The translations under genes and the position numbers were made by a program. The notes under the pieces were generated by a model. The model was not told the origin of the DNA. It made no database searches and worked only from the letters and a program-made list of their open reading frames with translations. Below are positions 1 through 64,000 of a DNA stretch of 64,000 nt, piece after piece. The stretch is from Gammaproteobacteria bacterium. GTDB lineage: Bacteria; Pseudomonadota; Gammaproteobacteria; Eutrophobiales; Eutrophobiaceae. Location of the stretch: assembly GCA_965601665.1 (NCBI GenBank), contig OZ271833.1, positions 2,146,607 through 2,210,606 on the forward strand, in the 5' to 3' direction. Within the stretch, counting starts at the first letter, position 1. Each line of letters opens with the position of its first letter.

Positions 1-468
1 AGGCTCCTGTGCTATTTCAGGTACCAGCTCACTATGTATGACCTTATCGTTTTCATCCAGCACCAGTACCGCACGCGCTGTTATGCCTGCCAGCGGACCA
101 TCCTCGATTAATACACCGTAGTCCTTGGCAAAATTACGTGAACGCATCATGGATAACGGTATTACATTATCGGCCCCTTCTGCCGTGCAGAACCTCGACA
201 TCGCAAAAGGAAGATCAGCTGAAATCATCAAAAAAACCGCATTGGACTTCTCTTTTGCTGCATCATTGAATTTCTTGGTAGATGTGGCACACACCGGGGT
301 ATCCAGACTTGGAACAATGCTTAGCAGTTTCTTTTTGCCGGCGTATGTCGACAGCGACACGTTGTTGAGTTCAGCATCTACCAGATTAAGTTCCGGCGCA
401 CTTTCCCCGACAGCAGGCAGGTCGCCGCTGGTATGTATTTCTGTTCCTTGTAGTGTAATGGTTGCCAT
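1..468 (-). CDS. tpx: Thiol peroxidase Tpx (C-terminus runs off the window start)
   Basis: My own reverse-strand translation gives [29 protein letters not shown]...[10 protein letters not shown]...FCTAEG, with peroxidatic and resolving Cys in Tpx-like context. AGGAG lies 7 nt upstream of the ATG at 466-468. The listed + strand ORF 125-490 is its antisense. Confidence 0.85.
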
Positions 469-472
469 GTTG

Positions 473-862
473 TTACTCCTCTTCCGTTAATTGTGTATAG
501 GCATCAGCATCAAGCAATTCTTCCAGTTCGGATTTATCGTCCATTGCAATAATAAAAATCCAGCCGTCGGCATAGGGATCGCTATTGATGATTTCCGGTG
601 AATCTTCCAGTGCGGAATTAACTTCTACAATACTTCCACTGACGGGGCATATAATATCAGAGGTAGATTTCACTGATTCTACAACCGCACACTCTTCTTC
701 CTGTTCAAAACTACGACCCAGCTCGGGCGGCTCAACAAAAACAATATCGCCAAGCTCATCCTGGGCAAAATCAGTTATGCCAGCACGGTATTTTCCATCA
801 CCAACATGCTCTATCCAGAGATGATGGCTCGTATATAGTAATTCTCCAGGTATATGATGCAT
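473..862 (-). CDS. gcvH: Glycine cleavage system H protein (lipoyl carrier)
   Basis: 129 aa with a lipoyl-lysine motif (VESVKSTSD) and a typical GcvH length and acidic C-terminus. No gcvT or gcvP is adjacent. Confidence 0.85.
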
Positions 863-955
863 AAAAGGTTCTCTATAGCGGGTTTATGTTCAGTTAGAGC
901 CTTGTATAGTGTAGGTCACCACGCTGTGCTGTTCCAGCTTGCCCGCAGCCCTGCT

Positions 956-2008
956 TCAGGACTGAACCGGAAACATAACCAGGTGATCAATATCAAGACG
1001 TATACCAATGGCTTCATGCACAGGATGGTCGTGATGACTGGGTACAAGGCTTAGTAAACGCATACCATCAGGGCCTTCCAGTGTATACAGGAAATTGGCG
1101 CCCCTGAATGCCTTATCTAAAACTACGGCACGCATGTGACTATGATCATCATGCACTATGTCATCCGGTCGTATCAGCACATCAACCTTTACACCGGAAT
1201 CGAACGCATGCCCGGCCTTGTTCTTGATAATGCCAATCTCTGTCTTAACTTCAGTTGCGGATATAACCTGGCCTGCAATGAATACGCCTTCACCAATCAG
1301 ATCAGCAACCTGTTCGGTTGCTGGTTGATGATAAAGATTAAATGCCGAGTCCCATTGTAATAGCTGGCCCTTATCCATGACCCCTATCACATCGGCCATT
1401 GCAAATGCCTCCAGTTGATTATGACTGACCATAATTGCCGTCACGCCATCGTGTTTCAATATATGCCTGAGCTCCAGTGCAAGTTGTTCACGCAGCTCTA
1501 CATCCAGCGAAGCAAATGGTTCGTCCAGTAACATGACCCTCGGTCGTGGCGCCATCGCTCTCGCCAGCGCAACGCGTTGTTGCTGACCCCCGGATAATTG
1601 ATGCGGAAATTTGTTGACATGTTCCTGCAGGGAGAGCAATTCAAGCAACTCCTCCAGCCTGTCAGCAGCCCTGCTTGAATGCCGCTGTTGCAAGCCAAAT
1701 TTAATATTATCGGCGACATCAAGGTGCGGGAATAATGCAAAGTCCTGGAAGACCATACCGATTTCCCTTTCTTCAACAGGCACTACATGATCCCCGTTAC
1801 TGGCACGAATACCATTAAGCCACACTTCACCATGCCGAGGTTTTTCAAAACCTGCAATACAACGCAGCAACGTGGTTTTACCGCAACCGCTGGGACCGAG
1901 GATACTGGCTATCCACGCTTCTGGTAACGCAAAACTGATCCCATCCAGTATTGAACGCCCGCCTTTTGCAACCGACAATTCCCTCGTTTCAACTATACTA
2001 TGCATCAC
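956..2008 (-). CDS. fbpC: Fe(3+) ABC transporter ATP-binding protein (FbpC/PotA-like)
   Basis: Walker A GPSGCGKTT, signature LSGGQQQRVALARA, Walker B LLDEPF, and a C-terminal TOBE-like domain. Confidence 0.85.
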   Translation of the reverse strand: MMHSIVETRELSVAKGGRSILDGISFALPEAWIASILGPSGCGKTTLLRCIAGFEKPRHGEVWLNGIRASNGDHVVPVEEREIGMVFQDFALFPHLDVADNIKFGLQQRHSSRAADRLEELLELLSLQEHVNKFPHQLSGGQQQRVALARAMAPRPRVMLLDEPFASLDVELREQLALELRHILKHDGVTAIMVSHNQLEAFAMADVIGVMDKGQLLQWDSAFNLYHQPATEQVADLIGEGVFIAGQVISATEVKTEIGIIKNKAGHAFDSGVKVDVLIRPDDIVHDDHSHMRAVVLDKAFRGANFLYTLEGPDGMRLLSLVPSHHDHPVHEAIGIRLDIDHLVMFPVQS

Positions 2009-3683
2009 CTGGTCTCGAGCGTCTGATACTGTTACTGATTAAAATGACAGGGATAATACCGGCAAGAACAATTGCCAAAGCCGGCACGGCTGCATCTGCC
2101 AACAATTCTTCGTTTGCGAGTTCATAGGCACGCACCGCAAGGGTATTAAAATTAAACGGCCGCAAGATTAACGTCGCGGGCAATTCTTTCATGACATCAA
2201 CAAATACCAGCAGTATCGCGGTCAGCAGGCTACCGCGCATCATTGGCATATGAATGCGACGCAATATAGCGGCGGTCGACAAACCGGATGTCCTTGCTAC
2301 CTCGTCCATTGCCGGTTTGATCTTGGCCAGGGCTGCTTCTGTCGTATTGATTGAGATAGCAAGAAACCTTACGAGATAGGCAAAAACAACAGTAAACAGC
2401 GTGCCGCTGAACAACAGGCCACTACTAATTCCAAAACTATTGGTAAGAAAACTATCGACAAAATTATCGAACCAGGCAAACGGTACCAATACACCAACGG
2501 CGATTACCGTTCCCGGTATGGCATATCCCATACTCACTATTCTAACCAGTATTGCATTAAGTAACGACGCGTTATTTCGCTTGCTGTAAGTCATAAGCAA
2601 CGCAATACACAGGGCCAGCAATGCCGTAAACAGGGCCAACATAAAACTGTTAGCAAGCAATAGATAAAACCCTTGATCAATGACACGCGTAAAGGTTGAC
2701 AACGCCCATTGCAACAACAGCAGGAACGGCAACACAAACCCAAGCAGCACAGGCAATGAACAAAAACAGGATGCCAGCATTGCAGCGCCGGGGCGGAGAC
2801 GCTGTTGTAACAGGCTACTGTATCGGGAACTGGTATGATGGTAACGCGCCAGCCTCCTTGATCGCCGTTCCAGATACAGGAACACAGCAACAAACATCAA
2901 CAGCATGGCAGACAACTGCGCCGCTGCGATACCATCGCCCATACCAAACCAGATTCGAAAGATACCCGTGGTGAATGCTGACACACCAAAATACTGGACA
3001 GTGCCGTAGTCAGCGAGTGTCTCCATCACGACCAGGGAGAGACCAACAATTATCGCGGGCCTGGCCAAGGGCAGGGCCACACGGAAAAATGCGGCACGTT
3101 GATTACAGCCCAGTGTACGTGACACTTCCAATACACAAACAGACTGCTCAATAAACGCTGCTCGCGATAACAGATAAACATAGGGATATAAAACCAGCGA
3201 CAGCATCGCGATCGCACCACCAATTGAACGTATTTCCGGAAACCAGTAATCACGGTATGACCAACCCATGATCTCTCGTAGCTGTGTTTGTATCGGCCCA
3301 GCCACGTCAAGAAATCCAGTGTAACTGTAAGCGATGATATAAGCAGGCATGGCCATCGGTAATAACAGTGCCCACTCAAGATAACGCGAGAGCGGGAAAC
3401 GATACATGGTAACCAGCCAGGCCGGCACGACACCAAGCACCAAACTCAGCAGACCCACGCCGCACATCAATAGCAGCGAATGAAGAACGTAGTCAGATAA
3501 AACGGTGGTATAGAGATGTGTCCAGATTTCAGTTGCCGGATAAAACAGGGAGCCAATAATGACAAAAACGGGGACGCAAAAAAGTACGGTAATGCAAAGC
3601 AACAGTAACCTGCTCCCGTGTCTGGCATATGCGGACCGATTGGAGTTCGTCAGGTGTTCTGCTTGTGTGGCGCTATAGTCCAA
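1998..3683 (-). CDS. fbpB: Fe(3+) ABC transporter permease, two-domain (FbpB-like)
   Basis: 561 aa polytopic membrane protein with duplicated permease halves. Lies between the substrate-binding protein and ATPase genes and overlaps fbpC by 11 nt. Confidence 0.8.
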   Translation of the reverse strand: MDYSATQAEHLTNSNRSAYARHGSRLLLLCITVLFCVPVFVIIGSLFYPATEIWTHLYTTVLSDYVLHSLLLMCGVGLLSLVLGVVPAWLVTMYRFPLSRYLEWALLLPMAMPAYIIAYSYTGFLDVAGPIQTQLREIMGWSYRDYWFPEIRSIGGAIAMLSLVLYPYVYLLSRAAFIEQSVCVLEVSRTLGCNQRAAFFRVALPLARPAIIVGLSLVVMETLADYGTVQYFGVSAFTTGIFRIWFGMGDGIAAAQLSAMLLMFVAVFLYLERRSRRLARYHHTSSRYSSLLQQRLRPGAAMLASCFCSLPVLLGFVLPFLLLLQWALSTFTRVIDQGFYLLLANSFMLALFTALLALCIALLMTYSKRNNASLLNAILVRIVSMGYAIPGTVIAVGVLVPFAWFDNFVDSFLTNSFGISSGLLFSGTLFTVVFAYLVRFLAISINTTEAALAKIKPAMDEVARTSGLSTAAILRRIHMPMMRGSLLTAILLVFVDVMKELPATLILRPFNFNTLAVRAYELANEELLADAAVPALAIVLAGIIPVILISNSIRRSRPGDA

Positions 3684-3693
3684 CTGTCGTCGT

Positions 3694-4698
3694 TTATTTC
3701 CAGCCTGCGCGATCCATCAACAACACGGCACGGGCATTAAATTCACCGAGCTTTCCCAGATTCAAGGTGTCTGCCTTGAACTCTCCCCAGCCAGACAAAA
3801 CGGCACTAGTTGCAACACCTTCACGCACCGGAAACTCATGATTGGTTTCACCATACCATTGCTGGGCCTTATCACCGGCAAGGAACTCAAGCAGCTTGAT
3901 GGCGGCAGTTTTGTTTGGCGCATGCTTCGTTATGCCTGCACCACTGACATTCATATGGGTGCCACGGCCGGCCTGGTTCGGCCAAAACAGACTGACCTTA
4001 TGCGCTAATTCAATCTGGTCTGCCTGGTCAGATTCCAGCATACCCGCCAGGTAATACGTGTTAACGAGAGCGACATCGCAAACCCCAACAGCGACCGCCT
4101 TAATCTGATCGCGATCACCTCCCTTTGGACTACGGGCAAAATTATCAACTAGGTCCCTTGCCCATGCTTCGGTCTTGTCTTCACCAAGGTGGGCGACCAG
4201 TGAAGCGACCAAAGACTGATTGTAAACGTTCGAGGAAGAACGAACGCATACCCTGTTCTTCCATATAGCGTCCGCCAGATTTTCATAAGAAGACAGTTCA
4301 CCAGGACTGACACGCTCCGGCGCATACACCATAATGCGAGAACGTAGTGACAAACCATACCATTGTCCATCTGCATCACGGTAGTTAGCCGGTATCAGCG
4401 CATTGAGCAGTTCTGATTTTACCGGTTGAAACAGGCCAAGTTCGCTGGCACGCGTTAAGCGGGCTACGTCAACGGTCAGAAGCATATCTGCAGGGGAATT
4501 TCGTCCTTCCGCCTCCAGGCGCTTGATCAAGGTATCTGCCTCTCCTGTCACCAGGTTTACCTTTATCCCGGTTTGCTCGGTGAAGCGCAGCAATAATGGC
4601 TTAATCAGGTTTTGCTTGCGCGCTGAGTAGATGTTTACTTCTTCTGCAAATACATTCGGCTGGAACAATAACAGGATAATAAAGAGGTACTTCTTCAT
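3694..4698 (-). CDS. fbpA: Fe(3+) ABC transporter periplasmic substrate-binding protein
   Basis: Start trimmed to MKKYLFIILLLFQPNVFA (signal peptide) at 4698. The listed ORF starts at an upstream Met. Confidence 0.8.
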   Translation of the reverse strand: MKKYLFIILLLFQPNVFAEEVNIYSARKQNLIKPLLLRFTEQTGIKVNLVTGEADTLIKRLEAEGRNSPADMLLTVDVARLTRASELGLFQPVKSELLNALIPANYRDADGQWYGLSLRSRIMVYAPERVSPGELSSYENLADAIWKNRVCVRSSSNVYNQSLVASLVAHLGEDKTEAWARDLVDNFARSPKGGDRDQIKAVAVGVCDVALVNTYYLAGMLESDQADQIELAHKVSLFWPNQAGRGTHMNVSGAGITKHAPNKTAAIKLLEFLAGDKAQQWYGETNHEFPVREGVATSAVLSGWGEFKADTLNLGKLGEFNARAVLLMDRAGWK

Positions 4699-4920
4699 AA
4701 CAACCTTGAAAGTGATTCGTCTAAATAGGAGATGAATTATATGGGATTCACACTGTTTTGTTCTATTAACGCTAACAGGCCTCATGCTGTAACGATACAA
4801 TAAAAAAAAGGTGCCATGAGACACCCTGAACATTGCTACCAGAGATGTAGAAGTGTTACTAAAAAATAAATGGGCTACCTTTGTAAAATTCTTGTAGTTT
4901 AATCATTATTCATCTATTGA

Positions 4921-4940
4921 GAATGCGAATCATTATTATC
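4921..4940. promoter_or_regulatory. Fur-box-like site (GAATGCGAATCATTATTATC) between bfd and fbpA
   Basis: Matches the GATAATGATAATCATTATC consensus in about 15 of 19 positions. An overlapping second partial box TTAATCATTATTCATC sits at 4899-4914. Confidence 0.5.
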
Positions 4941-4961
4941 ACTGGAGTAAAAAAAAACCGT

Positions 4962-5159
4962 TTATATTCCCAGTGCTGGCATGCCTTCGAGGTCTTTTTC
5001 CAATGATCGTTGCAAGCAAGCTGCAACATCACAGGCGCAGGATCCACATTGGGTGCTGGCGCCGGTATGGTCTTCCAGTTGACGAATGCTGTTACAACCT
5101 TGATTGACCGCTTTTTCAATATCTGATTCGGTCACGGCATTGCAAACGCATACATACAT
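4962..5159 (-). CDS. bfd: Bacterioferritin-associated ferredoxin (BFD-like [2Fe-2S])
   Basis: 65 aa MYVCVCNAVTE...CGSCACDV with the BFD four-Cys pattern. Located directly downstream of bfr as in other proteobacteria. Confidence 0.85.
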   Translation of the reverse strand: MYVCVCNAVTESDIEKAVNQGCNSIRQLEDHTGASTQCGSCACDVAACLQRSLEKDLEGMPALGI

Positions 5160-5201
5160 AAATTAAGAATCTCCCAGATACTATAAGTAGGAATACTAGT
5201 A

Positions 5202-5220
5202 GTAATGAGAATTATTATCA
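5202..5220. promoter_or_regulatory. Fur-box-like site (TAATGAGAATTATTATC) in the bfd promoter region
   Basis: About 14 of 16 matches to the Fur consensus core, 43-60 bp upstream of the bfd start. bfd is classically Fur-repressed. Confidence 0.55.
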
Positions 5221-5232
5221 ACATAAAAACAC

Positions 5233-5262
5233 AAAAAAAAGGGCAATTATTGCCCTTTTTCT
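5233..5262. terminator. Rho-independent terminator, bidirectional (A8-GGGCAATTATTGCCC-T5)
   Basis: Perfect GGGCAA/TTGCCC stem flanked by an A-run and a T-run, placed after the bfrB stop on the minus strand. Confidence 0.7.
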
Positions 5263-5283
5263 AATTATTTCATTAGAAATCAA

Positions 5284-5751
5284 TTACATCTGGGATTGCA
5301 GATAATTTTCCATGCCAATTTTCTCAATCAAGCCAAGTTGCTGTTCCAGCCAGTAAGCATGGTCTTCTTCTGTGTCCTTAAGTAAAACCTCAAGTAGCTC
5401 CCTGGTCGGGTAGTCTCGTTCAGCTTCACAGATAACGATAGCCTCTTTGAGATTTGCTACCACATCAATCTCCAGCCTGAGATCGCTGGACAACATCTCA
5501 GTCACATCTTTACCTATCTGCAGCCCTTCACGCCTGGTCATATCAGGTGTGCCTTCCAGAAACAGGATGCGCTTGATGATAGTGTCAGCATGCTCAGTTT
5601 CATGCTGCATTTCATGGCCAATATGCTCATAGAGCTTGGTTAGTCCCCAGTCTTCATACATGCGTGAATGAATAAAGTACTGGTCAATTGCCGCCAGTTC
5701 ACCGGCCAGCAATTTATTTAACTGTTTAATTACTTTGTTACTACCTTTCAT
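5284..5751 (-). CDS. bfr: Bacterioferritin subunit (paralog lacking the Met52 haem ligand)
   Basis: [24 protein letters not shown] with ferroxidase ligands conserved (E18, E51, H54, E94, E127, H130 by alignment to E. coli Bfr). The position aligned to Met52 is Thr (HETEHAD). Confidence 0.85.
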
Positions 5752-5769
5752 CGCGATTTACCGCCATCG

Positions 5770-6234
5770 TTACATTTGTGATTGCTGATAGTTGTCGAGG
5801 CCGATGCGTTCAATCAAGTCCAGTTGGGTCTCCAGCCAGTCAACGTGCTCTTCCTCACTCTCCAGGATTGATTCAAATAACTCACGCGATACGAAGTCGT
5901 TGACTGACTCACAATAATCAATTGCGTCGCGCAGATCAGGCACGGCGATGTTTTCCATGTCCAGATCAGCCTGCAGCATTTCCCTGGTATTTTCACCAAT
6001 TTTAAGTTTTCCAAGGTCTTGCAGGTTCGGCAGTCCCTCAAGAAACAGGATCCGTTCGATGAGCTTATCGGCGTGCTTCATTTCGTCGATTGACTCCTCG
6101 TATTCATGGTCACCCAATTGCTTCAAACCCCAGTCTTTATACATGCGAGAGTGCAAAAAGTACTGGTTGATCGCAGTTAATTCGTTCTTAAGTATTTTGT
6201 TCAAATGCTCGATAACTTTCTTGTCGCCTTTCAT
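5770..6234 (-). CDS. bfr: Bacterioferritin subunit (Met52-containing paralog)
   Basis: Start trimmed to [25 protein letters not shown] carries the E51-M52-H54 triad, with high identity to E. coli Bfr. Confidence 0.85.
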
Positions 6235-6320
6235 GATTCGCATCCAATTTGGTTTCAGAGTTAGCTGGAATAATAGGAGTAAATAATGCGATGTCAACAA
6301 TAAGTGCTTGTTTTATAATT

Positions 6321-6337
6321 GATAATTATTATTATTT
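6321..6337. promoter_or_regulatory. Weaker Fur-box-like AT-rich dyad (GATAATTATTATTATTT) upstream of bfr
   Basis: About 13 of 16 matches to the Fur core in the bfr/lemA divergent intergenic region. Confidence 0.3.
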
Positions 6338-6412
6338 ATATTTGATGCGCAGACCGCTCAGCTGAGCAAATAGCGTCTACAATAACCAGACTCACTCGCA
6401 GGAGAGACAAAG

Positions 6413-6985
6413 ATGGATCTATCAACAATCATTTTTCTGGGCATAGTCGTGGCTGCTGGTGTTTATGGCGTCACCATTTACAACAATCTCGTCTCACTCA
6501 AACACAACGTCTCCAAGGCGTGGTCAAACATCGATGTTTTGTTAAAACAGCGACATGACGAACTGCCTAAACTGGTAGAAACCTGCAAACAGTACATGGG
6601 CTATGAGCAGGAGACATTGGAAAAGGTCATGTTGGCTCGTTCGGCGGTTGCGTCGGCACGCGAACAGGGTGATGTTGCATCACTTGGACCCGCAGAAACC
6701 CAGTTACGTCTGGGCCTGGGTAATTTGTTTGCCCTGGCCGAGGATTACCCCGATCTAAAGGCCAATGAAAACTTCAAACATTTGCAACAGCGTATCTCGG
6801 GGCTGGAAGAGTCCATAGCCGATCGACGTGAGTTCTATAACGAAACAGTGAATGCCAACAATGTTAGAATTGAACAGTTTCCAGACGTCATTGTTGCACG
6901 GCTGCTTAACTTTGGCGCCCGCGACTTGCTTGAGTTTAGCGAGGAAGAAACACGCGACGTAGACGTCAAGGCTTTATTCAGCTGA
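6413..6985 (+). CDS. lemA: LemA family membrane protein
   Basis: 190 aa with an N-terminal TM segment followed by a LemA-type helical domain (NLVSLKHNVSKAWSNIDVLLKQRHDELPKLVE). Confidence 0.8.
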   Translation: MDLSTIIFLGIVVAAGVYGVTIYNNLVSLKHNVSKAWSNIDVLLKQRHDELPKLVETCKQYMGYEQETLEKVMLARSAVASAREQGDVASLGPAETQLRLGLGNLFALAEDYPDLKANENFKHLQQRISGLEESIADRREFYNETVNANNVRIEQFPDVIVARLLNFGARDLLEFSEEETRDVDVKALFS

Positions 6986-6988
6986 TAG

Positions 6989-7936
6989 ATGTCCAATGCA
7001 CTGCACGAACTGACGACGTGGGCCAGGTCAGGACCAACTGATGAATTCTGGTTCTGGGCTATTGCCCTGATCGTGTTCGCTTTAGTCAGTTTTTTTTTCG
7101 CATTTCACTACCTGCATAAGAAACGCACCATTGAGGATATACCCACGTCCAGGATACGTTCTGCTGCGCAAGGCTACCTGGAGCTTATTGGCAGTAGCGA
7201 AGTCATGGAAGGCCAGCCAATTATTGCCCCACTGACTGGAAGCCATTGCTCGTGGTACCAGTTCACGGTGGAAGAGAAAGTAAAAACCAATAACCGCTCC
7301 GACTGGAAAACCATACGCAAAGGCACCAGTGATGAACTGTTTCTGATACGCGACGAAACCGGCGACTGTGTCGTCGACCCTGAAGGCGCACATGTTGTCG
7401 TCGTCAGCAAGGACACGTGGTATGGCAACCAGGTAACGCCAATGCGTAAACCGCTGACCACAGGCAGGCAGTGGCTTAGCGTTAGCAGTGGCCGCTATCG
7501 TTATACAGAAAAGCGCCTTGGCATTGGCGAGCATTTGTTTGCAATCGGACTGTTTAAAACAACAGGCGGTTCTGGCGCAAAGCTGAATGTGAATGATGAC
7601 GTGCGTGAACTAATCCGGGAATGGAAACAGGACAGTGAAAGACTGTTAAAAAAATTCGATGGTAATGGTGATGGCGAAATCAGCATGGAAGAATGGCAGC
7701 AGGTCAGGGATGCGGCTTACAAGGAAGTACAGGAAAATCACAGGCAACAAAAGACGCTGCCGCCGGTCCATCTTATGTCACGTACACGTGACAAACGCCG
7801 ACCTTTCATCCTGTCTGCGGTGCCGGAAGAAGAGCTGACCAGCAAGTTTCACTGGTATTCCCTTTTCTGTTTCAGTGCCTTTGTTGCAGCCGGAAGCAGC
7901 TCGGCATGGCTGATTGTTTTGCGGCTGGCGAGTTAA
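6989..7936 (+). CDS. Membrane protein with a GIDE-like domain and a canonical EF-hand Ca-binding loop
   Basis: N-terminal TM helix and a GIDE-like core (GYLELIGSSEV...PLTGSHCSWYQFTVEE). Perfect EF loop DGNGDGEISMEE and a C-terminal TM helix. Genetically coupled to lemA with a 3-nt gap. Confidence 0.55.
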   Translation: MSNALHELTTWARSGPTDEFWFWAIALIVFALVSFFFAFHYLHKKRTIEDIPTSRIRSAAQGYLELIGSSEVMEGQPIIAPLTGSHCSWYQFTVEEKVKTNNRSDWKTIRKGTSDELFLIRDETGDCVVDPEGAHVVVVSKDTWYGNQVTPMRKPLTTGRQWLSVSSGRYRYTEKRLGIGEHLFAIGLFKTTGGSGAKLNVNDDVRELIREWKQDSERLLKKFDGNGDGEISMEEWQQVRDAAYKEVQENHRQQKTLPPVHLMSRTRDKRRPFILSAVPEEELTSKFHWYSLFCFSAFVAAGSSSAWLIVLRLAS

Positions 7937-7989
7937 TGCCCGATGACTTAACATCCGGGCAATCTATTAATCAATTACACTGTAGAAGT

Positions 7990-10032
7990 ATGAACGAGAA
8001 TCCATTACTTAATAACCAGGGACTGCCCAGCTTCGATGCGATCAAGGCCGAGCACATTGAACCTGCAATCGATACACTGCTGGACGAAAACCGTAAGCAA
8101 CTAGAGTCATTGCTGGAACAAACCAGCGATTACAGCTGGGACAACCTCCTACAACCGATGGAAGATATGGATGACCAACTCGGTAGAGCCTGGTCTCCAG
8201 TCAGCCACCTGCACTCTGTTGCAGACAACGAGGATCTGAGAACTGCTTATAATGCCTGCTTATCCAAGTTATCAGACTACGCGACCGAGCTCGGTCAAAA
8301 CAAACAGCTGTTTAAGGCATATGAATACATCGCAAACCGCGATGACTTTAACGAGCTGAGTACGGCGCAGCAAAAAATCGTTAGTAACGCCCTGCGTGAT
8401 TTTCGCCTGTCCGGCATCGACCTGGCAGCGGATAAACAGAAGCGTTACCGGGAGATCCAGCAGGAACTGTCACGACTGCAGACCAGGTTCGAGGAAAACC
8501 TCATGGATGCGACACAGGCATGGAGTCGGCTGGTTACCGATGAGACAGAACTGGCAGGCTTGCCTGAATCCGCCACGGCGCTGGCACAGCAGAATGCCAG
8601 CAACAACGGCAAGAAAGGTTGGCTGTTCACACTGGAACTGCCTTCATACATGCCTGTCTTGCAGTACGCAGATTATGCCGATTTACGTAAGGAGATGTAC
8701 GAGGCCTACGTAACCCGTGCGTCTGAACACGGTCCCGGCGCCGGCAAATGGGACAACAGCAGCGTTATGCAGGATATCCTCAAGCTGCGCACCGAGAAAG
8801 CAAAATTGCTTGGCTACGAAAGCTATGCTGATTATTCATTGGCCACGAAGATGGCGAATGATCCGCAACAGGTGCTGGAATTTTTAAGGGACCTCGCTGC
8901 ACATAGCTACGCTTCAGCAAAGAAAGATTTTACCGAAGTGGCTGAGTATGCACGCGATATAGACGGCAAGCACAGTCTCGAGGCATGGGATGTGGCTTAT
9001 TATTCGGAAAAGTTGCGCCATGAAAAATTCGATATCTCGCAGGAAATGCTTCGTCCGTATTTTGCGATAGACAATGTGCTTGACGGGCTGTTCGCAATTA
9101 CCGGCAAGTTGTACAGCGTTACCATCAAGCAACGCAAAGATATCAACGTCTGGCATAAGGACGTTCGTTTCTTCGATATCCTCGATAGCAACGGTCAGGT
9201 AAGGGGCAGTTTTTATCTTGACCTCTACGCGCGGCAACATAAGCGCGGCGGAGCGTGGATGGATGAATGCCTGGTTCGGAAGAAGCTTGCCAGCACTGTA
9301 CAGACGCCCGTTGCCTACCTTACCTGTAATTTCACTCCGCCTATCGGTGACAAACCATCGCTGATTACGCATGACGAGGTAACGACACTGTTCCATGAGT
9401 TTGGTCATGGCTTACATCATATGTTGACTCGTATCGATTTCAGTGGTGTATCCGGTATTAATGGCGTGCCATGGGATGCCGTAGAGCTACCTAGTCAGTT
9501 CATGGAAAACTGGTGTTGGGAAAAAGAGGCACTGGACCTTTTTGCCCGACATGTCGATAGCGGCGAAACCATTTCCGATGAGCTTTACGAAAAAATGACC
9601 CGCGCCCGGACATTCCAGTCCAGTATGCAAATGGTCAGACAGCTGGAATTTGCACTGTTTGATTTTCGTCTCCATCATGAGATTGCCGGTAACGAGGCCC
9701 TTGATATTCAGCAGTTATTAAACGAGGTGCGTGAAGAGGTTGCTGTTGTACCGGCACCTAACTTCAATCGTTTCCAGCACAGCTTCTCGCATATTTTTGC
9801 GGGTGGCTATGCCGCAGGCTATTACAGCTATAAATGGGCGGAAGTTTTGTCCGCCGATGCCTTTTCGAAGTTTGAGGAAAACGGTATCTTTGATCCAGAG
9901 ACAGGCAGGCAATTTCTTGAAACCATACTTGAGCAGGGAGGCAGTCGGGAACCACTGGATTTATTTATTGAATTCAGGGGCCGTGAACCCAGCATAGAGC
10001 CTCTGTTGAGGCATGCCGGCATTAGTGCCTGA
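7990..10032 (+). CDS. prlC: Oligopeptidase A (M3 family zinc metallopeptidase)
   Basis: Start trimmed to MNENPLLNNQGLPSF. HEFGH zinc motif (LFHEFGHGLHHMLT), and length of about 680 aa is typical. Confidence 0.9.
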   Translation: MNENPLLNNQGLPSFDAIKAEHIEPAIDTLLDENRKQLESLLEQTSDYSWDNLLQPMEDMDDQLGRAWSPVSHLHSVADNEDLRTAYNACLSKLSDYATELGQNKQLFKAYEYIANRDDFNELSTAQQKIVSNALRDFRLSGIDLAADKQKRYREIQQELSRLQTRFEENLMDATQAWSRLVTDETELAGLPESATALAQQNASNNGKKGWLFTLELPSYMPVLQYADYADLRKEMYEAYVTRASEHGPGAGKWDNSSVMQDILKLRTEKAKLLGYESYADYSLATKMANDPQQVLEFLRDLAAHSYASAKKDFTEVAEYARDIDGKHSLEAWDVAYYSEKLRHEKFDISQEMLRPYFAIDNVLDGLFAITGKLYSVTIKQRKDINVWHKDVRFFDILDSNGQVRGSFYLDLYARQHKRGGAWMDECLVRKKLASTVQTPVAYLTCNFTPPIGDKPSLITHDEVTTLFHEFGHGLHHMLTRIDFSGVSGINGVPWDAVELPSQFMENWCWEKEALDLFARHVDSGETISDELYEKMTRARTFQSSMQMVRQLEFALFDFRLHHEIAGNEALDIQQLLNEVREEVAVVPAPNFNRFQHSFSHIFAGGYAAGYYSYKWAEVLSADAFSKFEENGIFDPETGRQFLETILEQGGSREPLDLFIEFRGREPSIEPLLRHAGISA

Positions 10033-10050
10033 CGATATGCATAAACCGTT

Positions 10051-10737
10051 ATGACCACTAATCAATTCATTATTTTCTGTTTACTGGCAACTGTGCTCAG
10101 CAGCGCTCTTGCAGAAACGAATTATGTTATCGATGAATTGCGCGTGGGATTACACAAGGATGGCACAACCGAGAGCCCAATCGTCAAGATTGTTCCCAGC
10201 GGTACGGCACTGCAGATACTTGGCCGACAAGGCGATCTTGTGAAGGTAAGAGAGCCTGATGGAGAAGAGGGCTGGGTACATAAACGTTACCTGATTAATA
10301 CAGAGCCTGATAATACCCGCATGCTCGAACTTCAGCAGCGCAACACGGCCCTTGAAAAACAGCTACAGCAAAAACAGGCGGCGGCAAACACAGGCAACAG
10401 TAAGGAACTTGAACGCCAGCTGGATAGCGAAAGACTGAAAGTAGGCGAACTGCAGGCACAGCTGGCTGATCTGAAAGCGCGAATTGGTGATGCAGAAAAT
10501 AGCGAATTGCTGGAAGAACAGGTGCGGCTGCGTCAGGCAAATAATGACCTTGTTGCCCAGCTTGCCATGGCCGGCGTTGATATGCCGGCAGAGACTTCGC
10601 CCGCAGAAATCATCAGCGCCGGTAACTGGAAACTGATTGCGGTCTCGTTAGCCTGCCTGTTTGCACTTGGTGTCGCCAGTGGCGCATTCCTGCTTGATTA
10701 CCTTAATCGCCGACGCCACGGCGGCTTTCGCGTTTAG
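10051..10737 (+). CDS. Secreted SH3-domain protein (YgiM/TIGR04211-like) with coiled-coil and C-terminal TM anchor
   Basis: Signal peptide, bacterial SH3 segment (LRVGLHKDG...ALQILGRQGDLVKVREPDGEEGWVHKRYL), long coiled coil, and a C-terminal TM helix. Confidence 0.7.
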   Translation: MTTNQFIIFCLLATVLSSALAETNYVIDELRVGLHKDGTTESPIVKIVPSGTALQILGRQGDLVKVREPDGEEGWVHKRYLINTEPDNTRMLELQQRNTALEKQLQQKQAAANTGNSKELERQLDSERLKVGELQAQLADLKARIGDAENSELLEEQVRLRQANNDLVAQLAMAGVDMPAETSPAEIISAGNWKLIAVSLACLFALGVASGAFLLDYLNRRRHGGFRV

Positions 10738-10761
10738 TCGCCCACCGTAAACTGAATTAGC

Positions 10762-11532
10762 ATGTTCAAGATTGCGACGTGGAACGTTAATTCGCTGAAA
10801 GTACGTTTACCCCATGTGCTGGACTGGCTGGCCTCGGCCAAACCTGACGTGCTTGCATTGCAGGAAACCAAAACAGTGGATGAAAACTTTCCTGTGGAGG
10901 CAATTGAGGCGGCCGGTTATAACGCCAGTTTTATTGGCCAGAAAACCTATAATGGCGTGGCTGTTCTCAGCCGGCATACCCAGCAAACGCTGGCAATGGC
11001 AATACCGGACTATGAAGATCAACAGCGACGAGTGCTTGCTGTTAGCTGCCAGGGCGTCACCGTGTTGAATCTTTACGTGCCGAATGGCTCGGAAGTGGGT
11101 TCCAGCAAATACAGTTATAAACTGGAGTGGTTCTCAAACTTGCACCCGTTTGTAAAAGCATTGCTGCAACAGAATAACAAGGTAATTGTGCTGGGTGATT
11201 TTAACATCGCCCCCGAGGACAGTGACGTGCACGACCCGGCAGAATGGGCCGGATGCGTTCTTGTTAGTGAGCCTGAGCGTGCCGAGTTCCAAAAGCTGAT
11301 TGCTGCCGGATTCAAGGACTGTTACCGATTATTCGACCAGGCCGAATCCGGATTTTCGTGGTGGGATTACCGCGCTGCTGCATTCAGACGTAATCGTGGA
11401 TTGCGTATAGACCATATCCTGGCCAGCCAGCCGTTGGCGGAAACATGTGTAAGTTGTAGTATTGATAAGGAGCCCCGAAAACTGGAAAGGCCCTCAGACC
11501 ATACCCCGGTTGTCGCAGAATTTGACCTTTAA
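10762..11532 (+). CDS. xthA: Exodeoxyribonuclease III
   Basis: MFKIATWNVNSLKVRL...LQETK...GDFNIAP...DHTPV are the ExoIII/AP endonuclease family motifs. Confidence 0.9.
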   Translation: MFKIATWNVNSLKVRLPHVLDWLASAKPDVLALQETKTVDENFPVEAIEAAGYNASFIGQKTYNGVAVLSRHTQQTLAMAIPDYEDQQRRVLAVSCQGVTVLNLYVPNGSEVGSSKYSYKLEWFSNLHPFVKALLQQNNKVIVLGDFNIAPEDSDVHDPAEWAGCVLVSEPERAEFQKLIAAGFKDCYRLFDQAESGFSWWDYRAAAFRRNRGLRIDHILASQPLAETCVSCSIDKEPRKLERPSDHTPVVAEFDL

Positions 11533-11557
11533 CGCAATTTGACTAAAGGTAGCTTAA

Positions 11558-11923
11558 ATGATGGAAAACCAGAGCAATACATTCGATTTTGACGAAATGG
11601 CCCGCCTTGCGACGGAAGATCCGGATGGATTCGAACGTAGACGTGAACAATTACTGGCAGCGGTCATAGAACAGGCCTCGCCCGACCTGCAGCGACGTTT
11701 AAAAGGTCTTCAATGGCAAGTAGACCAGGTGCGCATGACCACCAGCAACCCGATGGCATCGTGCATTCGTATCTCGCAAATGATGTGGGACAGCGTACTG
11801 GAAAAAGATGGTCTGTTGGAAAACCTGCAGCGTCTTCACTATGCAGAACAGTCGCAACAGCAGCAGACCAAGCAGACCGCAACCGTGGTTCAGTTGTTTG
11901 ACGAGAAGCCGGCACAGGAATGA
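11558..11923 (+). CDS. DUF3135-like small protein
   Basis: FDFDEMARLATEDPDGFERRREQLL resembles the DUF3135 N-terminus. Assignment is from memory of the family. Confidence 0.45.
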   Translation: MMENQSNTFDFDEMARLATEDPDGFERRREQLLAAVIEQASPDLQRRLKGLQWQVDQVRMTTSNPMASCIRISQMMWDSVLEKDGLLENLQRLHYAEQSQQQQTKQTATVVQLFDEKPAQE

Positions 11924-11997
11924 TTGGCGTTGCGTCCCGGTCAGGTTTGACATAAACTCCCGGCCCCTGACTTTAAAGAGTATCTAGGTTTAATCAA

Positions 11998-12198
11998 ATG
12001 AAAGCGAGCATTCACCCTGATTATCAGGAAGTTAACGTCAAGTGCAGCTGTGGTAATACTTTCACCACGCGCTCTACCAACGGCCAGGATATGGTGATAG
12101 ACGTATGTTCCGAATGTCACCCGTTTTACACAGGTAAACAAAAAATCCTCGATTCTGGCGGTCGTGTCGATCGTTTCCGACGTAAATATGGCATGTAA
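11998..12198 (+). CDS. rpmE: 50S ribosomal protein L31 (zinc-ribbon type)
   Basis: 66 aa [22 protein letters not shown]...[13 protein letters not shown] with a CxxC...CxxC ribbon. Confidence 0.95.
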
Positions 12199-12221
12199 TA
12201 AAGTCACAAGCGCTATTTTAA

Positions 12222-12247
12222 AAAACGCCCTGACCGGGCGTTTTTTT
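12222..12247 (+). terminator. Rho-independent terminator after rpmE
   Basis: AACGCCC-tgac-GGGCGTT stem followed by T7. The T-run abuts the ATG of the next gene. Confidence 0.75.
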
Positions 12248-13006
12248 ATGCCCCTGACACTGGTTTTCTTGTTTGTTGCCAGTACCGCCCAAGGCGCTGA
12301 CGACAAGAAATGTGCAAGTACTCACTATCATGAGAGGGTTGAAATTAAAAAGGTTATCGATGGTGATACCGTCATACTGTCTGACGACAGACACATACGA
12401 CTGGTAGGTATAGATACACCCGAAATCTTTCATGATGACAGGCCTCATCAGCCCGGTGCTATCAGGGCCAGAAAAGCGCTAAAAGGTCTGCTCGCTGATG
12501 CCGACTACATAGGCCTTCGCTATGACTCGGAGCGCCAGGACCGCCATGGCAGAACACTGGCACACCTGTTCCTGCCCACGGGCACGAACATACAGGCAAA
12601 GCTGTTGGCAGCAGGACTTGCCATGCCCCTGTTTATTCCACCAAGTGTTATGTATGCAGAGTGTTATGCCGATGTCGCTGCTGATGCAAGATCTGCTTCC
12701 AGGGGACTTTGGGCATTGCCCACATACCAGCCTGTCAAAGTAAGCAAGTTAGCGGGTAACGAACGTGGCTTTCACATTATCACCGGACGGGTGCGATACC
12801 TGTCAGAAAGCCGCAGCGCATTGTGGATCAATCTTGAAAATAATGTCGCATTGCGGATCACTCGACCAGACCTGCCCTATTTCGATGACGCGAAATTACA
12901 AGGGTTGACGGGAAAGCAGATTGAAGCCCGGGGCTGGCTCTACGAGCGCAACAGTCAACTACGTATGCGTCTACGCTTTCCACTTGATCTATCTATAATT
13001 AAATAA
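12248..13006 (+). CDS. Secreted thermonuclease (SNase-like) family protein with extra C-terminal domain
   Basis: Start trimmed to MPLTLVFLFVASTAQG signal. Core DGDTV...RLVGIDTPE...RHGRTLAHLF is SNase-like. Confidence 0.7.
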   Translation: MPLTLVFLFVASTAQGADDKKCASTHYHERVEIKKVIDGDTVILSDDRHIRLVGIDTPEIFHDDRPHQPGAIRARKALKGLLADADYIGLRYDSERQDRHGRTLAHLFLPTGTNIQAKLLAAGLAMPLFIPPSVMYAECYADVAADARSASRGLWALPTYQPVKVSKLAGNERGFHIITGRVRYLSESRSALWINLENNVALRITRPDLPYFDDAKLQGLTGKQIEARGWLYERNSQLRMRLRFPLDLSIIK

Positions 13007-13044
13007 GTAGTCGACAAGGCACATCACTGGCGGAGTTAGGCAAT

Positions 13045-14508
13045 ATGTCGTTTTTTGTTCGGATTATCCTTGCAGTCCTGATGACAACCTTATCAGCATG
13101 CGCTGTGAATCCTGTTACCGGGAAACAGGACCTCGCCCTGATGTCCGAACAGGATGAAATTGCCCTCGGTAAAAAAACACATCAGCAGGTATTACAGCAA
13201 TACCGGGTTTACGATAATCCGGCATTACAAAGCTATGTGCGCCTGATCGGTAACAAGCTGGCTGACTCAAGCCATCGTCGTCAACTTGAGTACCACTTCA
13301 CTGTTCTGGACAGCAAGGAGGTCAACGCGTTTGCGTTGCCCGGGGGCTACATCTACATCACACGAGGGCTGATGGCCTATCTCAACTCGGAGGCAGAACT
13401 TGCAGCCGTACTAGGCCATGAGATAGGACATGTGACTGCCCGGCACTCGGTCAGGCAGTACAGCGCACAGCAATTGACCGGAATTAGCGTACTGCTTGGA
13501 TCATTATTTATTCCGGGTATGGAACAGGCCGGCAGTCAACTAATGCAGACTTTTGGTGCTGCCATCCTGCGCGGGTATGGCCGGGAACACGAACTGGAGG
13601 CAGATAAACTGGGTGCCGAATACCTGGCGCGCACAAATTATGATCCGGAAGCGATGCTGGATGTAATCGGCGTGCTCAAGGACCAGGAAGTATTCGAGAG
13701 GGATAAGGCCAGGGACCAGGGCAGGGAGCCAAATGTTTACCACGGTGTCTTTGCCACACACCCTGACAATGATACGCGACTTCAGCAAGTAGTCAGTTCG
13801 GCGAAATCGTTAGCTGGTGAGGGTAACGTAAACTACTTAGGTCACGAGGAATACATGTCATACATCGACAACCTCGTATTTGGCGATAGCCCAAAGGAAG
13901 GCATTCAGCGTGGATCTGATTTTTTTCACCTGGACCTGGACTTCGCCATGACCTTCCCAACCGGCTGGAATGTCACCAATAAGCCAGATCGCCTGGTTAT
14001 GGTTGAACCCGGAGAAAAGGCGGTCCTCCAGCTGTTTGCCGAAAAAATTGAGCGCAGCCTGACACCAAGGCAGTTCATGATCGAGCGACTCGGCCTTACA
14101 AATCTTGATAAAGAGTCCGCGTTGCTGATCAATGGCCTCGATGCCCATACTGGCATATCGGTTGTAAAAACCGGCGCAGGGCCAAGACCCGCCCGTTTCA
14201 CCGTTGTTTATCATGGCAATTATGCATTTGTATTTGCAGGCATGACGCCCTATGCGGGGCTAATGGCAACGTTCGACCCGATGTTTCGGCAAACTGCGGG
14301 CAGCTTTCATCAAATGACCGCTGCTGAACGAGACAAGGCACAACCGATGACTCTTCAGGTGATACAGGCCGATGCCGACAGCAGTTACGAGTCGCTTTCC
14401 AGTCAGTCAGTACTTGAAACCGATTCAGAAGCGCTGCTTAGACTATTAAATGGCCACTATCCTGATGGCGAGCCGGACGCAGGGGAATTGATAAAGATCG
14501 TTCGCTGA
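13045..14508 (+). CDS. M48 family zinc metalloprotease, lipoprotein (LoiP/YcaL-like)
   Basis: Lipobox LSAC, HEIGH motif (AVLGHEIGHVTARHS), NAFALPGGYIYITRGL, and a C-terminal domain of about 200 aa. Confidence 0.8.
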   Translation: MSFFVRIILAVLMTTLSACAVNPVTGKQDLALMSEQDEIALGKKTHQQVLQQYRVYDNPALQSYVRLIGNKLADSSHRRQLEYHFTVLDSKEVNAFALPGGYIYITRGLMAYLNSEAELAAVLGHEIGHVTARHSVRQYSAQQLTGISVLLGSLFIPGMEQAGSQLMQTFGAAILRGYGREHELEADKLGAEYLARTNYDPEAMLDVIGVLKDQEVFERDKARDQGREPNVYHGVFATHPDNDTRLQQVVSSAKSLAGEGNVNYLGHEEYMSYIDNLVFGDSPKEGIQRGSDFFHLDLDFAMTFPTGWNVTNKPDRLVMVEPGEKAVLQLFAEKIERSLTPRQFMIERLGLTNLDKESALLINGLDAHTGISVVKTGAGPRPARFTVVYHGNYAFVFAGMTPYAGLMATFDPMFRQTAGSFHQMTAAERDKAQPMTLQVIQADADSSYESLSSQSVLETDSEALLRLLNGHYPDGEPDAGELIKIVR

Positions 14509-14543
14509 TAGTTACCGTCGCAACCGGTCACAGCGTGCAGCGG

Positions 14544-14576
14544 TTATCCACATTTTCTGTGGATAACTATGTGGAA
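14544..14576. promoter_or_regulatory. DnaA-box cluster: perfect TTATCCACA and inverted perfect TGTGGATAA 5 bp apart, plus degenerate TATGTGGAA
   Basis: Read directly from the sequence. Both 9-mers equal the DnaA box consensus. Located in the 400-bp gap between convergent genes. Confidence 0.5.
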
Positions 14577-14781
14577 GGCTTGCAGACAAACAACTCTTCA
14601 GCCACTGTTTGTTGCCGCTATATTAAATCGGTTAATATTTAACCGGCCCCGCTATACATTTATAATCAACTAGTTACACGTATCAGCAAGGCGTTCAGCC
14701 AAGATCCTGGACAATCAATAAGCGTAAACCCAGATTGGCCCAGCATGTGCATAACCTTCAGCAGACTGTTGACAAGTTAAT

Positions 14782-14809
14782 CAGTTTCTGGAACTTAAAG
14801 ACAACCCAG
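14782..14809 (+). promoter_or_regulatory. Sigma-E/AlgU-type promoter GGAACTT-N16-TCTAA
   Basis: GGAACTT at 14782-14788, a 16-nt spacer, and TCTAA at 14805-14809. This is a textbook ECF sigma-E/AlgU consensus. Confidence 0.55.
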
Positions 14810-14815
14810 GGTTCT

Positions 14816-14933
14816 AAATAATTGCACTAGCATTCCCGCAACCTCCCTTAGCGGGAATACCCCGGTCTCCCCAGCCGGGTTAAATTTGCCCCGGCGTAAG
14901 CCTAACCCTATAGCTCCCCGGGGCCTTTTTTTT
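14816..14933 (+). ncRNA. Candidate sigma-E-dependent sRNA of about 118 nt, at the Spot42/ErsA position relative to engB
   Basis: Begins about 7 nt after the -10 element. 8-bp hairpin ATTCCCGC/GCGGGAAT, 5-bp hairpin CCCGG/CCGGG, and a terminal stem GCCCCGG/CCGGGGC followed by U8. Plus-strand orientation convergent with engB matches E. coli spf and Pseudomonas ersA. Confidence 0.45.
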
Positions 14934-15543
14934 CTTTTCCAAATAACCATCCTGCCAACTGCTGCCGCGCGTCATCAACCCCGGTGCCTTTCAGCGCGGA
15001 AAAAAGCTGGCAGGTCTCACCCGGACCAATCAGCTCATTTTTCACCTGTAGCATTGCATTCCTGGCTGCACTTTTAGATAACTTGTCAGCCTTGTTGAGC
15101 AGGATATGCATGGGAATACCGCATGTGCGTGCATAATCCAGCATCTGCCGGTCAAAATCGCCCAGTGGATGACGAATATCCATAATAAGGAAAATCCCCT
15201 GTAGAGACTGCCGCTCGCGTAAGTAATGTTCAAGCAGCCTGGCCCATGTCTTTTGCATTGCCTCACTGACCCTGGCAAAACCATAACCAGGAAGATCAAC
15301 CAGGTAGATACCGGTGTCATATTCAAAATAATTCAGTTCGCGCGTACGCCCCGGTAATTTACTGGTTCGGGCCAGGGATTTACGCTGGGTAACGCGATTA
15401 AGGACGCTGGATTTGCCCACATTTGAGCGGCCTGCAAACGCAACTTCAGTACCTTTATCTGGCGGCAGCTGTTTACTGGCAGCAACCCCGAGTTTGAACT
15501 CGAAACGACTGTACCAGTTATCAGGTAGCTCTATGTCAGGCAT
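14908..15543 (-). CDS. engB: Ribosome biogenesis GTP-binding protein EngB/YihA
   Basis: G1 GRSNVGKSS, G3 DLPGYG, G4 NKADK. 211 aa. Confidence 0.9.
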   Translation of the reverse strand: MPDIELPDNWYSRFEFKLGVAASKQLPPDKGTEVAFAGRSNVGKSSVLNRVTQRKSLARTSKLPGRTRELNYFEYDTGIYLVDLPGYGFARVSEAMQKTWARLLEHYLRERQSLQGIFLIMDIRHPLGDFDRQMLDYARTCGIPMHILLNKADKLSKSAARNAMLQVKNELIGPGETCQLFSALKGTGVDDARQQLAGWLFGKEKKGPGEL

Positions 15544-15720
15544 GGGTTTTTCTTCTTGTATCGGTCATCAATCTGGTAATCGGTGAATTTGTTCAAGCTT
15601 TTTTGAAGATCCACGCCATATCGATTAATCTAGCGACCCCTATCAGGGAACTATTGGGGCAAGGATACTATCAGTAACCAGGCAATGCCCATCAAGTTGA
15701 CGATTTTTAGGATCACTTAG

Positions 15721-16329
15721 ATGAATATCAGAAAAATAGCTACTTTAATTTTGCTTTCGGGTTTCGCAATCAGTGCAACTGCTGACAGTGGTGATCCGGC
15801 GAATGGTAAAACCCTTTCTGCCACCTGTGCTGCATGTCACGGCACTGACGGAAACAGCCCCAGCGGCGCCTGGCCAAAACTGGCAGGACAGCATTCTGTC
15901 TACATTATCAAGCAATTGCAGGACTACAAGTCTGGTGCTCGAGAAAATGCCATTATGGCGGGAATGGCGGCTACGCTCAGTGAGCAGGATATGCGCGATC
16001 TGGGCGCTTACTTCTCCAGCCAAAAAATCAAGTATGGTGTGGCCGACCCGCAATATGTAGAACTCGGTGAGCAAATATATCGTGCCGGCATCAGGGAATC
16101 CGGGGTGCCGGCGTGCATGGCCTGCCACGGACCTGCAGGCAAGGGTAACCCTGCTGCCAATTATCCTGCACTTGCAGGACAACATGCCGAGTACACCGAA
16201 ATACAGATGCAGGCCTGGAAGACCGAAACCCGTGCAAATGACAGCAATGCCGTGATGCGCACAGTAGCCGGACCAATGACTAACGAGCAAATCAAGGCGG
16301 TTTCAAACTATCTGCAGGGCTTGAGATAA
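15721..16329 (+). CDS. cc4: Dihaem cytochrome c4
   Basis: Signal peptide, two CxxCH motifs (CAACH, CMACH), and about 200 aa. Adjacent to dsbA and engB as in Pseudomonas. Confidence 0.85.
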   Translation: MNIRKIATLILLSGFAISATADSGDPANGKTLSATCAACHGTDGNSPSGAWPKLAGQHSVYIIKQLQDYKSGARENAIMAGMAATLSEQDMRDLGAYFSSQKIKYGVADPQYVELGEQIYRAGIRESGVPACMACHGPAGKGNPAANYPALAGQHAEYTEIQMQAWKTETRANDSNAVMRTVAGPMTNEQIKAVSNYLQGLR

Positions 16330-16405
16330 ATCGAGCTTGCAGGGCGTATTTTCGGATTTTCGCCTGTCTATAGAAATAGCATTGATTAAACTCATAAGGA
16401 TAACC

Positions 16406-17026
16406 ATGAAACGATTTATTACCCTGCTGGGCGTCAGCCTGCTGCTATTCAGCTTACAATCACAGGCAAAAGACGGCTACGTTTCCATTTCTCCTGCGCA
16501 GCCAACACAAACCGGAAACAAGATAGAAGTGGTTGAAGTGTTCTGGTACGGATGTCCACATTGCTACGACTTCGAACCCTACATTGATAAGTGGTTGGAA
16601 ACCAAACCTGATGATGTCGAATTCCGTCGCATGCCGGGGATATTTCGTAAAAGCTGGATACCACATGCCAAGGCGTACTACACGGCAGAAAAGCTGGGCG
16701 TACTGGATAAAATACACGCGCCACTTTTTACGGCTTTACATAAGCAAAGAAAACGAATCTACGATGACGAAAGCCTTGAAGAATTCTTCGAAGATCAGGG
16801 TATCGATGATGATGAATTTCGAAAAATTTATGATTCAGAAGAAGTTGATACCAAGGTTAAACAGGCTTTTGTCATGGGCCAGCGTTATAAGGTGACCGGC
16901 ACTCCTGCTATCGTCGTCAATGGCAAGTACTTGGTAAGCGGCAGTTCTGCAGGCAGTTTTGAAAATGCATTAAAGGTCATTGATGATCTGGTCGCTAAAG
17001 AGAGAGCGCTGGCCGCAAAAGAGTAG
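16406..17026 (+). CDS. dsbA: Thiol:disulfide interchange protein DsbA
   Basis: Start trimmed to MKRFITLLGVSLLLFS signal. Active site WYGCPHCYDFEP. Confidence 0.9.
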   Translation: MKRFITLLGVSLLLFSLQSQAKDGYVSISPAQPTQTGNKIEVVEVFWYGCPHCYDFEPYIDKWLETKPDDVEFRRMPGIFRKSWIPHAKAYYTAEKLGVLDKIHAPLFTALHKQRKRIYDDESLEEFFEDQGIDDDEFRKIYDSEEVDTKVKQAFVMGQRYKVTGTPAIVVNGKYLVSGSSAGSFENALKVIDDLVAKERALAAKE

Positions 17027-17104
17027 GTTTTCAACATTGGTGCGCGACCTGTAAAGGCCGGCATTACAATTCTCAAGCTGTCATGGCGCGATACGACCCG
17101 TTAA

Positions 17105-18868
17105 ATGATCGAGAATGCCATGCTCGCACAGTCCAACAAGTCGCCTGAAGACGCGGCCCTGAAACAAAAATACCAGGAGCTCGTTACCGAATTTGATGCC
17201 CGTGAACAGGAGTGGAATCGGGACAAGCAAACGCTGTTAAAGTCTGTGCTAAGCCTTACCTTTGTTTATCAAGGCGAGAATGAAGAGCTTGATAAAAAAC
17301 TATTTGATCTAAAAGAAAACCTTAAGCAGTCCCGCGACAAATTGCCGCAAAAGGAAATAGATGCGGCAATCAATTCCGTGCTTGCCAATAAAAAATCGGG
17401 CGATAAAGACCGCTTACGAACGCGGCAGTTAATCGATAATGTCCTGTTACTACTTAAATCAGATCCACGGCTGGTGCAGTTTGCTGACAAAATAGACTCC
17501 CTCGTAGATCAATCACAGGACAATGACATTATTCCAGCATCACAACTAAAGCAGGTGAATGATGTCATAGCAGAAATCAGCCAACAGTTGGCAAGACAAA
17601 AACAAAAGCCCGACAACTATAAAGTATTCCTGAAAAAGCTGGCCAGTAATGACAACGCAGACGCCGAGCTGGCTGCTTTCTGCAAACGCTCGCTGAAGTT
17701 AAATGAAGACAGGGCAATAATGCAATCTATTCACGATTGCATCGATATTATTAAAGACTTACATCACAGCCAGACTGCTACCGAACAAACGAAACTGGTT
17801 GAGGCTGGCATCGCCCATGTTTTAACGCTACTGGACTGGATTACCATTCCTGGTAAATCACAGGAAAAACTGGAAACCCTCAAGGCCCGTCTCGAAGAAC
17901 AACATGAGAGTGACGAGATTGGCAACCTTCTGCGCAGACTTTCACTGACTATCAACAACGCTTTTATGGAACTGCAATCAGAGCTTGATGCGACAGAAGG
18001 CTTCCTGAAAAAAGTCACAAACCAGCTTAATGAAATCACTCTACAGATCGCCGATATCGAAAAACTCGAAAACGAAAGCTTCTCTCAAACAGAGACGCTG
18101 AACGAAGAACTGGATAAGCAAATCAGGTTAATTCAGTCCGGGGTAGATGAGGCCGACAGCATCGACAAGATCAAGGAAGCGATCAATAAGCGTATAGAGA
18201 TCCTGCAAGACAATATGGACAATTTCATAAAAGTCGAACAAACACGTAAACATGTTTCCAACCAGCAGCATCGCGAGCTGGTGGAAAAACTGGGCAACAT
18301 GGAAAAGGAGACCGAGGCGCTCAGGAAAAGTATTGAAGAGGAAAAAAACAAGGCGCTTAACGATGCACTGACGCGCATAGCCAACCGTATGGCTTTTGAT
18401 CAGCGTATCAATACCGAGTTTAAACGGTGGCAACGCTATCGTTCCAGGCTGACGCTGTGCCTGGTTGATATCGATAAATTCAAAGCGGTTAACGATACCT
18501 ATGGTCACAAGGCAGGCGATATCGTGTTACGTACTGTTGCTGAAAAATGCGCGTCGAGAATCCGTCCCAGCGATTTTTTCGCCCGCTATGGCGGCGAAGA
18601 GTTTGCCCTGATTCTGCCGGAAACGGGCATTGATGCGGCCTGCGGCGTGGCAGAGGAGCTGCGCGAAACAATTGCAAAGTGCGCTTTCCAATATAAACAG
18701 GAAGTAGTGCCAATAACCATTTCCTGTGGGCTGGCAGAGTTCAAGGGCAGAGATACAATTGATACGGCATTCCAGAGAGCTGACAAGGCATTATACAAGG
18801 CCAAGGATTCAGGCAGAAACTGTGTTGTTGCTGAGAACCAGCTTAGCCTGGTAAGGGAAGCTGGCTGA
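17105..18868 (+). CDS. Diguanylate cyclase (GGDEF) with a long N-terminal coiled-coil domain
   Basis: C-terminal GGDEF domain with RYGGEEFALILPET and a KAVNDTYGH I-site-like region. About 400 aa of predicted coiled coil precedes it, with no TM segment. Confidence 0.85.
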   Translation: MIENAMLAQSNKSPEDAALKQKYQELVTEFDAREQEWNRDKQTLLKSVLSLTFVYQGENEELDKKLFDLKENLKQSRDKLPQKEIDAAINSVLANKKSGDKDRLRTRQLIDNVLLLLKSDPRLVQFADKIDSLVDQSQDNDIIPASQLKQVNDVIAEISQQLARQKQKPDNYKVFLKKLASNDNADAELAAFCKRSLKLNEDRAIMQSIHDCIDIIKDLHHSQTATEQTKLVEAGIAHVLTLLDWITIPGKSQEKLETLKARLEEQHESDEIGNLLRRLSLTINNAFMELQSELDATEGFLKKVTNQLNEITLQIADIEKLENESFSQTETLNEELDKQIRLIQSGVDEADSIDKIKEAINKRIEILQDNMDNFIKVEQTRKHVSNQQHRELVEKLGNMEKETEALRKSIEEEKNKALNDALTRIANRMAFDQRINTEFKRWQRYRSRLTLCLVDIDKFKAVNDTYGHKAGDIVLRTVAEKCASRIRPSDFFARYGGEEFALILPETGIDAACGVAEELRETIAKCAFQYKQEVVPITISCGLAEFKGRDTIDTAFQRADKALYKAKDSGRNCVVAENQLSLVREAG

Positions 18869-18878
18869 ACAACGGGCA

Positions 18879-18905
18879 ATAAAAAAGGAGCCTTGCGGCT
18901 CCTTT
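18879..18905 (-). terminator. Rho-independent terminator for pqqA-like gene (also weakly for the GGDEF gene)
   Basis: GGAGCC-ttgc-GGCTCC stem, with T6 on the minus strand (A6 on plus at 18881-18886) and TTT on plus. Confidence 0.7.
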
Positions 18906-18931
18906 CAGATAACTACTTTGCGAGAAGGAAG

Positions 18932-19006
18932 TTATTTGTTGTTGATGTACATGGTAACTTCAAAACCAAAACGAATGTCATTGTATTCAGGTGTTTCCCA
19001 TTTCAT
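18932..19006 (-). CDS. pqqA: PqqA-like peptide (coenzyme PQQ precursor-like), 24 aa, not in the supplied ORF track
   Basis: Translation is MKWETPEYNDIRFGFEVTMYINNK, compared with PqqA sequences recalled from memory (approximately [23 protein letters not shown] and [24 protein letters not shown]). The Glu-X3-Tyr pair (EVTMY) is conserved. GGAGGA lies 7 nt upstream of the ATG. Confidence 0.7.
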   Translation of the reverse strand: MKWETPEYNDIRFGFEVTMYINNK

Positions 19007-19051
19007 TGTCGTATCCTCCGGTTGGTTAACTAATGTGGTTATCAATATAAA

Positions 19052-19067
19052 TGCAGTCAGCGTGCCA
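19052..19067 (-). promoter_or_regulatory. Sigma-54 (RpoN) -24/-12 promoter TGGCACG-N4-CTGCA upstream of pqqA-like gene
   Basis: Minus-strand reading is tTGGCACGctgaCTGCAt. GG and GC are separated by exactly 10 nt, with 11 of 12 matches to TGGCACG-N4-TTGCW. Confidence 0.55.
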
Positions 19068-19144
19068 ATTCTGCCAGCAACGGATATACATTATATTTAT
19101 CAATAAGTTACGAATTATTATGTGATAGCAGGGCCTGCGTTATG

Positions 19145-19202
19145 AACCAGAATTGGTTAATCGCAACCAGATCCATTGGTTGTTCGCAACCAGTTCAACC
19201 AG
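19145..19202. promoter_or_regulatory. Array of AACCA/TGGTT dyads, a possible enhancer (UAS) for the sigma-54 promoter and/or terminator structure after the photolyase gene
   Basis: Sequence reads AACCAgaatTGGTTaatcgcAACCAgatccatTGGTTgttcgcAACCAgttcAACCAG. Located 80-135 bp upstream of the -24/-12 element. Confidence 0.4.
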
Positions 19203-20646
19203 ATTTTCGCCGATTATTGAATGCTTCGAAGGCAGCGAGTGCGCGCGTGCGACCGGCGGCGTGATCGATGACAGGACGCGGATAGTCCTCGCCAAGTGTG
19301 ATCCCGGCTGCTGCCAGTGTATTGGCATCTGCTTCCCAGGGCGTATGGATATGTGCTTTACCGAGTTGCTGTAATTCAGGCAGCCAGCGCCTGACATATT
19401 CACCATCGGGATCAAACTTCTTACCTTGTAAAATAGGGTTAAACACCCTGAAGTAAGGCGCGGCATCTGCGCCCGAACCTGCAACCCACTGCCAGCCTGC
19501 CGAATTATTGGCCTGATCCGCATCGACCAGTGTGTCCCAGAACCATCTCTCGCCATGATGCCAGTGGATCAGTAGATGCTTGACCAGGAACGAACCAACA
19601 ATCATGCGCACGCGGTTGTGCATCCAGCCGGTATGCCACAATTGTCGCATACCCGCATCAACGATCGGATAGCCGGTGCGCCCTAGTTGCCAGTCACGAA
19701 GTGACTGCTCATCCTCTTGCCAGGGAAAGTCTGCAAACTCCGGACGAAATGGCTGTTCGGGTAATTCCGGCCAGTGAAATAACAAGTGGTTGGAAAACTC
19801 ACGCCAACCCAGTTCGCGCAGGTAACTCGTGGCCTGTGTTTGCAAGGCACTGTTGTCAGCTGCAAACTGTTTTACCTCAAACCAGATACGCAGCGGCGAT
19901 ATTTCACCATGATGCAGGTGCGGTGACAGGCAGGAGGTCCCGTTAATGGCTGGCAGGTCGCGGTCACTGTCATAACTTTGCAAACCGTCCTTCAAAAAAC
20001 GCTGGAGTTGCTTATGCGCACCCGCTTCACCAGGCTGCCAAAGCGCTTTCAAACCGCCAGACCAGTCTGGCCTCGTCGGCAATAGCCGCCAGTCTTCCAG
20101 CTTGTCTGACGCAATTCGCGGCTTGTAAAAATCAATCTCTGTGGCCGCGCTCGATTTGCCTGGCGCCGGCTCTGGCATCGACAGGCAGGCTTTCCAGAAC
20201 GGGGTAAAGACCTTGTACGGCAAACCCTGTCCATTTTGTATCTGCTCTGGTTCGAACAGCAGGTAGCTTCCATACCGTTTGATCTCGTATTGCTCGTGCC
20301 AGTTATCGTGTATGGCCTGTTCAACCTGTCTCTGGCGCGGCTCATAGCCGCGACTCAGAACAATACGATCAATCCGGGTATCCTGCAGTATTGATTTCAG
20401 CACGTCGATACAATCGCCCTGGCGAAGATACAATTTACCCCCTGCAGCGCTGATATCATTAGCCAAGGCAGACAGACTGTGGTGTAGCCACCAGTGCGAC
20501 GCGCCGCCCGGCTTCGAGTGTGTGTTATCTTCATCCAGCACATAAAGGGGCAGGACAGGGCCTTTTGCTTTTGTCGCTGCCACCCATGCCGGGTTGTCTC
20601 GCAGGCGCAGATCATTCCGAAAAAGATACAGCGTAGTATTGGCCAT
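19195..20646 (-). CDS. phrB: Deoxyribodipyrimidine photolyase (class I CPD photolyase/cryptochrome family)
   Basis: Start trimmed to MANTTLYLFRNDLRLRDNPAW. C-terminal FAD-binding motifs WQWVAGSGADAAPYFRVFNP. Confidence 0.85.
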   Translation of the reverse strand: MANTTLYLFRNDLRLRDNPAWVAATKAKGPVLPLYVLDEDNTHSKPGGASHWWLHHSLSALANDISAAGGKLYLRQGDCIDVLKSILQDTRIDRIVLSRGYEPRQRQVEQAIHDNWHEQYEIKRYGSYLLFEPEQIQNGQGLPYKVFTPFWKACLSMPEPAPGKSSAATEIDFYKPRIASDKLEDWRLLPTRPDWSGGLKALWQPGEAGAHKQLQRFLKDGLQSYDSDRDLPAINGTSCLSPHLHHGEISPLRIWFEVKQFAADNSALQTQATSYLRELGWREFSNHLLFHWPELPEQPFRPEFADFPWQEDEQSLRDWQLGRTGYPIVDAGMRQLWHTGWMHNRVRMIVGSFLVKHLLIHWHHGERWFWDTLVDADQANNSAGWQWVAGSGADAAPYFRVFNPILQGKKFDPDGEYVRRWLPELQQLGKAHIHTPWEADANTLAAAGITLGEDYPRPVIDHAAGRTRALAAFEAFNNRRKSG

Positions 20647-20816
20647 TGGTCTCAAAGTTTTTTCTGCTGGACGCGTAGCATACTGCAGCCGAAGCAAATT
20701 ACTAATTTGTGTGCAATTAGCGAGCTATTGACCAGAACAGCGCCAACTGCAGCATGACGGCGCGAAATATGCTAAATTCGCCTGTTTTTTCAGGGCATAG
20801 CGGGAATTAACCAGGA

Positions 20817-21992
20817 ATGGCGGTATCTATCAAACGAAGTTTGGCAAGCGGACATCGCATCGGCATTGTCGGTGGTGGACAGCTTGCCAAGATGACATCA
20901 CTCCCCGCCATGGAGCTCGGCTGCGAGGTCGTTATCCTTGAAAAAAGTGAGGGGACGCCATCACAAAGTCTGGCTGCAGAAGTACTGTATGGTGACTGGG
21001 ACAAACCCGGCACGTTACTGGAGCTGGCAGACAAGGTCGATATAGTAACGCTCGAAAATGAATTCGTTGATGCCAACGCACTGGCGCACCTTGAGCAGGC
21101 AGGACATCGCCTGTACCCATCATCGAAAACGATTGGCCTGGTCCAGGATAAACTGATTCAAAAACAGACCCTGGAAGCAGCCAGTATACCCGTAGCCCCA
21201 TTTATCGCTGTAACTTCCAAGGAAGACATCATTACTGCCGGTGAAAAACTTGGCTGGCCGATGGTTTTGAAGGCCAGGCGCAATGGTTATGACGGCAAGG
21301 GCAATGCAACCGTGGAACAAGCGGGCGACATTGACGATGCCTGGAACAGGCTTAACGGAGATGAACGCGAGCTTTATGTCGAGGCTTTCTGTCCTTTCAA
21401 GGGCGAACTGGCCGTCATGGTAACCAGAAGCGTGGATGGTGAAATGGTGAACTATCCCGTAGTTGAATCTGTGCAGCGTGATCATATTTGCCACGTCGTC
21501 AGGGCGCCGGCGCGCATTGCACCAGAGCTGGCGCAACGCGCTGTCGACATGGCGTGCAAGGCGGTAACCACGATAGATGGAGTGGGGACGATAGGTGTGG
21601 AAATGTTCCTGACCGAAGACAACCAGATTATCCTCAATGAAATGGCACCCCGGGTTCACAATTCAGGGCATTACACGATTGAGGCCTGTGAATGTTCGCA
21701 ATTTGAAAACCATGTACGTGCGATTCTCGGCCTGCCGCTGGGATCCTGCGCAATGATTGCCCCCGCAGCCATCATGATCAACCTGCTGGGCGAGGAAGAA
21801 GGCAGTGGCTATCCGGCAGGCATTGACCAGGCGTTAACCGTTGCCGGCGCACATATTCATGTCTACGGTAAGGCGGCCACCAGAATAGGCCGCAAGATGG
21901 GGCATATCACGGCGCTGGGACAAACAATGGCAGAAGCCGAACAGAAAGCGGAAACTGCCGCAAACTTCATTCGCTTTGGAGCGGAACAATGA
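20817..21992 (+). CDS. purK: N5-carboxyaminoimidazole ribonucleotide synthase
   Basis: ATP-grasp protein with [12 protein letters not shown] at the N-terminus. Followed by purE and overlapping it by 4 nt. Confidence 0.85.
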
Positions 21993-22510
21993 AAAATAGC
22001 AAGACAGCACAAATAGGTATCATCATGGGTAGTGACTCGGACTGGCCAACGCTGGAGCCGGCGCTGGATGTTTGCGAGGCGTTTTCTGTGGGCTGTGAAG
22101 TGCATGTCGTTTCGGCACACAGGACGCCTGATGACATGGCACGCTATGCGCGCAACGCGGAGAAAAAAGGGATTCGCGTGATCATTGCCGCCGCCGGGGG
22201 CGCTGCACACCTGCCCGGTATGGTTGCCAGCCACACCACGCTGCCCGTAATTGGCGTACCGGTGCTGTCATCTGCTTTAAAAGGTATGGATTCTTTACTG
22301 TCTATTGTGCAAATGCCGAACGGTGTGCCTGTCGCAACCGTTGCCATTGGCGCAGGCAAGAATGCAGGCCTGCTCGCTATTCAGATCCTGGCTACCAGCA
22401 ACAAGACATTACAAACAAAACTGGCAACATATAAAAAAGAACTCAGCGCTATCTCCCGTGCGAAAGACAAGAAACTGAATAAACAGATCGCGAAGCGGGC
22501 CAGCACCTAG
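21989..22510 (+). CDS. purE: N5-carboxyaminoimidazole ribonucleotide mutase
   Basis: [13 protein letters not shown]...[14 protein letters not shown] are class I PurE motifs. Confidence 0.9.
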
Positions 22511-22519
22511 AAAAGATCA

Positions 22520-23245
22520 TTATTCCGAAAAAACGACCGCGCACCAGTTGCGGTAAATCTGTTCGGCTGTCGACGTTAATTCCGGCAGGATTCTGCGAAC
22601 ATCCTTATCCAGCGTCGCCACCGCGTTCTCCCCGAGACTGGCCTCCAGTGCCTGTCGATATGCCGGTATCTCACTCCACTCCGAGACAGTGCTAGCCAGT
22701 ATTTCCTGGTGATACTGCATCGACAGAATCTGCTTGCCACGAGCCAGCGATTGTATGCTACAGGTTTCAGAACCAGCCAGCACCGCAAACCCGTCGGGCG
22801 CCTGTTTGACCTCTGCAGAATGCCACTGCAATGTGGTCAGCGTATCGCCCAGTCCCGAAAGAAAGTGAGAGCGACTGCCCGCTTCGGTTTTAGTGACGGT
22901 CATAACACCTACTTCAGGCGTTCCCATACCGACTTCTGCATCGTAAGCCGCAGCCAGTAGCTGGTGCCCAAGGCAAATACCGAGATAAGGCTTTGCCAGT
23001 GTTTCAGTGGCCAGACGAATCGCGTTTTTTTCGTCCCGCAACCAGGGATATTCATCCTCTTGCCAAACGTCCATTGGGCCACCCATAACCCATAGTGCAT
23101 CAAACTGTTCCAGGTCAGGTATGGCATCGCCGGCATCCAGCTCCACCGTATGTAAATGCCAACCATCCTGTTTAACAAAATCCCGGAATATGCCCGGGTG
23201 TTCAATCGGCAGATGTTGAAACACCAATATATTTTTTTTCGTCAT
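22520..23245 (-). CDS. Class I glutamine amidotransferase (GMP synthase-like GATase domain protein)
   Basis: LGICLGHQLL carries the catalytic Cys motif, and the His/Glu pair is near the C-terminus. Confidence 0.7.
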   Translation of the reverse strand: MTKKNILVFQHLPIEHPGIFRDFVKQDGWHLHTVELDAGDAIPDLEQFDALWVMGGPMDVWQEDEYPWLRDEKNAIRLATETLAKPYLGICLGHQLLAAAYDAEVGMGTPEVGVMTVTKTEAGSRSHFLSGLGDTLTTLQWHSAEVKQAPDGFAVLAGSETCSIQSLARGKQILSMQYHQEILASTVSEWSEIPAYRQALEASLGENAVATLDKDVRRILPELTSTAEQIYRNWCAVVFSE

Positions 23246-24063
23246 CAGGCTTCCTTAAGCAAAATGCCCAGTGCAGCGCGGATATCCGTATATGTCGGTT
23301 GCCAGCCGGTACGCGCCACGGTCAGCCCGTTATCGCAACAGCGCCCGGGCTTGACTGCGGCGCCAGCCTCGAAGCCGGGCGCTGGACTGCAAGATAACTC
23401 GGCCAGTAGTCCGTAATAGTCACTGCGCTTTAGCGGTGTACCATCACTACCAAGCTCATGGCTTGCCGCATGAGGTAGCCCGGCTATCCGTATTAACAAC
23501 GCGGCGGCATCATCAATATGGATCAGGTTTAACCAGCCATCAGCATCACCGCTAATGGGCTGACCGGATCTTACCGCTTGCAGGCCAATGATACGCCCCG
23601 GGCCATACAGTCCGGCAAGACGTACCACGCATGCGTGCTCAGCGTCGCTTAACCATGCCTGTTCAACTGCATATTGTCGCTGCGCACGTTCACTATCAAT
23701 CATTACGTTGCTATCTGCGTCAACCATGCGTTCTTCCTGGCCGTACACGACAGTTGACGACGCCAGGATCCGGCGTCTGACAGGCAATTTATCAAGCTGC
23801 AACAAAAACTCTGGTAACACATCGATATTGATCCGACCGGGAGGAATCAGTAGATGAACAACGAGGGCATCGCAGCAAGATAATGAAGCCAGGTTGTCCC
23901 AGCTTGCCGGATCATTGATATCCAGTGCCAGCCCAATGCCTCCGGCATGAGCGGTGTTGGATGCAGAACGATTCGTGTACCAGAAGTTGCCGTCAGCAAG
24001 CTGGTCACCAAGTCGCTGACCGAGATAACCATTACCAATGATAAGGTGTTTTATTTTTTCCAT
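23245..24063 (-). CDS. NAD(P)-binding Rossmann-fold oxidoreductase (atypical SDR/epimerase-like)
   Basis: N-terminal IIGNGYLG glycine-rich motif. Overlaps the start of the GATase gene, suggesting a two-gene operon. Confidence 0.55.
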   Translation of the reverse strand: MEKIKHLIIGNGYLGQRLGDQLADGNFWYTNRSASNTAHAGGIGLALDINDPASWDNLASLSCCDALVVHLLIPPGRINIDVLPEFLLQLDKLPVRRRILASSTVVYGQEERMVDADSNVMIDSERAQRQYAVEQAWLSDAEHACVVRLAGLYGPGRIIGLQAVRSGQPISGDADGWLNLIHIDDAAALLIRIAGLPHAASHELGSDGTPLKRSDYYGLLAELSCSPAPGFEAGAAVKPGRCCDNGLTVARTGWQPTYTDIRAALGILLKEA

Positions 24064-24216
24064 AACCCCTTGATATCAGCAAATATCTATTTAGAAACGT
24101 CACGCCGGGCGAGAGTAAAACGACAACCCAAACACAAAGTTGGCATAAACCATGTATGTTAAATCAACATGGATTATTAATTCAAAAGTACTTACCGATA
24201 ATGACAGGGAGGTTGT

Positions 24217-25068
24217 GTGGTGGCCCCGGGAACGACAGATTATTTAATTGAAGCCGATCAGTTATTAACACTGCCCGAGGTCTATCTCAGGGTCAAGGAT
24301 GCACTGGAGGATCCGGATACAGGGCTTGATCAGGTTGCAGAGTTGCTCAGCCATGATGCCGCGATGACTGCTCGCATCCTGAAAGTAGCCAACAGCTCGA
24401 TCTATGGTCATGTCGCCAGTATCAATAATCTGACGCGCGCTATCACAGTGCTTGGTACACGTACAACCCACGATATCGTGTTGGCAACGTCGCTCGCCCA
24501 CACGTTCAAGGGCATGCAAAAAGTCAATTACGATATTACCTGCTTCTGGCAGGAATCATTAATGCGTGCGGCAGTGGCACGCACCACTGCAGAAGTATTA
24601 ACCATCAGGGACAGTGCCCGGCATTTTATCTGCGGGTTACTATCTGATATCGGACACATGATCATGTCTATTCGTGAACCGCAGTTGATGCAGAGGGTAA
24701 TGCAACAACAAGCGAAAACCGGCCACCCGCTACACTTGTATGAGCGTTCAACCTTTGGCTTTGACTTTGGTGAACTAGGCGCCGATCTACTGGAAAGCTG
24801 GTCTCTGCCGGAAACCATTTTCATGCCGATACGCTACCAGAATTGTCCTGAAATGAGTCCTGAACTGTGTACAGAGGCGGCAATTTTGTATTGCGCATCG
24901 CGACTACATCCTGACGAGGACCTGTTTCCATCGATTATCGACCTCAGGACACTGGAGCTGTGCGGCATCACACGGCTGGACTATGACGCCATCCGGACAG
25001 GCGCCAGTCATTTATACAACGAGGCCGTGGCACTGTTTCCATTACAGCAATATAAACAGGCCGTCTAA
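24217..25068 (+). CDS. HDOD domain signalling protein
   Basis: The N-terminal region, including VANSSIYG and ITVLGTRTTHDIVLATSL, looks HDOD-like. Uses a GTG start. Confidence 0.7.
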   Translation: MVAPGTTDYLIEADQLLTLPEVYLRVKDALEDPDTGLDQVAELLSHDAAMTARILKVANSSIYGHVASINNLTRAITVLGTRTTHDIVLATSLAHTFKGMQKVNYDITCFWQESLMRAAVARTTAEVLTIRDSARHFICGLLSDIGHMIMSIREPQLMQRVMQQQAKTGHPLHLYERSTFGFDFGELGADLLESWSLPETIFMPIRYQNCPEMSPELCTEAAILYCASRLHPDEDLFPSIIDLRTLELCGITRLDYDAIRTGASHLYNEAVALFPLQQYKQAV

Positions 25069-25173
25069 CTACTGACCAGATCTCCAGCCACAGACACTAT
25101 TTCCTGCATTCGGCACAATTGAGTATAATTTGCCAATAAGATACGTATAAAACTACCAACAGAGAGTAGAACA

Positions 25174-25710
25174 ATGAGTCAGGAACAGGATCGAATATTT
25201 TTTCGCAATTTTTCACTGGTCGTCGGCGGCATTGCCGTCATGATGGTCATATTCTTTCTCGCGGCCAAGGTAGTCAGCCCCGATGCCTACGCTGATGCTG
25301 ATGCGGCTGACGAAAAAGTCGCCGAGATTACCAGGCCAGTTGGAAAGGTCGTTGTTGCCGGTGAAGAGGCGGCTGTCGAGGAAACGGCGATTGCTGAAGC
25401 CGCTGTAGCCGAAGCTGAAACTATGGTTGCTGCGGCAGACACGGGCGGCGGCAAGAGTGGTGAAGAAGTCTATAACGGCTTGTGTAAAAACTGCCACGGC
25501 ATGGCGGCAATGGCGGCGATGATGCCGCAGCTTGGTGACAAGGCGGCCTGGGAACCGCGCATAGCCAAGGGCATTGACAGCTTGTATAACAATGCCATTA
25601 ACGGCTATGCCGGAGAAATGGGCGTTATGCCGGCAAGAGGTGGCAACCCTGCATTATCTGACGACGAAGTTAAGGCTGCCGTTGATTATATCGTCGAAGC
25701 TTCTCAGTAG
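25174..25710 (+). CDS. Membrane-anchored cytochrome c5 family monohaem cytochrome
   Basis: N-terminal TM anchor, Ala/Glu-rich linker, single CKNCHG motif, and a C-terminal ALSDDEVKAAVDYI typical of the c5 family. Confidence 0.8.
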   Translation: MSQEQDRIFFRNFSLVVGGIAVMMVIFFLAAKVVSPDAYADADAADEKVAEITRPVGKVVVAGEEAAVEETAIAEAAVAEAETMVAAADTGGGKSGEEVYNGLCKNCHGMAAMAAMMPQLGDKAAWEPRIAKGIDSLYNNAINGYAGEMGVMPARGGNPALSDDEVKAAVDYIVEASQ

Positions 25711-25723
25711 ACTTTTTGAGATA

Positions 25724-25757
25724 TTAAAAAAAAAAGGCCCTGCAGGGCCTTTTTTTA
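25724..25757. terminator. Bidirectional rho-independent terminator (A10-GGCCCTGCAGGGCC-T7)
   Basis: Perfect 6-bp stem around a GC loop with flanking A-run and T-run. Serves the convergent cytochrome c5 and TRAP substrate-binding protein genes. Confidence 0.8.
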
Positions 25758-26873
25758 TGGTGTTTGCAAGGACCTTGTGTAGGCCTGTTCTGACAGATCA
25801 TTCCAATTTTTATAACTGGTTCGAAATGCTTCATAGGCCTCGTAAACACGCTTGAAGTCGGGGTTGGCTGCCGCCTCTTCCCGCAGTGTCTGGCGCGTGG
25901 TTTGCCTGAACTCACTGATGACATCATCGGGGAAGCCGAGAATGTCGACCTTATTTTTCTTCTGTAATTCCTGCAACGCCACCTGGTTTCGGTATTCCAT
26001 TTGCGCATAAATCCATTCGCTGGTTGCCGCTGCTGTGACTTCCACTATCTTTTTCAAATCATCACCCAGCAGTGTCCACTTGTCCTTGTTTACCATCAGC
26101 TCAAAAACCGTGCCTGGCTCATGCCAGCCGGGGTAGTAGTAATAACTTGCAGCCCTGTCCAGACCAAGCCGCATGTCATGGAACGGTGCCACCCATTCAG
26201 TCGCATCAAGCATGCCGCGCTCAAGCGCAGTATAAATTTCTGCACCGGACATCAGGACCGGATTACCGCCCGCTTTCTTGAACACTTTGCCACCAAGTCC
26301 CGGGATGCGCATACGCAAACCCCTGATATCATCGATGGATTCAATCTTCTTGTTAAACCAGCCACCCATTTGTAAGCCGGTATTGCCCATTGGAAACGGC
26401 AGCACGTTAAAGGGCGCATAGATTTCCCGCCACAGTTCCAGCCCACCACCGTTGTACAGCCATGCATTCATGCCCTTGGCCGTCATACCAAAAGGCACCG
26501 TAGAAAAGAATTGCGCCGCCGGCACTACACCGGCCCAGTAATATGGCGAGCCATGCCCCATTTCAACGAGGCCCTGCGATACAGCATCGAAGACCTGTAA
26601 CGCGGGTACCAGTTCGCCTCCGGCATAAACCTGAATATCCAGTCGACCGTTACTCATCGTGCGCACATCATCGGCAAACTTGATCGCACCTTCCTGGAAG
26701 ACAGGAAAATTGGCCGGCCATGTCGTCACCATCTTCCATTTGAATACTTCGTTAGAAGCGACGGCAGCAACACCGGGCGCACCGACATCAATCAGCGGCT
26801 TGCCATCACAACCGGAAAGCAAGGCACTTATCAATAAACTCGCTAATAATGAAACATGTTTTAATCTGCTCAT
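25755..26873 (-). CDS. TRAP-type transporter periplasmic substrate-binding protein (DctP family), orphan
   Basis: Lipoprotein-like signal (LLSGC) and a DctP-family fold by sequence. No DctQ or DctM is adjacent. Confidence 0.7.
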   Translation of the reverse strand: MSRLKHVSLLASLLISALLSGCDGKPLIDVGAPGVAAVASNEVFKWKMVTTWPANFPVFQEGAIKFADDVRTMSNGRLDIQVYAGGELVPALQVFDAVSQGLVEMGHGSPYYWAGVVPAAQFFSTVPFGMTAKGMNAWLYNGGGLELWREIYAPFNVLPFPMGNTGLQMGGWFNKKIESIDDIRGLRMRIPGLGGKVFKKAGGNPVLMSGAEIYTALERGMLDATEWVAPFHDMRLGLDRAASYYYYPGWHEPGTVFELMVNKDKWTLLGDDLKKIVEVTAAATSEWIYAQMEYRNQVALQELQKKNKVDILGFPDDVISEFRQTTRQTLREEAAANPDFKRVYEAYEAFRTSYKNWNDLSEQAYTRSLQTP

Positions 26874-27023
26874 CGCTAAAACTCTGAATATTTAATGTTC
26901 AATCTGGAATGAGTAATTTTTCAACATATAAGGCGCGAGGTCTTTGAGAAGCGGAATTGACTAGCGCGTCAATGAGCATCGAAAAAGGCCGAGCAACAAA
27001 GTAATCGGAAAAAATAAACATGC

Positions 27024-29189
27024 CTATGCGGGTTGCAGGTTGGCATAGGCGGCGACCAGCCACTTACACCCCGCCTGCTCAAAGTTAACCTGAATCCGCA
27101 TGTGCCCACCACTGCCCTCAAGGTTAAGCACGACACCCTCTCCAAACTTGGCATGCGACACGCGCTGTCCCAGTGATAAACCACTCTTGTCGGTTTCGCT
27201 ACTGATATGCTGACGGCTAAATAAGGACTCAGTCACACTGCCACCAAGACGGATGTCATTAAGCAAACTCGATGGGATCTCGTCGATGAAACGTGATGGT
27301 GTTGGATAGTAATCCGAACCATGCAGGCGTCGGTGTTGGGCGTGGGTCATGGTCAGTCGCTGCTGGGCACGAGTGATGCCGACATAGCAAAGGCGGCGCT
27401 CCTCTTCCAGCTGCACCAGGTCTTCGCTGCTGCGTTGATGGGGAAACAACCCCTCTTCCATGCCAACCAGGAATACATCATTAAACTCCAGTCCCTTGGC
27501 AGAATGCAGCGTCATAAGGTGCACGCAGTCCGAGGCCTCGCTGGCCTGCGTTTCGCCTGATTCCAGTGCGGCATGCGCAAGAAAAGCGGACAAGGCATCC
27601 ATCTCAGCAAGCTCCTCATCATCACCAATCTCGAATTCCTGCGCAGCCGACACCAGTTCTTCCAGGTTTTCAATGCGCGCCTTGCCCTTCTCGCCCTTTT
27701 CTTTCTGGAAGTGTTGGATCAGTCCACTGAGCTTGATGACCTGATCGATGTGCTCGTTCAAAACTGTATCGGCCTGGGATTGCTGCATACGTTTTATCAG
27801 TTGCAGAAATTGCTCCAGCGCATTCAGGGCGCGGGCACTGAGTAATTTATGTTGCACAATATGCTCGGCGGCCTGCCACATCGAACACTGGTCCTGTCTT
27901 GCTACCTGACGTAACTCATCGATCGTGCGATTGCCGATACCTCGAGTTGGCGTATTCACAATACGCTCGAACGAGGCATCGTCGTCCTGGAAGCGGGTAA
28001 GACGCACATAGGCAAGTGCGTCCTTAATCTCTGCCCGTTCGTAGAATCGCATACCACCATATACCCGGTAAGGAATCGTCTCCCGCATTAATGCCTCTTC
28101 AATGACCCGAGACTGCGCGCTGACCCGGTACAGGATTGCATAATCCTTATAGGGTTTGCCTTGCTCTGGCGCTGAACGAATTTGATCAACAACGTAGCGG
28201 GCCTCGTCAGTCTCGTTATACGCCATGTATACCCCGATACGATCGCCATCTTCGCCCTCGGTCCAAAGGTCTTTACCGAGGCGTGCGTTATTATTGGCAA
28301 TCAACTCGTTGGCAGCCTTGAGGATGGTTGCCGTTGATCGATAGTTCTGCTGCAGTTTAAGCAATTGCACGTGCTTGAAATCCTGCTCAAAGGCCTGCAT
28401 GTTTTCCACCCGCGCACCACGCCAGCTATAAATCGACTGGTCATCATCACCAACGGCAAACAGCGTGTTTTTCTCGCCAACCAGCAGTCGCAACCATGCG
28501 TATTGCAACGCGTTGGTATCCTGGAATTCGTCTACCAGTACATGGCCAAAACGTTGCTGGTAATGTTCGCGTATCGATGCATGATCGCGAAACAGTTCGA
28601 ACGTGCGTAGCAACAGTTCAGCAAAATCAACAAGGCCGGAACGCTCACAGCTTTCCTGGTAGGCCTTGTAAATCCGGATCATTTGCGCCGTGGTGACATC
28701 TCCATGGTCATCAATCTTGTCCGGGCGCAGGCCGTCATCTTTCCTCGCGTTAATGAACCACTGCGCCTCACGCGGCGGGTATTGAGACTCGTCCAGTTGC
28801 ATGGATCGCACCACGCGCCGAACTGCGCGAAACTGGTCCTCGCTATCCAGTATCTGGAAGCTTTCCGGAAGGCCGGCCTCCTGCCAGTGTGCACGCAAGA
28901 ACCGATGCGCAAGGCCATGGAAGGTGCCTACCCACATCCCTTTAACTGACTGCCCCAGCAGCTTCTCAATGCGCGCACGCATCTCGGCGGCCGCCTTGTT
29001 GGTAAAAGTGACTGCCAGAATACTGTAAGGCGATGCCTGTCCTGTTTCTATATACCACGCAATGCGATGCACCAGCACCCGCGTTTTACCACTGCCGGCA
29101 CCGGCCAACACCAGCTTATTGCCAGTCTCGGCCGCCACGGCCTCGCGTTGTTCGCTGTTCAGGGAATCAAGAATATGGGATACATCCAT
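27024..29189 (-). CDS. uvrD: DNA helicase II (UvrD/Rep SF1 helicase)
   Basis: Start trimmed to MDVSHILDSLNSEQ. Motifs AGAGSGKT, TFTNKAA and VDEFQDTN are present. Confidence 0.9.
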   Translation of the reverse strand: MDVSHILDSLNSEQREAVAAETGNKLVLAGAGSGKTRVLVHRIAWYIETGQASPYSILAVTFTNKAAAEMRARIEKLLGQSVKGMWVGTFHGLAHRFLRAHWQEAGLPESFQILDSEDQFRAVRRVVRSMQLDESQYPPREAQWFINARKDDGLRPDKIDDHGDVTTAQMIRIYKAYQESCERSGLVDFAELLLRTFELFRDHASIREHYQQRFGHVLVDEFQDTNALQYAWLRLLVGEKNTLFAVGDDDQSIYSWRGARVENMQAFEQDFKHVQLLKLQQNYRSTATILKAANELIANNNARLGKDLWTEGEDGDRIGVYMAYNETDEARYVVDQIRSAPEQGKPYKDYAILYRVSAQSRVIEEALMRETIPYRVYGGMRFYERAEIKDALAYVRLTRFQDDDASFERIVNTPTRGIGNRTIDELRQVARQDQCSMWQAAEHIVQHKLLSARALNALEQFLQLIKRMQQSQADTVLNEHIDQVIKLSGLIQHFQKEKGEKGKARIENLEELVSAAQEFEIGDDEELAEMDALSAFLAHAALESGETQASEASDCVHLMTLHSAKGLEFNDVFLVGMEEGLFPHQRSSEDLVQLEEERRLCYVGITRAQQRLTMTHAQHRRLHGSDYYPTPSRFIDEIPSSLLNDIRLGGSVTESLFSRQHISSETDKSGLSLGQRVSHAKFGEGVVLNLEGSGGHMRIQVNFEQAGCKWLVAAYANLQPA

Positions 29190-29291
29190 GGAACAGATTG
29201 TACGCAAATGTATCTGACTATTAAATTGACACGCACGTTGACAGGCTTGAATGCTAGACTGTCACCTCGACATTACCCACAAACAGGAATT

Positions 29292-30641
29292 ATGGAAGCA
29301 ATTAGTACAACCGGCCTTAATGCCAAACGCGAGGAACTGGTAGCCATTATTGATAGCGTGCTGAAACGCGCTAGTGCACTTGGCGCCACGGCAGCCGAGG
29401 CGGACATTGGCGCAGGTTCAGGACTTACAGCCAATGTCCGCATGGGAGAAATCGACAAACTTGAGTTTGAGCGAGACAAGGGCCTCAGTGTGACGCTTTA
29501 TGTTAACGGTCAGAAAGGCAGCGCCAGCACCTCTGACTTCAGTTCGGCAGCGCTGGAAAAAACAGTAAACGCTGCCCTCAGCATCGCCCGCTATGCCAGC
29601 CATGACAAGTATGCAGGGCTGGTGGACGCCAGCGAAATGGCAGGAGACATACCCAATCTTGACCTGCATCATCCGTGGTCAATTTCGCCTGAACAGGCCA
29701 TTGATATGGCGAAGGAGTGTGAACAGCTCGCTTTTGACAAGGATAAGCGGATTACCAATGCGGATGGCACCGTTGTCAGTACCTATTCAGGTATCAACCT
29801 GTATGGAAACAGTCATGGTTTTATCGACGGCTGGGACTGGTCAGTGCACAGCATCGATTGCACCGTTATCGCTGAAGACGGCAACGGCATGCAGCGTGAT
29901 GGCTGGTACAGCAAGACCCGGGATCCCCGGGACCTGGAAGATATCAAGGCCATCAGTAGTGAAGCAGCCAGGCGCACGATTAATCGACTCGGGTCGCGCA
30001 AGCTGAGCACCCGTCAGGCGCCGGTTATCTTTGAGGCGCCGGTCGCTTCGGGATTGTTCTCCGCGCTGATTTCCGCAATTTCGGGTAACAGCCTGTATCG
30101 TCGGGCCAGTTTCATGCTCGATATGAAGGGTAAACCGGTGTGCGCTGATCACATTAACATCGGGGAACACCCGCATATGCTGAAGGCCATGGGCAGTGCG
30201 CCATTTGATAATGACGGTGTTGCAACGCGTGAACGCCCGATAGTCAGCAATGGTGTGCTACAGGACTATGTCCTTAGCGGCTACTCGGCAAGACGACTCG
30301 GCATGCAGACCACGGCCAATGCCGGCGGTGTGCATAACCTGATGGTTGAACCAGGACCCAATAACCTGCAGCAGATGCTAAAAGACATGGGCACCGGATT
30401 ATTGATCACCGATATGATTGGCTTTGGTGTTAACCAGGTTACCGGTGACTACTCGCGTGGTGCATCCGGCTTCTGGGTCGAAAATGGCGAACTGGCCTAC
30501 CCGGTTGAAGAGATTACTGTCGCTGGCAACCTGAAAGACATGTACATGAACATCGTACAGACAGGAAACGATATCGATACACGAGGTAATTATCGTTGCG
30601 GATCGGTATTGATTGAGAATATGACCATCGCTGGTGAGTAA
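29292..30641 (+). CDS. pmbA: Metalloprotease PmbA (TldE)
   Basis: Start trimmed to MEAISTTGLNAKREELV. TldD/PmbA family across the full length of about 450 aa. Confidence 0.85.
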   Translation: MEAISTTGLNAKREELVAIIDSVLKRASALGATAAEADIGAGSGLTANVRMGEIDKLEFERDKGLSVTLYVNGQKGSASTSDFSSAALEKTVNAALSIARYASHDKYAGLVDASEMAGDIPNLDLHHPWSISPEQAIDMAKECEQLAFDKDKRITNADGTVVSTYSGINLYGNSHGFIDGWDWSVHSIDCTVIAEDGNGMQRDGWYSKTRDPRDLEDIKAISSEAARRTINRLGSRKLSTRQAPVIFEAPVASGLFSALISAISGNSLYRRASFMLDMKGKPVCADHINIGEHPHMLKAMGSAPFDNDGVATRERPIVSNGVLQDYVLSGYSARRLGMQTTANAGGVHNLMVEPGPNNLQQMLKDMGTGLLITDMIGFGVNQVTGDYSRGASGFWVENGELAYPVEEITVAGNLKDMYMNIVQTGNDIDTRGNYRCGSVLIENMTIAGE

Positions 30642-30650
30642 TACTCAGCT

Positions 30651-31607
30651 ATGAACATGCAGGACGACAACAGCGCGCTGATTGACTCTGCGGTACAAAA
30701 GCTGGATGAGGTAATCAACAACGTCAATCGCATCATTCTCGGTAAGGACAAGGCAATACGACTATCGGTGTCATGCCTGCTGGCCAGAGGCCACCTGTTA
30801 ATTGAGGATACACCCGGGGTAGGAAAGACCACGTTGTCTCATACGCTTGCCAACGTCATGGGGCTTAGCTATCAGCGTATCCAGTTTACCAGCGACCTGT
30901 TGCCTGCCGATATCCTTGGTGTCTCCGTTTACAATCGGGACAGCAGTGGCTTTGACTTTCACCCAGGTCCTGTTTTCTCCAACGTTATCCTGGCTGATGA
31001 AATTAACCGTGCCACACCGCGCACACAAAGCGCGTTACTTGAAGCAATGGCCGAGTTCCAGGTCACTATAGAGGGCGAAACACGGAACCTGCCGGTTCCC
31101 TTTTTCGTCATCGCAACTCAAAACCCGATCAACCAGGTTGGTACATTTCCACTGCCAGAATCACAACTTGACCGTTTTCTTATGCGTATCGATCTTGGTT
31201 ACCCGGATACGATGGCAGAACGTGAACTGTTAAAAGGAAAAAATCGCAAGGAACTGATCGATGCACTGCCAGCGGTATTGTCCGGGCAGGAACTTGTCGC
31301 CTTGCAAAACCACATAGACTCAATTCATGTAGCAGATGCACTGCTTGATTACCTGCAAAACATACTGGAATACAGTCGCAACGCCGGATGCTACCTGCAC
31401 GGCTTATCACCGCGCGCTGGCTTGTCCATTCTTAACGCCGCAAGAGCATGGGCCATGCTGCATAGCCATGAACATGTCATGCCCGAGGACATACAGGCCG
31501 TTTTACCAAGTGTGACAGGCCACCGACTTCAGTACAGTCATGATACCGATAATGATCCGGCATTAACGCCGGCCCAGCATTTGATAAACAACGTCGCAAT
31601 ACCCTGA
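30651..31607 (+). CDS. MoxR-family AAA+ ATPase
   Basis: Walker A EDTPGVGKTT, Walker B ILADEINRA, and sensor 1 ATQNP. Confidence 0.85.
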   Translation: MNMQDDNSALIDSAVQKLDEVINNVNRIILGKDKAIRLSVSCLLARGHLLIEDTPGVGKTTLSHTLANVMGLSYQRIQFTSDLLPADILGVSVYNRDSSGFDFHPGPVFSNVILADEINRATPRTQSALLEAMAEFQVTIEGETRNLPVPFFVIATQNPINQVGTFPLPESQLDRFLMRIDLGYPDTMAERELLKGKNRKELIDALPAVLSGQELVALQNHIDSIHVADALLDYLQNILEYSRNAGCYLHGLSPRAGLSILNAARAWAMLHSHEHVMPEDIQAVLPSVTGHRLQYSHDTDNDPALTPAQHLINNVAIP

Positions 31608-31609
31608 TC

Positions 31610-32587
31610 ATGGCTACGTCTGTAGTACTGGAACGTGTTCAACGTGATAAAACCGGCACTACGGGATTCAATACTGAACAACTGACACGGCAGCGCGTTT
31701 ATATCTTTCCAACCGCACAGGGCTGGGTCTACGCGCTAATGCTGGTCGTGATGCTGTTGGGTGCGATCAATTACAGCAATAGCATGGCCTTCATGCTGTG
31801 TTTCCTGCTAACAGGGCTCGGCATTGTGTGCATGTTGCACACTTACCGCAATCTTGCCGGGCTTGTCATCACCGCGCACAAACCTGATGCAGTTTTTCAA
31901 GGCCAGACGGCACAGTTCCCCATTCAAGTCGATAACAGGCCCGGGCAGGACAGGTTTGGTCTCACCCTGAAGCGAAAGTCCAGGCAAAAGAAAATAGATG
32001 CGAACCCGGGCAACCAGTTCAGTGTCGACGCCGGGCAGCAACAACAGGTGTTGTTCCCGGTGCCGACGACGAGGCGTGGCCGCATCTATGCGGGACAGTT
32101 GATCATTGAAACCCGCTTTCCACTCGGTATCTTTAGGGCATGGTCGCAAATCAACCCTGAACAGGATTGCGTGGTATATCCGCAAGCGACAGGACAGAGG
32201 TTGTTACCGGAACATTCGCAACTCGAGGAAGAACTCGAGCTTGGCAACAAGACGGGTACTGATGACTTTGCCGGCTTCAGGAAATACCGGCCGGGTGATG
32301 CAACGCGTTCGATAGCCTGGAAGGCCTTTGCCCGTGAACAAGGGCTGCATGTTAAACAATTCAGCGGTAGCGGTAGCGAAACCCTTGTTTTTGAATGGGA
32401 GGATGTGTCATTCCTCGATCAAATTGAAGCGCGCCTGTCACAACTTTGCCTGTGGATACTGATTGCTGATGATAGCGGCTTGCAATACGGCTTGAATATA
32501 CCCGGTGTTGAAATAGAACCCGGGGCGGGCGAGCAACACCGTCACCAGTGTCTGGAAAAACTCGCACTGTTCGGGAGCGCTGAATGA
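31610..32587 (+). CDS. DUF58 domain protein (MoxR partner)
   Basis: N-terminal TM pair plus a DUF58-type region. The start is 3 nt after the moxR stop. Confidence 0.7.
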   Translation: MATSVVLERVQRDKTGTTGFNTEQLTRQRVYIFPTAQGWVYALMLVVMLLGAINYSNSMAFMLCFLLTGLGIVCMLHTYRNLAGLVITAHKPDAVFQGQTAQFPIQVDNRPGQDRFGLTLKRKSRQKKIDANPGNQFSVDAGQQQQVLFPVPTTRRGRIYAGQLIIETRFPLGIFRAWSQINPEQDCVVYPQATGQRLLPEHSQLEEELELGNKTGTDDFAGFRKYRPGDATRSIAWKAFAREQGLHVKQFSGSGSETLVFEWEDVSFLDQIEARLSQLCLWILIADDSGLQYGLNIPGVEIEPGAGEQHRHQCLEKLALFGSAE

Positions 32588-34563
32588 AGACAAATGCGCT
32601 TGGCGTCGACAGCATTAGCTGGCTTGCCGCCGGCATTGTACTGGCGGGTTTACCACACTGGGAACGCCTGCCCGTGTGGATACCCGTTTTGCACCTGCTA
32701 CTGATAGGCAGTCGCATCTATGTACCATGGAAATACCCGCGTTACTGGGAGAGCCAGCAGACACTCTTAAACATTATTCGATTGCTGGTCATGTTTGGTG
32801 GCGTCATCGGTGTATATAGCACATACGGCACTTTTGCCGGTCGTGATGTGGGCATTACGCTGCTGGTTTTACTTTCCGCGCTAAAGGTCTTCGAAAGTCA
32901 TAACGAACGTGACTACTATGTCTGCGCCTACCTTGGATACTTTCTTGTCATTACAAATTTCTTTTATCAACAAACGATTCCGACCGCTGTTTATATGTTT
33001 GTCGTTGTGATCATTATGACCACCAGTCTGATTGGCTTTAATGATTCAGATAAACGCATGACCGTGACAAAGAAAACCCGGCTGGCATTTAACATGCTAA
33101 TCCAGGCGATGCCATTATTACTTATCCTGTTCATTTTGTTTCCGCGTATAGACGGTCCATTGTGGGGGTTACCTGAAGACGCATTTAACTCCGTCACGGG
33201 TATCGATGATCAAATGACACCGGGTTCAATCAGTAAACTGAGTCAATCGGGCGAGATTGCCTTTCGCGTAAAGTTCGATGGTGAGATACCGGATCCCGCG
33301 CAACTATACTGGCGCGGCCCTGTACTCTGGCAAACAGACGGACGTAAATGGACCCGCGGCGCAGGCAGCCGTTCTGAAGAACAGGTCAAACTGGAATACC
33401 TGGGCGAGGCCGTGCGTTATAACCAGATGCTGGAACCAACCAACAAGAAATGGATTTTTCCATTGGAAATGGCAGCCGACACCCCGGTTAACACCTATTT
33501 CACTTACGATATGCAGTTAAAGTCCAGAGACACCATACAATCGAGAAAGGCCTTTGATGTCGTTTCTTATACAGACTATAAAATGTATGAATCTTCAAGG
33601 AATAATTTACTCAAGGCCCTGGCCCTGCCGGAACTGTATCACCAGAAAAGCCGCGCCCTGGGCGTGGAGCTGCGTGAACGCTACCAGCAGCCTGAGAAGA
33701 TAGTTGAAGCGACGCTGGCCTGGTTCAGCGAACAGAATTTTAGTTACACGCTGCAACCACCGCTCAGCATCGGCGACACGATTGATGAGTTTCTATTCGA
33801 GAACCAACAGGGTTTTTGCGAACACTACGCCGCCGCGTTTACGGTATTGATGCGATCTGCCGGCATCCCGGCGCGCGTTGTTGCCGGTTACCAGGGCGGT
33901 GAGATAAATCCTGTCGGTAACTACCTTGTTGTACGCCAGTATCATGCCCATGCATGGACAGAAGTCTGGTTGGAAGACAAGGGATGGATGCGAATTGATC
34001 CAACACGCGCGGTGTCGCCGAACCGCATCGATCGAGGTATAGAACAGGTACTTCCGGATGAGATTGCCAGCGTTGTGCCATTGGGGATGAGCAACAACCG
34101 GTTGATGACGCAACTCTGGCAAAAACTACGCAACGCGGTAGACAACATTAATTACCAGTGGGCGCAGTGGGTACTGGGTTACGGACCAGAAAAACAGAAA
34201 CAGCTGATGCAATTACTCGGGCTGGGACTGGTGGACTGGAAAAAATTGACCATCATTTTGTTTGCAATACTATCAGTAGCTGTGGTCGGTCTGACTGTTT
34301 ATGTCCTTTCACGTAAAACAGAAACAACGGATCCCGCCCGTGCAGCCTATGATCTTTATTGCCGGAAACTGGCGCGCCTTGGGCTGGCGCGCAGGAATGC
34401 AGAGGGACCGGATGCCTTTGCACTGCGTGTCAAGCAAACACGGCAGGACCTGGCAACTGAAGTAGACAGGATAACGGCTTTATATGTCGCCGTGCGCTAT
34501 CGCTCACAACAGGCAAGGCTGGGTGAACTACAACAGGCCAGCAAGGGATTCAAACCGGCATGA
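32584..34563 (+). CDS. tgpA: Transglutaminase-like membrane protein (TgpA-like: DUF3488 N-domain plus transglutaminase core)
   Basis: Polytopic N-terminus, transglutaminase core GFCEHYAAAFTVLMRSAGIPARVVAGY, and a C-terminal TM helix. Overlaps the DUF58 gene by 4 nt. Confidence 0.8.
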   Translation: MKTNALGVDSISWLAAGIVLAGLPHWERLPVWIPVLHLLLIGSRIYVPWKYPRYWESQQTLLNIIRLLVMFGGVIGVYSTYGTFAGRDVGITLLVLLSALKVFESHNERDYYVCAYLGYFLVITNFFYQQTIPTAVYMFVVVIIMTTSLIGFNDSDKRMTVTKKTRLAFNMLIQAMPLLLILFILFPRIDGPLWGLPEDAFNSVTGIDDQMTPGSISKLSQSGEIAFRVKFDGEIPDPAQLYWRGPVLWQTDGRKWTRGAGSRSEEQVKLEYLGEAVRYNQMLEPTNKKWIFPLEMAADTPVNTYFTYDMQLKSRDTIQSRKAFDVVSYTDYKMYESSRNNLLKALALPELYHQKSRALGVELRERYQQPEKIVEATLAWFSEQNFSYTLQPPLSIGDTIDEFLFENQQGFCEHYAAAFTVLMRSAGIPARVVAGYQGGEINPVGNYLVVRQYHAHAWTEVWLEDKGWMRIDPTRAVSPNRIDRGIEQVLPDEIASVVPLGMSNNRLMTQLWQKLRNAVDNINYQWAQWVLGYGPEKQKQLMQLLGLGLVDWKKLTIILFAILSVAVVGLTVYVLSRKTETTDPARAAYDLYCRKLARLGLARRNAEGPDAFALRVKQTRQDLATEVDRITALYVAVRYRSQQARLGELQQASKGFKPA

Positions 34564-34569
34564 CAACAG

Positions 34570-36408
34570 TTAACCTGTCACCGCATCTACACCGGTTCGG
34601 GGTGCAGTAAACTTGACCTGGTGCAGGCGGGCATAATGCTTGTTTAGTTTCAGCAATTCATCATGTCGCCCCTGCTCTACAATCCTGCCTTTATCCATGA
34701 CAATAATCCTGTCAGCGTTTTCTATTGTCGATAATCGATGGGCGATAATGAGGCACGTGCGACCTTTCTTGACGTTTTCCAGTGCGTCCTGGATATGCCT
34801 TTCTGACTTGGTGTCGAGTGCAGACGTCGCTTCATCAAGGATTAATAAACGCGCATCTTTCAATAAGGCACGGGCTATGGCAAGACGCTGCCGCTGACCG
34901 CCGGAAAGTCGCGTCCCGTCTTCGCCAACCAGGGTATCCATTTTCTCTGGTAGCTGATCGATAAAATCCATCGCAAACGCATCTGCCGCCGCCTTTCTAA
35001 TCGCCGCGTCATCGGCACCCTGTAGATCACCATAGGCAATATTATTGCGTACCGAATCATTAAACAGGATGACTTCCTGGCTGACATAGGCGATATGTTT
35101 TCGTAACGATACCAGCGACAGTTCACGAATATCGTTATCATCATAAAGAATGCTGCCATGTTGTGGCTCATAAAAGCGGGGAATAAGGTTAGCCAGCGTG
35201 GATTTGCCACTGCCTGATTCGCCCACCAGCGCCACTGTCTCACCCGGGGCAATGGTAAAGCTGATGTCATTGAGTGCATTCTGTTCTGACAATTCGTACC
35301 TGAAACTGACATCACGAAACTCAATCTTGCCTGTTGGATTATTTAACTGTTTGCTGCCCGTGTCTCTCTCCTGTTCGGTATCCAGTAAGGTGAACACGCT
35401 ATCGCAGGCGGCAAGCCCTTTCTGTATGTGTTCATTAATACCAGCGAGTCGCTTTAATGGATCCATTAGCATCGCCATTGCTGCAAAAAACGAGGCAAAG
35501 TCGCCGACAGTCAGGTTTTCCTCTATTGCCTGCCTGGTTGCGATGGCAACGATAAGCGCAATAAAAATAGCGGTGATAAACTGTACTGATGGACTACTGG
35601 CCTGGGCAGTAAAAATCTGCTTGTTATTGAATTGACGATGCTTGTTGGCGCTGTAAAAAAAACGCTTTTTTTCGTTCTTTACTCCACCGTATAACTTGAT
35701 AATTTTTTTTGCATCCAGCGCTTCAGCAAGCACATGATGCAGGTCTGCCATCGCTTCCTGTACATGATGGCTCATCTTGCGCAGGCGTTTTCTGATCATC
35801 GAGATTACGCCCGCCATCATGGGCGCACCCAGTAAACTGATCGATGCCAGGAACCAGTCTATGTAAAACATCCATACGAGCAGACCAACCACTGTCAGTG
35901 CATCACGTACAAGTGTATTGATGACCGTGGTTGATGCCTGCTGTATCTGCAGAACATCGAACGTAAAACGCGAAATGATGGTACCGGAACGACTGTTGTC
36001 GTAATAGCGAAGCGGACATTCAATCAAGCGGTTAAACATTTCCAGACGCAGGTCCATGATGACCCTTGATCCCACCCACTGCAGGGCCGTGTTACCCACA
36101 TAGGCTGCGACACCACGAATAAAAAACAAGCCAACGAACAGCCAGGGCATAATAGCAATCGTATCCGGGTCCTTGTTCACCACGGCACCATCAAGCAATG
36201 GCTGCATTAATGCGGGCAATGCCGGCGCCGTTAACGCAAGGATTGCCATTGCAATGATGGACAACAGGAACGTTTTCCAGAAAGGCAGCACGTAACCCAA
36301 CAGTCTGCGATACAATGAAAAATCGTCAGATATAGTTGGGCTCAAATTATTCTCCTTGTAAATCAGAGTTTTATATGGCTTATAATGCCTACAGCATGAA
36401 TCAAGCAC
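34570..36408 (-). CDS. ABC transporter permease/ATPase fusion, MsbA-like exporter
   Basis: Six-TM N-terminal half. Walker A GESGSGKST, signature LSGGQRQRLAIARAL, Walker B LILDEATS. The precise start is uncertain. Confidence 0.8.
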   Translation of the reverse strand: MLDSCCRHYKPYKTLIYKENNLSPTISDDFSLYRRLLGYVLPFWKTFLLSIIAMAILALTAPALPALMQPLLDGAVVNKDPDTIAIMPWLFVGLFFIRGVAAYVGNTALQWVGSRVIMDLRLEMFNRLIECPLRYYDNSRSGTIISRFTFDVLQIQQASTTVINTLVRDALTVVGLLVWMFYIDWFLASISLLGAPMMAGVISMIRKRLRKMSHHVQEAMADLHHVLAEALDAKKIIKLYGGVKNEKKRFFYSANKHRQFNNKQIFTAQASSPSVQFITAIFIALIVAIATRQAIEENLTVGDFASFFAAMAMLMDPLKRLAGINEHIQKGLAACDSVFTLLDTEQERDTGSKQLNNPTGKIEFRDVSFRYELSEQNALNDISFTIAPGETVALVGESGSGKSTLANLIPRFYEPQHGSILYDDNDIRELSLVSLRKHIAYVSQEVILFNDSVRNNIAYGDLQGADDAAIRKAAADAFAMDFIDQLPEKMDTLVGEDGTRLSGGQRQRLAIARALLKDARLLILDEATSALDTKSERHIQDALENVKKGRTCLIIAHRLSTIENADRIIVMDKGRIVEQGRHDELLKLNKHYARLHQVKFTAPRTGVDAVTG

Positions 36409-36471
36409 AAGTTGCCGGCATGGGTATTTGCAGGGCAGCTCAAAATCAGCCTAGAGGATAAGTGATATACC

Positions 36472-37347
36472 ATGTCAGTGAAACATCCCATCGTTGCCGT
36501 GACCGGCTCATCCGGTGCAGGCACCAGTGCAGTCAAGGATGCGTTTCAATACATCTTTAACAAGCACAACATCGATGCCGCGGTTATCGAGGGCGATTGC
36601 TTTCACAAGTATAACCGTATTGAAATGGAATACCTCAGCCGCGAAGCACACGAGCAGGGATACAACCTCACGCACTTTGGGCCCGAAGGTAACCTGTTTG
36701 AAGAACTGGAAAGCGTATTTAAAAATTACAGTGAGAATGGCGCCGGCAAGCGCCGATACTATATCCATGACGCGCGAGAAGCACAGCAACATGGTTCACC
36801 ACCGGGCACGCTTACCGAATGGGAGCCGCTACCTGAAGATACTGATTTATTATTTTACGAGGGATTACATGGCAGCGTTGTGGCCGACAAGATTAATGTC
36901 GCACAGTATGTCGATCTGCTGATTGGTGTGACGCCGATTATCAACCTGGAATGGATGCAGAAAATTCACCGGGATCGGGAAATTCGTGGCTACAGCGCTG
37001 AAGACGCGACTAATTTAATTCTCGACAGGATGCATGACTACGTGCATTACATTACCCCACAGTTCTCCAATACCGATATTAATTTTCAGCGCGTTCCGAC
37101 CATTGATACGTCAAATCCCTTTGCCGCCACGTATATACCAAGCAACGATGAGAGTTTCATGGTTATTCATATCCGCAATACAGACAAGATTAAATGTGAT
37201 TATCGTCACCTGCTGGAGATGCTGGACGGCGCCATGATGTCCAGTCCGGAAACCATTATTGTGCCGGCTGGCAAGATGGTATTTGCCATGCAATTGATCC
37301 TGACCCCCGTCATCACCAAACTGATGGCCGAAAAAACCCGCTCATAG
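36472..37347 (+). CDS. prk: Phosphoribulokinase
   Basis: PIVAVTGSSGAGTS P-loop and full-length similarity to bacterial PRK (CbbP/PrkB), 291 aa. Confidence 0.85.
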   Translation: MSVKHPIVAVTGSSGAGTSAVKDAFQYIFNKHNIDAAVIEGDCFHKYNRIEMEYLSREAHEQGYNLTHFGPEGNLFEELESVFKNYSENGAGKRRYYIHDAREAQQHGSPPGTLTEWEPLPEDTDLLFYEGLHGSVVADKINVAQYVDLLIGVTPIINLEWMQKIHRDREIRGYSAEDATNLILDRMHDYVHYITPQFSNTDINFQRVPTIDTSNPFAATYIPSNDESFMVIHIRNTDKIKCDYRHLLEMLDGAMMSSPETIIVPAGKMVFAMQLILTPVITKLMAEKTRS

Positions 37348-37420
37348 GGATCTTGGGCATGAAATTTTCCTGTTTTTTCTATACCATGCGCGTCTCATCA
37401 CACACTGATACACTAACCTG

Positions 37421-38080
37421 ATGCGTACTATCGTTGTTTTAAATCCCAAAGGCGGATGTGGCAAAAGCACACTGGCTACCAATATAGCCAGCTTTTTTGC
37501 CATGCATGACCAGAAAGTGACACTGGCTGATTGTGATCCACAGGGCTCCAGTGAGGATTGGCTCGCGGTTCGCCCGTCAAACTATAAACAGATAAACAGT
37601 GCACCCCTATCCGGCAACTCATTACAAATACCGCAAGACACCGAGGTATTGATTTTCGATACGCCGGCAGCAGTGGATGACGAACGCCTGAAAAAATTTC
37701 TCAGTCAGGCACAGACCATGGTTATGCCTGTTATTGCTTCACCGGTAGATATGCGCGCCGCTGAACGTTTTATCAAGGAATTGTTCTCCCTAAAGGGAAC
37801 GATCAATAACAAGATCAAGATTGCGACGGTGGCAAATCGGGTCAGGGAAGATACCTTGATTGCAGCACAACTGGAACACTACTTACAAAGTATTAAATTA
37901 CCCAATGGTAAAAAATTACCATTTATGACCATGCTCAGGCAAAGTCAGAATTACATCAGGGCTGCTGAACAAGGTATCAGCATTTTTGAACTTCCACCGC
38001 ATAAGACTTATTACGATAGAGAACAATGGGACCCATTGTTACGCTGGCTTACCAGTAGTAAAAGCCTGCCCGCAAACTAG
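37421..38080 (+). CDS. Small ParA/MinD-family ATPase (orphan, no parB)
   Basis: Deviant Walker A NPKGGCGKST, 219 aa. No partner partition gene is adjacent. Confidence 0.75.
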   Translation: MRTIVVLNPKGGCGKSTLATNIASFFAMHDQKVTLADCDPQGSSEDWLAVRPSNYKQINSAPLSGNSLQIPQDTEVLIFDTPAAVDDERLKKFLSQAQTMVMPVIASPVDMRAAERFIKELFSLKGTINNKIKIATVANRVREDTLIAAQLEHYLQSIKLPNGKKLPFMTMLRQSQNYIRAAEQGISIFELPPHKTYYDREQWDPLLRWLTSSKSLPAN

Positions 38081-38110
38081 ACTTTTTTTAACAATCAGTA
38101 CCTTTTACCT

Positions 38111-39121
38111 ATGAGTTTCAAGGCAACACTGGCCAACCAGGATATATCTTTTGCCATCGAAAACAATGAAACTGTTCTCGAGGCGGCATTACGACAAAAT
38201 ATCAGCTTGCCCTACGGCTGTCGTAATGGCGCCTGCGGCGCCTGTAAGGCAAAGCTGGCAAGTGGCACGGTTCACTACGATAACGGTTTACCGTCGGCCA
38301 TTACTGAACAGGATCAGGCTTGTGGGCAAGCACTATTGTGTTCTGCACGACCGGAAAGCGACCTCGTCATCGAAGCACGAACGGTGGACGCAGCCGGTGA
38401 TATCAGTATACGAAAGTTGCCATGCCGGGTGACCAGTTGCGAAAAGCTCAGCAAGGATGTCATTCGTCTGTTTCTTGAATTACCTAAAACAGAACGATTG
38501 CAATTTCTCGCGGGTCAGTATATCGACATATTAATGAGCGGCGATAAACGGCGCTCGTTTTCAATGGCAAACCCGCCGCATAAGGATCAGCAGATCGAGT
38601 TACATGTCCGCTATTATGATGGCGGTGTGTTTTCGGAGTATGCGTTCAATGATCTACAGGAAAAAGCCCTGTTGCGAATTGAGGGGCCGTTAGGCTCGTT
38701 CACACTTAAGGAAACAGGGCGTCCAATGATAATGGTCGCCGGTGGCACCGGTTTTGCGCCAATCAAGAGCCTGATCGAACACGCGCTTCATGTTGATGAC
38801 AAGCGTGACATATTCCTCTATTGGGGCGTACGCGGCGAAAGTGACCTGTATTTAAACAACATGGCAATAGAGTGGGCGGCACAAAATGAACACATTCATT
38901 ATGTCCCCGTATTGTCAGAGGTCGATAGCGATACGGAATGGTCAGGCAAACAAGGCTTTGTTCACGAGGCAGTGCTTGCAGATTTCAGTGACTTGTCCGG
39001 ATACGATGTCTATGCCTGTGGACCACCGCCCATGATTAACGCGATCGTGGAAACACTACCCGAACAGGGATTGAATAAGGAAAATATCTATTCTGATTCA
39101 TTCGAGTTTGCTACCAGCTAG
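38111..39121 (+). CDS. [2Fe-2S] ferredoxin / FAD / NAD(P)H oxidoreductase (AscD/MmoC-class reductase)
   Basis: Plant-type ferredoxin Cys pattern (CRNGACGACK...C), FAD site RSFSMAN, and NAD site GGTGFAP. Confidence 0.75.
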   Translation: MSFKATLANQDISFAIENNETVLEAALRQNISLPYGCRNGACGACKAKLASGTVHYDNGLPSAITEQDQACGQALLCSARPESDLVIEARTVDAAGDISIRKLPCRVTSCEKLSKDVIRLFLELPKTERLQFLAGQYIDILMSGDKRRSFSMANPPHKDQQIELHVRYYDGGVFSEYAFNDLQEKALLRIEGPLGSFTLKETGRPMIMVAGGTGFAPIKSLIEHALHVDDKRDIFLYWGVRGESDLYLNNMAIEWAAQNEHIHYVPVLSEVDSDTEWSGKQGFVHEAVLADFSDLSGYDVYACGPPPMINAIVETLPEQGLNKENIYSDSFEFATS

Positions 39122-39126
39122 TTTGA

Positions 39127-40320
39127 CTAGGCCGGTGGCGTGCTTGTAGCCAGCGTTAATCCCTTTTGGTAACACGCTGCTGCCTGTTCCTGTTCACCTT
39201 CATGTTCATGCAGTTTGGCAAACTCATAGTAGGCTTCCGGGTTTGGTTGTACATCAAGGCTTTCCTGCAAATAATCACGCGCCTTACCCCAGAGCCTGTT
39301 ACGCATGCAGATTCTTCCCAGCGTTAATAGCAATACCGCATCGCGGGCATGACTGGCAAGATAGGATTCGGCTACCTGTAACTGCTTATTCAGATCCTTA
39401 CCACCAACAAGTCCATATAGACGTATCAGGATTCCATCCCATTGCTTCTTCAAAGCAGTCCTGAGTAATTCCTCACAATCCTCGGTATTCTCAAACCTCA
39501 GTCGTTCCGTGACGTAGACCTCAATCAGGTAAAAATGCTGCTTCAGTTTTTTTGGAATCGAGTTCCAGACCTCATTCAGTCTTTCAAGGTTCTGCATCCC
39601 GCCCGCTTTTTTCATCAAGCCAGCATAGGCTTCAAGCTGCTTGGCCTCAATCTCTGCGCGTGAATACAGCCCGGTTTTTTCAACAGCAGGAATCAGTTTC
39701 AGCATGGATGTCCAATCCTGCAAATCGGTATAGGTATTAATAAGCAGTTGTTTGACCTGAGCCTGATCCGGCTGTTTGTTTTGTAAATGCTTCAGTGTCG
39801 CCAGTGCCTGTTCGGTTTGTTTCTGTTCGAGCTGTAATTCTGCCTGCGTTATACCTACTGCAAGACTTGCATCGGGGTTTTTTTGATAAGCAAGTTTTAG
39901 CAGGTCATCACGTCTTTCAATCGCGCCTTGTTCCTGCGCTGCACGGGCAGCATAAAGGTAGTTGATATAAGGAGAACGACCATAAGGTGCTGCACGTTTG
40001 AAATCGCGCTCTGCTTTTTTCCATTTACCTTCTGTCATATTAATGAGCCCATCAGTAAGGTATTTTTCCGCGCGACGCTGGCGCCTGTGCAATCGCCATT
40101 TCTTTATATCCGCTGGCATCTCGATGAACCGCATCAGGCTACGACAGACAAAATAGAGAATAATGAAACCCAGAAACAACGCGATCACGAACAAGGTCGC
40201 ACTGGTTTGAATGGTCCAGCCCGCCAACGTCATGACCACGTAACCGGTATCAGATCCGGCCAATGAGCCAATAAATACGGCTACCAGCAATGCAACCAGG
40301 CTATAAAGAAGTACCTTCAT
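39127..40320 (-). CDS. hemY: HemY-like TPR membrane protein
   Basis: HemY_N-type N-terminus with two TM helices plus TPR repeats. Last gene of the hemCDXY cluster. Confidence 0.8.
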   Translation of the reverse strand: MKVLLYSLVALLVAVFIGSLAGSDTGYVVMTLAGWTIQTSATLFVIALFLGFIILYFVCRSLMRFIEMPADIKKWRLHRRQRRAEKYLTDGLINMTEGKWKKAERDFKRAAPYGRSPYINYLYAARAAQEQGAIERRDDLLKLAYQKNPDASLAVGITQAELQLEQKQTEQALATLKHLQNKQPDQAQVKQLLINTYTDLQDWTSMLKLIPAVEKTGLYSRAEIEAKQLEAYAGLMKKAGGMQNLERLNEVWNSIPKKLKQHFYLIEVYVTERLRFENTEDCEELLRTALKKQWDGILIRLYGLVGGKDLNKQLQVAESYLASHARDAVLLLTLGRICMRNRLWGKARDYLQESLDVQPNPEAYYEFAKLHEHEGEQEQAAACYQKGLTLATSTPPA

Positions 40321-41459
40321 TATTCTTCGCTTTCTTGCTGCTGTTGTTGTTGCTGACTTGTTCTGCGGGCCAGCGCTTTCACAGATTCGATAGATGAACT
40401 GATATCTATATTAGGAAAGGCCAGCTCAATACGACTCATTTTTTGCAGGGAGTCGGACACGTTTCGCACTGACGCATCAGACTTGTCAAAATAGTTTTGC
40501 AACCAGTCCTGGAGGTGCTCAATGGATGCATTGAAATTCCCGGTATCACGGTTGAATACTGCAAAGCGGGCATTGGCAAGCTCCAGCTTGATATTGGAAC
40601 GAAGAAAATAAATTTCATCAGGCAGTAGCAGGGTCTTACTGATATCCTGGTCACGTGAAATAATAACCAGGCTCTTTAGCTCTGCCCAAACCAGTCGAAA
40701 AAATTCGCTGATCTTGTTCTCTGCATCGGCAGCCGGCTTAACCTCTTCAAATTCAGGGGCGGAAACAATAACGTCCTCCCTTACTGGCAGACTATCAACA
40801 CGTTTTATCAGGTCTGACAGGAACAGCCCCAGACCACTCAGGTCCGCCTGGTTTAATGAGCGCAGGGAATTCATATCAGCAATGATTTGTTCCCTGACTT
40901 GCAGGGCACCCGGCACGGTAAGGTTTTGCAGACGCAGATCTGCCGTTTCCATTGCCTTAAGCGCCGTAGCAACATCATTATTCAATTGCAGCCTGTAATT
41001 CGCGATGGTGAGTAGATGTTCTATTTCAGCAAGTGCAAATTCTTCATTAAGCTCTATCGTTTCAGTTACCGGCTCGGGAATTAGTTCGCGCAAACTATCC
41101 TGGCGCTTAGCCAGGGCATCCAGCCTGTTATTGATGTCGGTGAAACCGGAGCGACTCTTTCCAATTTCCTCCTCAAGCCCTGTCACAATAGCCTTGATAT
41201 CTTCATCAGCACTGCTTGATGTATCCAGTGATGCAACGAACTGCTCAAATTGCTTGTAGTTATAGGCTGCCAGTGCAGTCGCACCGCCGGCGATAATAAA
41301 GACAAGAAAAACAAGGAAGCCGCCACCCGACTTTCTTTTTTCTTCAGGTTTCACTTCTTCATAGACAATTTCGTCAGCGACGTTTTCTTCAACAGTCTTT
41401 TCAGGTGCATCAGCACCGGAATCATCGTTGGGCTGTTTGTCTTTGCTTGCATCCGTCAT
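40320..41459 (-). CDS. hemX: HemX-family membrane protein
   Basis: Acidic N-terminus, single TM helix, and coiled-coil periplasmic domain. Positioned between hemD and hemY. Confidence 0.75.
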   Translation of the reverse strand: MTDASKDKQPNDDSGADAPEKTVEENVADEIVYEEVKPEEKRKSGGGFLVFLVFIIAGGATALAAYNYKQFEQFVASLDTSSSADEDIKAIVTGLEEEIGKSRSGFTDINNRLDALAKRQDSLRELIPEPVTETIELNEEFALAEIEHLLTIANYRLQLNNDVATALKAMETADLRLQNLTVPGALQVREQIIADMNSLRSLNQADLSGLGLFLSDLIKRVDSLPVREDVIVSAPEFEEVKPAADAENKISEFFRLVWAELKSLVIISRDQDISKTLLLPDEIYFLRSNIKLELANARFAVFNRDTGNFNASIEHLQDWLQNYFDKSDASVRNVSDSLQKMSRIELAFPNIDISSSIESVKALARRTSQQQQQQQESEE

Positions 41460-42244
41460 GTATGCGCTATCTCCAGTAGATCCAGGGTTGCTTTACATAA
41501 CCCGCTATCGTTCATTTCGCTGGTCACGATAATATTACCTGTGAAGCCGTGCTCACTGGCACATACGGCATTTCTCGCCGACATAACAACCAGGGGCGTT
41601 TGTAGCAGTGTTTGTCGTTTAGCATCAGGCGTCAAGTTAACGAGATTTTCAATACTCTCATTACTGGTCACAATGATCGCATCTGGTGCTACCTGTTGCC
41701 ACAAGCGACTAGTCTCGTTTGTATCATATTGTGGCGTATTACGCATGTAGACCTCCGCTATTTCTACACTGGCGCCGCGTTCTGTCAGCGTATCGACCAA
41801 TAACCCGCGGCCACCCTGACCGCGAACCAGCAAAATACTGGTGTCGACAACCATTTCGGCTTGCAATTCCGGCATGGACAGCAGTGCTTCACTATCAGCG
41901 CCACCACTTGCGTGCAGGACATTAGTCAAACCATGTTGCTGCAGCATAGAGGCAGTGCTGCCTCCTATTGCGACGATCAGCGTGTCGTGTGGTACAGATG
42001 CCACGTCCAGGTAATGTTGAATTGACAGCGCCACGGCATTTTGACTGACAAAAACAAGCAGTTGATAGCGGGCAATGTTACCGAATATGGATGTCAACCT
42101 GTCAGATCCGGTTATGGGCTGGATCTCGATAACGGGGAAACGCACAACATGTAATCCGGCACCAGTCAGCAAATTGCTTACACCGTCTGCCTGGTGTGAA
42201 GGGCGGGTTACCCAGACATTTGCACTTGCTGCAGAAGTTGACAC
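41456..42244 (-). CDS. hemD: Uroporphyrinogen-III synthase
   Basis: HemD family over 262 aa. Overlaps hemX by 4 nt and follows hemC. Confidence 0.8.
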   Translation of the reverse strand: MSTSAASANVWVTRPSHQADGVSNLLTGAGLHVVRFPVIEIQPITGSDRLTSIFGNIARYQLLVFVSQNAVALSIQHYLDVASVPHDTLIVAIGGSTASMLQQHGLTNVLHASGGADSEALLSMPELQAEMVVDTSILLVRGQGGRGLLVDTLTERGASVEIAEVYMRNTPQYDTNETSRLWQQVAPDAIIVTSNESIENLVNLTPDAKRQTLLQTPLVVMSARNAVCASEHGFTGNIIVTSEMNDSGLCKATLDLLEIAHT

Positions 42245-42246
42245 GT

Positions 42247-43167
42247 TTACTTGAGAATTTCTTTCAGTATTTGATCAGCGCCATTCACCAGCAGCTGCTC
42301 ACCCAGTTCCTTGCCCAGTTTATCGCCATCATCTTTATCGCCCTCGACAGTCGATTTAACTATTTCACTGCCATCAACCCGGGCAACGAGGCCGGTCAGG
42401 CCAAGCGTATTGCCATTTAGTATTGCCTGTCCGGCAATGGGTAATTGACAACCACCATACAATCGCCGACTGAGTGAGCGTTCAGTTTCGACACACACTC
42501 GCGTGTCCTCATGGTTCAGGGGAGCCAGGAGTGAATGTATTGCCGCATCGCCTTCACGGCATTCGATGCCAATAGCACCCTGGCCAATGGCAGGAAGTAT
42601 CTCATCATGCGGAATCAATTGGGCAATGCGATCAGCGAGTCCAAGACGCTTTACGCCGGCCGCAGCAAGAATGATGGCATCGTATTGACCATCGTCAAGT
42701 TTACCGAGACGCGTGCCAACGTTGCCGCGCAAATCACGAATCTTGATGTCCGGGCGCAGGGCTGTTAATTGAGACTGACGCCTTAGACTGGAGGTGCCAA
42801 CAATACCCCCCTCCGGTATCTCGGCAATACTGTTATAGTTATTCGAAACCAGCACATCATGGGTATCTTCCCGTTGCATAATGACGGGCAGGATAAAACC
42901 GGCTGGCATGTCTATCGTGACATCCTTCATTGAGTGCACGGCAATGTCTGCCCGTTGCTCAAGCATTGCCTGCTCCAGTTCCTTGATAAACAAACCCTTG
43001 CCGCCTACTTCAATTAACGGGGCTTCCAGAAAGCGATCGCCTTCTGTGGTCATGCCCACCAGTTCAACATTCAGATCCGGGTGCACATTCACTAAACACT
43101 GTTTAACATGCTCAGCCTGCCACAGCGCGAGAGGGCTTTTTCTTGTTGCTATTCTTATGGTTTCCAC
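42247..43167 (-). CDS. hemC: Hydroxymethylbilane synthase (porphobilinogen deaminase)
   Basis: IRIATRKSPLALWQAEHV matches the HemC N-terminus. 306 aa. Confidence 0.9.
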   Translation of the reverse strand: METIRIATRKSPLALWQAEHVKQCLVNVHPDLNVELVGMTTEGDRFLEAPLIEVGGKGLFIKELEQAMLEQRADIAVHSMKDVTIDMPAGFILPVIMQREDTHDVLVSNNYNSIAEIPEGGIVGTSSLRRQSQLTALRPDIKIRDLRGNVGTRLGKLDDGQYDAIILAAAGVKRLGLADRIAQLIPHDEILPAIGQGAIGIECREGDAAIHSLLAPLNHEDTRVCVETERSLSRRLYGGCQLPIAGQAILNGNTLGLTGLVARVDGSEIVKSTVEGDKDDGDKLGKELGEQLLVNGADQILKEILK

Positions 43168-43270
43168 TTTGCTTCCTGACTTAATTATTAATAGATATCC
43201 GTACGGTAATGATACACTTTAAGACTTGTTCAGTAAGCGCAAATTCTGGTCAGTACAGACAACGTAAAAC

Positions 43271-44221
43271 ATGAAGCTCGGCATCATCATGGATCCGATA
43301 GAGCGGATCAATATTCAAAAAGACAGCTCATTTGCAATGCTGTTGGCAGCACAATCACGCGGCTGGGATCTGTTTTATATGGAGCAACACGATCTTTATA
43401 TGCAACAGGATCGGGCAATGGCACGCATGCGTGGTTTGCATGTTGAAGATAATGCGAAAGGATGGTTTGCACTGCAACAAGCTGTGATCGAGGAACTTGC
43501 CACGCTGGACGTGTTATTGATGCGCAAGGATCCGCCGTTCGATTTAAATTATATTTACACTACCTATATTCTCGAGCAGGCACAAAAAGCCGGCACATTG
43601 GTCGTCAATGACCCCCGTGCATTACGTGATGTAAACGAAAAATTTTTTATTACCCACTTTCCACAGTGCACGGCGCCAACGCTGGTCACTTCAGACATGC
43701 AGATTCTCAACGAATTTATTGCGCATCATGACACTACCATCGTTAAGCCGCTTGACGGTATGGCCGGACAAGGCATCTTCAGGGTAACCGCTACCGACCC
43801 CAACAAGATGGCAATACTCGAAACAGCAACAGAGCATGGCCATCGCCATATCATGGCCCAGAAATTTATTCCCGAGATTACCGAGGGTGACAAGCGCATT
43901 CTGCTTGTTGACGGTGAACCGGTACCGTTTGCATTGGCCCGGATTCCCGCCACGGGTGAATTTCGCGGCAACCTGGCTCGTGGCGGCACCGGCAAAGGCG
44001 TCGAATTAACCGAGCGCGACCGCTGGATTTGTGAACAGGTTGGTCCCACATTAACCGGGATGGGGTTGTATTTTGTTGGCCTGGATGTCATCGGTGATTA
44101 CCTGACCGAGATTAACGTCACCAGCCCGACCTGTATCCGCGAACTGGATAGCCTGTATAATATAAGTATTGGTTCACAGCTCATGGATGTCATCGAGAGA
44201 GAGATACAGGGCAACGACTGA
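43271..44221 (+). CDS. gshB: Glutathione synthetase
   Basis: MKLGIIMDPIERINIQKDSSFAMLLAAQSRGW is the prokaryotic GshB ATP-grasp N-terminus. 316 aa. Confidence 0.9.
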   Translation: MKLGIIMDPIERINIQKDSSFAMLLAAQSRGWDLFYMEQHDLYMQQDRAMARMRGLHVEDNAKGWFALQQAVIEELATLDVLLMRKDPPFDLNYIYTTYILEQAQKAGTLVVNDPRALRDVNEKFFITHFPQCTAPTLVTSDMQILNEFIAHHDTTIVKPLDGMAGQGIFRVTATDPNKMAILETATEHGHRHIMAQKFIPEITEGDKRILLVDGEPVPFALARIPATGEFRGNLARGGTGKGVELTERDRWICEQVGPTLTGMGLYFVGLDVIGDYLTEINVTSPTCIRELDSLYNISIGSQLMDVIEREIQGND

Positions 44222-44275
44222 TAGCATGCAAACCGCACATACAGTCATCTTCTTTTCCAGACGTAAATAATCATC

Positions 44276-45292
44276 GTGGCCGCCAGCCAGGTAATTCAAA
44301 CAGTCATTACCCCGTTAGACCGCCTTGGGCTAACCATGAGTCTTGCTATTCTGTTGCATGCCTCGGTCATACTTGGCATCACCTTCACTGAGGAAGACCG
44401 GTCGCAGGCACGTTACAACACCATGGAAATTGTACTGGTGCAGCAATCCAGCGAGACACCAGAGGACGCAAAGATGCTGGCGCAGGCCAGCCTCGAGGGG
44501 GGCGGCAACACCGAAGAGGCCGTCAACCCCAGCACACCATTACCACCCCCTTTTCCAGACCTGACACCAAAATTAACCGCGCCACCGCCGACTGAATCAG
44601 CCCCCCCTGTGCCTTCACCACCAGTGGCAAATAAAACAGAAACGCCGGAGCCGGAACCGGTCAAGAAAGAAATGGTAGAAACCATTGCCGTGGTGGAGGA
44701 AAACAGCAAACAACCGGTCACAGAAAAAGTAGCGCAGCCAAGCAAGGAAAGGACTATCACCGACACAGCGGAGAACAAAAAGGTAAAACCGGATCCAGAG
44801 CCAAAAAAGACCATTAAAAAAGTACTAAAAGCGGTCAAGAAACCACCCATGCCATCAGCAACCGAGCTTTTGACAAACAGCTTTCGAATCGCATCGTTAA
44901 GCGCCGAGGTCAGGCGAAAAATGGAAGCCAAGGCGCAACGGCCAAGGCGAAAATTTATCTCCGCCACAACCAGGGAATATAACTATGCCGCTTACATGGA
45001 GGCATGGCGTGCCAAGGTTGAGCGCGTTGGCAACCTGAACTACCCGGAACAGGCCAGAAAACAGAAACTATCCGGTAGCCTGGTACTGGATGTCGCCTTG
45101 AATGCTGATGGCACCATCAACGAGATAACAATACGTCGATCATCCGGCGAAAAAATCCTGGACGATGCAGCAGTGCGTATCGTCAAACTGTCCGCGCCCT
45201 TTTCTCCTTTTCCTCAACATATCAAGGATGAAACCGATATCCTGCATATCATGCGGACATGGCAATTTATTAACAACAAGGGTTTTCGCTAG
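44276..45292 (+). CDS. tonB: Energy transducer TonB
   Basis: Proline-rich spacer and a C-terminal TonB domain (YPEQARKQKLSGSLVLDVALNADGTI). Alternative start at 44336 (MSLAILLHASV). Confidence 0.8.
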   Translation: MAASQVIQTVITPLDRLGLTMSLAILLHASVILGITFTEEDRSQARYNTMEIVLVQQSSETPEDAKMLAQASLEGGGNTEEAVNPSTPLPPPFPDLTPKLTAPPPTESAPPVPSPPVANKTETPEPEPVKKEMVETIAVVEENSKQPVTEKVAQPSKERTITDTAENKKVKPDPEPKKTIKKVLKAVKKPPMPSATELLTNSFRIASLSAEVRRKMEAKAQRPRRKFISATTREYNYAAYMEAWRAKVERVGNLNYPEQARKQKLSGSLVLDVALNADGTINEITIRRSSGEKILDDAAVRIVKLSAPFSPFPQHIKDETDILHIMRTWQFINNKGFR

Positions 45293-45353
45293 TCACGCAC
45301 GTCTTCAGGTAAAGTCGCTTGAGTATTGGTGCGTATCTGTCAATACTTGGGTT

Positions 45354-45914
45354 ATGGATAACACCAACCTTACCGATCAGTTCCTGATCGCAATGCCCAG
45401 CCTCAAGGATCCTAATTTTGAGAAAACGGTCACCTACATCTGTGCCCACAATGAGGAAGGCGCCATGGGTATTGTCATCAACAAGCCTCTCGACATAGAG
45501 CTGGGAGAAATATTCCAGCAAATGGAAATAGACACTAGCAACGCTATTGCCAGGCAACAAACCGTTTTCCAGGGTGGTCCTGTACACATTGACCGCGGTT
45601 TTATCCTGCATAAATCTGCAACAACATGGGATTCATCTATCAATGTCACCGACAACATAAGTGTTACTACCTCGAAGGATATACTTGAAGCCATGGCGCA
45701 GGGAGAGGGGCCGCAGGAATCACTCATCGCGCTCGGTTATGCAGGTTGGGGCAGCGGCCAGCTGGAAGAAGAGATATTACATAACGCCTGGCTAAGTGGT
45801 CCTGCCGATCAGGATATTATTTTCAAGACTCCGTACCAGGATTGCTGGCAGGCAGCGGCTGAACACCTTGGCGTTGATCTGGATAAACTCTCTACTGATG
45901 TCGGTCACGCGTGA
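45354..45914 (+). CDS. yqgE: YqgE/AlgH family protein (UPF0301)
   Basis: Start trimmed to MDNTNLTDQFLIAMPSL. Conserved gshB-tonB-yqgE-ruvX order. Confidence 0.8.
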   Translation: MDNTNLTDQFLIAMPSLKDPNFEKTVTYICAHNEEGAMGIVINKPLDIELGEIFQQMEIDTSNAIARQQTVFQGGPVHIDRGFILHKSATTWDSSINVTDNISVTTSKDILEAMAQGEGPQESLIALGYAGWGSGQLEEEILHNAWLSGPADQDIIFKTPYQDCWQAAAEHLGVDLDKLSTDVGHA

Positions 45915-46339
45915 AACAGGAAACGCTGCTTTGCTTTGACCTTGGTCAAAAACGTATTGGCATAGCCGTAGGCCAGACAATCACCCAAACGGCTACACCG
46001 CTGGAAACAGTGGCAGTCAAACACAACAAACCGGACTGGCTACGTATTCAACAATTGATCGATGAGTGGCAACCAGACAGGTTAATCGTCGGTTACCCGC
46101 TGCAAATGGATGATGGCAGACAGCCCATGACAGAATTCTCGGAGCGCTTTGTACGACAGCTCGATGGACGCTATCATTTGCCGGTAGATGTCATTGATGA
46201 ACGATTGTCGTCTTACGAGGCCAGGCAGCGAATCAAATCCACCCGTAGCGTAGATCCGATCGCCGCCCAGGCCATACTGGAAACCTGGTTTACGGAAAAC
46301 GAGGGTAAAGCAAACAAGGAACAACGGGGCCATGACTAG
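45911..46339 (+). CDS. ruvX: Putative pre-16S rRNA nuclease / Holliday junction resolvase-like RuvX (YqgF)
   Basis: LLCFDLGQKRIGIAVG is the RNase H-like YqgF N-terminus. 142 aa. Confidence 0.85.
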   Translation: MKQETLLCFDLGQKRIGIAVGQTITQTATPLETVAVKHNKPDWLRIQQLIDEWQPDRLIVGYPLQMDDGRQPMTEFSERFVRQLDGRYHLPVDVIDERLSSYEARQRIKSTRSVDPIAAQAILETWFTENEGKANKEQRGHD

Positions 46340-46841
46340 TACTACTATCGATTTCGATGCCACGCTGAAAAACATGGCGGTGGGCATCAATGAACTGATC
46401 AAACACTACCGGCCTGAACAGGTGATGATGGTCGGTATCCGCACAGGCGGCATATGGATTGCGCAACGACTACATAAACAACTAGAACTAAAGAGCCCGC
46501 TTGGGGAATTGAATATTTCCTTTTACCGCGATGATTTCAGCACACTGGGACTGCATCCGGAAGTCAAACCAAGCAAACTGCCAATCGATATTACCGATAT
46601 GCATATCATCCTGGTTGATGATGTGTTTTATACAGGTAGAACCATTCGCGCTGCCATGAACGAAATCTTCGACTATGGCAGACCGGCAAGCATTAGACTC
46701 GCGGTGCTCATTGACAGAAATGAACACGAGCTCCCGATCAGCGCCGACGTGGTCGGAAAAAGTTTGACGCTGAAACAGGGAGAACATGTTAAACTCTCCG
46801 GCCCAGAGCCACTGGCACTGGAAATAACTAAAACGGGATGA
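46332..46841 (+). CDS. pyrR: Bifunctional pyrimidine operon regulator / uracil phosphoribosyltransferase PyrR
   Basis: PRTase motif [16 protein letters not shown]. 169 aa, positioned upstream of pyrB. Confidence 0.85.
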
Positions 46842-47812
46842 CTGGCAAGACACTGCAAACCGACAATCAAGGCAGGCTGAAACACTTTCTAACGACGGAA
46901 GGCCTGAGTCATACCCTACTTACTTCCATTCTTGATCACGCCGAAAACTTTGCCGGGGTTGCCGACCGCCCGGTAAAGAAAGTACCGTTACTGCGTGGCA
47001 AAACTGTCGTTAACCTGTTTTTCGAGGCCAGCACCAGGACACGCACAACGTTTGAGCTGGCTGCCAAACGTCTATCAGCCGATATCCTCAACCTGAATAT
47101 TGCGACGTCAGCAACCAGCAAGGGGGAAACCCTGAGTGATACACTGCGCACGCTTGAGGCCATGCATTGCGATATGTTTGTTGTACGCCACGCCAATAGC
47201 GGTGCCGCACACTACATCACCACGCAGGTTGCACCACATATCAGTGTGATTAATGCTGGCGATGGACGCCATGCGCATCCGACGCAGGCCATGCTGGACA
47301 TGTTTACCATCCGCAGGCACAAGGGTGATTTTGCACCGCTGCGTGTCGCGATCGTCGGCGACATTTTGCACTCGCGCGTGGCCCGTTCCGAGATCCATGC
47401 GCTGAACACGCTGGGCGTGACCGAGGTTCGCGTCGTCGGCCCCGACACACTGATGCCGAAAGATGTCGAGAGTCTGGGCGTACATGTCTATGATGACATG
47501 AGCGCCGGCCTTGAAAACGTGGACGTGGTCATGATGTTACGTTTACAGCGCGAACGCATGACCGGCGCACTACTCCCAAGCGCCCACGAGTATTACAACC
47601 GGTTCGGGTTAACGTCAAAACGCCTGGCGTCGGCCAGGAAAGATGCCATTGTTATGCATCCCGGGCCCATTAACCGTGGCGTGGAAATTGAATCCAGCAT
47701 CGCAGACTCAACGCGCTCGGTCATTCTGCAGCAGGTTAGTCACGGTATTGCGGTGAGAATGGCGGTGATGGCCATGTGCATGCAACGTTTCAATGATGAA
47801 GGCGGCGCTTGA
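46838..47812 (+). CDS. pyrB: Aspartate carbamoyltransferase catalytic subunit
   Basis: STRTR and HPTQA motifs. 324 aa. Confidence 0.9.
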
Positions 47813-49092
47813 TGGGCATAGAAATAAAAAACGGCAGAGTATTTGATCCGGCCAGCCAACTTGATAAGAAAACCAACCTGTTTATTGATAAAGGCAAGAT
47901 TGTCGCTATTGGCAGAAAGCCGTCCGGTTTTACTGCAACAAAAACCATTGATGCATCCGGTCAACTGGTGATACCGGGACTGGTCGACCTTTGTGTCAGA
48001 ACCCGTGAACCCGGCTATGAGCATAAGGCAACAATGGAATCAGAATTGCGTGCCGCCAGCCATAGCGGGGTGACATCACTTTGCTCGCCACCTGATTCTG
48101 ACCCGGTAGTGGATTCACCCGCCGTTGTTCGCCTGATACAAGAGCGTGCCAGTGAAGCCGGTCATACCAGGGTTTATACGCTGGGTGCGCTAACAAGGGG
48201 ATTAATGGGTGAGCAACTTGCAGAAATGGCTGCCTTGCAACAAGCTGGCTGCATTGCGATGAGCAACGCGCTGCAGCCAATTAAAAATGCCGAGGTGTTG
48301 AGGCGCGCATTTGAATATGCCCGTAGCTGTGACCTGACCGTTTTTATTCATCCGAACGATACCGATCTTCAAAACAATGGCGTTGCCAATGAGGGGGCAA
48401 TCAGCACCCGGCTAGGATTACCACCGGTCCCCGAGACAGCCGAAACGGTGGCGCTGGCAAGGGCCCTGTTATTAATTGAACAATCCGGGGTAAGCGCGCA
48501 TTTTTGCCGGCTCTCTGCCGCGCGATCGGTCGCTATGGTACGACAGGCACAACAGGAAGGATTACCCATCACGGCGGATGTTGATATCTGTCACTTGCAC
48601 CTCACCGATATGGATATCGCTGACTATAATGTGGACTGTCATCTGCAACCGCCACTGAAAAACGAACGTGACCGGGAAGGCCTTGTACAAGCAATCGAAG
48701 AAGGTGTGATTACTGCCGTCTGCTCTGATCATCAGCCACACGATCGAGATGCCAAGTCGGCGCCGTTTAGCCTCACCGAGCCGGGTGCCTCAACAGTAGA
48801 GTTATTGCTGCCACTGGTATTACATCTTGTTGAAGCTGGACAACTATCATTAGACAAAGCGATAGCTGCCATCACCAGTCAACCTGCCGGAATACTGGGT
48901 ATTGCAGGGGGTACACTGGCAGTTGGTACCAATGCCGATATTTGTGTCGTTGATCTTGATAACCCGTGGCAGGTTGAACGTGAAAACATGATTAGCATGG
49001 GCAAGAATACACCTTTCCATGGCTGGAACCTGTCTGCGCGGGTAAGCGCGACCATCATAAACGGCAAGATTACATACAAAGATAACGCCTGA
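47809..49092 (+). CDS. pyrC: Dihydroorotase-like protein PyrC' (predicted non-catalytic, lacks the HxH zinc motif)
   Basis: Amidohydrolase fold over 427 aa. The position of the DLHVH metal ligands reads DLCVRTRE. Gene order after pyrB matches the Pseudomonas pyrB-pyrC' arrangement. Confidence 0.75.
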
Positions 49093-49982
49093 TGTCTCAT
49101 CCGGAAACCCGAAACACCTTGTTCGTTGAACAGGCCGAAGTCGTACTGCACGATGCTTACCCTGAGCGCCAGTATCATATGCAACTGCGCGCACCGGAAA
49201 CGGCCCAGCGGGCCAAGGCAGGGCAGTTCGTACACATGCAGTGTCATCCAGGTCTGTTAATGCGGCGCCCGATGTCTATCATGCGTGCGAATGCCGAACA
49301 GCAAACCATCGATATTCTGTACAAGGTTCATGGTCAGGGCACCGATCTGTTGTCGACACGCACGCAGGGGGAAACGATTGATCTGATCGGACCGATTGGC
49401 CAACCCTTCAAGCTGGATGGATACAAACAGAGGCCTTTGTTGATTGGTGGAGGTGTCGGGATCCCGCCCATGGTGTTTTTGGCCGAGCATTTGAAACGAA
49501 CGCAACAACAGCTAAGCCCGTTGGTCATCATGGGCTCTGAGATTCCATTTCCATTTACAACGCGACCGTCGCAAATCATGCTGCCGGAACTCCCGGCTGA
49601 CGTGATTGCCTGCATGCCATTACTGGAGGACTGGGGGATCCCAACGCGGTTGACCAGCATGCAAAACTACCCGGGCTGCTTTCACGGATATGTGACTGAC
49701 CTGGCCCGCCACTGGCTTGACAATCTTGATGACAACCAGCGTAGTGAAGTTGAAATATTTACCTGCGGGCCGACACCCATGTTGAAAGCGGTAAGTCAGC
49801 TTGCCGGAGAATATAACCTGCCATGTCAGGTATCACTTGAAGAATACATGGCCTGTGCCGTGGGTGGCTGTGCAGGTTGTACAGTACTGGTTGATACTGA
49901 TAAAGGTCCGGCAATGAAACGCGTCTGTGTGGACGGGCCGGTGTTTGAATCCTCACACGTCAAGATGTTCCAGGAGTCATGA
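49092..49982 (+). CDS. PyrK-like FAD/NAD-binding oxidoreductase with a C-terminal [2Fe-2S] Cys cluster
   Basis: Ferredoxin-reductase-type FAD/NAD module plus CAVGGCAGC...C near the C-terminus. Confidence 0.65.
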   Translation: MSHPETRNTLFVEQAEVVLHDAYPERQYHMQLRAPETAQRAKAGQFVHMQCHPGLLMRRPMSIMRANAEQQTIDILYKVHGQGTDLLSTRTQGETIDLIGPIGQPFKLDGYKQRPLLIGGGVGIPPMVFLAEHLKRTQQQLSPLVIMGSEIPFPFTTRPSQIMLPELPADVIACMPLLEDWGIPTRLTSMQNYPGCFHGYVTDLARHWLDNLDDNQRSEVEIFTCGPTPMLKAVSQLAGEYNLPCQVSLEEYMACAVGGCAGCTVLVDTDKGPAMKRVCVDGPVFESSHVKMFQES

Positions 49983-50725
49983 CAGGCAATTCACGCCCTG
50001 TTCTAAGCTCACAAGCAGGCATATCTGGTCAACTGGAACAGCTGGTTAAAAAACATCTAGGCTCAAGCTTCGATAAACCGTATAGACACTTTAGTGAGGC
50101 TCTTTTTGAGCAGTTACGACAGGTTGTCGACAGGGTAAACCTGCCAATTATACTGGATGCGGGTTGCGGCAACGGTGACAGCAGTGCGCAGCTGGCAAAA
50201 GATTATCCTGATAACCTTGTTGTCGGCATTGATAAATCCCAATATCGGCTGAGCAAGTATCTTAATGGTGAAACGTTTTATCATAACAAGAATCTGTTTC
50301 TCGCCAGGGGTGATCTCGTTGATACTTGGCGCTACATCGCTGAATCCGGCTGGCGAGTAGACAAACAATATATTCTCTATCCAAACCCATGGCCCAAGGC
50401 AAACCAGGTCAAGCGACGCTGGCATGGGCACCCGGTGTTTGCGACGCTGGTGAACATGGCGCTACAGTTGGAGTTAAGGACAAACTGGAAAGTCTACGCC
50501 GACGAATTTCTTTTTGCCCTGCACTTGCTCAACAGGCAAGCAACGATAGAAACAGTATCACCGGCAGCGGCCATCAGCCCTTTCGAGCAGAAATACATGC
50601 AAAGCGAACATGTGCTATACCGTGTGACTACGCCGGTAAACGCAGTTCGTAAGTCAGGCCATCTGCGCTCTTCCCCGTACGGCCACGCTGCGACGAGAAG
50701 TAGAGCCGACTGCCATCGGGACTAA
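49979..50725 (+). CDS. SAM-dependent methyltransferase of the TrmB (tRNA m7G46) family
   Basis: SAM motif ILDAGCGNGD plus a YPNPWPKANQVKRRW box resembling the TrmB FPDPWHKARHNKRR motif. The 3' end overlaps the convergent gene by 98 nt. Confidence 0.55.
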   Translation: MTGNSRPVLSSQAGISGQLEQLVKKHLGSSFDKPYRHFSEALFEQLRQVVDRVNLPIILDAGCGNGDSSAQLAKDYPDNLVVGIDKSQYRLSKYLNGETFYHNKNLFLARGDLVDTWRYIAESGWRVDKQYILYPNPWPKANQVKRRWHGHPVFATLVNMALQLELRTNWKVYADEFLFALHLLNRQATIETVSPAAAISPFEQKYMQSEHVLYRVTTPVNAVRKSGHLRSSPYGHAATRSRADCHRD

Positions 50726-51752
50726 ACGCGGGCCCGGTAATTTCCGACAGGTCCTGGCCGTATATCTGAAGAAATACGTAGGGCGTGTATTGTTTATCAA
50801 GACCAATAATTTGCATGTTACCGCCATCTTCGGCGATCAATAATTCACCTGATGCCGACACCTCAATGTTATCAACGCCGGTCAATAGTGGCTGCGGGTA
50901 AGCAGACGCGGAGTAAATCCGGTTAATTGCACCGGTTGCAATCTGATAACACCAGACCGAGTTATCCAGCTTGGTGGTAAAGTAAATACTGCCCCTGTCA
51001 TAAACGATGCCTTCACCACCCATAAATCGGGCCGCGTCTTTGACCTGGTAACGAACCGGCAGGGTCTTTCCCGCGGGATCGGGTATCGGGACCCAGGTTA
51101 AGACCTGCCTATTGGTAACAGCAACCTCGAGTTTTCCACTTGCCAGGTTAGCTTGAACGTCAGGTATAAAGCGATACAGACAACCGTCCCTGACATCTTC
51201 CGTCATGTAGCAAACAGATGAGCCGGGATCGATAGCAACCGCCTCGTGATTAAACAGACCCATCATCGGACGCGCTACTGCCTCACGCTCGCCCAGCGGA
51301 TCGCATTCAAACACGCGCCCGTCATCGCCGTTTTCTTCACAGGAAAGCCAGGTCTGCCACGGCGTTTTACCGCCCGCACAGTTTCGCGATGTTCCGCGCA
51401 GGATGGAATAGGCGTCTATGGTTTCACCAGCAGCATTAAACCGTATTGCACCGACACCGCCCTGACCGTGCTCTAGTTCACTGTTGGAGACGTATATCCA
51501 GCCACCATCTGTGGTTGCAAAACAGGCGCCACCATCCGGGGCACCATGCCAGTTGTAGCTTGAAGAAGTCAGCACCGGTTTACTGCTTGCGGCGACCAGG
51601 CGCAGCTGGCAATCCGGCGGCAGCGCAACATTGTTTACTGTATCCAGAACCAGGGGCTTGTTGAAGGGTTTGGCTATCGTGCGCGGGGCAAGGGCAAGAC
51701 CGACCATGCCATACAATAAATTACCCAGGAGTTGTCTACGTGATAACTTCAT
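50628..51752 (-). CDS. Tat-exported PhoX-family (DUF839) beta-propeller protein, short form
   Basis: Twin-arginine signal MKLSRRQLLG and the PhoX-like motif GTSRNCAGGKTPWQTWLSCEEN. Confidence 0.55.
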   Translation of the reverse strand: MKLSRRQLLGNLLYGMVGLALAPRTIAKPFNKPLVLDTVNNVALPPDCQLRLVAASSKPVLTSSSYNWHGAPDGGACFATTDGGWIYVSNSELEHGQGGVGAIRFNAAGETIDAYSILRGTSRNCAGGKTPWQTWLSCEENGDDGRVFECDPLGEREAVARPMMGLFNHEAVAIDPGSSVCYMTEDVRDGCLYRFIPDVQANLASGKLEVAVTNRQVLTWVPIPDPAGKTLPVRYQVKDAARFMGGEGIVYDRGSIYFTTKLDNSVWCYQIATGAINRIYSASAYPQPLLTGVDNIEVSASGELLIAEDGGNMQIIGLDKQYTPYVFLQIYGQDLSEITGPAFSPDGSRLYFSSQRGRTGKSADGLTYELRLPA

Positions 51753-51785
51753 GGCAAACCAAAACCGAATGCAGTTACGGCTATT

Positions 51786-52199
51786 TTATGCCGGAAATGT
51801 TGCAGCGTATTTACTAATCCATTCCTGCGCGGCCTGTTCACTGGAAAGTGCGCGGCCCTCTGTGCGCTCAACCTCGTTACGATAATGCTCAATGTGGCAG
51901 AGTTGTTCAACCATGCGTAACAGAAACATATTTTGTTTACTGGTCAGAAATTCGACACCCACTTCGTAAGCCGTTTCATTTTGCCGACACCAGACAACCT
52001 GGCCCGTCATTTCAAAATCAGGGTCTACGCATTCTACCCGGATAGTTACGCTGGCCCCTAGCTCGACCGGGTGCGCGCTAATACAGGAAATACCGCCAAT
52101 ACTGACATTGTTGAGTGTACACAGGCCTATTTCAGGATCACCATCCAGCTCTTTTACCTGTATCGGAACGGATGCCGGGTGTCGTATAAACTCGCGCAT
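51786..52199 (-). CDS. Stand-alone PilZ domain c-di-GMP-binding protein
   Basis: RxxxR motif (REFIRHP) and the N/DxSxGG motif (NVSIGGIS). 137 aa. Confidence 0.75.
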   Translation of the reverse strand: MREFIRHPASVPIQVKELDGDPEIGLCTLNNVSIGGISCISAHPVELGASVTIRVECVDPDFEMTGQVVWCRQNETAYEVGVEFLTSKQNMFLLRMVEQLCHIEHYRNEVERTEGRALSSEQAAQEWISKYAATFPA

Positions 52200-52255
52200 C
52201 TTTTCAGTCTAGTCTGTTTGCGGCAAACCCACTATGAAAAAACAGGTTATGACAG

Positions 52256-54310
52256 TCACAGAAACAAGTATCGAACCGATAAACCGGCATAAATATTCAA
52301 CTCAGGCGCTGGTTCGAAGTAGCGGCTGCCAAACGCGTTTATCCTGACGTTGCCAATATATTCTTCATCAAAAAGATTATTAATACCGAAATAAGGTGTC
52401 AGTTCGACCCCGTCGATAACACCACTATAACCAAGTCGCAAGTTGGAAACACCGTACGGCCTGTTCTGTGCCGTGTTGTCATTATTAACAAAAAAATTGC
52501 TGACGTATTGAAAATCCATACTGGAAAAGAAGCCCGAAGGATGGGTGTAAGACCATTCGGTATAAAAGTTATGATCTGGCAAACCAGGTAACCTGTTGCC
52601 ATCACAACTGGCTACCCCGCACTCTGAGCCCGGAAAACTGTCAAAAGTAAAATCGTTATAAGTGTAGGACATCAAGATACTCAAGCCGGAAACCGGTATG
52701 AAAGAAGCTGTTGCCTCAACGCCTTTCCGGGTTGTGTCAGCATTGGCAAAAGCCGTACGCCCGTCAACATTAATCGTGTTGATGATCTCGTCATCAACAT
52801 CGATGTGGAACAAGGAAAGCTGATAATTTAATCGCGAAGTCGGTGATCCTTTTATGCCAACTTCATAGTTCAGCGCTTTCTGTGCGGAGATATCGGTAAA
52901 ACCACCTGGTGCGACGCCGGTTAACTCGGTAAAGGTTGGTGTTTCGAATACGCTGGAAACGTTAACAAAAGCATTCATTGCCGGGTTAACTTTCCATAAC
53001 AGACCGCCCATAGGGCTGACTTCTTCAAAATTCAATTCCGCTGAATCATCCCCATTGCCAAGAAACTGGTCCTCAACCTCCAGATCTACCTTGTCATAGC
53101 GGATACCGAGTGACAGTTCCAGGCGCTTTGTCAGGTCGGTTTCATTGCGGAAATAAATACCAATTGAATCGCCTTTTTCAAGCTGGTCCAATGCCAGCGC
53201 GCCCTGCGTACCGTTATTATTGGCATAGCGCTGCCTGTCATCTTCCTGCGTATCGATATCAAAACCAATCGTGGTGCGGTTGCTTAACCCAAAGATTTGG
53301 CTCCCAATATTGTACTGAGCACCACCACCAAACTGAAAACGGTCGAACTCTACCCAGCCATTTGGTGGTAAAGGCAACAGGCCCTGAAAGTTTCTTTGTA
53401 GATAATAGTTTCTTAATATCAGTTCCTGGTCAGGTGTAATCTGGCGACGATATGTCAGCCCGAGTTTCTGTTGATCGATATCTTCATTCGAATTCAGGTC
53501 AAGATTTCTATCCCTGGCCTGTCGGCGGTTATCTTCAACACTTGCCTGATCAAGGCCGCCCGGATCCTGCGCCACAGGTGCATCAAAGGCTGTCACTACA
53601 GCAGTAAAATCAGACTTGTTATCGATATCATAAATAAATTTTGAATTGAACTTGGTATTTCTGACGCGGCTGTGCTCGCGATACCCGGAGGTATCGAGAT
53701 GAGATAAATTAAAGAAATAGTTGAGCTTGCCGAGTTCGCCACCGGTCTTGATGTTTCCAATATGAGTCTGGTATTCACCAAGGCTATAGTTGGACTCTAT
53801 ATAAGGAGCAATATAATCACTATTGCCGGTAAAGAAATTCAGGACGCCACCGGAAGAACTGCCATATAAAGATGAAGCAGGTCCCTTCAACACCTCGATA
53901 CGTGTAATTGAATTAAGATCGATATCTTCAATTCCCCCCTGACCATCTACGGTAGTAAGAGGTATACCATCCTGGTATAGCTTTATTCCACGTGTACCGA
54001 AGTTAGCACGCGCACCAAAACCACGGATAGATATTTTCAAACTCTGGGCAAAATTATAGCGGTTTTGTAAAAACAGGCCGGGCAGTTGCACCAGTGTTTC
54101 ATCTATACCCAGTCTTTGTTTACCATTCGTGATATCAACACTATCGACCACGCCAACCGACGCGGGAACGCCGTACAGTGATTTATCAACGCGGGTGGCT
54201 GTGACGGTAATATCTTCCAGGGTCTGTACCTGTGTATCCGCCTTTGCAGGGGGGATTGAAAAGACACTGACAGCAGTTAGAAATAGAATGCTGCGCATAT
54301 TGTTAGACAT
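52256..54310 (-). CDS. TonB-dependent outer-membrane receptor
   Basis: Signal peptide, TonB-box-like DITVTATR, plug and 22-strand barrel, and an aromatic C-terminus. 684 aa. Confidence 0.85.
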   Translation of the reverse strand: MSNNMRSILFLTAVSVFSIPPAKADTQVQTLEDITVTATRVDKSLYGVPASVGVVDSVDITNGKQRLGIDETLVQLPGLFLQNRYNFAQSLKISIRGFGARANFGTRGIKLYQDGIPLTTVDGQGGIEDIDLNSITRIEVLKGPASSLYGSSSGGVLNFFTGNSDYIAPYIESNYSLGEYQTHIGNIKTGGELGKLNYFFNLSHLDTSGYREHSRVRNTKFNSKFIYDIDNKSDFTAVVTAFDAPVAQDPGGLDQASVEDNRRQARDRNLDLNSNEDIDQQKLGLTYRRQITPDQELILRNYYLQRNFQGLLPLPPNGWVEFDRFQFGGGAQYNIGSQIFGLSNRTTIGFDIDTQEDDRQRYANNNGTQGALALDQLEKGDSIGIYFRNETDLTKRLELSLGIRYDKVDLEVEDQFLGNGDDSAELNFEEVSPMGGLLWKVNPAMNAFVNVSSVFETPTFTELTGVAPGGFTDISAQKALNYEVGIKGSPTSRLNYQLSLFHIDVDDEIINTINVDGRTAFANADTTRKGVEATASFIPVSGLSILMSYTYNDFTFDSFPGSECGVASCDGNRLPGLPDHNFYTEWSYTHPSGFFSSMDFQYVSNFFVNNDNTAQNRPYGVSNLRLGYSGVIDGVELTPYFGINNLFDEEYIGNVRINAFGSRYFEPAPELNIYAGLSVRYLFL

Positions 54311-54523
54311 ATCGCTCCTCTCATTCTTCTTTACGCTGTTTTATATTTATCAATGAGTTAACAGCAATATTTATACCGCATCACCAGTTATTGGCCGGGT
54401 GCAGATTTTATTTTTTGAAACAACAGTTTAGTTTAAAGCGCGGGGACGGTTATTTACAACAGGAGGCACTCATATCCAAATAGCTGCACGTTATGAACCA
54501 GTGCAGCTATTTCCGGTAAGACT

Positions 54524-55579
54524 TTAGCCAAAGTTGATCTTGGCTTCGAGGTTGGTCCTTGAGTCGGCGTTACTCAAGGCTTCCTCAAGTTCGATACGTT
54601 CTTCCTTGTAGAGGTTATACAGCGCCATATCGAAGGTTTGCATCCCTGCCTGACCACTCTCGGACATGGCAACCTTGATTTCATCAATGTCGCCTTTCAA
54701 AATCAGTTCGGCAATGTGCGGCGTGTTGATCATTATCTCAATTGCCGCACAACGACGACCATCAACAGCCATGACCAGACGCTGCGAGATCACCGCACGC
54801 AGGTTTAATGACAGGTCCATGAATAATTGTTTATGCATGTCCTGCGGGAACATGTTGATAACGCGTTCCATTGCCTGGTTAGCGTTGTTCGCATGCAGTG
54901 TAGATATAGCAAGGTGGCCGGTGTTACTCAGCTCCAGCGCTGCTTCCATCGTGATACGGTCACGAATCTCACCAATAAGAATGACATCCGGTGCTTCACG
55001 CAAGGATGCCTTCAATGCATTCGCATACGACATGGTATCAACGCCGACCTCACGCTGATTGACGATTGATTTCTTGTTTGGATGACTGAACTCAACCGGG
55101 TCCTCGATGGTAAGGATATGACCGGACATGCGTTCATTGCGATGGTTTATCATTGCGGCCAGGGTTGTAGATTTACCGGAACCGGTCGCGCCCACCATGA
55201 GGATTAAACCACGCTTGTGCAGGATCAAGTCACTAAGAATCTCAGGCAGGCCAAGCTGATCTACTGTTGGAATAACATTTGGGATCTGGCGCAATACCAT
55301 GCCGACTTCACCACGCTGTCGGAAGACATTGACACGGAAACGCGCCATTTTCTCAAGCGAGATCGCAAAATCGCATTCCATGGTGTCTTCAAAATGCTTG
55401 ATCTGGTGATCGTTCATAATGCCATACGCGGCGGCCTTGGTTAGCTCGCCGGTTAATACGGTCTTGCCCACCGGGTTTTGGTTACCCTCAATCTTTACTT
55501 TTACCGGGGAATTGACGGTGAAAAAGACGTCGGAGGCGCCCTTGTCAACCATTAACTTCAAGTAAGGTGTGATATCCAT
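54524..55579 (-). CDS. Type IV pilus retraction ATPase paralog (PilU-like, third PilT-family gene in tandem)
   Basis: Walker A GATGSGKSTT, Asp box, His box. Lacks the AIRNLIRE signature (has HIAELILKG). Confidence 0.8.
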   Translation of the reverse strand: MDITPYLKLMVDKGASDVFFTVNSPVKVKIEGNQNPVGKTVLTGELTKAAAYGIMNDHQIKHFEDTMECDFAISLEKMARFRVNVFRQRGEVGMVLRQIPNVIPTVDQLGLPEILSDLILHKRGLILMVGATGSGKSTTLAAMINHRNERMSGHILTIEDPVEFSHPNKKSIVNQREVGVDTMSYANALKASLREAPDVILIGEIRDRITMEAALELSNTGHLAISTLHANNANQAMERVINMFPQDMHKQLFMDLSLNLRAVISQRLVMAVDGRRCAAIEIMINTPHIAELILKGDIDEIKVAMSESGQAGMQTFDMALYNLYKEERIELEEALSNADSRTNLEAKINFG

Positions 55580-55614
55580 TGCTTTGCTCTGCTTGCTTCA
55601 GTCCACCGCCGTTG

Positions 55615-56781
55615 TTAACGCATCAGGCCTTTTTCTTCATCGGTCTCATCAAGAGTCAGGTGGTCAAGTCCTTCGAGCTTGTCCTTGCCCTTTGAGTCTT
55701 TGCCTTCCAGTTTAATGCGTAGACGCAGTTCGTTCATTGAATCCGCAGATCGTAGCGCATCTTCATAGGAAATCCTGTCCGCCTCGTACAGATCAAACAA
55801 CGCCTGGTCAAACGTCTTCATGCCAAGCTCGTTTGACTTCGCCATGATGGCCTTGATCTCATGTACCTCGCCTTTCAGGATCAGATCCGCGATCAACGGT
55901 GAATTCAACAGGATTTCAATCGCGGCCACACGGCCCTTGCCGTCCGGTGTCTTTAACAAACGCTGCGAGATAACCCCTTTCAGGTTCAGGGACAAGTCCA
56001 TCAACAACTGTTGCTTACGCTCTTCCGGGAAGAAGTTGATGATTCGATCCAGTGCCTGGTTGGAACTGTTTGCGTGCAGTGTGGCCATGGCAAGGTGACC
56101 GGTTTCAGCAAAGGCGATACCGAACTCCATGGTTTCACGGTCACGAATCTCACCCAGCAGGATCACATCGGGCGCCTGGCGCAGCGTGTTTTTCAGCGCG
56201 ATATCCCAGTCATCGGTATCAACACCCACTTCGCGCTGCATGATGACGCAGTTCTTGTGTGGGTGGACGTATTCAATCGGGTCTTCGATGGTAATGATGT
56301 GGCCATAGCTGTTGCGGTTGCGATAATCGATCATAGCAGCCAGCGATGTCGATTTACCGGAGCCGGTACCACCGACCATGATAACAAGGCCGTTCTTGGT
56401 CATGACCACGTCTTTCATTACTTCCGGCAGGCCAAGTTTTTCTATTGTTGGCACCTCGGTTTCAATCACGCGCAATACCATGCCACAGTAGGTTTGCTGC
56501 ACGAAGGCGTTGGCGCGGAAACGGCCAATGCCAGCCGGCGCCACAGCAAAGTTACATTCCTTGGTTGCCTCGAACTCCTTCAATTGCTTGTCGTTCATGA
56601 TGGCATACGTCAACGCCTTGGTATTCTCGGCGCTAAGCTCGGTCTTGGATACCGGCGTGACCTTGCCGTGCACCTTGATCGCGGGTGGAAAGCCAACAGT
56701 AATAAACAAATCTGACCCCTTCTTCTCAATCATGAGCTTGAGGAGGTCACGCATAAATTTTATCGCCTGTTCTCTTTCCAT
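55615..56781 (-). CDS. pilU: Type IV pilus ATPase PilU
   Basis: 388 aa with an extended acidic C-terminus. Walker A GGTGSGKSTS, and no AIRNLIRE motif. Confidence 0.85.
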   Translation of the reverse strand: MEREQAIKFMRDLLKLMIEKKGSDLFITVGFPPAIKVHGKVTPVSKTELSAENTKALTYAIMNDKQLKEFEATKECNFAVAPAGIGRFRANAFVQQTYCGMVLRVIETEVPTIEKLGLPEVMKDVVMTKNGLVIMVGGTGSGKSTSLAAMIDYRNRNSYGHIITIEDPIEYVHPHKNCVIMQREVGVDTDDWDIALKNTLRQAPDVILLGEIRDRETMEFGIAFAETGHLAMATLHANSSNQALDRIINFFPEERKQQLLMDLSLNLKGVISQRLLKTPDGKGRVAAIEILLNSPLIADLILKGEVHEIKAIMAKSNELGMKTFDQALFDLYEADRISYEDALRSADSMNELRLRIKLEGKDSKGKDKLEGLDHLTLDETDEEKGLMR

Positions 56782-56958
56782 CTAACCTCTCCGATTACTT
56801 TTCCAGTTCTAGCTGCAATGGCTTTATAAAAATAGCAGTTTTTTCGCCAGTTCGAGAAAGCCGCGCACGCAAAACCGGAGTGTATGTATCAATACACGAG
56901 GATTTGAGTACGTGGCTGACGAAGTAATGGTGGAAAATATGCATTTTTAGAGAGTCAT

Positions 56959-57993
56959 TTAGAAGTTGTCCTTGTTCGCTGCTTTCGACATGGCTTCCTG
57001 TCGCGTAACGACATTCTTGGCAACCAGTTGTTGCAGGTTCTGATCCAGTGTCTGCATACCAAACTGCTGACCGGTCTGGATTGCCGAATACATCTGCGCA
57101 ATCTTGTTTTCGCGGATCAGGTTACGTATCGCCGGTGTACCGATCATGATCTCGTGCGCGGCAACACGGCCACCGCCCTGTTTCTTGAGTAGCGTTTGCG
57201 AAATAACGGCCCGGAGTGATTCTGACAACATCGCGCGTACCATGTCTTTTTCCTCGGCCGGGAAGACGTCAACCACGCGGTCGATAGTCTTGGCCGCGGA
57301 ACTGGTATGCAATGTACCGAACACAAGGTGACCGGTTTCCGCTGCAGACAGTGCCAGGCGAATCGTTTCAAGGTCACGCATTTCCCCCACGAGGATAACA
57401 TCCGGGTCTTCACGCAGGGCCGAGCGTAACGCCTCGTTAAAGCCCAGCGTGTCACGGTGGACCTCACGCTGGTTAATCAAACATTTCTTACTTTCATGCA
57501 CAAATTCAATCGGGTCTTCAACAGTCAGGATATGACCGTACTCGGTTTCATTCTTGTGGTTCACCATCGCTGCCAGCGTGGTGGACTTGCCCGAACCTGT
57601 CGGCCCGGTAACCAGTACCACGCCACGCGGGAAGTCAGCTATTTGTTCAAATATCTTGGGGGCATTTAATTGCTCAAGCGACAGAATCTCGGAAGGGATC
57701 GTTCTGAATACCGCACCGGCACCACGGTTCTGGTTGAAGGCGTTAACACGAAAGCGGGCAAGACCGGGGACCTCGAATGAAAAGTCGCACTCAAGAAACT
57801 CTTCAAAATCCTTGCGCTGTTTGTCATTCATAATGTCGTACACCATGTCATGTACGTCTTTATGATCCAGTGACGGCACATTGATACGTCTGACGTCACC
57901 ATCAACACGAATCATGGGTGGCAATCCCGCGGATAAATGCAAATCGGAACAGCCGTTTTTAACCCCGAATGCCAAAAGCTCACCAATGTCCAT
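56959..57993 (-). CDS. pilT: Twitching motility ATPase PilT
   Basis: 344 aa with Walker A GPTGSGKSTT and the canonical PilT signature AIRNLIRE. Confidence 0.9.
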   Translation of the reverse strand: MDIGELLAFGVKNGCSDLHLSAGLPPMIRVDGDVRRINVPSLDHKDVHDMVYDIMNDKQRKDFEEFLECDFSFEVPGLARFRVNAFNQNRGAGAVFRTIPSEILSLEQLNAPKIFEQIADFPRGVVLVTGPTGSGKSTTLAAMVNHKNETEYGHILTVEDPIEFVHESKKCLINQREVHRDTLGFNEALRSALREDPDVILVGEMRDLETIRLALSAAETGHLVFGTLHTSSAAKTIDRVVDVFPAEEKDMVRAMLSESLRAVISQTLLKKQGGGRVAAHEIMIGTPAIRNLIRENKIAQMYSAIQTGQQFGMQTLDQNLQQLVAKNVVTRQEAMSKAANKDNF

Positions 57994-58165
57994 TCAAACC
58001 CCCTATTCTGGTTTTGTCATAGATGACATTGCATTCTTATAAAATGAATTATTCGAGTGAAACTTGGCGAAACCCCAAAACCGTGAATTTGTTATTATTT
58101 CACCAGAACACGTCATTTATCTTACTGATATTTTAAATTATAGACTAGCTTATTAGCGTAAATTT

Positions 58166-58855
58166 ATGAATATTGCCAAGAATCTGGCCGCTATTAACGA
58201 GCAAATCAGGCAGACGGAAGAACAATTCCAGCGCCCTGAAAATTCAGTCCGACTTATTGCGGTTAGCAAGAAAAAACCGGCCAGCGATATAGTGGCAGCG
58301 GCGGCAGCCGGACAACGTGATTTCGGCGAGAATTATTGCCAGGAAGCCATAGACAAAATACAGCAAATTCACGATCCAGCGCTGACATGGCATTTTATTG
58401 GGCCAATACAGTCAAATAAAACTCGCCTTATTGCAGAACACTTCGACTGGGTGCATACGGTGGATCGCACCAAGGTGGCAAAACGATTACATGAAGCACG
58501 ACCGGCCGACAAACCGCCATTGAATATCTGCATCCAGATCAATATCAGTGGCGAAACAACCAAGTCAGGCATTCATGTCGAACAGGCGCCAGATTTTCTC
58601 AAGGCCATGCAGGAATTTCATCGACTCAGGGTGCGTGGTTTGATGGCCTTGCCAGCACCGACAGAAGGTCTTGAAAATCAACGCGCGGCTTTTGCCCGCT
58701 TACAGCAATGTCTGCATGCATTACAACAAATCGATCCGGAACTGGATACGCTATCGATGGGCACGACACAGGACATGCAGGCAGCCATTGCCGAGGGCGC
58801 GACGTTGGTACGCATTGGTACCGCTATCTTTGGTGCGCGCGATGCAAGCCAGTGA
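58166..58855 (+). CDS. yggS: YggS-family pyridoxal phosphate homeostasis protein
   Basis: LIAVSKKKP carries the PLP lysine. 229 aa, diverging from pilT as in many gammaproteobacteria. Confidence 0.85.
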   Translation: MNIAKNLAAINEQIRQTEEQFQRPENSVRLIAVSKKKPASDIVAAAAAGQRDFGENYCQEAIDKIQQIHDPALTWHFIGPIQSNKTRLIAEHFDWVHTVDRTKVAKRLHEARPADKPPLNICIQINISGETTKSGIHVEQAPDFLKAMQEFHRLRVRGLMALPAPTEGLENQRAAFARLQQCLHALQQIDPELDTLSMGTTQDMQAAIAEGATLVRIGTAIFGARDASQ

Positions 58856-58898
58856 GCATATTGCTAAACTGGTTTTAACTACATAAAGAGAGTTCTAC

Positions 58899-59723
58899 AT
58901 GGAGAATTGCACGATTGCATTTATTGGCTGTGGCAACATGGCGCGCAGCCTGATTGGCGGACTGATCGCCAACGACATCGACAAATCCCGATTAATCGCA
59001 GCCGATCCTGACGCGGGACAACGACAGAAAATCAAGGACCAGTTCGCTATCGAGACGTTAAGTGATAACAGCGCCGCGATCGAGCAAGCTGACGTAGTGT
59101 TACTCGCGGTAAAACCCCAGGTCATGCAGGAAGTGATTAAGAACATTGCCGCCGACCTTGCCGGTAAGGGTAAGCTGCTTATTTCTATCGCAGCCGGCAT
59201 CGGGGTTGAAAGCATGCAGTCATGGCTGGGCAGTAATGAGGCAATTATCAGGGCCATGCCAAATACACCGGCAATGATCCAGGCCGGCGCCGCTGCCCTT
59301 TATGCAAACAAGGCAGCGACCGAAGCGCAAAAACATATTGCCGAGTCCATGTTGCGCTCTGTTGGCACCGCGGTGTGGCTGGAAGACGAATCACTTATGG
59401 ATAGCGTCACAGCCTTGTCCGGCAGTGGGCCCGCTTACTTTTTTTATTTCATGGAGGCGATGGAAAAAGCGGCCATTGAACTTGGCATGGAAGAAGAGAT
59501 GGCCAGACTATTAACCATTGAAACAGCTGTCGGTGCCGCAAAGATGGCGCTGATGTCAACGCATGACCCGGCAACGCTGCGGCAACAGGTCACTTCTCCA
59601 GGCGGCACAACGGAGCAGGCATTAAACATCTTTAATAAAAACGCGCTGGATGAAATCATTAGCAAAGCGATGCAAGCAGCGAAGCAGCGATCAATCGAGA
59701 TGTCCGAAGGATTAAGTCAATAA
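58899..59723 (+). CDS. proC: Pyrroline-5-carboxylate reductase
   Basis: IAFIGCGNMARSLIGGL Rossmann motif and ProC C-terminal domain. Confidence 0.9.
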   Translation: MENCTIAFIGCGNMARSLIGGLIANDIDKSRLIAADPDAGQRQKIKDQFAIETLSDNSAAIEQADVVLLAVKPQVMQEVIKNIAADLAGKGKLLISIAAGIGVESMQSWLGSNEAIIRAMPNTPAMIQAGAAALYANKAATEAQKHIAESMLRSVGTAVWLEDESLMDSVTALSGSGPAYFFYFMEAMEKAAIELGMEEEMARLLTIETAVGAAKMALMSTHDPATLRQQVTSPGGTTEQALNIFNKNALDEIISKAMQAAKQRSIEMSEGLSQ

Positions 59724-59724
59724 C

Positions 59725-60309
59725 ATGGGTGGTAATTACTTCATACAGGCAGCTGTTTTTTTAATTGAGGTCATCTTCGGCCTCTATATCCTTGCTGTAT
59801 TGTTACGCTTCCTGTTTGCCACCGTAAGGGCCGATTTCCATAACCCACTGTCGCAATTTATCGTTAAGGTAACGAATCCACCGTTAAAGATACTGCGCCG
59901 ATTTATTCCCAGTTACATGGCAATCGACTGGGCAGCCATCGTATTGCTGTTGGCCGTGCAGGCACTGGAGATCGTATTAACTGCGCTGGTAGTCGCCGGC
60001 ATGATACCGGCACCCATGGGCATCTTCGTCATGACCTGTGCTGAATTGTTAAAAACGCTGGTGTGGCTATACATTATCGTTGTCTTTATCCAGGTGGCGA
60101 TTAGCTGGATCAACCCGCATGCCTATAACCCGTTGACGGTAATCATGCACCAGTTAACGGAACCGGTGATGAAACCCGCTCGGAGAATGATTCCACCTGC
60201 CGGCGGCTTCGACTGGTCGCCACTGGTGGTGCTAATTGGGCTTAACCTGATGCTGATATTGCTGGTAACACCGTTGACGGATATAGGGCGGCGGTTGCTA
60301 ATAGGATAA
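59725..60309 (+). CDS. yggT: YggT-family membrane protein
   Basis: Four-TM protein of 194 aa with duplicated YGGT repeats, after proC. Confidence 0.8.
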   Translation: MGGNYFIQAAVFLIEVIFGLYILAVLLRFLFATVRADFHNPLSQFIVKVTNPPLKILRRFIPSYMAIDWAAIVLLLAVQALEIVLTALVVAGMIPAPMGIFVMTCAELLKTLVWLYIIVVFIQVAISWINPHAYNPLTVIMHQLTEPVMKPARRMIPPAGGFDWSPLVVLIGLNLMLILLVTPLTDIGRRLLIG

Positions 60310-60370
60310 GTTTCTACTTGTCGTGATGACCAATCTATTTTCAATAATCGGTTTCGCCTTTGAACGGCGA

Positions 60371-60396
60371 CTTACTTTTCTTCATAGAAAAGTAAG
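60371..60396. repeat. Perfect 11-bp inverted repeat hairpin CTTACTTTTCT-tcat-AGAAAAGTAAG
   Basis: Read directly from the sequence. Lies 60 bp after the yggT stop at the edge of a compositionally atypical islet, with no adjacent T-run. Confidence 0.5.
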
Positions 60397-60485
60397 CAAA
60401 AGAACTTTCCCCTACTGTCATGGCCTGCGGCTCCCTTCGTCGTCATCCGTCACGACGGGCCGCGCATAGCGTCTTCCCTGACGCA

Positions 60486-60516
60486 ATGCACTCAATTGTG
60501 CATCCATGCACAATTG
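60486..60516. promoter_or_regulatory. Operator-like palindrome array ATGCAC-t-CAATTGTGCAT-cc-ATGCACAATTG
   Basis: A 24-bp near-perfect palindrome (CAATTGTGCATccATGCACAATTG) plus an extra ATGCAC half-site, upstream of the islet genes. Confidence 0.45.
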
Positions 60517-60726
60517 CCCCTGTTCCAGATGACTCCTTAGCATGACATAACGGGGGATAATGATAGGATCGGCAAAGTGAGCCTGCTGGATATTGAGTAA
60601 AAGGTGGGCTACAGTTAATAAACATTTGATTATAAGGAGATTATCAATATGTCCCGCCAAACCACCTATATAACATTATGCGAAACTCGGTCTCCCTAAT
60701 ATATTGTTAAATGGCTCAATAAAGAT

Positions 60727-60894
60727 ATGACGAAAATACGGAAATCAACGCTCGGAATATTTTTGACAGCGATACTTCTATACCTACTCTCACCCGCGTT
60801 AGGCTTAGCTGTAGGTTTCCTGGGCGTAATCTTAGAAGTTTTTGCCTGGATTTCATGGATCAAAGAGTACAACGAAGAGAACAAGGAAAATTAA
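60727..60894 (+). CDS. Small hydrophobic membrane peptide (55 aa), not in the supplied ORF track
   Basis: My own translation is MTKIRKSTLGIFLTAILLYLLSPALGLAVGFLGVILEVFAWISWIKEYNEENKEN. Basic N-terminus, one or two TM helices and an acidic tail, in an AT-rich islet. Weak RBS. Confidence 0.35.
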   Translation: MTKIRKSTLGIFLTAILLYLLSPALGLAVGFLGVILEVFAWISWIKEYNEENKEN

Positions 60895-60943
60895 TGGCAG
60901 CTTCTTGCTATAAAAATCTAGAAATAGCCAACCATTTAACAAG

Positions 60944-61261
60944 TTGCGCAATTGGGACAAAGTACTGCGCACTTCGCCCATTAGCAAGGCGTTATATGCA
61001 TTAAATAAAATGGATGTGCTAAGTGAAAAAGACCGAAAACATAGGAAAGAGCTATTCGAGAAAGTGAATAAGCTCAGAAAGGAATATGGAGAAGCTCCAA
61101 TACCTTATGTAGAAGATCCTGAATTAATATATTGTTCTTTTTGTGGAAAAGTACCATCCGAAATTGAATCAATGATACAGGGAATCGGGGTATTCATTTG
61201 TAATGAATGTATTGTTATGTCTAAAGAGTTGATTGATGAGGTATCAAACAATGCAGAATAA
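60944..61261 (+). CDS. Stand-alone ClpX-type C4 zinc-finger protein with helical N-terminal extension
   Basis: C-terminal 40 aa IYCSFCGKVPSEIESMIQGIGVFICNECIVMSKELI aligns with the ClpX N-domain [36 protein letters not shown]. No AAA+ module. The listed start is TTG, with an alternative ATG at 61010. Confidence 0.6.
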   Translation: MRNWDKVLRTSPISKALYALNKMDVLSEKDRKHRKELFEKVNKLRKEYGEAPIPYVEDPELIYCSFCGKVPSEIESMIQGIGVFICNECIVMSKELIDEVSNNAE

Positions 61262-61362
61262 TGCATATAACAAGTCACTCCACAGCGACTTGAAGACACA
61301 ACTGCAGGAAAGCGAAGGAGCAGTGAACTCGCTATCAGGCGCGAAGTTAAGTTAGAAAAGAA

Positions 61363-62136
61363 TTATAAAGTTAGATCATAATCCGTAATCAACGGCGCAT
61401 GGTCCGAAAAGCGTTCTTCCTTGTAAATATCAACTGACTTGATCCTGTCTTTTAAACCGGGCGTCACTACCTGGTAATCAATCCGCCAGCCCACGTTCTT
61501 TGCCCACGCCTGGCCACGGTTAGACCACCATGTGTATTGGTCTGGCTCCTGGTTAATGACCCTGAATGAATCCACCATACCCACCTCGTCGAATACCTTA
61601 TCCATCCAGGCACGTTCTTCCGGCAGGAAACCGGAGTTCTTTTGGTTGGAGCGCCAGTTCTTTAGATCGATTTGCTTATGGGCAATGTTCCAGTCGCCAC
61701 AGATAATATATTCACGCCGGCGCCGGCGCATCTTTTTCATCAACGGCAGGAAGAAATCGAGGAAGTCATACTTGATTTGCTGACGCTCATCACCGGAAGT
61801 TCCTGATGGCAGATACAAAGACACGATACTGAGCTTGCCGAAATCCGCTTGCAGGTAACGCCCTTCCTGATCGGCAACAGGGAAGCCAAGCAAGTCAGTC
61901 ACCTTGTCCGGCTTGTTTCGGCTATAAATGGCCGTACCGCTGTAACCCTTTTTCTCGGCATCGTTAAAGAAAGCATGATAGCCATCAGGCTGCAGAATTT
62001 CCTCGCCAAGCTGGCTGGTCTGGGCCTTGGTTTCCTGTACGCAAACCACATCGGCGTTAGACTTTTGCAACCAGTTAAAAAAACCTTTCCTGTGTGCGGC
62101 CCGTATGCCGTTCAGGTTAACGCTAACGACTCTCAA
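61363..62136 (-). CDS. crc: ExoIII-family protein, Crc-like (catabolite repression control protein homolog)
   Basis: MRVVSVNLNGIRAAHRKGFFNWLQKSNADVVCVQETKA closely parallels the Pseudomonas Crc N-terminus. Divergent from pyrE as in Pseudomonas, and second exoIII-family gene in the window. Confidence 0.65.
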   Translation of the reverse strand: MRVVSVNLNGIRAAHRKGFFNWLQKSNADVVCVQETKAQTSQLGEEILQPDGYHAFFNDAEKKGYSGTAIYSRNKPDKVTDLLGFPVADQEGRYLQADFGKLSIVSLYLPSGTSGDERQQIKYDFLDFFLPLMKKMRRRRREYIICGDWNIAHKQIDLKNWRSNQKNSGFLPEERAWMDKVFDEVGMVDSFRVINQEPDQYTWWSNRGQAWAKNVGWRIDYQVVTPGLKDRIKSVDIYKEERFSDHAPLITDYDLTL

Positions 62137-62263
62137 GATTTCCCCCTGTATTATTCAACGGTATGATAAGCGCATAAGTTTGGCACTAAGCAAATGAAGC
62201 AGCATGCCAAACTGACATAAAAATGAAAAGCGGCTTATGACAGTTTGATAAAACAGGGGCATC

Positions 62264-62914
62264 ATGGAACAGTATCAAAAAGAATTTATTGAATTCGCAA
62301 TTAATAAACAGGTGTTACGGTTTGGCGAATTCACACTAAAGTCGGGGCGTGTGAGTCCTTATTTTTTTAATAGCGGACTATTCAATGACGGCGATAGCCT
62401 GGCCAGGCTCGGCGAGTTTTATGCCGCTGCAGTAGCCAACGCGGGTATAGAGTTCGACATGATATATGGCCCTGCCTACAAGGGAATCCCGCTCGCATCG
62501 ACCATGGCTATTGCCTTCTCGGAGCAACACAGCAAGAACTACCCTTTTGTGTTTAACCGTAAGGAAGTAAAAGATCATGGGGAAGGAGGGATTACCTTCG
62601 GTGCCGACATTAATGGCCGGGTATTAATCATCGATGACGTGATCTCCGCGGGCACGTCAGTACGCGAATCCGTCGAAATTATTGGTAACCATGGTGGCAC
62701 GACTGTCGGTGCCGTGGTTGCCGTGGATCGACAGGAACGCGGCCAGGGTGCGACCTCGGCCATACAGGAAGTGGAACAACAGCACGGGATCAAAGTCATA
62801 AGTATTATTAGCCTGGAACACATTATTAGTTATTTGCATGCCGATGGCGAAATGCAGGCGCACCTTGAGGCGATCAATGCCTACAAGGCTGAATATGGCG
62901 TATCGGCAGCATGA
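62264..62914 (+). CDS. pyrE: Orotate phosphoribosyltransferase
   Basis: PRPP-binding motif [13 protein letters not shown]. 216 aa. Confidence 0.9.
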
Positions 62915-62973
62915 TTAACCACCGTGAAATGTCTATAATTCTCTAAACAAGTCGTTTCTTGTCAGGAGGCAAC

Positions 62974-63597
62974 ATGAACAAGCAGTTTATCAATAGCATC
63001 ATCGTGGTCACGGCGGTTTCCAGCCTGATGCTAATCACGCCCGCACAGGCTCGAATGAAATGCTGGAAAAACCATGAGGGAATAACCGAATGCGGTGACA
63101 AGGTACCCCCGGAGTTTGCCCAGGGTGGGCACAAGGAAATTGGTGAGAGCGGTATCGTACGTGAAGAAGTTGAGAGAGCTAAAACCCCTGAGGAAGTGGC
63201 CGAAGAAGCACGACTGGCAAAACTGGAAGAGGAAAAACTAAAGCAGGAAGAAGAAAAGCGACTCAAGGACAGAATCCTGCTGGAAACATTTTCCTCTGTT
63301 GAAGACCTGGAGAATGCTAGAGATGATCGTATTCAATCACTTGAAGCGTCTATCGGTGTGACCGAAGCGCGACGTGATAAAATCCAGCTCGACCTGGATA
63401 AACGTATTGCCCGCGCCGCTGATCGTGAACGCCGCGGCCAGGAGCCTAATAAGGAACTACTTGATGATATCGATTCATTGAAGCGGCAAATTAGCGATAT
63501 TGATAAATTTATTGCCGAGAAACGCGCAGAGCAGGAACAGATCCACATCAACCATGCCGCAGACGTGGAACGCTACAAAAAGCTGAAAAACCAGTAG
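62974..63597 (+). CDS. Secreted coiled-coil protein, DUF4124-like
   Basis: AGGAGG RBS and signal peptide MNKQFINSIIVVTAVSSLMLITPAQA. Short Cys-containing N-domain (KCWKNHEGITECGDKVP), then a Glu/Lys-rich coiled coil. Confidence 0.5.
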   Translation: MNKQFINSIIVVTAVSSLMLITPAQARMKCWKNHEGITECGDKVPPEFAQGGHKEIGESGIVREEVERAKTPEEVAEEARLAKLEEEKLKQEEEKRLKDRILLETFSSVEDLENARDDRIQSLEASIGVTEARRDKIQLDLDKRIARAADRERRGQEPNKELLDDIDSLKRQISDIDKFIAEKRAEQEQIHINHAADVERYKKLKNQ

Positions 63598-63602
63598 TAA
63601 CG

Positions 63603-64000
63603 CTAGCGAAATAATCCGGACTGCATGACGACCCACTGTTCATTCCAATGTTCAGTGGGTTTTTTATTGAATGAACTACGCGCAAACTGGGACATCTTGC
63701 CTTCTACGTAAGTCACCATCATATTTGATGCGGCTTCAATATTACTAATCGGTCGTGGCCCGTCGCCCAGGTTGGCCTCACGCATGATCTGCCGCAGCTG
63801 TGTTTCCAGCCTGTCGAAAAACTGAATAACACGTTTGTGCAGGCGCTCATTTTCACCAACCAACGCATCACCAATCAGTATGCGTGTAATACCGGGATTG
63901 CGCTCGGAAAACCCAAGCAATACCTGCATGATCTTTTCGCAACGAACAACGGGGCTGGCCTCGTTGCTGACAATCTTGTTGATGAGGCCAAATACCGTTT
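63603..64000 (-). CDS. slmA: Nucleoid occlusion factor SlmA (TetR family), N-terminus beyond window end
   Basis: QVLLGFSERNPGITRILIGDALVGENERLHKRVIQFFDRLETQLRQIMRE parallels E. coli SlmA [50 protein letters not shown]. The reading frame continues past 64000. Lies next to pyrE as in E. coli. Confidence 0.75.
   Translation of the reverse strand, partial: TVFGLINKIVSNEASPVVRCEKIMQVLLGFSERNPGITRILIGDALVGENERLHKRVIQFFDRLETQLRQIMREANLGDGPRPISNIEAASNMMVTYVEGKMSQFARSSFNKKPTEHWNEQWVVMQSGLFR

Follow-up and report, generated by a model that had tools for sequence, protein, structure and literature searches.

A conserved small RNA gene convergent with engB in a gammaproteobacterium, assigned by sequence to the anti-hemB/ncS04 family

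The window, the whole 64,000-nucleotide stretch of gammaproteobacterial DNA analysed here, contains a small RNA (sRNA) gene on the forward strand that meets engB (yihA/ysxC; 14908..15543, reverse strand) tail to tail. EngB, a ribosome-biogenesis GTPase, scores 226 bits against the TIGR03598 cut-off of 124 and is 51% identical to E. coli YihA. Upstream of the sRNA lies a forward-strand gene for an M48 metalloprotease whose N-terminus resembles that of a lipoprotein (13045..14508; Pfam Peptidase_M48, E = 3e-39). The protein is BepA-like, yet remains under the equivalog cut-off; the initial annotation of this DNA had rightly placed an M48 protease here instead of polA. Divergent from engB are the genes for cytochrome c4 and dsbA (15721..17026, forward strand; Pfam Cytochrom_C and DSBA), synteny markers common to Burkholderia, Legionella and Pseudomonas. 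The 3′ end of the sRNA and the end of engB overlap by 26 nt: the engB stop codon (14908-14910) falls within the loop of the sRNA terminator, and the final EngB codons, E-K-K-G-P-G-E-L, are the U-tract and the terminator 3′ arm read in reverse.

By its sequence, the promoter of the sRNA is of the sigma-E (RpoE/AlgU, ECF) type. The -35 box GGAACTT (14790..14796, forward strand) matches the E. coli sigma-E consensus exactly, and the -10 box TCTAA (14813..14817, forward strand) follows after a 16-nt spacer with one mismatch to TCAAA, an arrangement that satisfies the pattern of the sigma-E regulon. That consensus is GGAACTT / TCAAA, with a strongly preferred 16-nt spacer and a discriminator of 5-6 nt (PMC1312014). 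On its own, in a single window, the pattern could have arisen by chance: per 64 kb, 0.16 occurrences of GGAACTT-N15-17-TCNAA are expected, and at least one turns up in 14 of 100 shuffles. Its significance comes from the conservation of the boxes across homologous loci. At the nearest relative (L001; OZ245888.1, a gammaproteobacterial MAG with 80% EngB identity) both boxes are kept and the spacer has diverged. Throughout the family, 63 of 77 members carry the motif under a strict pattern and 70 under a loose one, compared with 1.1% and 3.1%, respectively, of the 1540 windows used as controls. The family consensus is GGAACTT-N16-TCTTA, with the -10 box varying as TC(T/C/A)(T/n)A and a spacer of 16 nt in 53 and 17 nt in 17 of the 70 motif-bearing members. 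The GGAACTT-N16-TCTAA sequence (14790-14817), which the initial annotation had matched to the extracytoplasmic-stress sigma consensus, is both present and widely kept. Even a looser pattern found no second sigma-E-like promoter in the 64-kb window, and a tblastn search of the same 64 kb with an E. coli RpoE query gave no rpoE match.

The predicted primary transcript (14824..14933, forward strand) is ~110 nt long and ends in a U-tract; its start near 14824 is inferred from the discriminator rule for sigma-E promoters (PMC1312014). Two covariance models match the region 14829-14933, R1, made from just the window and L001, with 131.9 bits and R2, a family profile built solely from gammaproteobacterial relatives, with 97.4 bits. 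The minimum free energy of the fold is -39.1 kcal/mol, compared with -29.8 +/- 3.1 for shuffled sequences (z = -3.0), and 2 of 200 shuffles fold equally well. In this fold, the first hairpin (SL1; 14832..14858, forward strand) pairs AUUCCCGC with GCGGGAAU in an 8-bp stem and exposes the apical loop AACCUCCCUUA (14840-14850), a presumed seed that mimics the anti-Shine-Dalgarno sequence of the 16S rRNA tail. After a gap of 2 nt, the second hairpin (SL2; 14861..14879, forward strand) presents the loop CUCCCCA (14867-14873), presumably a second C-rich seed, on a CCCGGU/GCCGGG stem. The A/U-rich linker UUAAAUUU (14880..14887, forward strand; family consensus uaaaauUu) stands right before the terminator hairpin (SL3; 14888..14924, forward strand), in which GCCCCGG (14888-14894) pairs with CCGGGGC (14918-14924) around a 23-nt loop. 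Most relatives have UCCCC(C) in the SL3 loop, and the family loop consensus contains UCCCCU, a C-rich motif that is partly degenerate in the window (AACCCUAUAG, CCC only). The sequence ends in an intrinsic-terminator tract of eight U residues (14926..14933, forward strand). The structured RNA of three hairpins, GC stem and U8 described in the initial annotation is thus borne out in full, at a length of ~110 nt.

All three hairpins are backed by covariation. Among 18 gammaproteobacterial homologues, 93.5% of alignment cells pair and double-sided changes occur in 17 of the 21 base pairs, distributed as 7/8 in SL1, 6/6 in SL2 and 4/7 in SL3, where 100% of cells pair. Not one of 500 shuffles reached the observed values, and slid-partner controls pair at 31-53%. 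In 62 metagenome homologues 95% of cells pair, with 254 compensatory cells. The covariation across engB-flanking orthologues that the initial annotation had proposed as a check is accordingly found, with 93-95% of stem positions pairing. RNAalifold on plain MAFFT alignments recovered the terminator alone, because the arms of SL1 and SL2 were out of register, and these alignments were replaced by covariance-model-guided ones. As guided alignments lean towards the structure of the model, the slid-partner and shuffle controls carry the argument. Folded independently, related sequences also give SL1, SL2 and the terminator in the same arrangement, usually together with an additional 5′ hairpin (SL0) that is absent from the window. 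Every family member keeps the U-tail. Conservation across the family is higher in the apical loops than in the stems, at 1.17 bits per column in the SL1 loop against ~0.65 in its stem, and 1.31 bits per column in the SL2 loop (consensus ctCCCCA). With its covarying hairpins, its conserved sigma-E-type promoter motif and its nearly constant position convergent with engB, the locus is a real, conserved RNA gene.

The constant neighbour of the family is engB. Covariance-model searches found homologues convergent with engB at 19 of 43 gammaproteobacterial engB loci, and the same adjacency is seen at 4/4 Pseudomonas loci. Searching by the RNA motif alone retrieved 62 metagenome loci, with engB convergent in 51 of the 55 that are informative. 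No family member was found at the Neisseria, Acinetobacter and Legionella engB loci examined. The upstream gene varies: among 67 loci with enough upstream sequence it is hemB in 45, polA in 11, an M48 protease in 2 and another gene in 9. L001 shares the M48 protease, the place of which is taken by polA or hemB in other lineages. The earlier suggestion that the sRNA travels with engB and not with polA agrees with these counts.

Such persistent adjacency, which survives the change of upstream gene, would also be expected if the element acted in cis, either by convergent transcription or antisense overlap that tunes the engB level under envelope stress, or as the 3′ end or terminator of the engB mRNA. 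Similar overlaps of 23-29 nt with engB at four relatives (L001, L002, L010 and L017) fit such a role. Across the family, however, the overlap is variable and gives way to gaps of 5 to ~250 nt at some loci, and at L013 (Methylonatrum kenyense AMT 1) and L067 the sRNA is flipped and co-directional with engB. Conservation peaks in the apical loops and not in the overlap region, and on the engB strand the hairpin precedes AAAUUUAA, with no U-tract. In P. aeruginosa, the neighbours of ersA, the sRNA gene beside engB, showed no polar effect when it was deleted (PMC8575079). We therefore regard a mainly cis-acting role as rather improbable. The initial annotation had the terminator overlap the last engB codons, which is correct for the window but is not a feature of the family, and had proposed that this couples sRNA termination to the engB 3′ end. 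As family members run from overlaps of ~29 nt to separations above 200 nt, conservation lends the coupling no support; the overlap is a local by-product, the tail of EngB being the terminator read backwards.

At gathering cut-offs, no Rfam family was reached in the window. The best match was anti-hemB (RF02837), which aligns over the full length of the model (1-81) to positions 14833-14932 with 34.2 bits (E = 2.6e-6), under its gathering threshold of 49.5. The homologues L003, L004, L006 and L007 pass this threshold with 49.8-50.3 bits, so that the membership of the sub-threshold window RNA is transitive, via intermediate sequences; all 20 of the R2-matched metagenome loci checked with Rfam pass as well, with 60-82 bits. 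These matches place the window RNA in the anti-hemB/ncS04 family, as a divergent member from the Gammaproteobacteria. The initial annotation had directed attention to the Spot_42 and ErsA models, neither of which matches the window; anti-hemB was not named there.

Anti-hemB was described as a candidate RNA motif by Weinberg et al. in 2007, and a 2026 preprint ascribes to it antisense control of heme synthesis. Its only experimentally studied member is ncS04 of Burkholderia cenocepacia J2315. This Hfq-binding RNA, mapped as a 105-nt transcript, lies in the gene order hemB <- ncS04 -> <- engB followed by cytochrome c4, and was unchanged in expression under every condition tested (PMC5688073). 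BCAL0266 is the cytochrome c4 gene adjoining engB in Burkholderia. The hallmark of anti-hemB, a 5′ hairpin with a CUCCUCCCUG-type loop together with a terminator and U-tract, is present in the window (loop AACCUCCCUUA, U8), and the size of ~105 nt is similar. As in SL1 of the window, a CCCGC/GCGGG stem in ncS04 displays a loop of the CCUCCC type (CCCGCU-UCUCCUCCCUG-AGCGGG). The engB and cytochrome c4 part of the context is also common to both, whereas hemB is replaced by the M48 protease in the window, which belongs to a gammaproteobacterium and not to a betaproteobacterium. The two further differ in the 5′ hairpin SL0, which the window lacks, and in SL2, which has a CCCGG stem and C-rich loop in the window and is an A/U-rich hairpin in Burkholderia. 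The promoters also differ: instead of the sigma-E-like motif of the window, the closest metagenome relatives of ncS04 have a sigma-70-like extended -10 element (TGGTATATCAT). Because Burkholderia-like loci use this other promoter (TGGTATATCAT), calibrating the start of the window RNA on the mapped 5′ end of ncS04 was ruled out. A reading of the window element as a cis-regulatory hemB leader was likewise rejected, as there is no hemB in the window and the promoter and U-tract lie on the other strand.

We consider it probable that the locus encodes, as a gene of its own, a trans-acting sRNA of ~110 nt in the anti-hemB/ncS04 family, induced by sigma-E, the C-rich loops of which block G-rich ribosome-binding sites. 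Under envelope stress, RNA polymerase with an RpoE/AlgU-type sigma factor would start near 14824 and transcription would stop at the GC hairpin and U8. The A/U-rich linker, the terminator hairpin and the U-tail may then recruit Hfq. Linker and U-tail are a candidate Hfq-binding module by analogy with the binding of Hfq by ncS04 (PMC5688073), although this step is uncertain because sX13, an sRNA of the Xanthomonadaceae, works without Hfq (PMC3771888). The SL1 (AACCUCCCUUA) and SL2 (CUCCCCA) loops are predicted to pair with G-rich Shine-Dalgarno regions and so to block translation initiation. By analogy with other sigma-E-dependent sRNAs, the targets are probably envelope or transport proteins. 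A target scan limited to the window (RNAduplex, with the entire sRNA tested on 436 candidate start regions) returned long, unrealistic duplexes and no signal.

The loop-on-ribosome-binding-site mechanism has been demonstrated for sX13, a structurally similar RNA of ~115 nt with three stem-loops, the C-rich loops of which repress mRNAs whose ribosome-binding sites carry G-rich motifs (PMC3771888). The 4C/5C apical loops of sX13 are fitted by SL1 (CCUCCC) and SL2 (CUCCCCA) of the window RNA, while SL3 has CCC alone (AACCCUAUAG). The sX13 model (RF02232, gathering 50 bits) aligns at full length but weakly, to the window with 19.9 bits (E = 0.16), to L004 with 25.5 and to L013 with 28.6; all scores are far under gathering and the E-values of 0.004-0.5 are unconvincing. 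sX13 is encoded at the polA locus (PMC3771888), and 11 members of the family of the window RNA also sit by polA. By description, however, sX13 is linked to polA and the window RNA to engB. The promoter type is shared with MicA and RybB of enterobacteria, which have near-consensus, species-conserved GGAACTT / TCAAA promoters and, when the envelope is stressed, repress the mRNAs of envelope proteins (PMC1804206). Their sequences, structures and loci are unrelated to those of the window RNA, and their seeds lie at the 5′ end and not in hairpin loops.

Up to three similar C-rich loops on stable stems would also suit a structured, sponge-like RNA that binds or titrates a protein or another RNA without occluding ribosome-binding sites, and a target mRNA is known for none of the family members. 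We know of no protein that recognises CCUCCC loops, which counts against such a role. Characterised RNAs of like layout, sX13 and the CU-rich sRNAs of Burkholderia and Bordetella, pair with G-rich mRNA sites, the CU-rich motifs of the double-hairpin sRNAs of Burkholderia being predicted to cover ribosome-binding sites, and ErsA also pairs with mRNAs. Titration thus seems unlikely, and we retain translational repression in trans as the preferred function.

The window RNA may well be a distant relative of Pseudomonas ErsA, although in sequence the relation becomes visible at the profile level alone. The Rfam ErsA model (Pseudomon-1, RF01719; gathering 50 bits), which the initial annotation had recommended, found no match in 14480-15000 even at E <= 10, and the same model gives 30 bits on the relatives L004 and L006. 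In the opposite direction, R2 matches the ErsA site in 4/4 Pseudomonas loci with 22.5-38.7 bits (E = 1.6e-7 to 8.5e-4), while R1 reaches a single ErsA locus with a marginal 16.7 bits. ErsA has a promoter of the same class (GAACTT-N17-TCAGA in P. aeruginosa L169, compared with GGAACTT-N16-TCTAA in the window) and, like the window RNA, is convergent with engB, behind which follow cytochrome c4, dsbA and, at both loci, a GGDEF gene. Upstream of the window RNA, polA is absent. ErsA further resembles the window RNA in an SL2 with a CCGG stem and C-rich loop, and its terminator (AACCCCG...CGGGGUU, loop CCCCUCCCC) resembles that of the window. The main structural difference is domain II of ErsA, an unstructured U-rich seed of 34 nt between SL1 and SL2 (PMC8575079), where the window RNA instead offers the C-rich loop of its SL1 hairpin. 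As its SL1-SL2 gap is 2 nt, the window RNA has no single-stranded domain of this type.

Spot 42 occupies the same slot. The gene order in E. coli K-12 is polA -> spf (+) -> <- yihA (-), with the same arrangement in Aeromonas, so that the initial annotation was right that ersA and spf hold this position and orientation beside engB in P. aeruginosa and E. coli. Spot 42 is known from Enterobacterales, Vibrionales and Aeromonadales. It is similar in size to the window RNA and its terminator also starts with GCCCC, but its seeds are single-stranded, whereas those of the window RNA are presumed to be C-rich loops. The Spot_42 model (RF00021, gathering 80 bits), the other Rfam check suggested earlier, found no match in the window at gathering or at E <= 10, and gave 109 bits on the positive control, Aeromonas L168. 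Spot 42 membership was rejected on this null result and on the R2 matches, which cover the Spot 42 terminator alone with 13-19 bits. The spf promoter is of the sigma-70 type, and no sigma-E motif was found upstream of spf in L164. Transcription of spf is reported to be repressed by cAMP-CRP, according to a paper cited in PMC3771888.

The identical position and orientation beside engB, the shared promoter class of ErsA and the profile-level scores might be taken to mean strict orthology of the window RNA with ErsA or Spot 42, including a single-stranded U-rich seed and their known targets (algC, oprD, amrZ and anr for ErsA; sugar-metabolism genes for Spot 42). The Rfam nulls, the lack of room for an ErsA domain II, the near-failure of R1 on ErsA, the confinement of R2 to the Spot 42 terminator and the reported cAMP-CRP control of spf make this very unlikely. 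Finally, that there is no RNA gene at all, just an engB terminator beside hairpins and a promoter-like motif that arose by chance, is a reading for which one could cite the frequency of intergenic GC-rich hairpins and the single-window promoter statistics, but it is already contradicted by the comparative data, with three covarying helices, promoter boxes kept at a constant distance in 63-70 of the 77 loci, a terminator U-tract on the sRNA strand and not on the engB strand, and a mapped transcript as the Burkholderia homologue.

These relationships raise the possibility, which we rate as evenly balanced, that anti-hemB, the window RNA and ErsA are orthologous and descend from one ancient engB-linked sRNA, driven by an envelope-stress sigma factor, that predates the split of beta- and gammaproteobacteria. 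Extending this ancestry to sX13 is more tentative, and extending it further to Spot 42 is doubtful. In Rfam, anti-hemB, ErsA, sX13 and Spot 42 are at present separate families without a clan. If the common origin is true, a seed that had been a C-rich hairpin loop became a U-rich single strand in ErsA, and the promoter was swapped by lineage, to a sigma-70-like one in Burkholderia and a cAMP-CRP-repressed one in enterics. The tie to ErsA, a virulence-relevant sRNA of P. aeruginosa, would then show that locus, promoter class and 3′ scaffold were kept while the seed was rebuilt.

For anti-hemB itself, the comparative picture departs from the antisense-heme reading, since engB and not hemB is the constant neighbour, the promoters are mostly of the sigma-E type and the loops are anti-Shine-Dalgarno-like. 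It offers a testable hypothesis for the function of this widespread RNA, that of a sigma-E-induced translational repressor. With regard to annotation, the Rfam gathering threshold overlooks the gammaproteobacterial branch of the anti-hemB family.

The RNA gene at 14790-14933 (+), tail-to-tail with engB, is a real sRNA gene and a new, sub-threshold member of the anti-hemB family, for which both the host class and the upstream neighbour are new. Its RNA is structured and conserved and ends in an intrinsic terminator; the sigma-E-type promoter is conserved too, and all these elements read on the forward strand. The sequence contains a -35 box GGAACTT (14790-14796) and, 16 nt beyond it, a -10 box TCTAA (14813-14817). 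By the discriminator rule, transcription would start near 14824 and yield a transcript of about 110 nt. A short leader precedes the first stem-loop (SL1; 14832-14858) with its loop AACCUCCCUUA, and the second (SL2; 14861-14879; loop CUCCCCA) follows after 2 nt. The A/U-rich linker UUAAAUUU connects SL2 to the terminator hairpin GCCCCGG...CCGGGGC (14888-14924), which has a U8 tract on its 3' side (14926-14933). Promoter, three-hairpin RNA and terminator are present as described in the initial annotation, and the RNA folds with -39.1 kcal/mol (z = -3.0 against dinucleotide shuffles). A covariance-model search found no second copy in the window.

An EngB search with one genome per species gave 43 loci. 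The closest, from an unclassified gammaproteobacterial MAG (L001, OZ245888.1; 80% EngB identity), carries the same RNA; its -35 and -10 boxes are exact and just a few spacer positions are kept. A covariance model of the window and L001 sequences (R1) found 18 copies, and a model rebuilt from these (R2) found 19, one outside its training set; all but one of these copies are convergent with engB. In these gammaproteobacterial sequences, 93.5% of stem cells are paired and both-sided changes occur in 17 of 21 pairs. None of 500 shuffles reaches any observed measure, and pairing falls to 31-53% with slid partners. The relatives fold independently into the same SL1-SL2-terminator layout, and most add a 5' hairpin that is absent from the window sRNA. 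An independent sample of 80 loci came from scanning metagenomes with nothing but the motif spanning the SL1 loop and 3' arm (TCTCCTCCCTGRGYGGG). R2 matches 62 of them, and in these homologues 95% of cells pair, with 254 compensatory cells. Loops are conserved at 1.2-1.3 bits per column, compared with about 0.65 for the SL1 stem.

At gathering thresholds, Rfam gives zero matches in the window. The best match at relaxed thresholds is anti-hemB (RF02837; 34.2 bits, E = 2.6e-6; cut-off 49.5); the sX13 model (RF02232) scores 19.9 bits (E = 0.16), and Spot 42 (RF00021) and ErsA (Pseudomon-1, RF01719), the models proposed at first, are absent from the window even at E <= 10. Four gammaproteobacterial homologues pass the anti-hemB gathering score, and others reach 31-47 bits. 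The gathering score is also passed, at 60-82 bits, by 20 of 20 R2-matched metagenome loci checked with Rfam, R2 having been trained on gammaproteobacterial sequences only. The Burkholderia cenocepacia representative, ncS04, is a mapped 105-nt transcript with reported Hfq binding, in the arrangement hemB <- ncS04 -> <- engB with cytochrome c4 next (PMC5688073); the window is arranged alike except for hemB. Because relatives pass the gathering score, R2 recovers RF02837 members and the ncS04 locus is alike, the link to anti-hemB is firm. The earlier interpretation is supported, with the family name corrected to anti-hemB, the ErsA link held at profile level only and the proposed role of the engB overlap downgraded. 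In a 2026 preprint, anti-hemB is taken to regulate hemB and heme synthesis as a cis/antisense RNA (bioRxiv 10.64898/2026.09.01.748597). In metagenome loci L044-L123, hemB is transcribed divergently from the anti-hemB RNA and engB is the constant neighbour.

The promoter pattern alone is within chance (0.16 expected per window; 14% of shuffles hold one), so the case rests on comparison with other genomes. Upstream sequence was long enough to assess in 77 members. Of these, 63 have GAACnn-N15-17-TCnn[A/T] inside the 65-nt window where the promoter is expected, and 70 match a looser form; in 1540 control windows taken from these loci, the two patterns occur at rates of 1.1% and 3.1%. The family consensus, GGAACTT-N16-TCTTA (spacer 16 nt in 53 members, 17 nt in 17), corresponds at the level of sequence to the published sigma-E pattern of GGAACTT, TCAAA, a preferred 16-nt spacer and a 5-6 nt discriminator (PMC1312014). 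These counts bear out the sigma-E-type promoter first noted in the window; by the same promoter logic, rybB and micA had been attributed to sigma-E (PMC1804206). The exception is the metagenome loci nearest ncS04, which carry a conserved TGGTATATCAT (extended -10, sigma-70-like) and not the sigma-E motif. Two anti-hemB loci of Burkholderia type with 81% identity to ncS04 (L047, ~5585-5629; L074, ~1063-1107) have a conserved TTTCGAGACAATGGTATATCAT upstream, an extended -10 of sigma-70-like type where most members carry the sigma-E motif. This suggests a promoter swap in the Burkholderia-like loci, which would explain the unchanging expression reported for ncS04 (PMC5688073).

Upstream of the sRNA lies an M48 peptidase gene (13045-14508, +; Pfam) and downstream engB (14908-15543, -; TIGR03598, 226 bits; 51% identical to E. 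coli YihA), with cytochrome c4 and dsbA beyond. Although selection of the metagenome loci was blind to protein content, engB is immediately downstream and convergent in 51 of 55 informative ones. Across all 80 family members, the upstream gene is divergent hemB (45), co-directional polA (11), an M48 protease (2, the window and L001 only) or another gene (9), with insufficient upstream sequence in 13. Since engB is constant while the upstream gene varies, the initial annotation was correct that the sRNA travels with engB. At L013 (3653-3762, +; Methylonatrum kenyense) and L067 the sRNA is flipped, co-directional with engB and still adjoining it; L013 retains a GGAACCC-N16-TCTCA promoter, and a sigma-E-type motif was not found at L067.

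The engB stop codon lies inside the terminator loop, so sRNA and engB overlap by 26 nt in the window. Its length is 23-29 nt in the window, in L001 and in three further engB loci (L002, L010, L017) and 5 nt in L004, L006 and L007, and the remaining loci have gaps of 5 to ~250 nt. Overlapping EngB tails (KKGPGEL, KKSPGEL, EKDGPGL, KKSPGVQS) are the terminator in reverse, past the conserved GTPase domain. In the five loci with the longer overlap (window 14908-14934), where ..QKMPRRA is the fifth tail, they are the reverse complement of the U-tract and GC stem; their likeness therefore comes from RNA constraints, not protein function. With an overlap varying from 29 nt to a ~250-nt gap and a tail that is the terminator in reverse, the suggested coupling of sRNA termination to the engB 3' end is not a family property.

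At the P. aeruginosa locus, fetched via DsbA, polA is followed by ersA, a convergent engB, the genes for cytochromes c5 and c4, dsbA and a DGCcoil-GGDEF gene. Of this order the window has engB, cytochrome c4 and dsbA in common, and a short way downstream lies a gene that reads as a diguanylate cyclase; GAACTT-N17-TCAGA stands upstream of P. aeruginosa ErsA. R2 matches the ErsA site in four of four Pseudomonas species (22.5-38.7 bits, E = 1.6e-7 to 8.5e-4), as the sole significant match in each locus. The alignment covers SL2, whose CCGG stem bears a C-rich loop, and the terminator, whose loop is CCCCUCCCC; the U-rich domain II of ErsA (PMC8575079) occupies the place of SL1. In the reverse test, L004 and L006 reach 30 bits with Rfam's model of ErsA. 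With R1 the score is only 16.7 bits, at a single ErsA locus. Common ancestry with ErsA is therefore plausible for the family as a whole and not demonstrated for the window alone. In E. coli and Aeromonas the slot beside engB belongs to Spot 42, which gives only a terminator-like match to R2 (13-19 bits). ErsA, too, travels with engB: in Pseudomonas oryzihabitans (L170, 2549-2663) it adjoins engB with a semialdehyde dehydrogenase gene, not polA, upstream and cytochrome c4 missing. As a whole, the anti-hemB family is tied to engB, would mostly be driven by sigma-E, occurs in Gammaproteobacteria and is probably related to ErsA, a wider picture of which we found no earlier account in the literature. 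In the literature searched, no paper pairs ErsA (or Pseudomon-1) with sX13, anti-hemB or ncS04, or sX13 with anti-hemB or ncS04.

The sRNA would be induced by envelope stress and would then block translation through pairing of its C-rich loops with G-rich Shine-Dalgarno regions. The loop of SL1 resembles the anti-Shine-Dalgarno tail of 16S rRNA. Such repression has been demonstrated for sX13 (PMC3771888), which has the same three-hairpin, C-rich-loop design; for the CU-rich sRNAs of Burkholderia it is predicted, and a reporter assay has shown it for Bordetella S17. A role for Hfq is suggested by ncS04 and by the module of A/U linker, hairpin and U-tail.

In the DNA that separates the M48 gene from the sRNA promoter, a 47-nt block (14541-14587; GTTATCCACATTTTCTGTGGATAACTATGTGGAAGGCTTGCAGACAA) is 100% identical in L001, and its flanks diverge. 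It holds the window's only two perfect DnaA boxes (TTATCCACA), head-to-head at 14544-14552 (+) and 14558-14566 (-), and a near-box TATGTGGAA, and may be a DnaA-binding regulatory site. More L001-conserved intergenic islands lie at 14625-14647, 14744-14754 and 14767-14781. They comprise a palindrome GGTTAA-N-TTAACC within TTTAAAT.GGTTAA..TTTTAACCG, a block CATGTGCATAA containing the one-mismatch DnaA box TTATGCACA, and CTGTTGACAA.TTA a little upstream of the sigma-E -35 box; these islands may bind additional regulators of the sRNA. Several PLSDB "plasmid" entries that served as a source of engB loci (NZ_CP119142.1, NZ_CP104448.1, NZ_AP026896.1 and others) are mislabelled whole chromosomes of 2-5 Mb, from Neisseria gonorrhoeae, Acinetobacter baumannii, Aeromonas caviae, E. 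coli and Proteus.

Follow-up and report, generated by a model that had tools for sequence, protein, structure and literature searches.

Stand-alone copies of pqqA, the gene for the ribosomal precursor peptide of PQQ, are already known. Extra or orphan copies occur in methylotrophs, for instance pqqA2 and pqqA3 in M. extorquens, and copy numbers reach five in Methylovorus sp. MP688 and 3–12 in the Methylophilaceae (PMC11317620; PMC4109929). In Methylovorus MP688, the supply of PqqA was reported to be rate-determining (PMC11317620; PMC4109929; Ge et al. 2015 cited therein). The methylotroph copies respond differently to conditions, the orphan copies to lanthanide conditions (PMC11317620; PMC4109929). 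The regulation of PQQ and the reason for the extra copies are poorly understood, and the cited work gives no mechanism for the supply limit or the lanthanide response. Our literature search found no described link between pqqA and sigma-54 (RpoN); one document (10.1101/2020.07.04.188060) contains both terms in unrelated passages. The sole connection between sigma-54 and lanthanides found in that search is in Methylobacillus flagellatus, where a lanthanum-induced TonB-dependent lanthanide receptor (Mfla_1253) is followed by a sigma-54-dependent regulator (Mfla_1254) (PMC9988556). That paper reports neither a binding site nor a connection with pqqA (PMC9988556).

The locus described here lies in a 64-kb stretch of gammaproteobacterial DNA, which was analysed as a whole (the window). 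It holds a short pqqA gene that is best explained as a self-contained transcription unit making PqqA, with a predicted length of ~160 nt instead of the ~110 nt given in an initial annotation. The gene is probably a sigma-54-type, enhancer-dependent PQQ-precursor gene that is activated in trans, as judged from its sequence elements and their conservation. The regulatory module was not found in the literature searched. The Shine-Dalgarno sequence, −24/−12 element, dyad array and terminator of the initial annotation were all confirmed in position (Table 1), but the rarity it had implied does not hold, since pqqA is well known to occur in orphan and multiple copies (PMC11317620; PMC4109929).

Table 1. 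Features of the pqqA locus, in window coordinates.
Feature	Position	Strand	Remarks
pqqA CDS	18932..19006	-	24 aa + stop, encodes MKWETPEYNDIRFGFEVTMYINNK; coordinates include stop
Shine-Dalgarno GGAGGA	19014..19019	-	7 nt 5' of ATG
sigma-54-type −24/−12 element TGGCACGCTGACTGCA	19052..19067	-	GG 19066-19065, GC 19054-19053
Intrinsic terminator	18879..18905	-	stem AAAGGAGCC / GGCTCCTTT, loop GCAA, T-rich tail
UAS palindrome 1 TGGTTGCGAACAACCA (minus-strand reading)	19177..19192	.	exact TGGTT-N6-AACCA
UAS palindrome 2 TGGTTGCGATTAACCA	19154..19169	.	exact TGGTT-N6-AACCA; 23 bp start-to-start from palindrome 1
Distal TGGTT half-site	19197..19201	-	direct-repeat families D1/D4
Proximal TGGTT half-site	19145..19149	-	read from sequence
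IHF-like site TAACTTATTGATA	19098..19110	-	perfect match to YAANNNNTTGATW

PqqA peptides were recognized by a Glu-X3-Tyr pair, the future PQQ skeleton, within a peptide of ~20–40 aa. The 24-aa window peptide contains this pair as Glu16 and Tyr20, the residues that are cross-linked by PqqE. In a profile search, the window ORF scored 47.1 bits with TIGR02107 (cut-off 20) and 43.4 bits with PF08042 (cut-off 21.1), exceeding both curated PqqA models more than twofold; its TIGR02107 score is at the equivalog level for PqqA. By these scores the ORF, which had initially been called PqqA-like, is a bona fide PqqA-family gene. A six-frame check identified it as the sole PqqA-like ORF of the window. The ribosome-binding site is also conserved, as a GGAG or GAGG motif at the same position across related loci.

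Sigma-54 promoters were defined by GG (−24) and GC (−12) with 10 bases between them, near TGGCACG-N4-TTGCW. The element upstream of pqqA has the correct GG-N10-GC spacing, and its score (17.5 of 18) was the highest in the window. Transcription is predicted to start at about 19042–19040. Downstream of the gene, the terminator hairpin (18905–18884, stem of 9–10 bp) is followed by TTTATT and lies 16 nt past the stop codon of a convergent GGDEF gene (17105–18868, plus strand). The 66-nt stretch containing it (18935–18870) has a folding energy of −19.2 kcal/mol (z = −3.0). A simple consensus terminator scan did not list this terminator, since the maximal stem probably consumes part of the T-run. 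A search of the whole window against Rfam returned zero families at the gathering thresholds.

Both palindromes lie within a 23-bp direct repeat. Counted from first base to first base, palindrome 1 is 125 bp and palindrome 2 is 102 bp upstream of the −24 element; relative to the ATG, the palindromes are at −186 and −163 and the promoter at −61. Both fall in the range of ~80–150 bp at which dyad-symmetric activator sites of sigma-54 promoters are expected, often with an IHF site in between. The distal half-site shares bases with the final codon and the stop codon (19197–19195) of the photolyase gene. TGGTT-N6-AACCA occurs only at these two sites in the 64-kb window, versus 0.08 expected, and none of 100 shuffles reached two. 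The IHF-like site, putative in its function, separates enhancer from promoter and begins 43 nt before the −24 element. IHF-like sites were present in about half of the relatives, with one-mismatch matches at −42 to −54 in eight of them (L009, L039, L052, L060, L077, L082, L098 and L105).

Relatives were gathered by a genome scan with a degenerate DNA pattern of the peptide and by searching metagenomes with the double palindrome, which by itself yielded at least 16 further pqqA loci. The conservation set comprised 35 dereplicated loci of the peptide subtype …DIRFGFEVTMYINNK (INNK-type) among the matches listed. A −24/−12-type element was present 55–116 nt before the ATG in 35/35 of the listed loci, which bears out the conservation of this element; 28 have the exact GG-N10-GC, and seven have a non-canonical −12 with TGA or TGG in place of TGC. 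All 35 also have at least one palindrome (at most one mismatch) upstream. Palindromes paired at 21–23 bp were found in 26 of the 35 listed loci, and in more than half of those the proximal palindrome is 100–103 bp from the −24 element. The set carries an ascertainment bias: 16 of the collected loci were found via the palindrome itself, and many residues were fixed by the peptide pattern, which makes the invariance of those residues partly circular; the invariance of Glu16 and Tyr20, fixed by the search pattern, is accordingly not independent evidence. In the groups found with the peptide pattern only (the window and 20 genome-scan loci), palindromes were present in 21/21 among the matches listed. 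Among the other pqqA loci listed, 11 of 92 had the same promoter score and 4% a palindrome. The closest relative among the matches listed, metagenomic contig L234, has 85% nucleotide identity, full synteny and every element, and its peptide differs by N9S. The subtype is spread, as far as these sequences indicate, mostly among uncultured Gammaproteobacteria. About 55 of the 120 double-palindrome matches listed were one unrelated, near-identical sequence, mostly from gut metagenomes and not a tRNA, and were excluded.

We propose that sigma-54 RNA polymerase would bind the promoter element and be unable to open it alone. An NtrC-family response regulator, composed of a receiver, a sigma-54 AAA+ ATPase and a Fis-type HTH domain, would bind both palindromes ~100–125 bp upstream, and phosphorylation by a partner membrane sensor kinase would convert it into the active assembly. 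A bend of the IHF type at 19110–19098 could bring the regulator to the polymerase, with transcription starting near 19041. The strong ribosome-binding site would allow efficient translation, and the hairpin and T-tract would terminate transcription directly behind the 24 codons. PqqD/E/B/C and a protease, assumed to be encoded elsewhere in the genome, would then act on the peptide in trans, so that pqqA would boost the precursor supply in response to a signal. Family membership, the elements with their conservation and spacing, and the co-occurrence with one regulator family are read from the sequences; sigma-54 dependence, the palindrome-binding protein, the IHF role, the start site, delivery of the peptide to a pqq operon elsewhere and the signal are what we infer.

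The candidate regulator was recognized by its co-occurrence with pqqA. Homologous regulators with a partner HAMP-HisKA-HATPase kinase adjoin stand-alone pqqA genes in L001, L019, L034, L098 and L107. The exact palindrome lies in the intergenic region shared by pqqA and the kinase-regulator genes in L019, L034 and L098, and the sites of L107 have one mismatch. Four loci retrieved by the regulator protein only (L241–L244) all contained pqqA, palindromes and a −24/−12 element, with pqqA divergent from the kinase-regulator operon. The double-palindrome scan also gave loci in which a regulator of this family and a TonB-dependent receptor are accompanied by palindromes and −24/−12-like elements. The receptor-linked and pqqA-linked regulators share 51–57% identity and a near-identical recognition helix, and the palindrome/promoter geometry of the window matches that of the regulator-linked pqqA loci and of the receptor loci L245, L240 and L001. 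The sigma-54 contact loop, canonically GAFTGA and usually sensitive to mutation, reads GAFTNA or GAFTSA in the pqqA-linked regulators; a scan with the strict GAFTGA pattern is therefore blind to them and gave a false negative near pqqA. The pair is currently annotated merely as "AtoC/NtrC family".

It is unlikely, at a small but appreciable chance, that the sigma-54/enhancer module operates as proposed with the palindromes bound by another activator, such as a different Fis-HTH enhancer-binding protein. Such an activator would fit the occurrence of the double palindrome, with sigma-54-like elements, upstream of unrelated genes (hyf-like, yfdX, pilin and CitMHS permease genes), from which the palindrome pair may serve more than one regulator. 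Neither rpoN nor the kinase-regulator pair was found in the 64-kb window, and no regulator gene was found in the sequence around pqqA in L060, L119 and L234. The recovery of pqqA and palindromes at all four regulator-fetched loci, the exact palindrome in shared intergenic regions, the palindromes between regulator and receptor in two cultured Methylophilaceae, and a recognition helix that is near-invariant across pqqA and receptor contexts nevertheless point to the NtrC-family regulator as the likely palindrome-binding protein.

The peptide might instead serve a purpose other than PQQ, as the substrate of another maturase, a signal or a shared good, in a genome that would then lack pqqBCDE. 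We regard this as improbable. A tblastn search of the 64 kb with verified PqqB/C/D/E probes (E ≤ 1e-3) confirmed that none of these genes is present, and most loci of the subtype are stand-alone with their own sensory two-component system; both observations would suit such a purpose. The equivalog-level score of the peptide argues for PQQ, as do the loci in which the same subtype, under the same type of promoter, heads pqqBCDE (L042 and L082) or pqqCDE (L112); no terminator follows pqqA in these three, where pqq genes come next, in contrast to the strong terminators after stand-alone copies. Moreover, one MAG contains both an operon-linked copy (pqqABCDE, L082) and a stand-alone copy (L098), no alternative maturase gene, radical-SAM or otherwise, was found near the window pqqA, and a single pqqBCDE served by extra pqqA copies is the rule in the published record (PMC4109929). 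Of the two uses first offered for the peptide, supply of precursor to a pqq operon elsewhere in the genome is thus favoured over another purpose.

Constitutive expression, driven by a sigma-70 promoter or by transcripts running on from the photolyase gene, with the −24/−12 match and dyads being non-functional here, hardly seems probable either. The −24/−12 match by itself is within chance in the window, where TGGCAC-N6-TGC was found twice versus 1.21 expected and a looser score gave 21 sites; its weight comes from position and conservation. A weak sigma-70-like site (9/12) is present at 19146–19117 and the photolyase-pqqA interval is free of terminators, so some read-through into pqqA is possible. 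However, sigma-70-like matches in this region are at chance level (2 found, 1.6 expected), whereas the palindrome pair greatly exceeds the chance expectation, and promoter and palindromes are kept in 35/35 loci listed at constrained spacing, whatever the upstream gene. The gene 5' of pqqA encodes a photolyase (PF00875 and PF03441), a placement that had been considered unusual. To judge from related loci, this adjacency is incidental, since it is lost in the syntenic L119, where pqqA lies between purK and the GGDEF gene; in the syntenic L060, the photolyase is kept and the GGDEF gene lost.

Nitrogen- or stress-type RpoN control, as suggested initially, would imply that NtrC or another global RpoN-linked regulator activates the promoter. 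Sigma-54 promoters are classically tied to nitrogen control and the co-occurring regulator belongs to the NtrC family, yet we find this very improbable. The NtrC site is TGCACC-N5-GGTGCA, which differs from TGGTT-N6-AACCA. The best NCBIfam matches of the regulator (PEP-CTERM regulator, AtoC and NtrC) were all below their cut-offs, with 344 bits versus 559 for NtrC. Its dedicated kinase is a HAMP protein of the membrane, whereas NtrB is cytoplasmic, and the regulator's recurrent neighbours are pqqA, the TonB-dependent receptor and TonB-ExbBD, with no nitrogen genes among them.

The view of the gene as a non-functional relic of a decayed pqq operon, which would account for the separation from any pqqBCDE, is strongly disfavoured given the intact start codon, ribosome-binding site, frame and terminator, the conservation of the regulatory elements in genomes from 32% to 59% GC, the tandem pqqA duplications in relatives (L060, L127, L139, L150 and L190) and the coding changes among orthologues, which are synonymous only. 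In L060 (two copies), L119 and L019 the peptide is identical with 3–6 purely synonymous nucleotide changes, while the proteins neighbouring pqqA in L060 and L119 are merely 56–76% identical to their window counterparts; this indicates selection on the peptide.

As a hypothesis, the window pqqA might respond to lanthanides. It is conceivable, although rather doubtful, that it belongs to a sigma-54 regulon providing the lanthanide-dependent (XoxF-type) alcohol dehydrogenases with both of their cofactors. One NtrC-type regulator family would then recognize TGGTT-N6-AACCA; in the Methylophilaceae it would switch on a TonB-dependent lanthanide receptor, and in mostly uncultured Gammaproteobacteria it would activate PQQ precursor genes, including what appears to be a whole pqq operon in L082. 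Besides pqqA, L001 contains a receptor with the same palindrome and promoter signals. The Mfla_1253-type receptor family is Methylophilaceae-wide, and Methylobacillus gramineus (L245) has the order receptor, regulator, purT of the Mfla_1253/1254 locus; the putative orthology of the regulator to Mfla_1254 is drawn from this genus-level synteny. The co-regulated receptors were rejected as PqqU (NF041535, 88–127 bits versus a cut-off of 1200), and a Protein Data Bank search with them gave no match at E ≤ 1e-10. The window itself encodes a TonB-dependent receptor (52259–54310), which was rejected as a member of the module since it lacks both a palindrome and a good −24/−12 element. This receptor is homologous to those adjoining pqqA in L001 and L005.

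The conserved sigma-54 enhancer switch suggests an undescribed dedicated regulator of PQQ supply. It offers a testable mechanism, consisting of the TGGTT-N6-AACCA motif, a sigma-54 promoter, a candidate kinase/regulator pair and a plausible link to sigma-54 and lanthanides in Methylobacillus. If the lanthanide connection held, a defined enhancer motif and a defined sensor kinase would tie PQQ synthesis to the sensing or uptake of lanthanides, the "lanthanide switch" would gain a sigma-54 branch whose DNA target is known, and orphan pqqA would gain a clear role. Since 75-nt pqqA genes are routinely missed by gene callers (4/4 in L241–L244), current annotations of marine and sediment Gammaproteobacteria probably understate their PQQ capacity and its regulation.

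Compared with known systems, the window gene resembles the orphan pqqA copies of methylotrophs in being a short gene that presumably lies away from a single pqqBCDE and serves the same pathway, and tandem duplications occur in its relatives too. It differs in its regulation, as the literature found gives those copies no defined sigma-54 promoter, enhancer motif or dedicated regulator. The pqqA genes heading canonical pqqABCDE(F) operons (Methylococcales, L054 and L022) belong to the same family, with the Glu-X3-Tyr core and a near-identical …RFGFEVTMYI… centre. In those operons pqqB follows within ~60–300 nt, whereas the window copy has its own terminator, and −24/−12 elements and palindromes are mostly absent from the canonical copies among the loci listed.

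The receptor-regulator pairs of the Mfla_1253/1254 type in Methylobacillus gramineus, Methylotenera oryzisoli (L240) and metagenomic Methylophilaceae have TGGTT-N6-AACCA and a −24/−12-like element at the same distances as the pqqA loci. Their regulators are 52–60% identical to the pqqA-linked ones and have the same recognition helix. There, the target is the receptor instead of pqqA, and the Methylophilaceae regulator has no adjacent kinase. Classical sigma-54 promoters are glnAp2, with NtrC, and nifH, with NifA and IHF. With these the window shares the GG-N10-GC core, tandem dyad sites ~100–130 bp upstream and an IHF-type site between them and the promoter; it differs in the half-site, in the candidate regulator and in having a 75-nt peptide gene as its sole cistron.

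The peptide MKWETPEYNDIRFGFEVTMYINNK is encoded by the only PqqA-like ORF found in a six-frame search of the window. It scored 43.4 bits against the Pfam PqqA model (cut-off 21.1) and 47.1 bits against the NCBIfam equivalog TIGR02107 (cut-off 20), so that the gene initially annotated as PqqA-like can be called pqqA. The ORF, Shine-Dalgarno sequence, −24/−12 element, dyads and terminator described in the initial annotation were all present, and that observation was confirmed in full. The −24/−12 element was the top-scoring sigma-54-type site of the 64-kb window. Its core pattern (TGGCAC-N6-TGC) occurred twice vs. 1.21 times expected, which places the match alone within chance. The second occurrence, inside a ferredoxin-reductase-type ORF and without palindromes, is most likely a chance match. 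Exact copies of the palindrome TGGTT-N6-AACCA, a putative enhancer site, were limited in the 64 kb to the two upstream of pqqA, vs. 0.08 expected. Both sit within a 23-bp direct repeat with further half-sites flanking each side, and the dyad array begins at the stop codon of the photolyase gene. The pqqA stop codon is followed by a GC-rich hairpin of 9–10 bp and a T-tail; the 66-nt stretch containing the hairpin folds at −19.2 kcal/mol (z = −3.0), and the hairpin was not among the terminators listed by a terminator pattern scanner.

Coordinates of pqqA, its putative signals and other features in the window
Feature	Position	Strand	Remark
pqqA ORF	19006-18932	minus	
Shine-Dalgarno GGAGGA	7 nt 5' of pqqA ATG	minus	
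GTTAACC	19030-19024		in pqqA leader
−24/−12 element TGGCACGCTGACTGCA	19067-19052	minus	sigma-54 GG-N10-GC geometry
IHF consensus TAACTTATTGATA	19110-19098		perfect match; between dyads and promoter
Palindrome 2	19169-19154		exact TGGTT-N6-AACCA; upstream of pqqA
Palindrome 1	19192-19177		exact TGGTT-N6-AACCA; upstream of pqqA
TldD-family metallopeptidase gene	29067-30641	plus	~10 kb off pqqA
Second TGGCAC-N6-TGC match	38743-38757	plus	inside ORF 38111-39121
TonB-dependent receptor	52259-54310	minus	

The gene order was M48 peptidase, EngB, cytochrome c4, DsbA, a convergent GGDEF cyclase, pqqA, photolyase (upstream of pqqA on the same strand) and purK/purE, with UvrD, TldD, MoxR, phosphoribulokinase, hemCDXY, gshB, pyrBC and pilT-like ATPases farther out. 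The neighbours of pqqA are housekeeping genes. The reported absence of pqqB, pqqC, pqqD and pqqE from the 64 kb held in a tblastn search of the window with verified probes from a canonical Methylobacter operon. Neither a sigma-54 activator gene nor an Rfam family at gathering thresholds was found in the window. The TldD-family gene is a common housekeeping gene, and tldD reportedly stands in for the pqqF protease in Gluconobacter. The TonB-dependent receptor encoded in the window was 45–47% identical to pqqA-adjoining receptors of the genome loci L001 and L005; palindromes and a sigma-54 element were present at the L001 receptor and absent from those of the window and L005.

Degenerate back-translation of the peptide collected at least 119 genome loci; conservation of the residues fixed by this search pattern is partly circular and was not counted as independent evidence. 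Two pqqA subtypes were distinguished among the genome loci listed. The …DLRFGFEVTMYIYNR subtype of Methylococcales and Cycloclasticus almost always had pqqBCDE behind it and lacked the promoter and palindromes. The …DIRFGFEVTMYINNK subtype, to which the window copy belongs, was found in Gammaproteobacteria, for the most part uncultured ones: Thiotrichales-like MAGs, Methylohalomonas lacus and Porifericomitaceae. This subtype was usually stand-alone, and headed pqq genes in L042, L082 and L112; one MAG held both the operon-linked copy of L082 and a stand-alone copy (L098).

Among syntenic loci, the metagenome locus L234 was 85% identical to the window across 7.6 kb with complete synteny. L060 had the order photolyase, two tandem pqqA copies, DsbA, with the GGDEF gene missing, and L119 the order purK, pqqA, GGDEF gene, with photolyase missing. 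Across these three loci, the pqqA slot is conserved and its neighbours are not. Because the neighbours differ, the adjacency to photolyase, to which the initial annotation had drawn attention, is incidental. The peptides of L060, L119 and L019 equalled that of the window, with 3–6 synonymous changes and zero replacements, and the proteins encoded around pqqA in L060 and L119 were only 56–76% identical. Tandem pqqA pairs occurred in L060, L127, L139, L150 and L190, with copies ~35–50 nt apart, a single promoter ahead and a terminator after the second copy only, a pattern that would fit selection for an increased dosage of precursor.

The regulatory module was tallied in 35 dereplicated loci of the window's subtype among the matches listed. 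A −24/−12-type element lay 55–116 nt 5' of the ATG in all 35, with exact GG-N10-GC in 28; the conservation in relatives by which the initial annotation proposed to judge the promoter was thus borne out. All 35 had at least one palindrome (≤1 mismatch), and 26 had a pair spaced 21–23 bp. In more than half of these 26, the proximal palindrome started 100–103 bp upstream of the −24 element (79–136 bp in the others). All 21 groups that the peptide pattern alone had turned up (the window and 20 genome-scan loci) also had palindromes, vs. 4% of other pqqA loci, of which 11 of 92 reached the same promoter score. Strong terminators followed stand-alone copies and none followed the three operon-heading copies, as expected if transcripts must run into pqqB or pqqC.

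A metagenome scan with the double palindrome only, leaving out pqqA sequence, gave at least 120 matches. Among the matches listed, ~55 of 120 were one near-identical element unrelated to pqqA, TGGTTAAGTCTAACCAC(N5-6)GTGGTTAAAGTTAACCA (~55 loci in L120–L239, e.g. L126:3026-3063). Most of the many contigs that carried it came from human gut metagenomes, and no sigma-54 element lay beside it; an identity as tRNA was rejected, and it is probably an element conserved in a single abundant taxon. The scan yielded at least 16 further pqqA loci of the window's subtype, each with a strong −24/−12 element. In other matches, palindromes and a −24/−12-like element preceded one family of TonB-dependent receptors, beside which an NtrC-family response regulator (receiver, sigma-54 AAA+ and Fis-HTH domains) was encoded. 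Homologues of this regulator (51–57% identity), paired with a HAMP-HisKA-HATPase membrane kinase, adjoined stand-alone pqqA in L001, L019, L034, L098 and L107. The shared intergenic region held an exact palindrome in L019, L034 and L098; the upstream sites of L107 had one mismatch. The DNA-recognition helix was nearly invariant between pqqA-linked and receptor-linked regulators. In our regulator alignment (A1), the sigma-54 contact loop read GAFTNA or GAFTSA in L001, L019, L098, L107, L165 and L203, and the canonical GAFTGA only in L226 and L146.

When diverged regulator proteins alone were used as a test, four of four fetched loci (L241–L244) held pqqA of the window's subtype, uncalled in the source annotations, in the upstream gap of the kinase gene, accompanied by palindromes and a −24/−12 element. 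Strong co-occurrence evidence, as distinct from biochemical proof, makes this two-component system the candidate activator of the pqqA module. It is a candidate for the dyad-binding bEBP that the initial annotation proposed to look for; the regulator gene is absent from the window. The order YkuD, DUF302, cytochrome b561, pqqA, kinase, regulator, DUF1244 was conserved in L241–L244, L034, L098 and L107, and a TonB-ExbD-ExbB cluster followed DUF1244 in this neighbourhood.

A longer leader between the −24/−12 element and the ATG was found in L018, L031, L034, L044, L098, L107, L131 and L241–L244, mostly loci with the kinase-regulator pair adjoining. Within it, a conserved CACAC…GUGUG hairpin came first, then a conserved CCxGG…CCxGG hairpin, and after both UUUUAAC. 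RNAalifold predicted 8 consensus pairs, 3 with compensatory changes, and the two-hairpin leader may serve for attenuation or as a binding site. In the window, the leader is 35 nt long and has neither hairpin. Many leaders of the subtype (e.g. L001, L060, L127, L133 and L148), hairpin-less ones included, had UUUUAAC or GUUAAC 15–35 nt 5' of the Shine-Dalgarno sequence.

Palindromes also occurred at other genes in metagenome loci. In L227, L229 and L233, a double palindrome separated two divergent genes, one for a 448-aa permease of CitMHS/ArsB type and one for a 136-aa DUF6394 membrane protein, with good GG-N10-GC elements toward both genes; the pair are possible further regulon members or targets of a related regulator. 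In L224, L178, L187 and L237, a double palindrome and a strong −24/−12 element preceded unlike genes, namely hydrogenase-4 subunit B-like, YfdX-family, type IV pilin-like and a Gly/Tyr-rich small protein, which suggests that the half-site is common to several sigma-54 activators.

As a stand-alone pqqA, the window gene falls within a known class, of which it is an ordinary representative. What appears new is its conserved putative sigma-54 enhancer module, along with the dedicated two-component regulator linked to it by comparative genomics. In the most likely mechanism, transcription of pqqA would be signal-dependent and enhancer-activated, its product would be a short monocistronic precursor mRNA, and the PqqA precursor would supply a pqq pathway encoded elsewhere; we regard this full chain as reasonably probable.

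It is well established that pqqA can be orphan or multicopy: M. extorquens has pqqA2 and pqqA3, Methylovorus MP688 has five copies, PqqA supply there being reportedly rate-determining, and Methylophilaceae have 3–12 (PMC11317620, PMC4109929). A literature search for pqqA with sigma-54 or RpoN found no described link; one paper (10.1101/2020.07.04.188060) names both, in separate contexts. In Methylobacillus flagellatus, the lanthanide-uptake receptor gene Mfla_1253 precedes the co-oriented gene of the sigma-54 regulator Mfla_1254, and lanthanum induces both; according to the authors, no sigma-54 regulators had been described before in the lanthanide response (PMC9988556). In several alphaproteobacterial methylotrophs, pqqA copies are lanthanide-responsive, in varying direction. 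The palindrome-linked receptor family was Methylophilaceae-wide. In L001 (Thiotrichales), pqqA, kinase, regulator and receptor were clustered, the receptor with its own palindromes and promoter. A lanthanide connection of the pqqA module is a coherent hypothesis rather than a result. Palindromes and sigma-54-type elements were also seen at receptor-regulator pairs of two cultured species. In Methylotenera oryzisoli, receptor and regulator were divergent, with 3–4 palindromes and GG-N10-GC elements toward both genes. Methylobacillus gramineus, where palindromes lay at −193 and −169 and a −24/−12-like element at −81, resembled Mfla_1253/1254 in its order receptor, regulator, purT; on this genus-level synteny, the regulator family would be orthologous to Mfla_1254.

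Follow-up and report, generated by a model that had tools for sequence, protein, structure and literature searches.

The locus under study lies within a 64,000-nt stretch of gammaproteobacterial DNA (the window) and consists of three genes that follow one another in the same orientation. They encode a TonB-dependent receptor, a stand-alone PilZ-domain protein and a short beta-propeller protein of the PhoX family, and they are preceded by three genes for pilus-retraction ATPases, pilT, pilU and pilU2, which score 430-512 bits against TIGR01420 (Table 1). As the sequence-only reading had described it, the three reading frames are co-oriented and lie close together, with 56 nt between the receptor and PilZ genes and 33 nt between the PilZ and PhoX-like genes.

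Table 1. Genes and candidate signals of the locus, in window coordinates.
Feature	Position	Strand	Size or remark
pilT	56959-57993	minus	TIGR01420 PilT/PilU match
pilU	55615-56781	minus	TIGR01420 PilT/PilU match
pilU2, third PilT/PilU paralogue	54524-55579	minus	TIGR01420 PilT/PilU match
Hairpin directly past the pilU2 stop codon	54478-54512	minus	fold -18.3 kcal/mol, z=-3.2 vs shuffles
Conserved block GGTATAAATATTGCTGTTAACTCATTG	54351-54377	minus	upstream of receptor gene
TonB-dependent receptor gene, YncD/PqqU-like subfamily	52256-54310	minus	684 aa
Sigma-70-like promoter match	52355-52383	minus	inside receptor gene 3' end, ~155 nt upstream of PilZ
Stand-alone PilZ-domain protein gene	51786-52199	minus	137 aa
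Short PhoX-family (PF05787/DUF839) beta-propeller gene with twin-arginine signal	50628-51752	minus	374 aa

The assignment of the first gene product as a TonB-dependent receptor is borne out by matches to both the N-terminal Plug domain (PF07715, E=1.8e-17) and the 22-strand TonB-dependent barrel (PF00593, E=9e-47), and its N-terminus shows, by eye, a signal peptide and the TonB-box-like segment LEDITVTA. With a GC content of 0.453 (z=-2.4), the receptor gene has the lowest value among the 43 genes of the window.

The second protein had been described as a PilZ receptor with both c-di-GMP-binding motifs intact, and the profile check agrees: it reaches 52.3 bits against PF07238 (cut-off 22.5) and carries R2-x-x-x-R6 as well as N31-x-S33-x-x-G36. 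Across 18 family members R2, R6, N31 and G36 do not vary, and conservation of S33 is 90% or higher. The AF2 model (pLDDT 77) shows the expected beta-barrel with helices 88-114 and 120-134 after it, and Foldseek pairs it with PilZ domains in complex with c-di-GMP, those of Alg44, YcgR and BcsA (TM-scores 0.5-0.65, probability 1.0). The C-terminal extension follows the consensus RMxEQxCHIEHYRNEV...EGR...AAxEWIxKYAxxFP, to which no solved structure could be matched by sequence. Since no export signal was seen in its sequence, the PilZ protein is presumed to be cytoplasmic.

For the third gene, the earlier description as a Tat-exported protein that carries the PhoX/DUF839 motif and is shorter than PhoX also holds. 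The protein scores 118.7 bits against PF05787 (cut-off 24), with the best stretch at profile positions 153-362 of 515, and contains the PhoX motif N124-CAGGKTPWQTWLSCEE-N141; it does not show the full-length PhoX architecture, which spans ~590 aa and the whole profile. Its N-terminus, MKLSRRQLL, represents a twin-arginine motif (S-R-R-Q-L-L at about residues 5-10, read from the sequence rather than from a dedicated predictor) with a hydrophobic stretch after it, and SRRxF is kept in homologues. The propeller that the sequence-only reading presupposed is present in the AF2 model, which is an all-beta propeller (pLDDT 89.6, pTM 0.88) with six-bladed propellers as top Foldseek matches, and C125, E139, E140, H169, E170, E185 and D186 are invariant among 19 sequences. 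More than 7,400 homologues of ~375 aa were found, with no characterised member of this short subfamily among what we retrieved. The protein is probably a periplasmic metallo-phosphohydrolase.

With regard to transcription, a consensus scan of 50300-54700 gave no terminator-like site, and neither of the two gaps within the trio folds better than shuffled sequence. In the window genome the trio hence has the makings of an operon, being on one strand with short gaps and without an internal terminator, so that co-transcription is possible; judged from the sequence, the PilZ and PhoX-like genes form the most plausible pairing, in which the receptor gene may be included. Same-strand genes with short gaps are common in bacteria, and by themselves they represent no more than chance expectation. 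The candidate promoter inside the receptor gene (TTAATA-17-TATATT) is a consensus match at 9/12 positions, and sigma-70-like sites are scarcer in the region than in shuffled sequence. The block GGTATAAATATTGCTGTTAACTCATTG is kept upstream of receptor orthologues in three relatives (L165, L168, L171) and partly so in two more (L001, L087); it includes, by eye, the -10-like element TATAAAT and is likely a promoter or operator region that belongs to the receptor gene itself. The Pho or Fur boxes that had been envisaged upstream of the receptor gene did not materialise: no member of the trio has an E. coli-type Pho, Fur or Zur box or an Rfam element upstream of it. Further upstream, the hairpin past pilU2, which the scan missed because its loop has 11 nt and its U-tract is weak, possibly marks the end of the pilT-pilU-pilU2 transcript.

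The surroundings of the trio are old. The backbone gshB-tonB-algH-ruvX-pyrR-pyrB-pyrC'-pyrK-like-trmB-like, convergent with pilT-pilU-pilU2 and continued by yggS-proC-yggT, is the same in L001, L162-172 and L084-088. Within this frame the trio is found again in no fewer than four related lineages (L001, L165-167, L168-170 and L171-172). The most persistent upstream neighbours of the PilZ gene are pilT-pilU-pilU2: PilZ follows pilU2 immediately in L162-164, L002, L084-086, L088, L090, L093, L094 and L131, with a gap of 31 nt in L162, and in L094 and L131 this pair occurs without a PhoX-like gene, while the L093 locus ends at PilZ.

None of the trio's junctions is intact in all close relatives. 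The receptor gene is missing from the nearest one found (L162-164), whose PilZ is 85% identical, and also from L002, L084-086, L088 and L090; orthologues of the receptor that are 70% and 66% identical are solitary and stand in unrelated contexts. Where the receptor gene is present, it can be separated from PilZ by a strong intrinsic terminator, as seen in at least three lineages, with L165 (15-bp stem and T-run, z=-4.75), L001 (z=-7.95) and L087 (z=-3.05), so that signals for co-transcription are not conserved among the relatives; in L086 it is pilU2 and PilZ that are separated by a terminator. In five loci (L002, L084, L085, L087, L088) a malic enzyme gene stands between PilZ and the PhoX-like gene, and throughout the close clade these two genes are never more than two genes apart. 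Beyond the reach of the flanking synteny the adjacency is lost altogether. Neither PilZ nor a matching receptor was found within 8 kb of any of the 79 PhoX-like loci outside the clade, which stem from Actinomycetota, Myxococcota, Nitrosomonas and diverse gammaproteobacteria and are surrounded by unrelated housekeeping genes; likewise, no PhoX-like gene or receptor was present near ~70 PilZ-family loci outside the clade, the more distant of which adjoin HtpG (14 loci), an FAD oxidoreductase (13 loci) or other genes. The trio and the backbone around it are conserved to the same degree, so that shared ancestry can explain why the trio recurs. A selective reason for keeping it together within the close clade, where at least five lineages have the full trio, is possible.

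From our point of view, the three genes are best regarded as independent members of known families that have become neighbours because all of them occupy a variable slot of an old, conserved backbone, with no functional coupling between them; we assign this reading a probability of about 0.62. The trio would then result from local gene shuffling beside the pilus-motor cluster and would not represent a conserved c-di-GMP-gated uptake unit. Such gating had been proposed by the sequence-only reading, in which the three genes make up a single operon for nutrient scavenging that c-di-GMP controls through PilZ. The co-orientation and short gaps, the lack of a terminator in the window, the intact binding motifs and the recurrence of the trio in L001 and L165-172 all fit such an operon, and of that proposal the uninterrupted arrangement in the window stands; what is not supported is the c-di-GMP gating of a nutrient-scavenging module, given the receptor-PilZ terminators of the relatives, the separable receptor, the intervening malic enzyme and the lack of linkage outside the clade. 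The box search, too, was negative. Moreover, a PilZ protein without an export signal would have to act on proteins of the outer membrane and periplasm, which makes direct gating topologically implausible. We therefore consider c-di-GMP gating of this module the least probable of the explanations weighed here.

Unlikely, though less so, is that PilZ serves as c-di-GMP receptor of the pilus-retraction cluster. It would then act on PilT, PilU, PilU2 or some other part of the type IV pilus, and the receptor and PhoX-like genes would be unrelated passengers inserted around it. The adjacency to pilU2 persists down to ~47-49% PilZ identity, also where the PhoX-like gene is absent, and the gap can be as short as in L162; furthermore, control of type IV pili by PilZ-domain proteins via the extension ATPase PilB is established (PMC8389850, PMC11461919). 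However, most loci of the distant family lack pil genes, the terminator in L086 separates pilU2 from PilZ, and our literature search turned up no case of a PilZ protein binding to PilT or PilU. Since the whole backbone is syntenic, this adjacency, too, may reflect ancestry. Quite improbable, in turn, is a Pho-controlled phosphate-acquisition set of receptor, PhoX-like protein and, in relatives, a Na/Pi cotransporter, with PilZ as a bystander. Such a set would agree with the cotransporter gene directly 3' of the PhoX-like gene in four lineages (L001, L165-172), with PhoD near the PhoX-like gene in 3 of the 79 outside loci (L034, L037, L062), and with the induction of PF05787 proteins by phosphate limitation in Nodularia (PMC9846622). 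Against it stand the absence of any above-chance Pho-box match upstream of the trio genes, the receptor's separability and its own terminator in relatives, the lack of a Na/Pi cotransporter in the window, and the breadth of PF05787, which includes paralogues of uncertain function (PMC12594817). A more daring reading, to which we give very little probability, is that within the clade PilZ is the first gene of a true transcription unit, PilZ-(malic enzyme)-PhoX-like-(Na/Pi cotransporter), directly behind the three pilus-retraction ATPase genes, and that its subfamily represents a previously undescribed c-di-GMP effector. The unusually conserved C-terminal hairpin would act on motors of the PilT/PilU type or on a different cytoplasmic partner that is likewise conserved. 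If true, this unit would link surface behaviour to phosphate scavenging.

Under the preferred reading of independent neighbours, PilZ would be the stable occupant of the slot, following pilU2 in two clades, around which the receptor, malic enzyme, PhoX-like and Na/Pi cotransporter genes would have been gained and lost. Judged by family membership, the receptor would import a substrate across the outer membrane, energised by TonB, and the conserved region upstream of its gene would drive its transcription. PilZ would bind c-di-GMP via RxxxR and NxSxxG, and the helical hairpin at its C-terminus, which is highly conserved, may pass the signal on to a putative cytoplasmic partner. The PhoX-like protein, for its part, would fold around its metal cofactor before it leaves the cytoplasm via Tat, and would hydrolyse phosphoesters in the periplasm; in several relatives the adjoining Na/Pi cotransporter could import the phosphate set free. 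Such a phosphate role is suggested by that cotransporter, by the occasional vicinity of PhoD and by the conserved PhoX motif residues. As the receptor terminator of the relatives is absent from the window genome, the trio may be co-transcribed there, as an accident of history.

Compared with known systems, the PilZ protein shares its PF07238 match, RxxxR, D/NxSxxG and a predicted six-stranded barrel with the canonical c-di-GMP-binding domains (Alg44, YcgR C-terminal domain, BcsA PilZ, MapZ), and differs from them as a stand-alone protein of 137 aa that ends in two strongly conserved helices of its own. The PilZ after which the domain is named has no c-di-GMP-binding motifs, and its partner is the extension ATPase PilB. 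The PilZ-FimX-PilB complex of Xanthomonas and Pseudomonas, which regulates type IV pili, likewise has a small PilZ-fold protein whose gene belongs to a pilus setting (PMC8389850, PMC11461919). The window protein, in contrast, has intact motifs and retraction-type ATPases, PilT/PilU, as neighbours.

The PhoX-like protein resembles P. fluorescens PhoX (3ZWU/4AMF) in its PF05787 match, twin-arginine signal and modelled beta-propeller, and the family profile matches the PhoX structures with E=5e-13 across the motif segments. The motif NCxGGxTPWxTxLxCEEN is shared, as are the HE and (E/D)D segments: C125, E139/E140, H169/E170 and E185/D186 align with PhoX C179, E193/E194, H272/E273 and D291/D292, in a HMMER alignment that consists of short segments only and leaves R385 and the ligands of the C-terminal half unmapped. 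At 374 aa the protein is shorter than the solved chains (588-592 aa), and Foldseek places generic propellers (Drp35, SMP30, DFPase) above PhoX. For the receptor, the closest known system is YncD/PqqU. PqqU (NF041535) is its best-scoring NCBIfam model, with residues 42-683 aligned almost end to end to model positions 10-675, but its 396 bits fall far below the curated equivalog cut-off of 1200 bits, so that the assignment as PqqU equivalog was rejected and the protein is regarded as a PqqU relative.

Finally, the window has the backbone genes, order and orientation of the gammaproteobacterial pilT-pilU...gshB neighbourhood, of which we take P. aeruginosa PA0393-PA0407 (pilT-pilU ... pyrC'-pyrB-pyrR-ruvX-yqgE-tonB-gshB) to be an example. 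What differs is the content of the slot that separates pilU from the pyr genes; in the window, this slot holds the pilU2, receptor, PilZ, PhoX-like and trmB-like genes.

The genes for the TonB-dependent receptor, the PilZ protein and the PhoX-like protein are co-oriented on the minus strand and separated by gaps of only 56 nt (receptor/PilZ) and 33 nt (PilZ/PhoX-like), in line with the co-orientation and short gaps described in the sequence-only reading, and the domains assigned there were recovered with the respective family models (see table). The PilZ protein carries both c-di-GMP motifs, R2xxxR6 and N31xS33xxG36, which are conserved in the family alignment, and the PhoX-like protein combines a Tat-type start (MKLSRRQLL) with the PhoX/DUF839 motif NCAGGKTPWQTWLSCEEN at residues 124-141. 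A scan for terminator-like sites across the trio detected none, and neither of the two spacers folded better than shuffled sequence; a weak sigma-70-like match was found inside the receptor gene close to its 3' end (near 52355-52383), 5' of PilZ, and a hairpin 3' of the pilU2 stop codon. Co-transcription of the trio in the window genome is possible and is best regarded as putative, and co-orientation with short gaps is commonplace and by itself not statistically notable.

Genes of the trio and adjoining PilT/PilU-family genes in the window
Gene	Position	Strand	Description
TonB-dependent receptor	52256-54310	-	684 aa; Plug and TonB-dependent barrel domains
PilZ protein	51786-52199	-	137 aa; above PilZ model threshold (52.3 bits)
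PhoX-like protein	50628-51752	-	374 aa; above PF05787 (PhoX) threshold (118.7 bits)
pilT	56959-57993	- (same as trio, upstream)	PilT/PilU-family ATPase
pilU	55615-56781	- (same as trio, upstream)	PilT/PilU-family ATPase
pilU2	54524-55579	- (same as trio, upstream)	Third PilT/PilU paralogue, 351 aa

Between pilU and the pyr genes there is a slot of variable content, and the trio sits in it. Upstream are three PilT/PilU-family ATPase genes in tandem (54524-57993), followed by the divergent yggS, proC and yggT, while downstream of the trio, and convergent with it, are genes for a trmB-like methyltransferase and a pyrK-like protein, pyrC', pyrB and pyrR, and then algH/yqgE, tonB and gshB. We take this neighbourhood to be the old gammaproteobacterial order pilT-pilU ... 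pyrC'-pyrB-pyrR-ruvX-yqgE-tonB-gshB, as in P. aeruginosa PA0393-PA0407. Within the clade pilU2 is kept, and it is the usual direct upstream neighbour of PilZ. The trmB-like ORF (49979-50725) encodes 248 aa in the window versus 218-221 aa in relatives. The surplus forms a C-terminal tail that runs 98 nt into the convergent PhoX-like gene, suggesting either that the stop codon was shifted or lost or that the mechanically called ORF is too long.

Whether these genes form a module was addressed by comparing 80 genome loci with PhoX-like homologues, 80 metagenome loci with PilZ homologues and the contexts of selected close homologues. The trio is found again in four groups of related loci (L001, L165-167, L168-170 and L171-172). 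The flanking backbone, namely yggS/pilT-pilU-pilU2 ... trmB-like-pyrK-like-pyrC'-pyrB, is identical in all of them, so that shared ancestry can suffice to account for the recurrence. Moreover, each junction of the proposed operon is broken in at least one close relative. The nearest relative found (L162-164, PilZ 85% identical) is without the receptor, pilU2 and PilZ being 31 nt apart, and the receptor is missing from L002, L084-086, L088 and L090 too. A strong intrinsic terminator occupies the receptor/PilZ junction in L165 (15-bp stem, z=-4.75), L001 (z=-7.95) and L087 (z=-3.05), and in L002, L084, L085, L087 and L088 a malic enzyme gene stands between PilZ and the PhoX-like gene. This inserted gene encodes an NAD-malic enzyme of 541 aa (e.g. 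L084 8252-9877) and lies only about 13-15 nt past PilZ in several relatives; PilZ seems to be co-transcribed with whichever gene follows it.

In a deeper clade (L094 and L131, about 47-49% identity) pilU2 is followed by PilZ and then by the pyr genes in convergent orientation, the PhoX-like gene being absent, and L093 has the same pilU2-PilZ order in a locus that stops at PilZ. The other approximately 70 PilZ loci have HtpG (14 loci), an FAD oxidoreductase (13 loci) or assorted other neighbours; in this second recurrent neighbourhood the distant family members (e.g. L122 6062-7993, L109 601-1668) are located directly 3' of htpG and 5' of the FAD-dependent oxidoreductase gene. Seen from the PhoX-like side, a PilZ-profile match or receptor homologue within 8 kb was present in 0 of the 79 more distant loci, whose neighbours are unrelated save for PhoD in three. 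The linkage of the trio is lost beyond the range of whole-backbone synteny, and the comparison speaks for ordinary drift of gene order.

The receptor gene has the lowest GC content of the genes in the window, and receptor orthologues of 70% and 66% identity are solitary and reside in unrelated contexts. Upstream of it, a block of about 27 nt (GGTATAAATATTGCTGTTAACTCATTG, 54351-54377) is kept across lineages in which the intergenic sequence has otherwise diverged; it matches neither the Fur nor the PhoB or Zur consensus and is possibly an operator for some regulator. The conserved block and the terminators of the relatives together argue that the receptor would normally form a transcription unit of its own, with the window lineage lacking the terminator. 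The sequence-only reading had pointed to the region upstream of the receptor gene as a place to look for Pho or Fur boxes; E. coli-type models of Pho, Fur and Zur boxes gave nothing above chance there, nor above shuffled sequence across the whole window and upstream of each trio gene, and an Rfam scan of 50000-55000 that included c-di-GMP and cobalamin riboswitch types returned no matches. The best NCBIfam model for the receptor is PqqU/YncD, and since the score of 396 bits falls far short of the 1200-bit cut-off, the protein is only a subfamily relative. A link to PQQ, imaginable for a PqqU-like receptor next to a periplasmic propeller, was discarded given this low score and because the propeller belongs to the PhoX family and not to that of the PQQ dehydrogenases. 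One receptor homologue (P0327, 50% identity, 836 aa) carries an extra cytochrome c domain (PF13442), an odd architecture for a TonB-dependent receptor.

The PilZ protein belongs to a small and well-defined family (275 matches in the protein search; at least 485 relatives encoded in metagenome contigs). It is presumably cytoplasmic, as it has no signal peptide and no membrane segment. The AF2 model consists of a barrel followed by two helices, and Foldseek matches are PilZ domains with bound c-di-GMP, while a PDB sequence search with the family profile yielded no significant solved relative. The two-helix C-terminal extension (residues 88-137; RMxEQxCHIEHYRNEV...EGR...AAxEWIxKYAxxFP) is better conserved than the barrel. 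In the family alignment H7, C101, H102 and H105 do not vary and C71 hardly does, and these residues could mark a site that responds to metal or redox state, or a surface that binds a partner. A role as dedicated Tat chaperone for the PhoX-like protein was dropped because outside the clade the PilZ family never adjoins a PhoX-like gene. In L001 (3537-5147) a 536-aa ORF (P0052) joins PilZ and PhoX-like in frame; with its read-through of the intergenic spacer, its internal Tat signal and its origin from a MAG it was rejected as a Rosetta-stone fusion, and it probably stems from loss of a stop codon or from an artefact of assembly or gene calling.

With more than 7,400 homologues of about 375 aa across gammaproteobacteria, Nitrosomonas, Streptomyces and other Actinomycetota, and Myxococcota, the shortness of the PhoX-like protein is a family trait and no truncation. 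The AF2 model, calculated from 19 homologues, is a confident all-beta propeller (pLDDT 89.6, pTM 0.88), and Foldseek places it closest to hydrolases with six-bladed propellers such as Drp35, SMP30 and DFPase. The family profile also finds P. fluorescens PhoX (4amf/3zwu, E=5e-13), with NCAGGKTPW..LSCEEN, FNHEA and TEDxxDG as aligned segments; C125, E139/E140, H169/E170 and E185/D186 are aligned with PhoX and invariant in the family alignment. The active-site residue D292 of PhoX (PMC11098088) corresponds to D186, and no counterpart of R385 was mapped. We consider a metallophosphatase likely and go no further, because PF05787 brings in many paralogues of uncertain function (PMC12594817); no experimental characterisation of the ~375-aa subfamily was found. 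The sole contextual hint of a phosphate role is a Na/Pi cotransporter gene (PF02690), often next in trio loci, directly 3' of the PhoX-like gene (L001 5238-6899; L165 8559-10223; L168 8658-10322; L171 9791-11455) and absent from the window. This very large subfamily is relevant to PF05787-based phosphatase gene counts in metagenomes.

From these data, three independent functions are the best-supported reading. The receptor would import some substrate across the outer membrane with energy from TonB; the PilZ protein would bind c-di-GMP and signal to a partner through its conserved helical hairpin, the PilT/PilU ATPases, as its most persistent neighbours, providing a modest lead toward pilus control; and the PhoX-like protein would be exported by Tat to act as a periplasmic propeller, probably an Fe/Ca phosphohydrolase that is at times paired with a Na/Pi cotransporter. 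Gating of a nutrient-scavenging operon by c-di-GMP, as proposed from the sequence, would be a new second-messenger route to the control of nutrient uptake. It appears topologically implausible, however, that a soluble cytoplasmic 137-aa protein directly gates outer-membrane or periplasmic proteins, and a real PilZ-led unit that links pilus behaviour and phosphate scavenging is, in our estimation, a long shot. The description in the sequence-only reading holds, whereas its interpretation is supported only in part. Because gene-order drift is favoured, the locus serves mainly as a warning against reading a module into short gaps and suggestive combinations of domains. Two modest leads remain, the stand-alone PilZ subfamily with its highly conserved C-terminal extension and the very large ~375-aa PhoX-like subfamily.

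Phosphate and c-di-GMP are known to be connected through regulation, for instance where the Pho system controls the turnover of c-di-GMP in Pseudomonas and Vibrio. PilZ-type proteins are also known to control the extension of pili via PilB (PMC8389850, PMC11461919). The three proteins of the trio all belong to known families, and no new kind of system is required.
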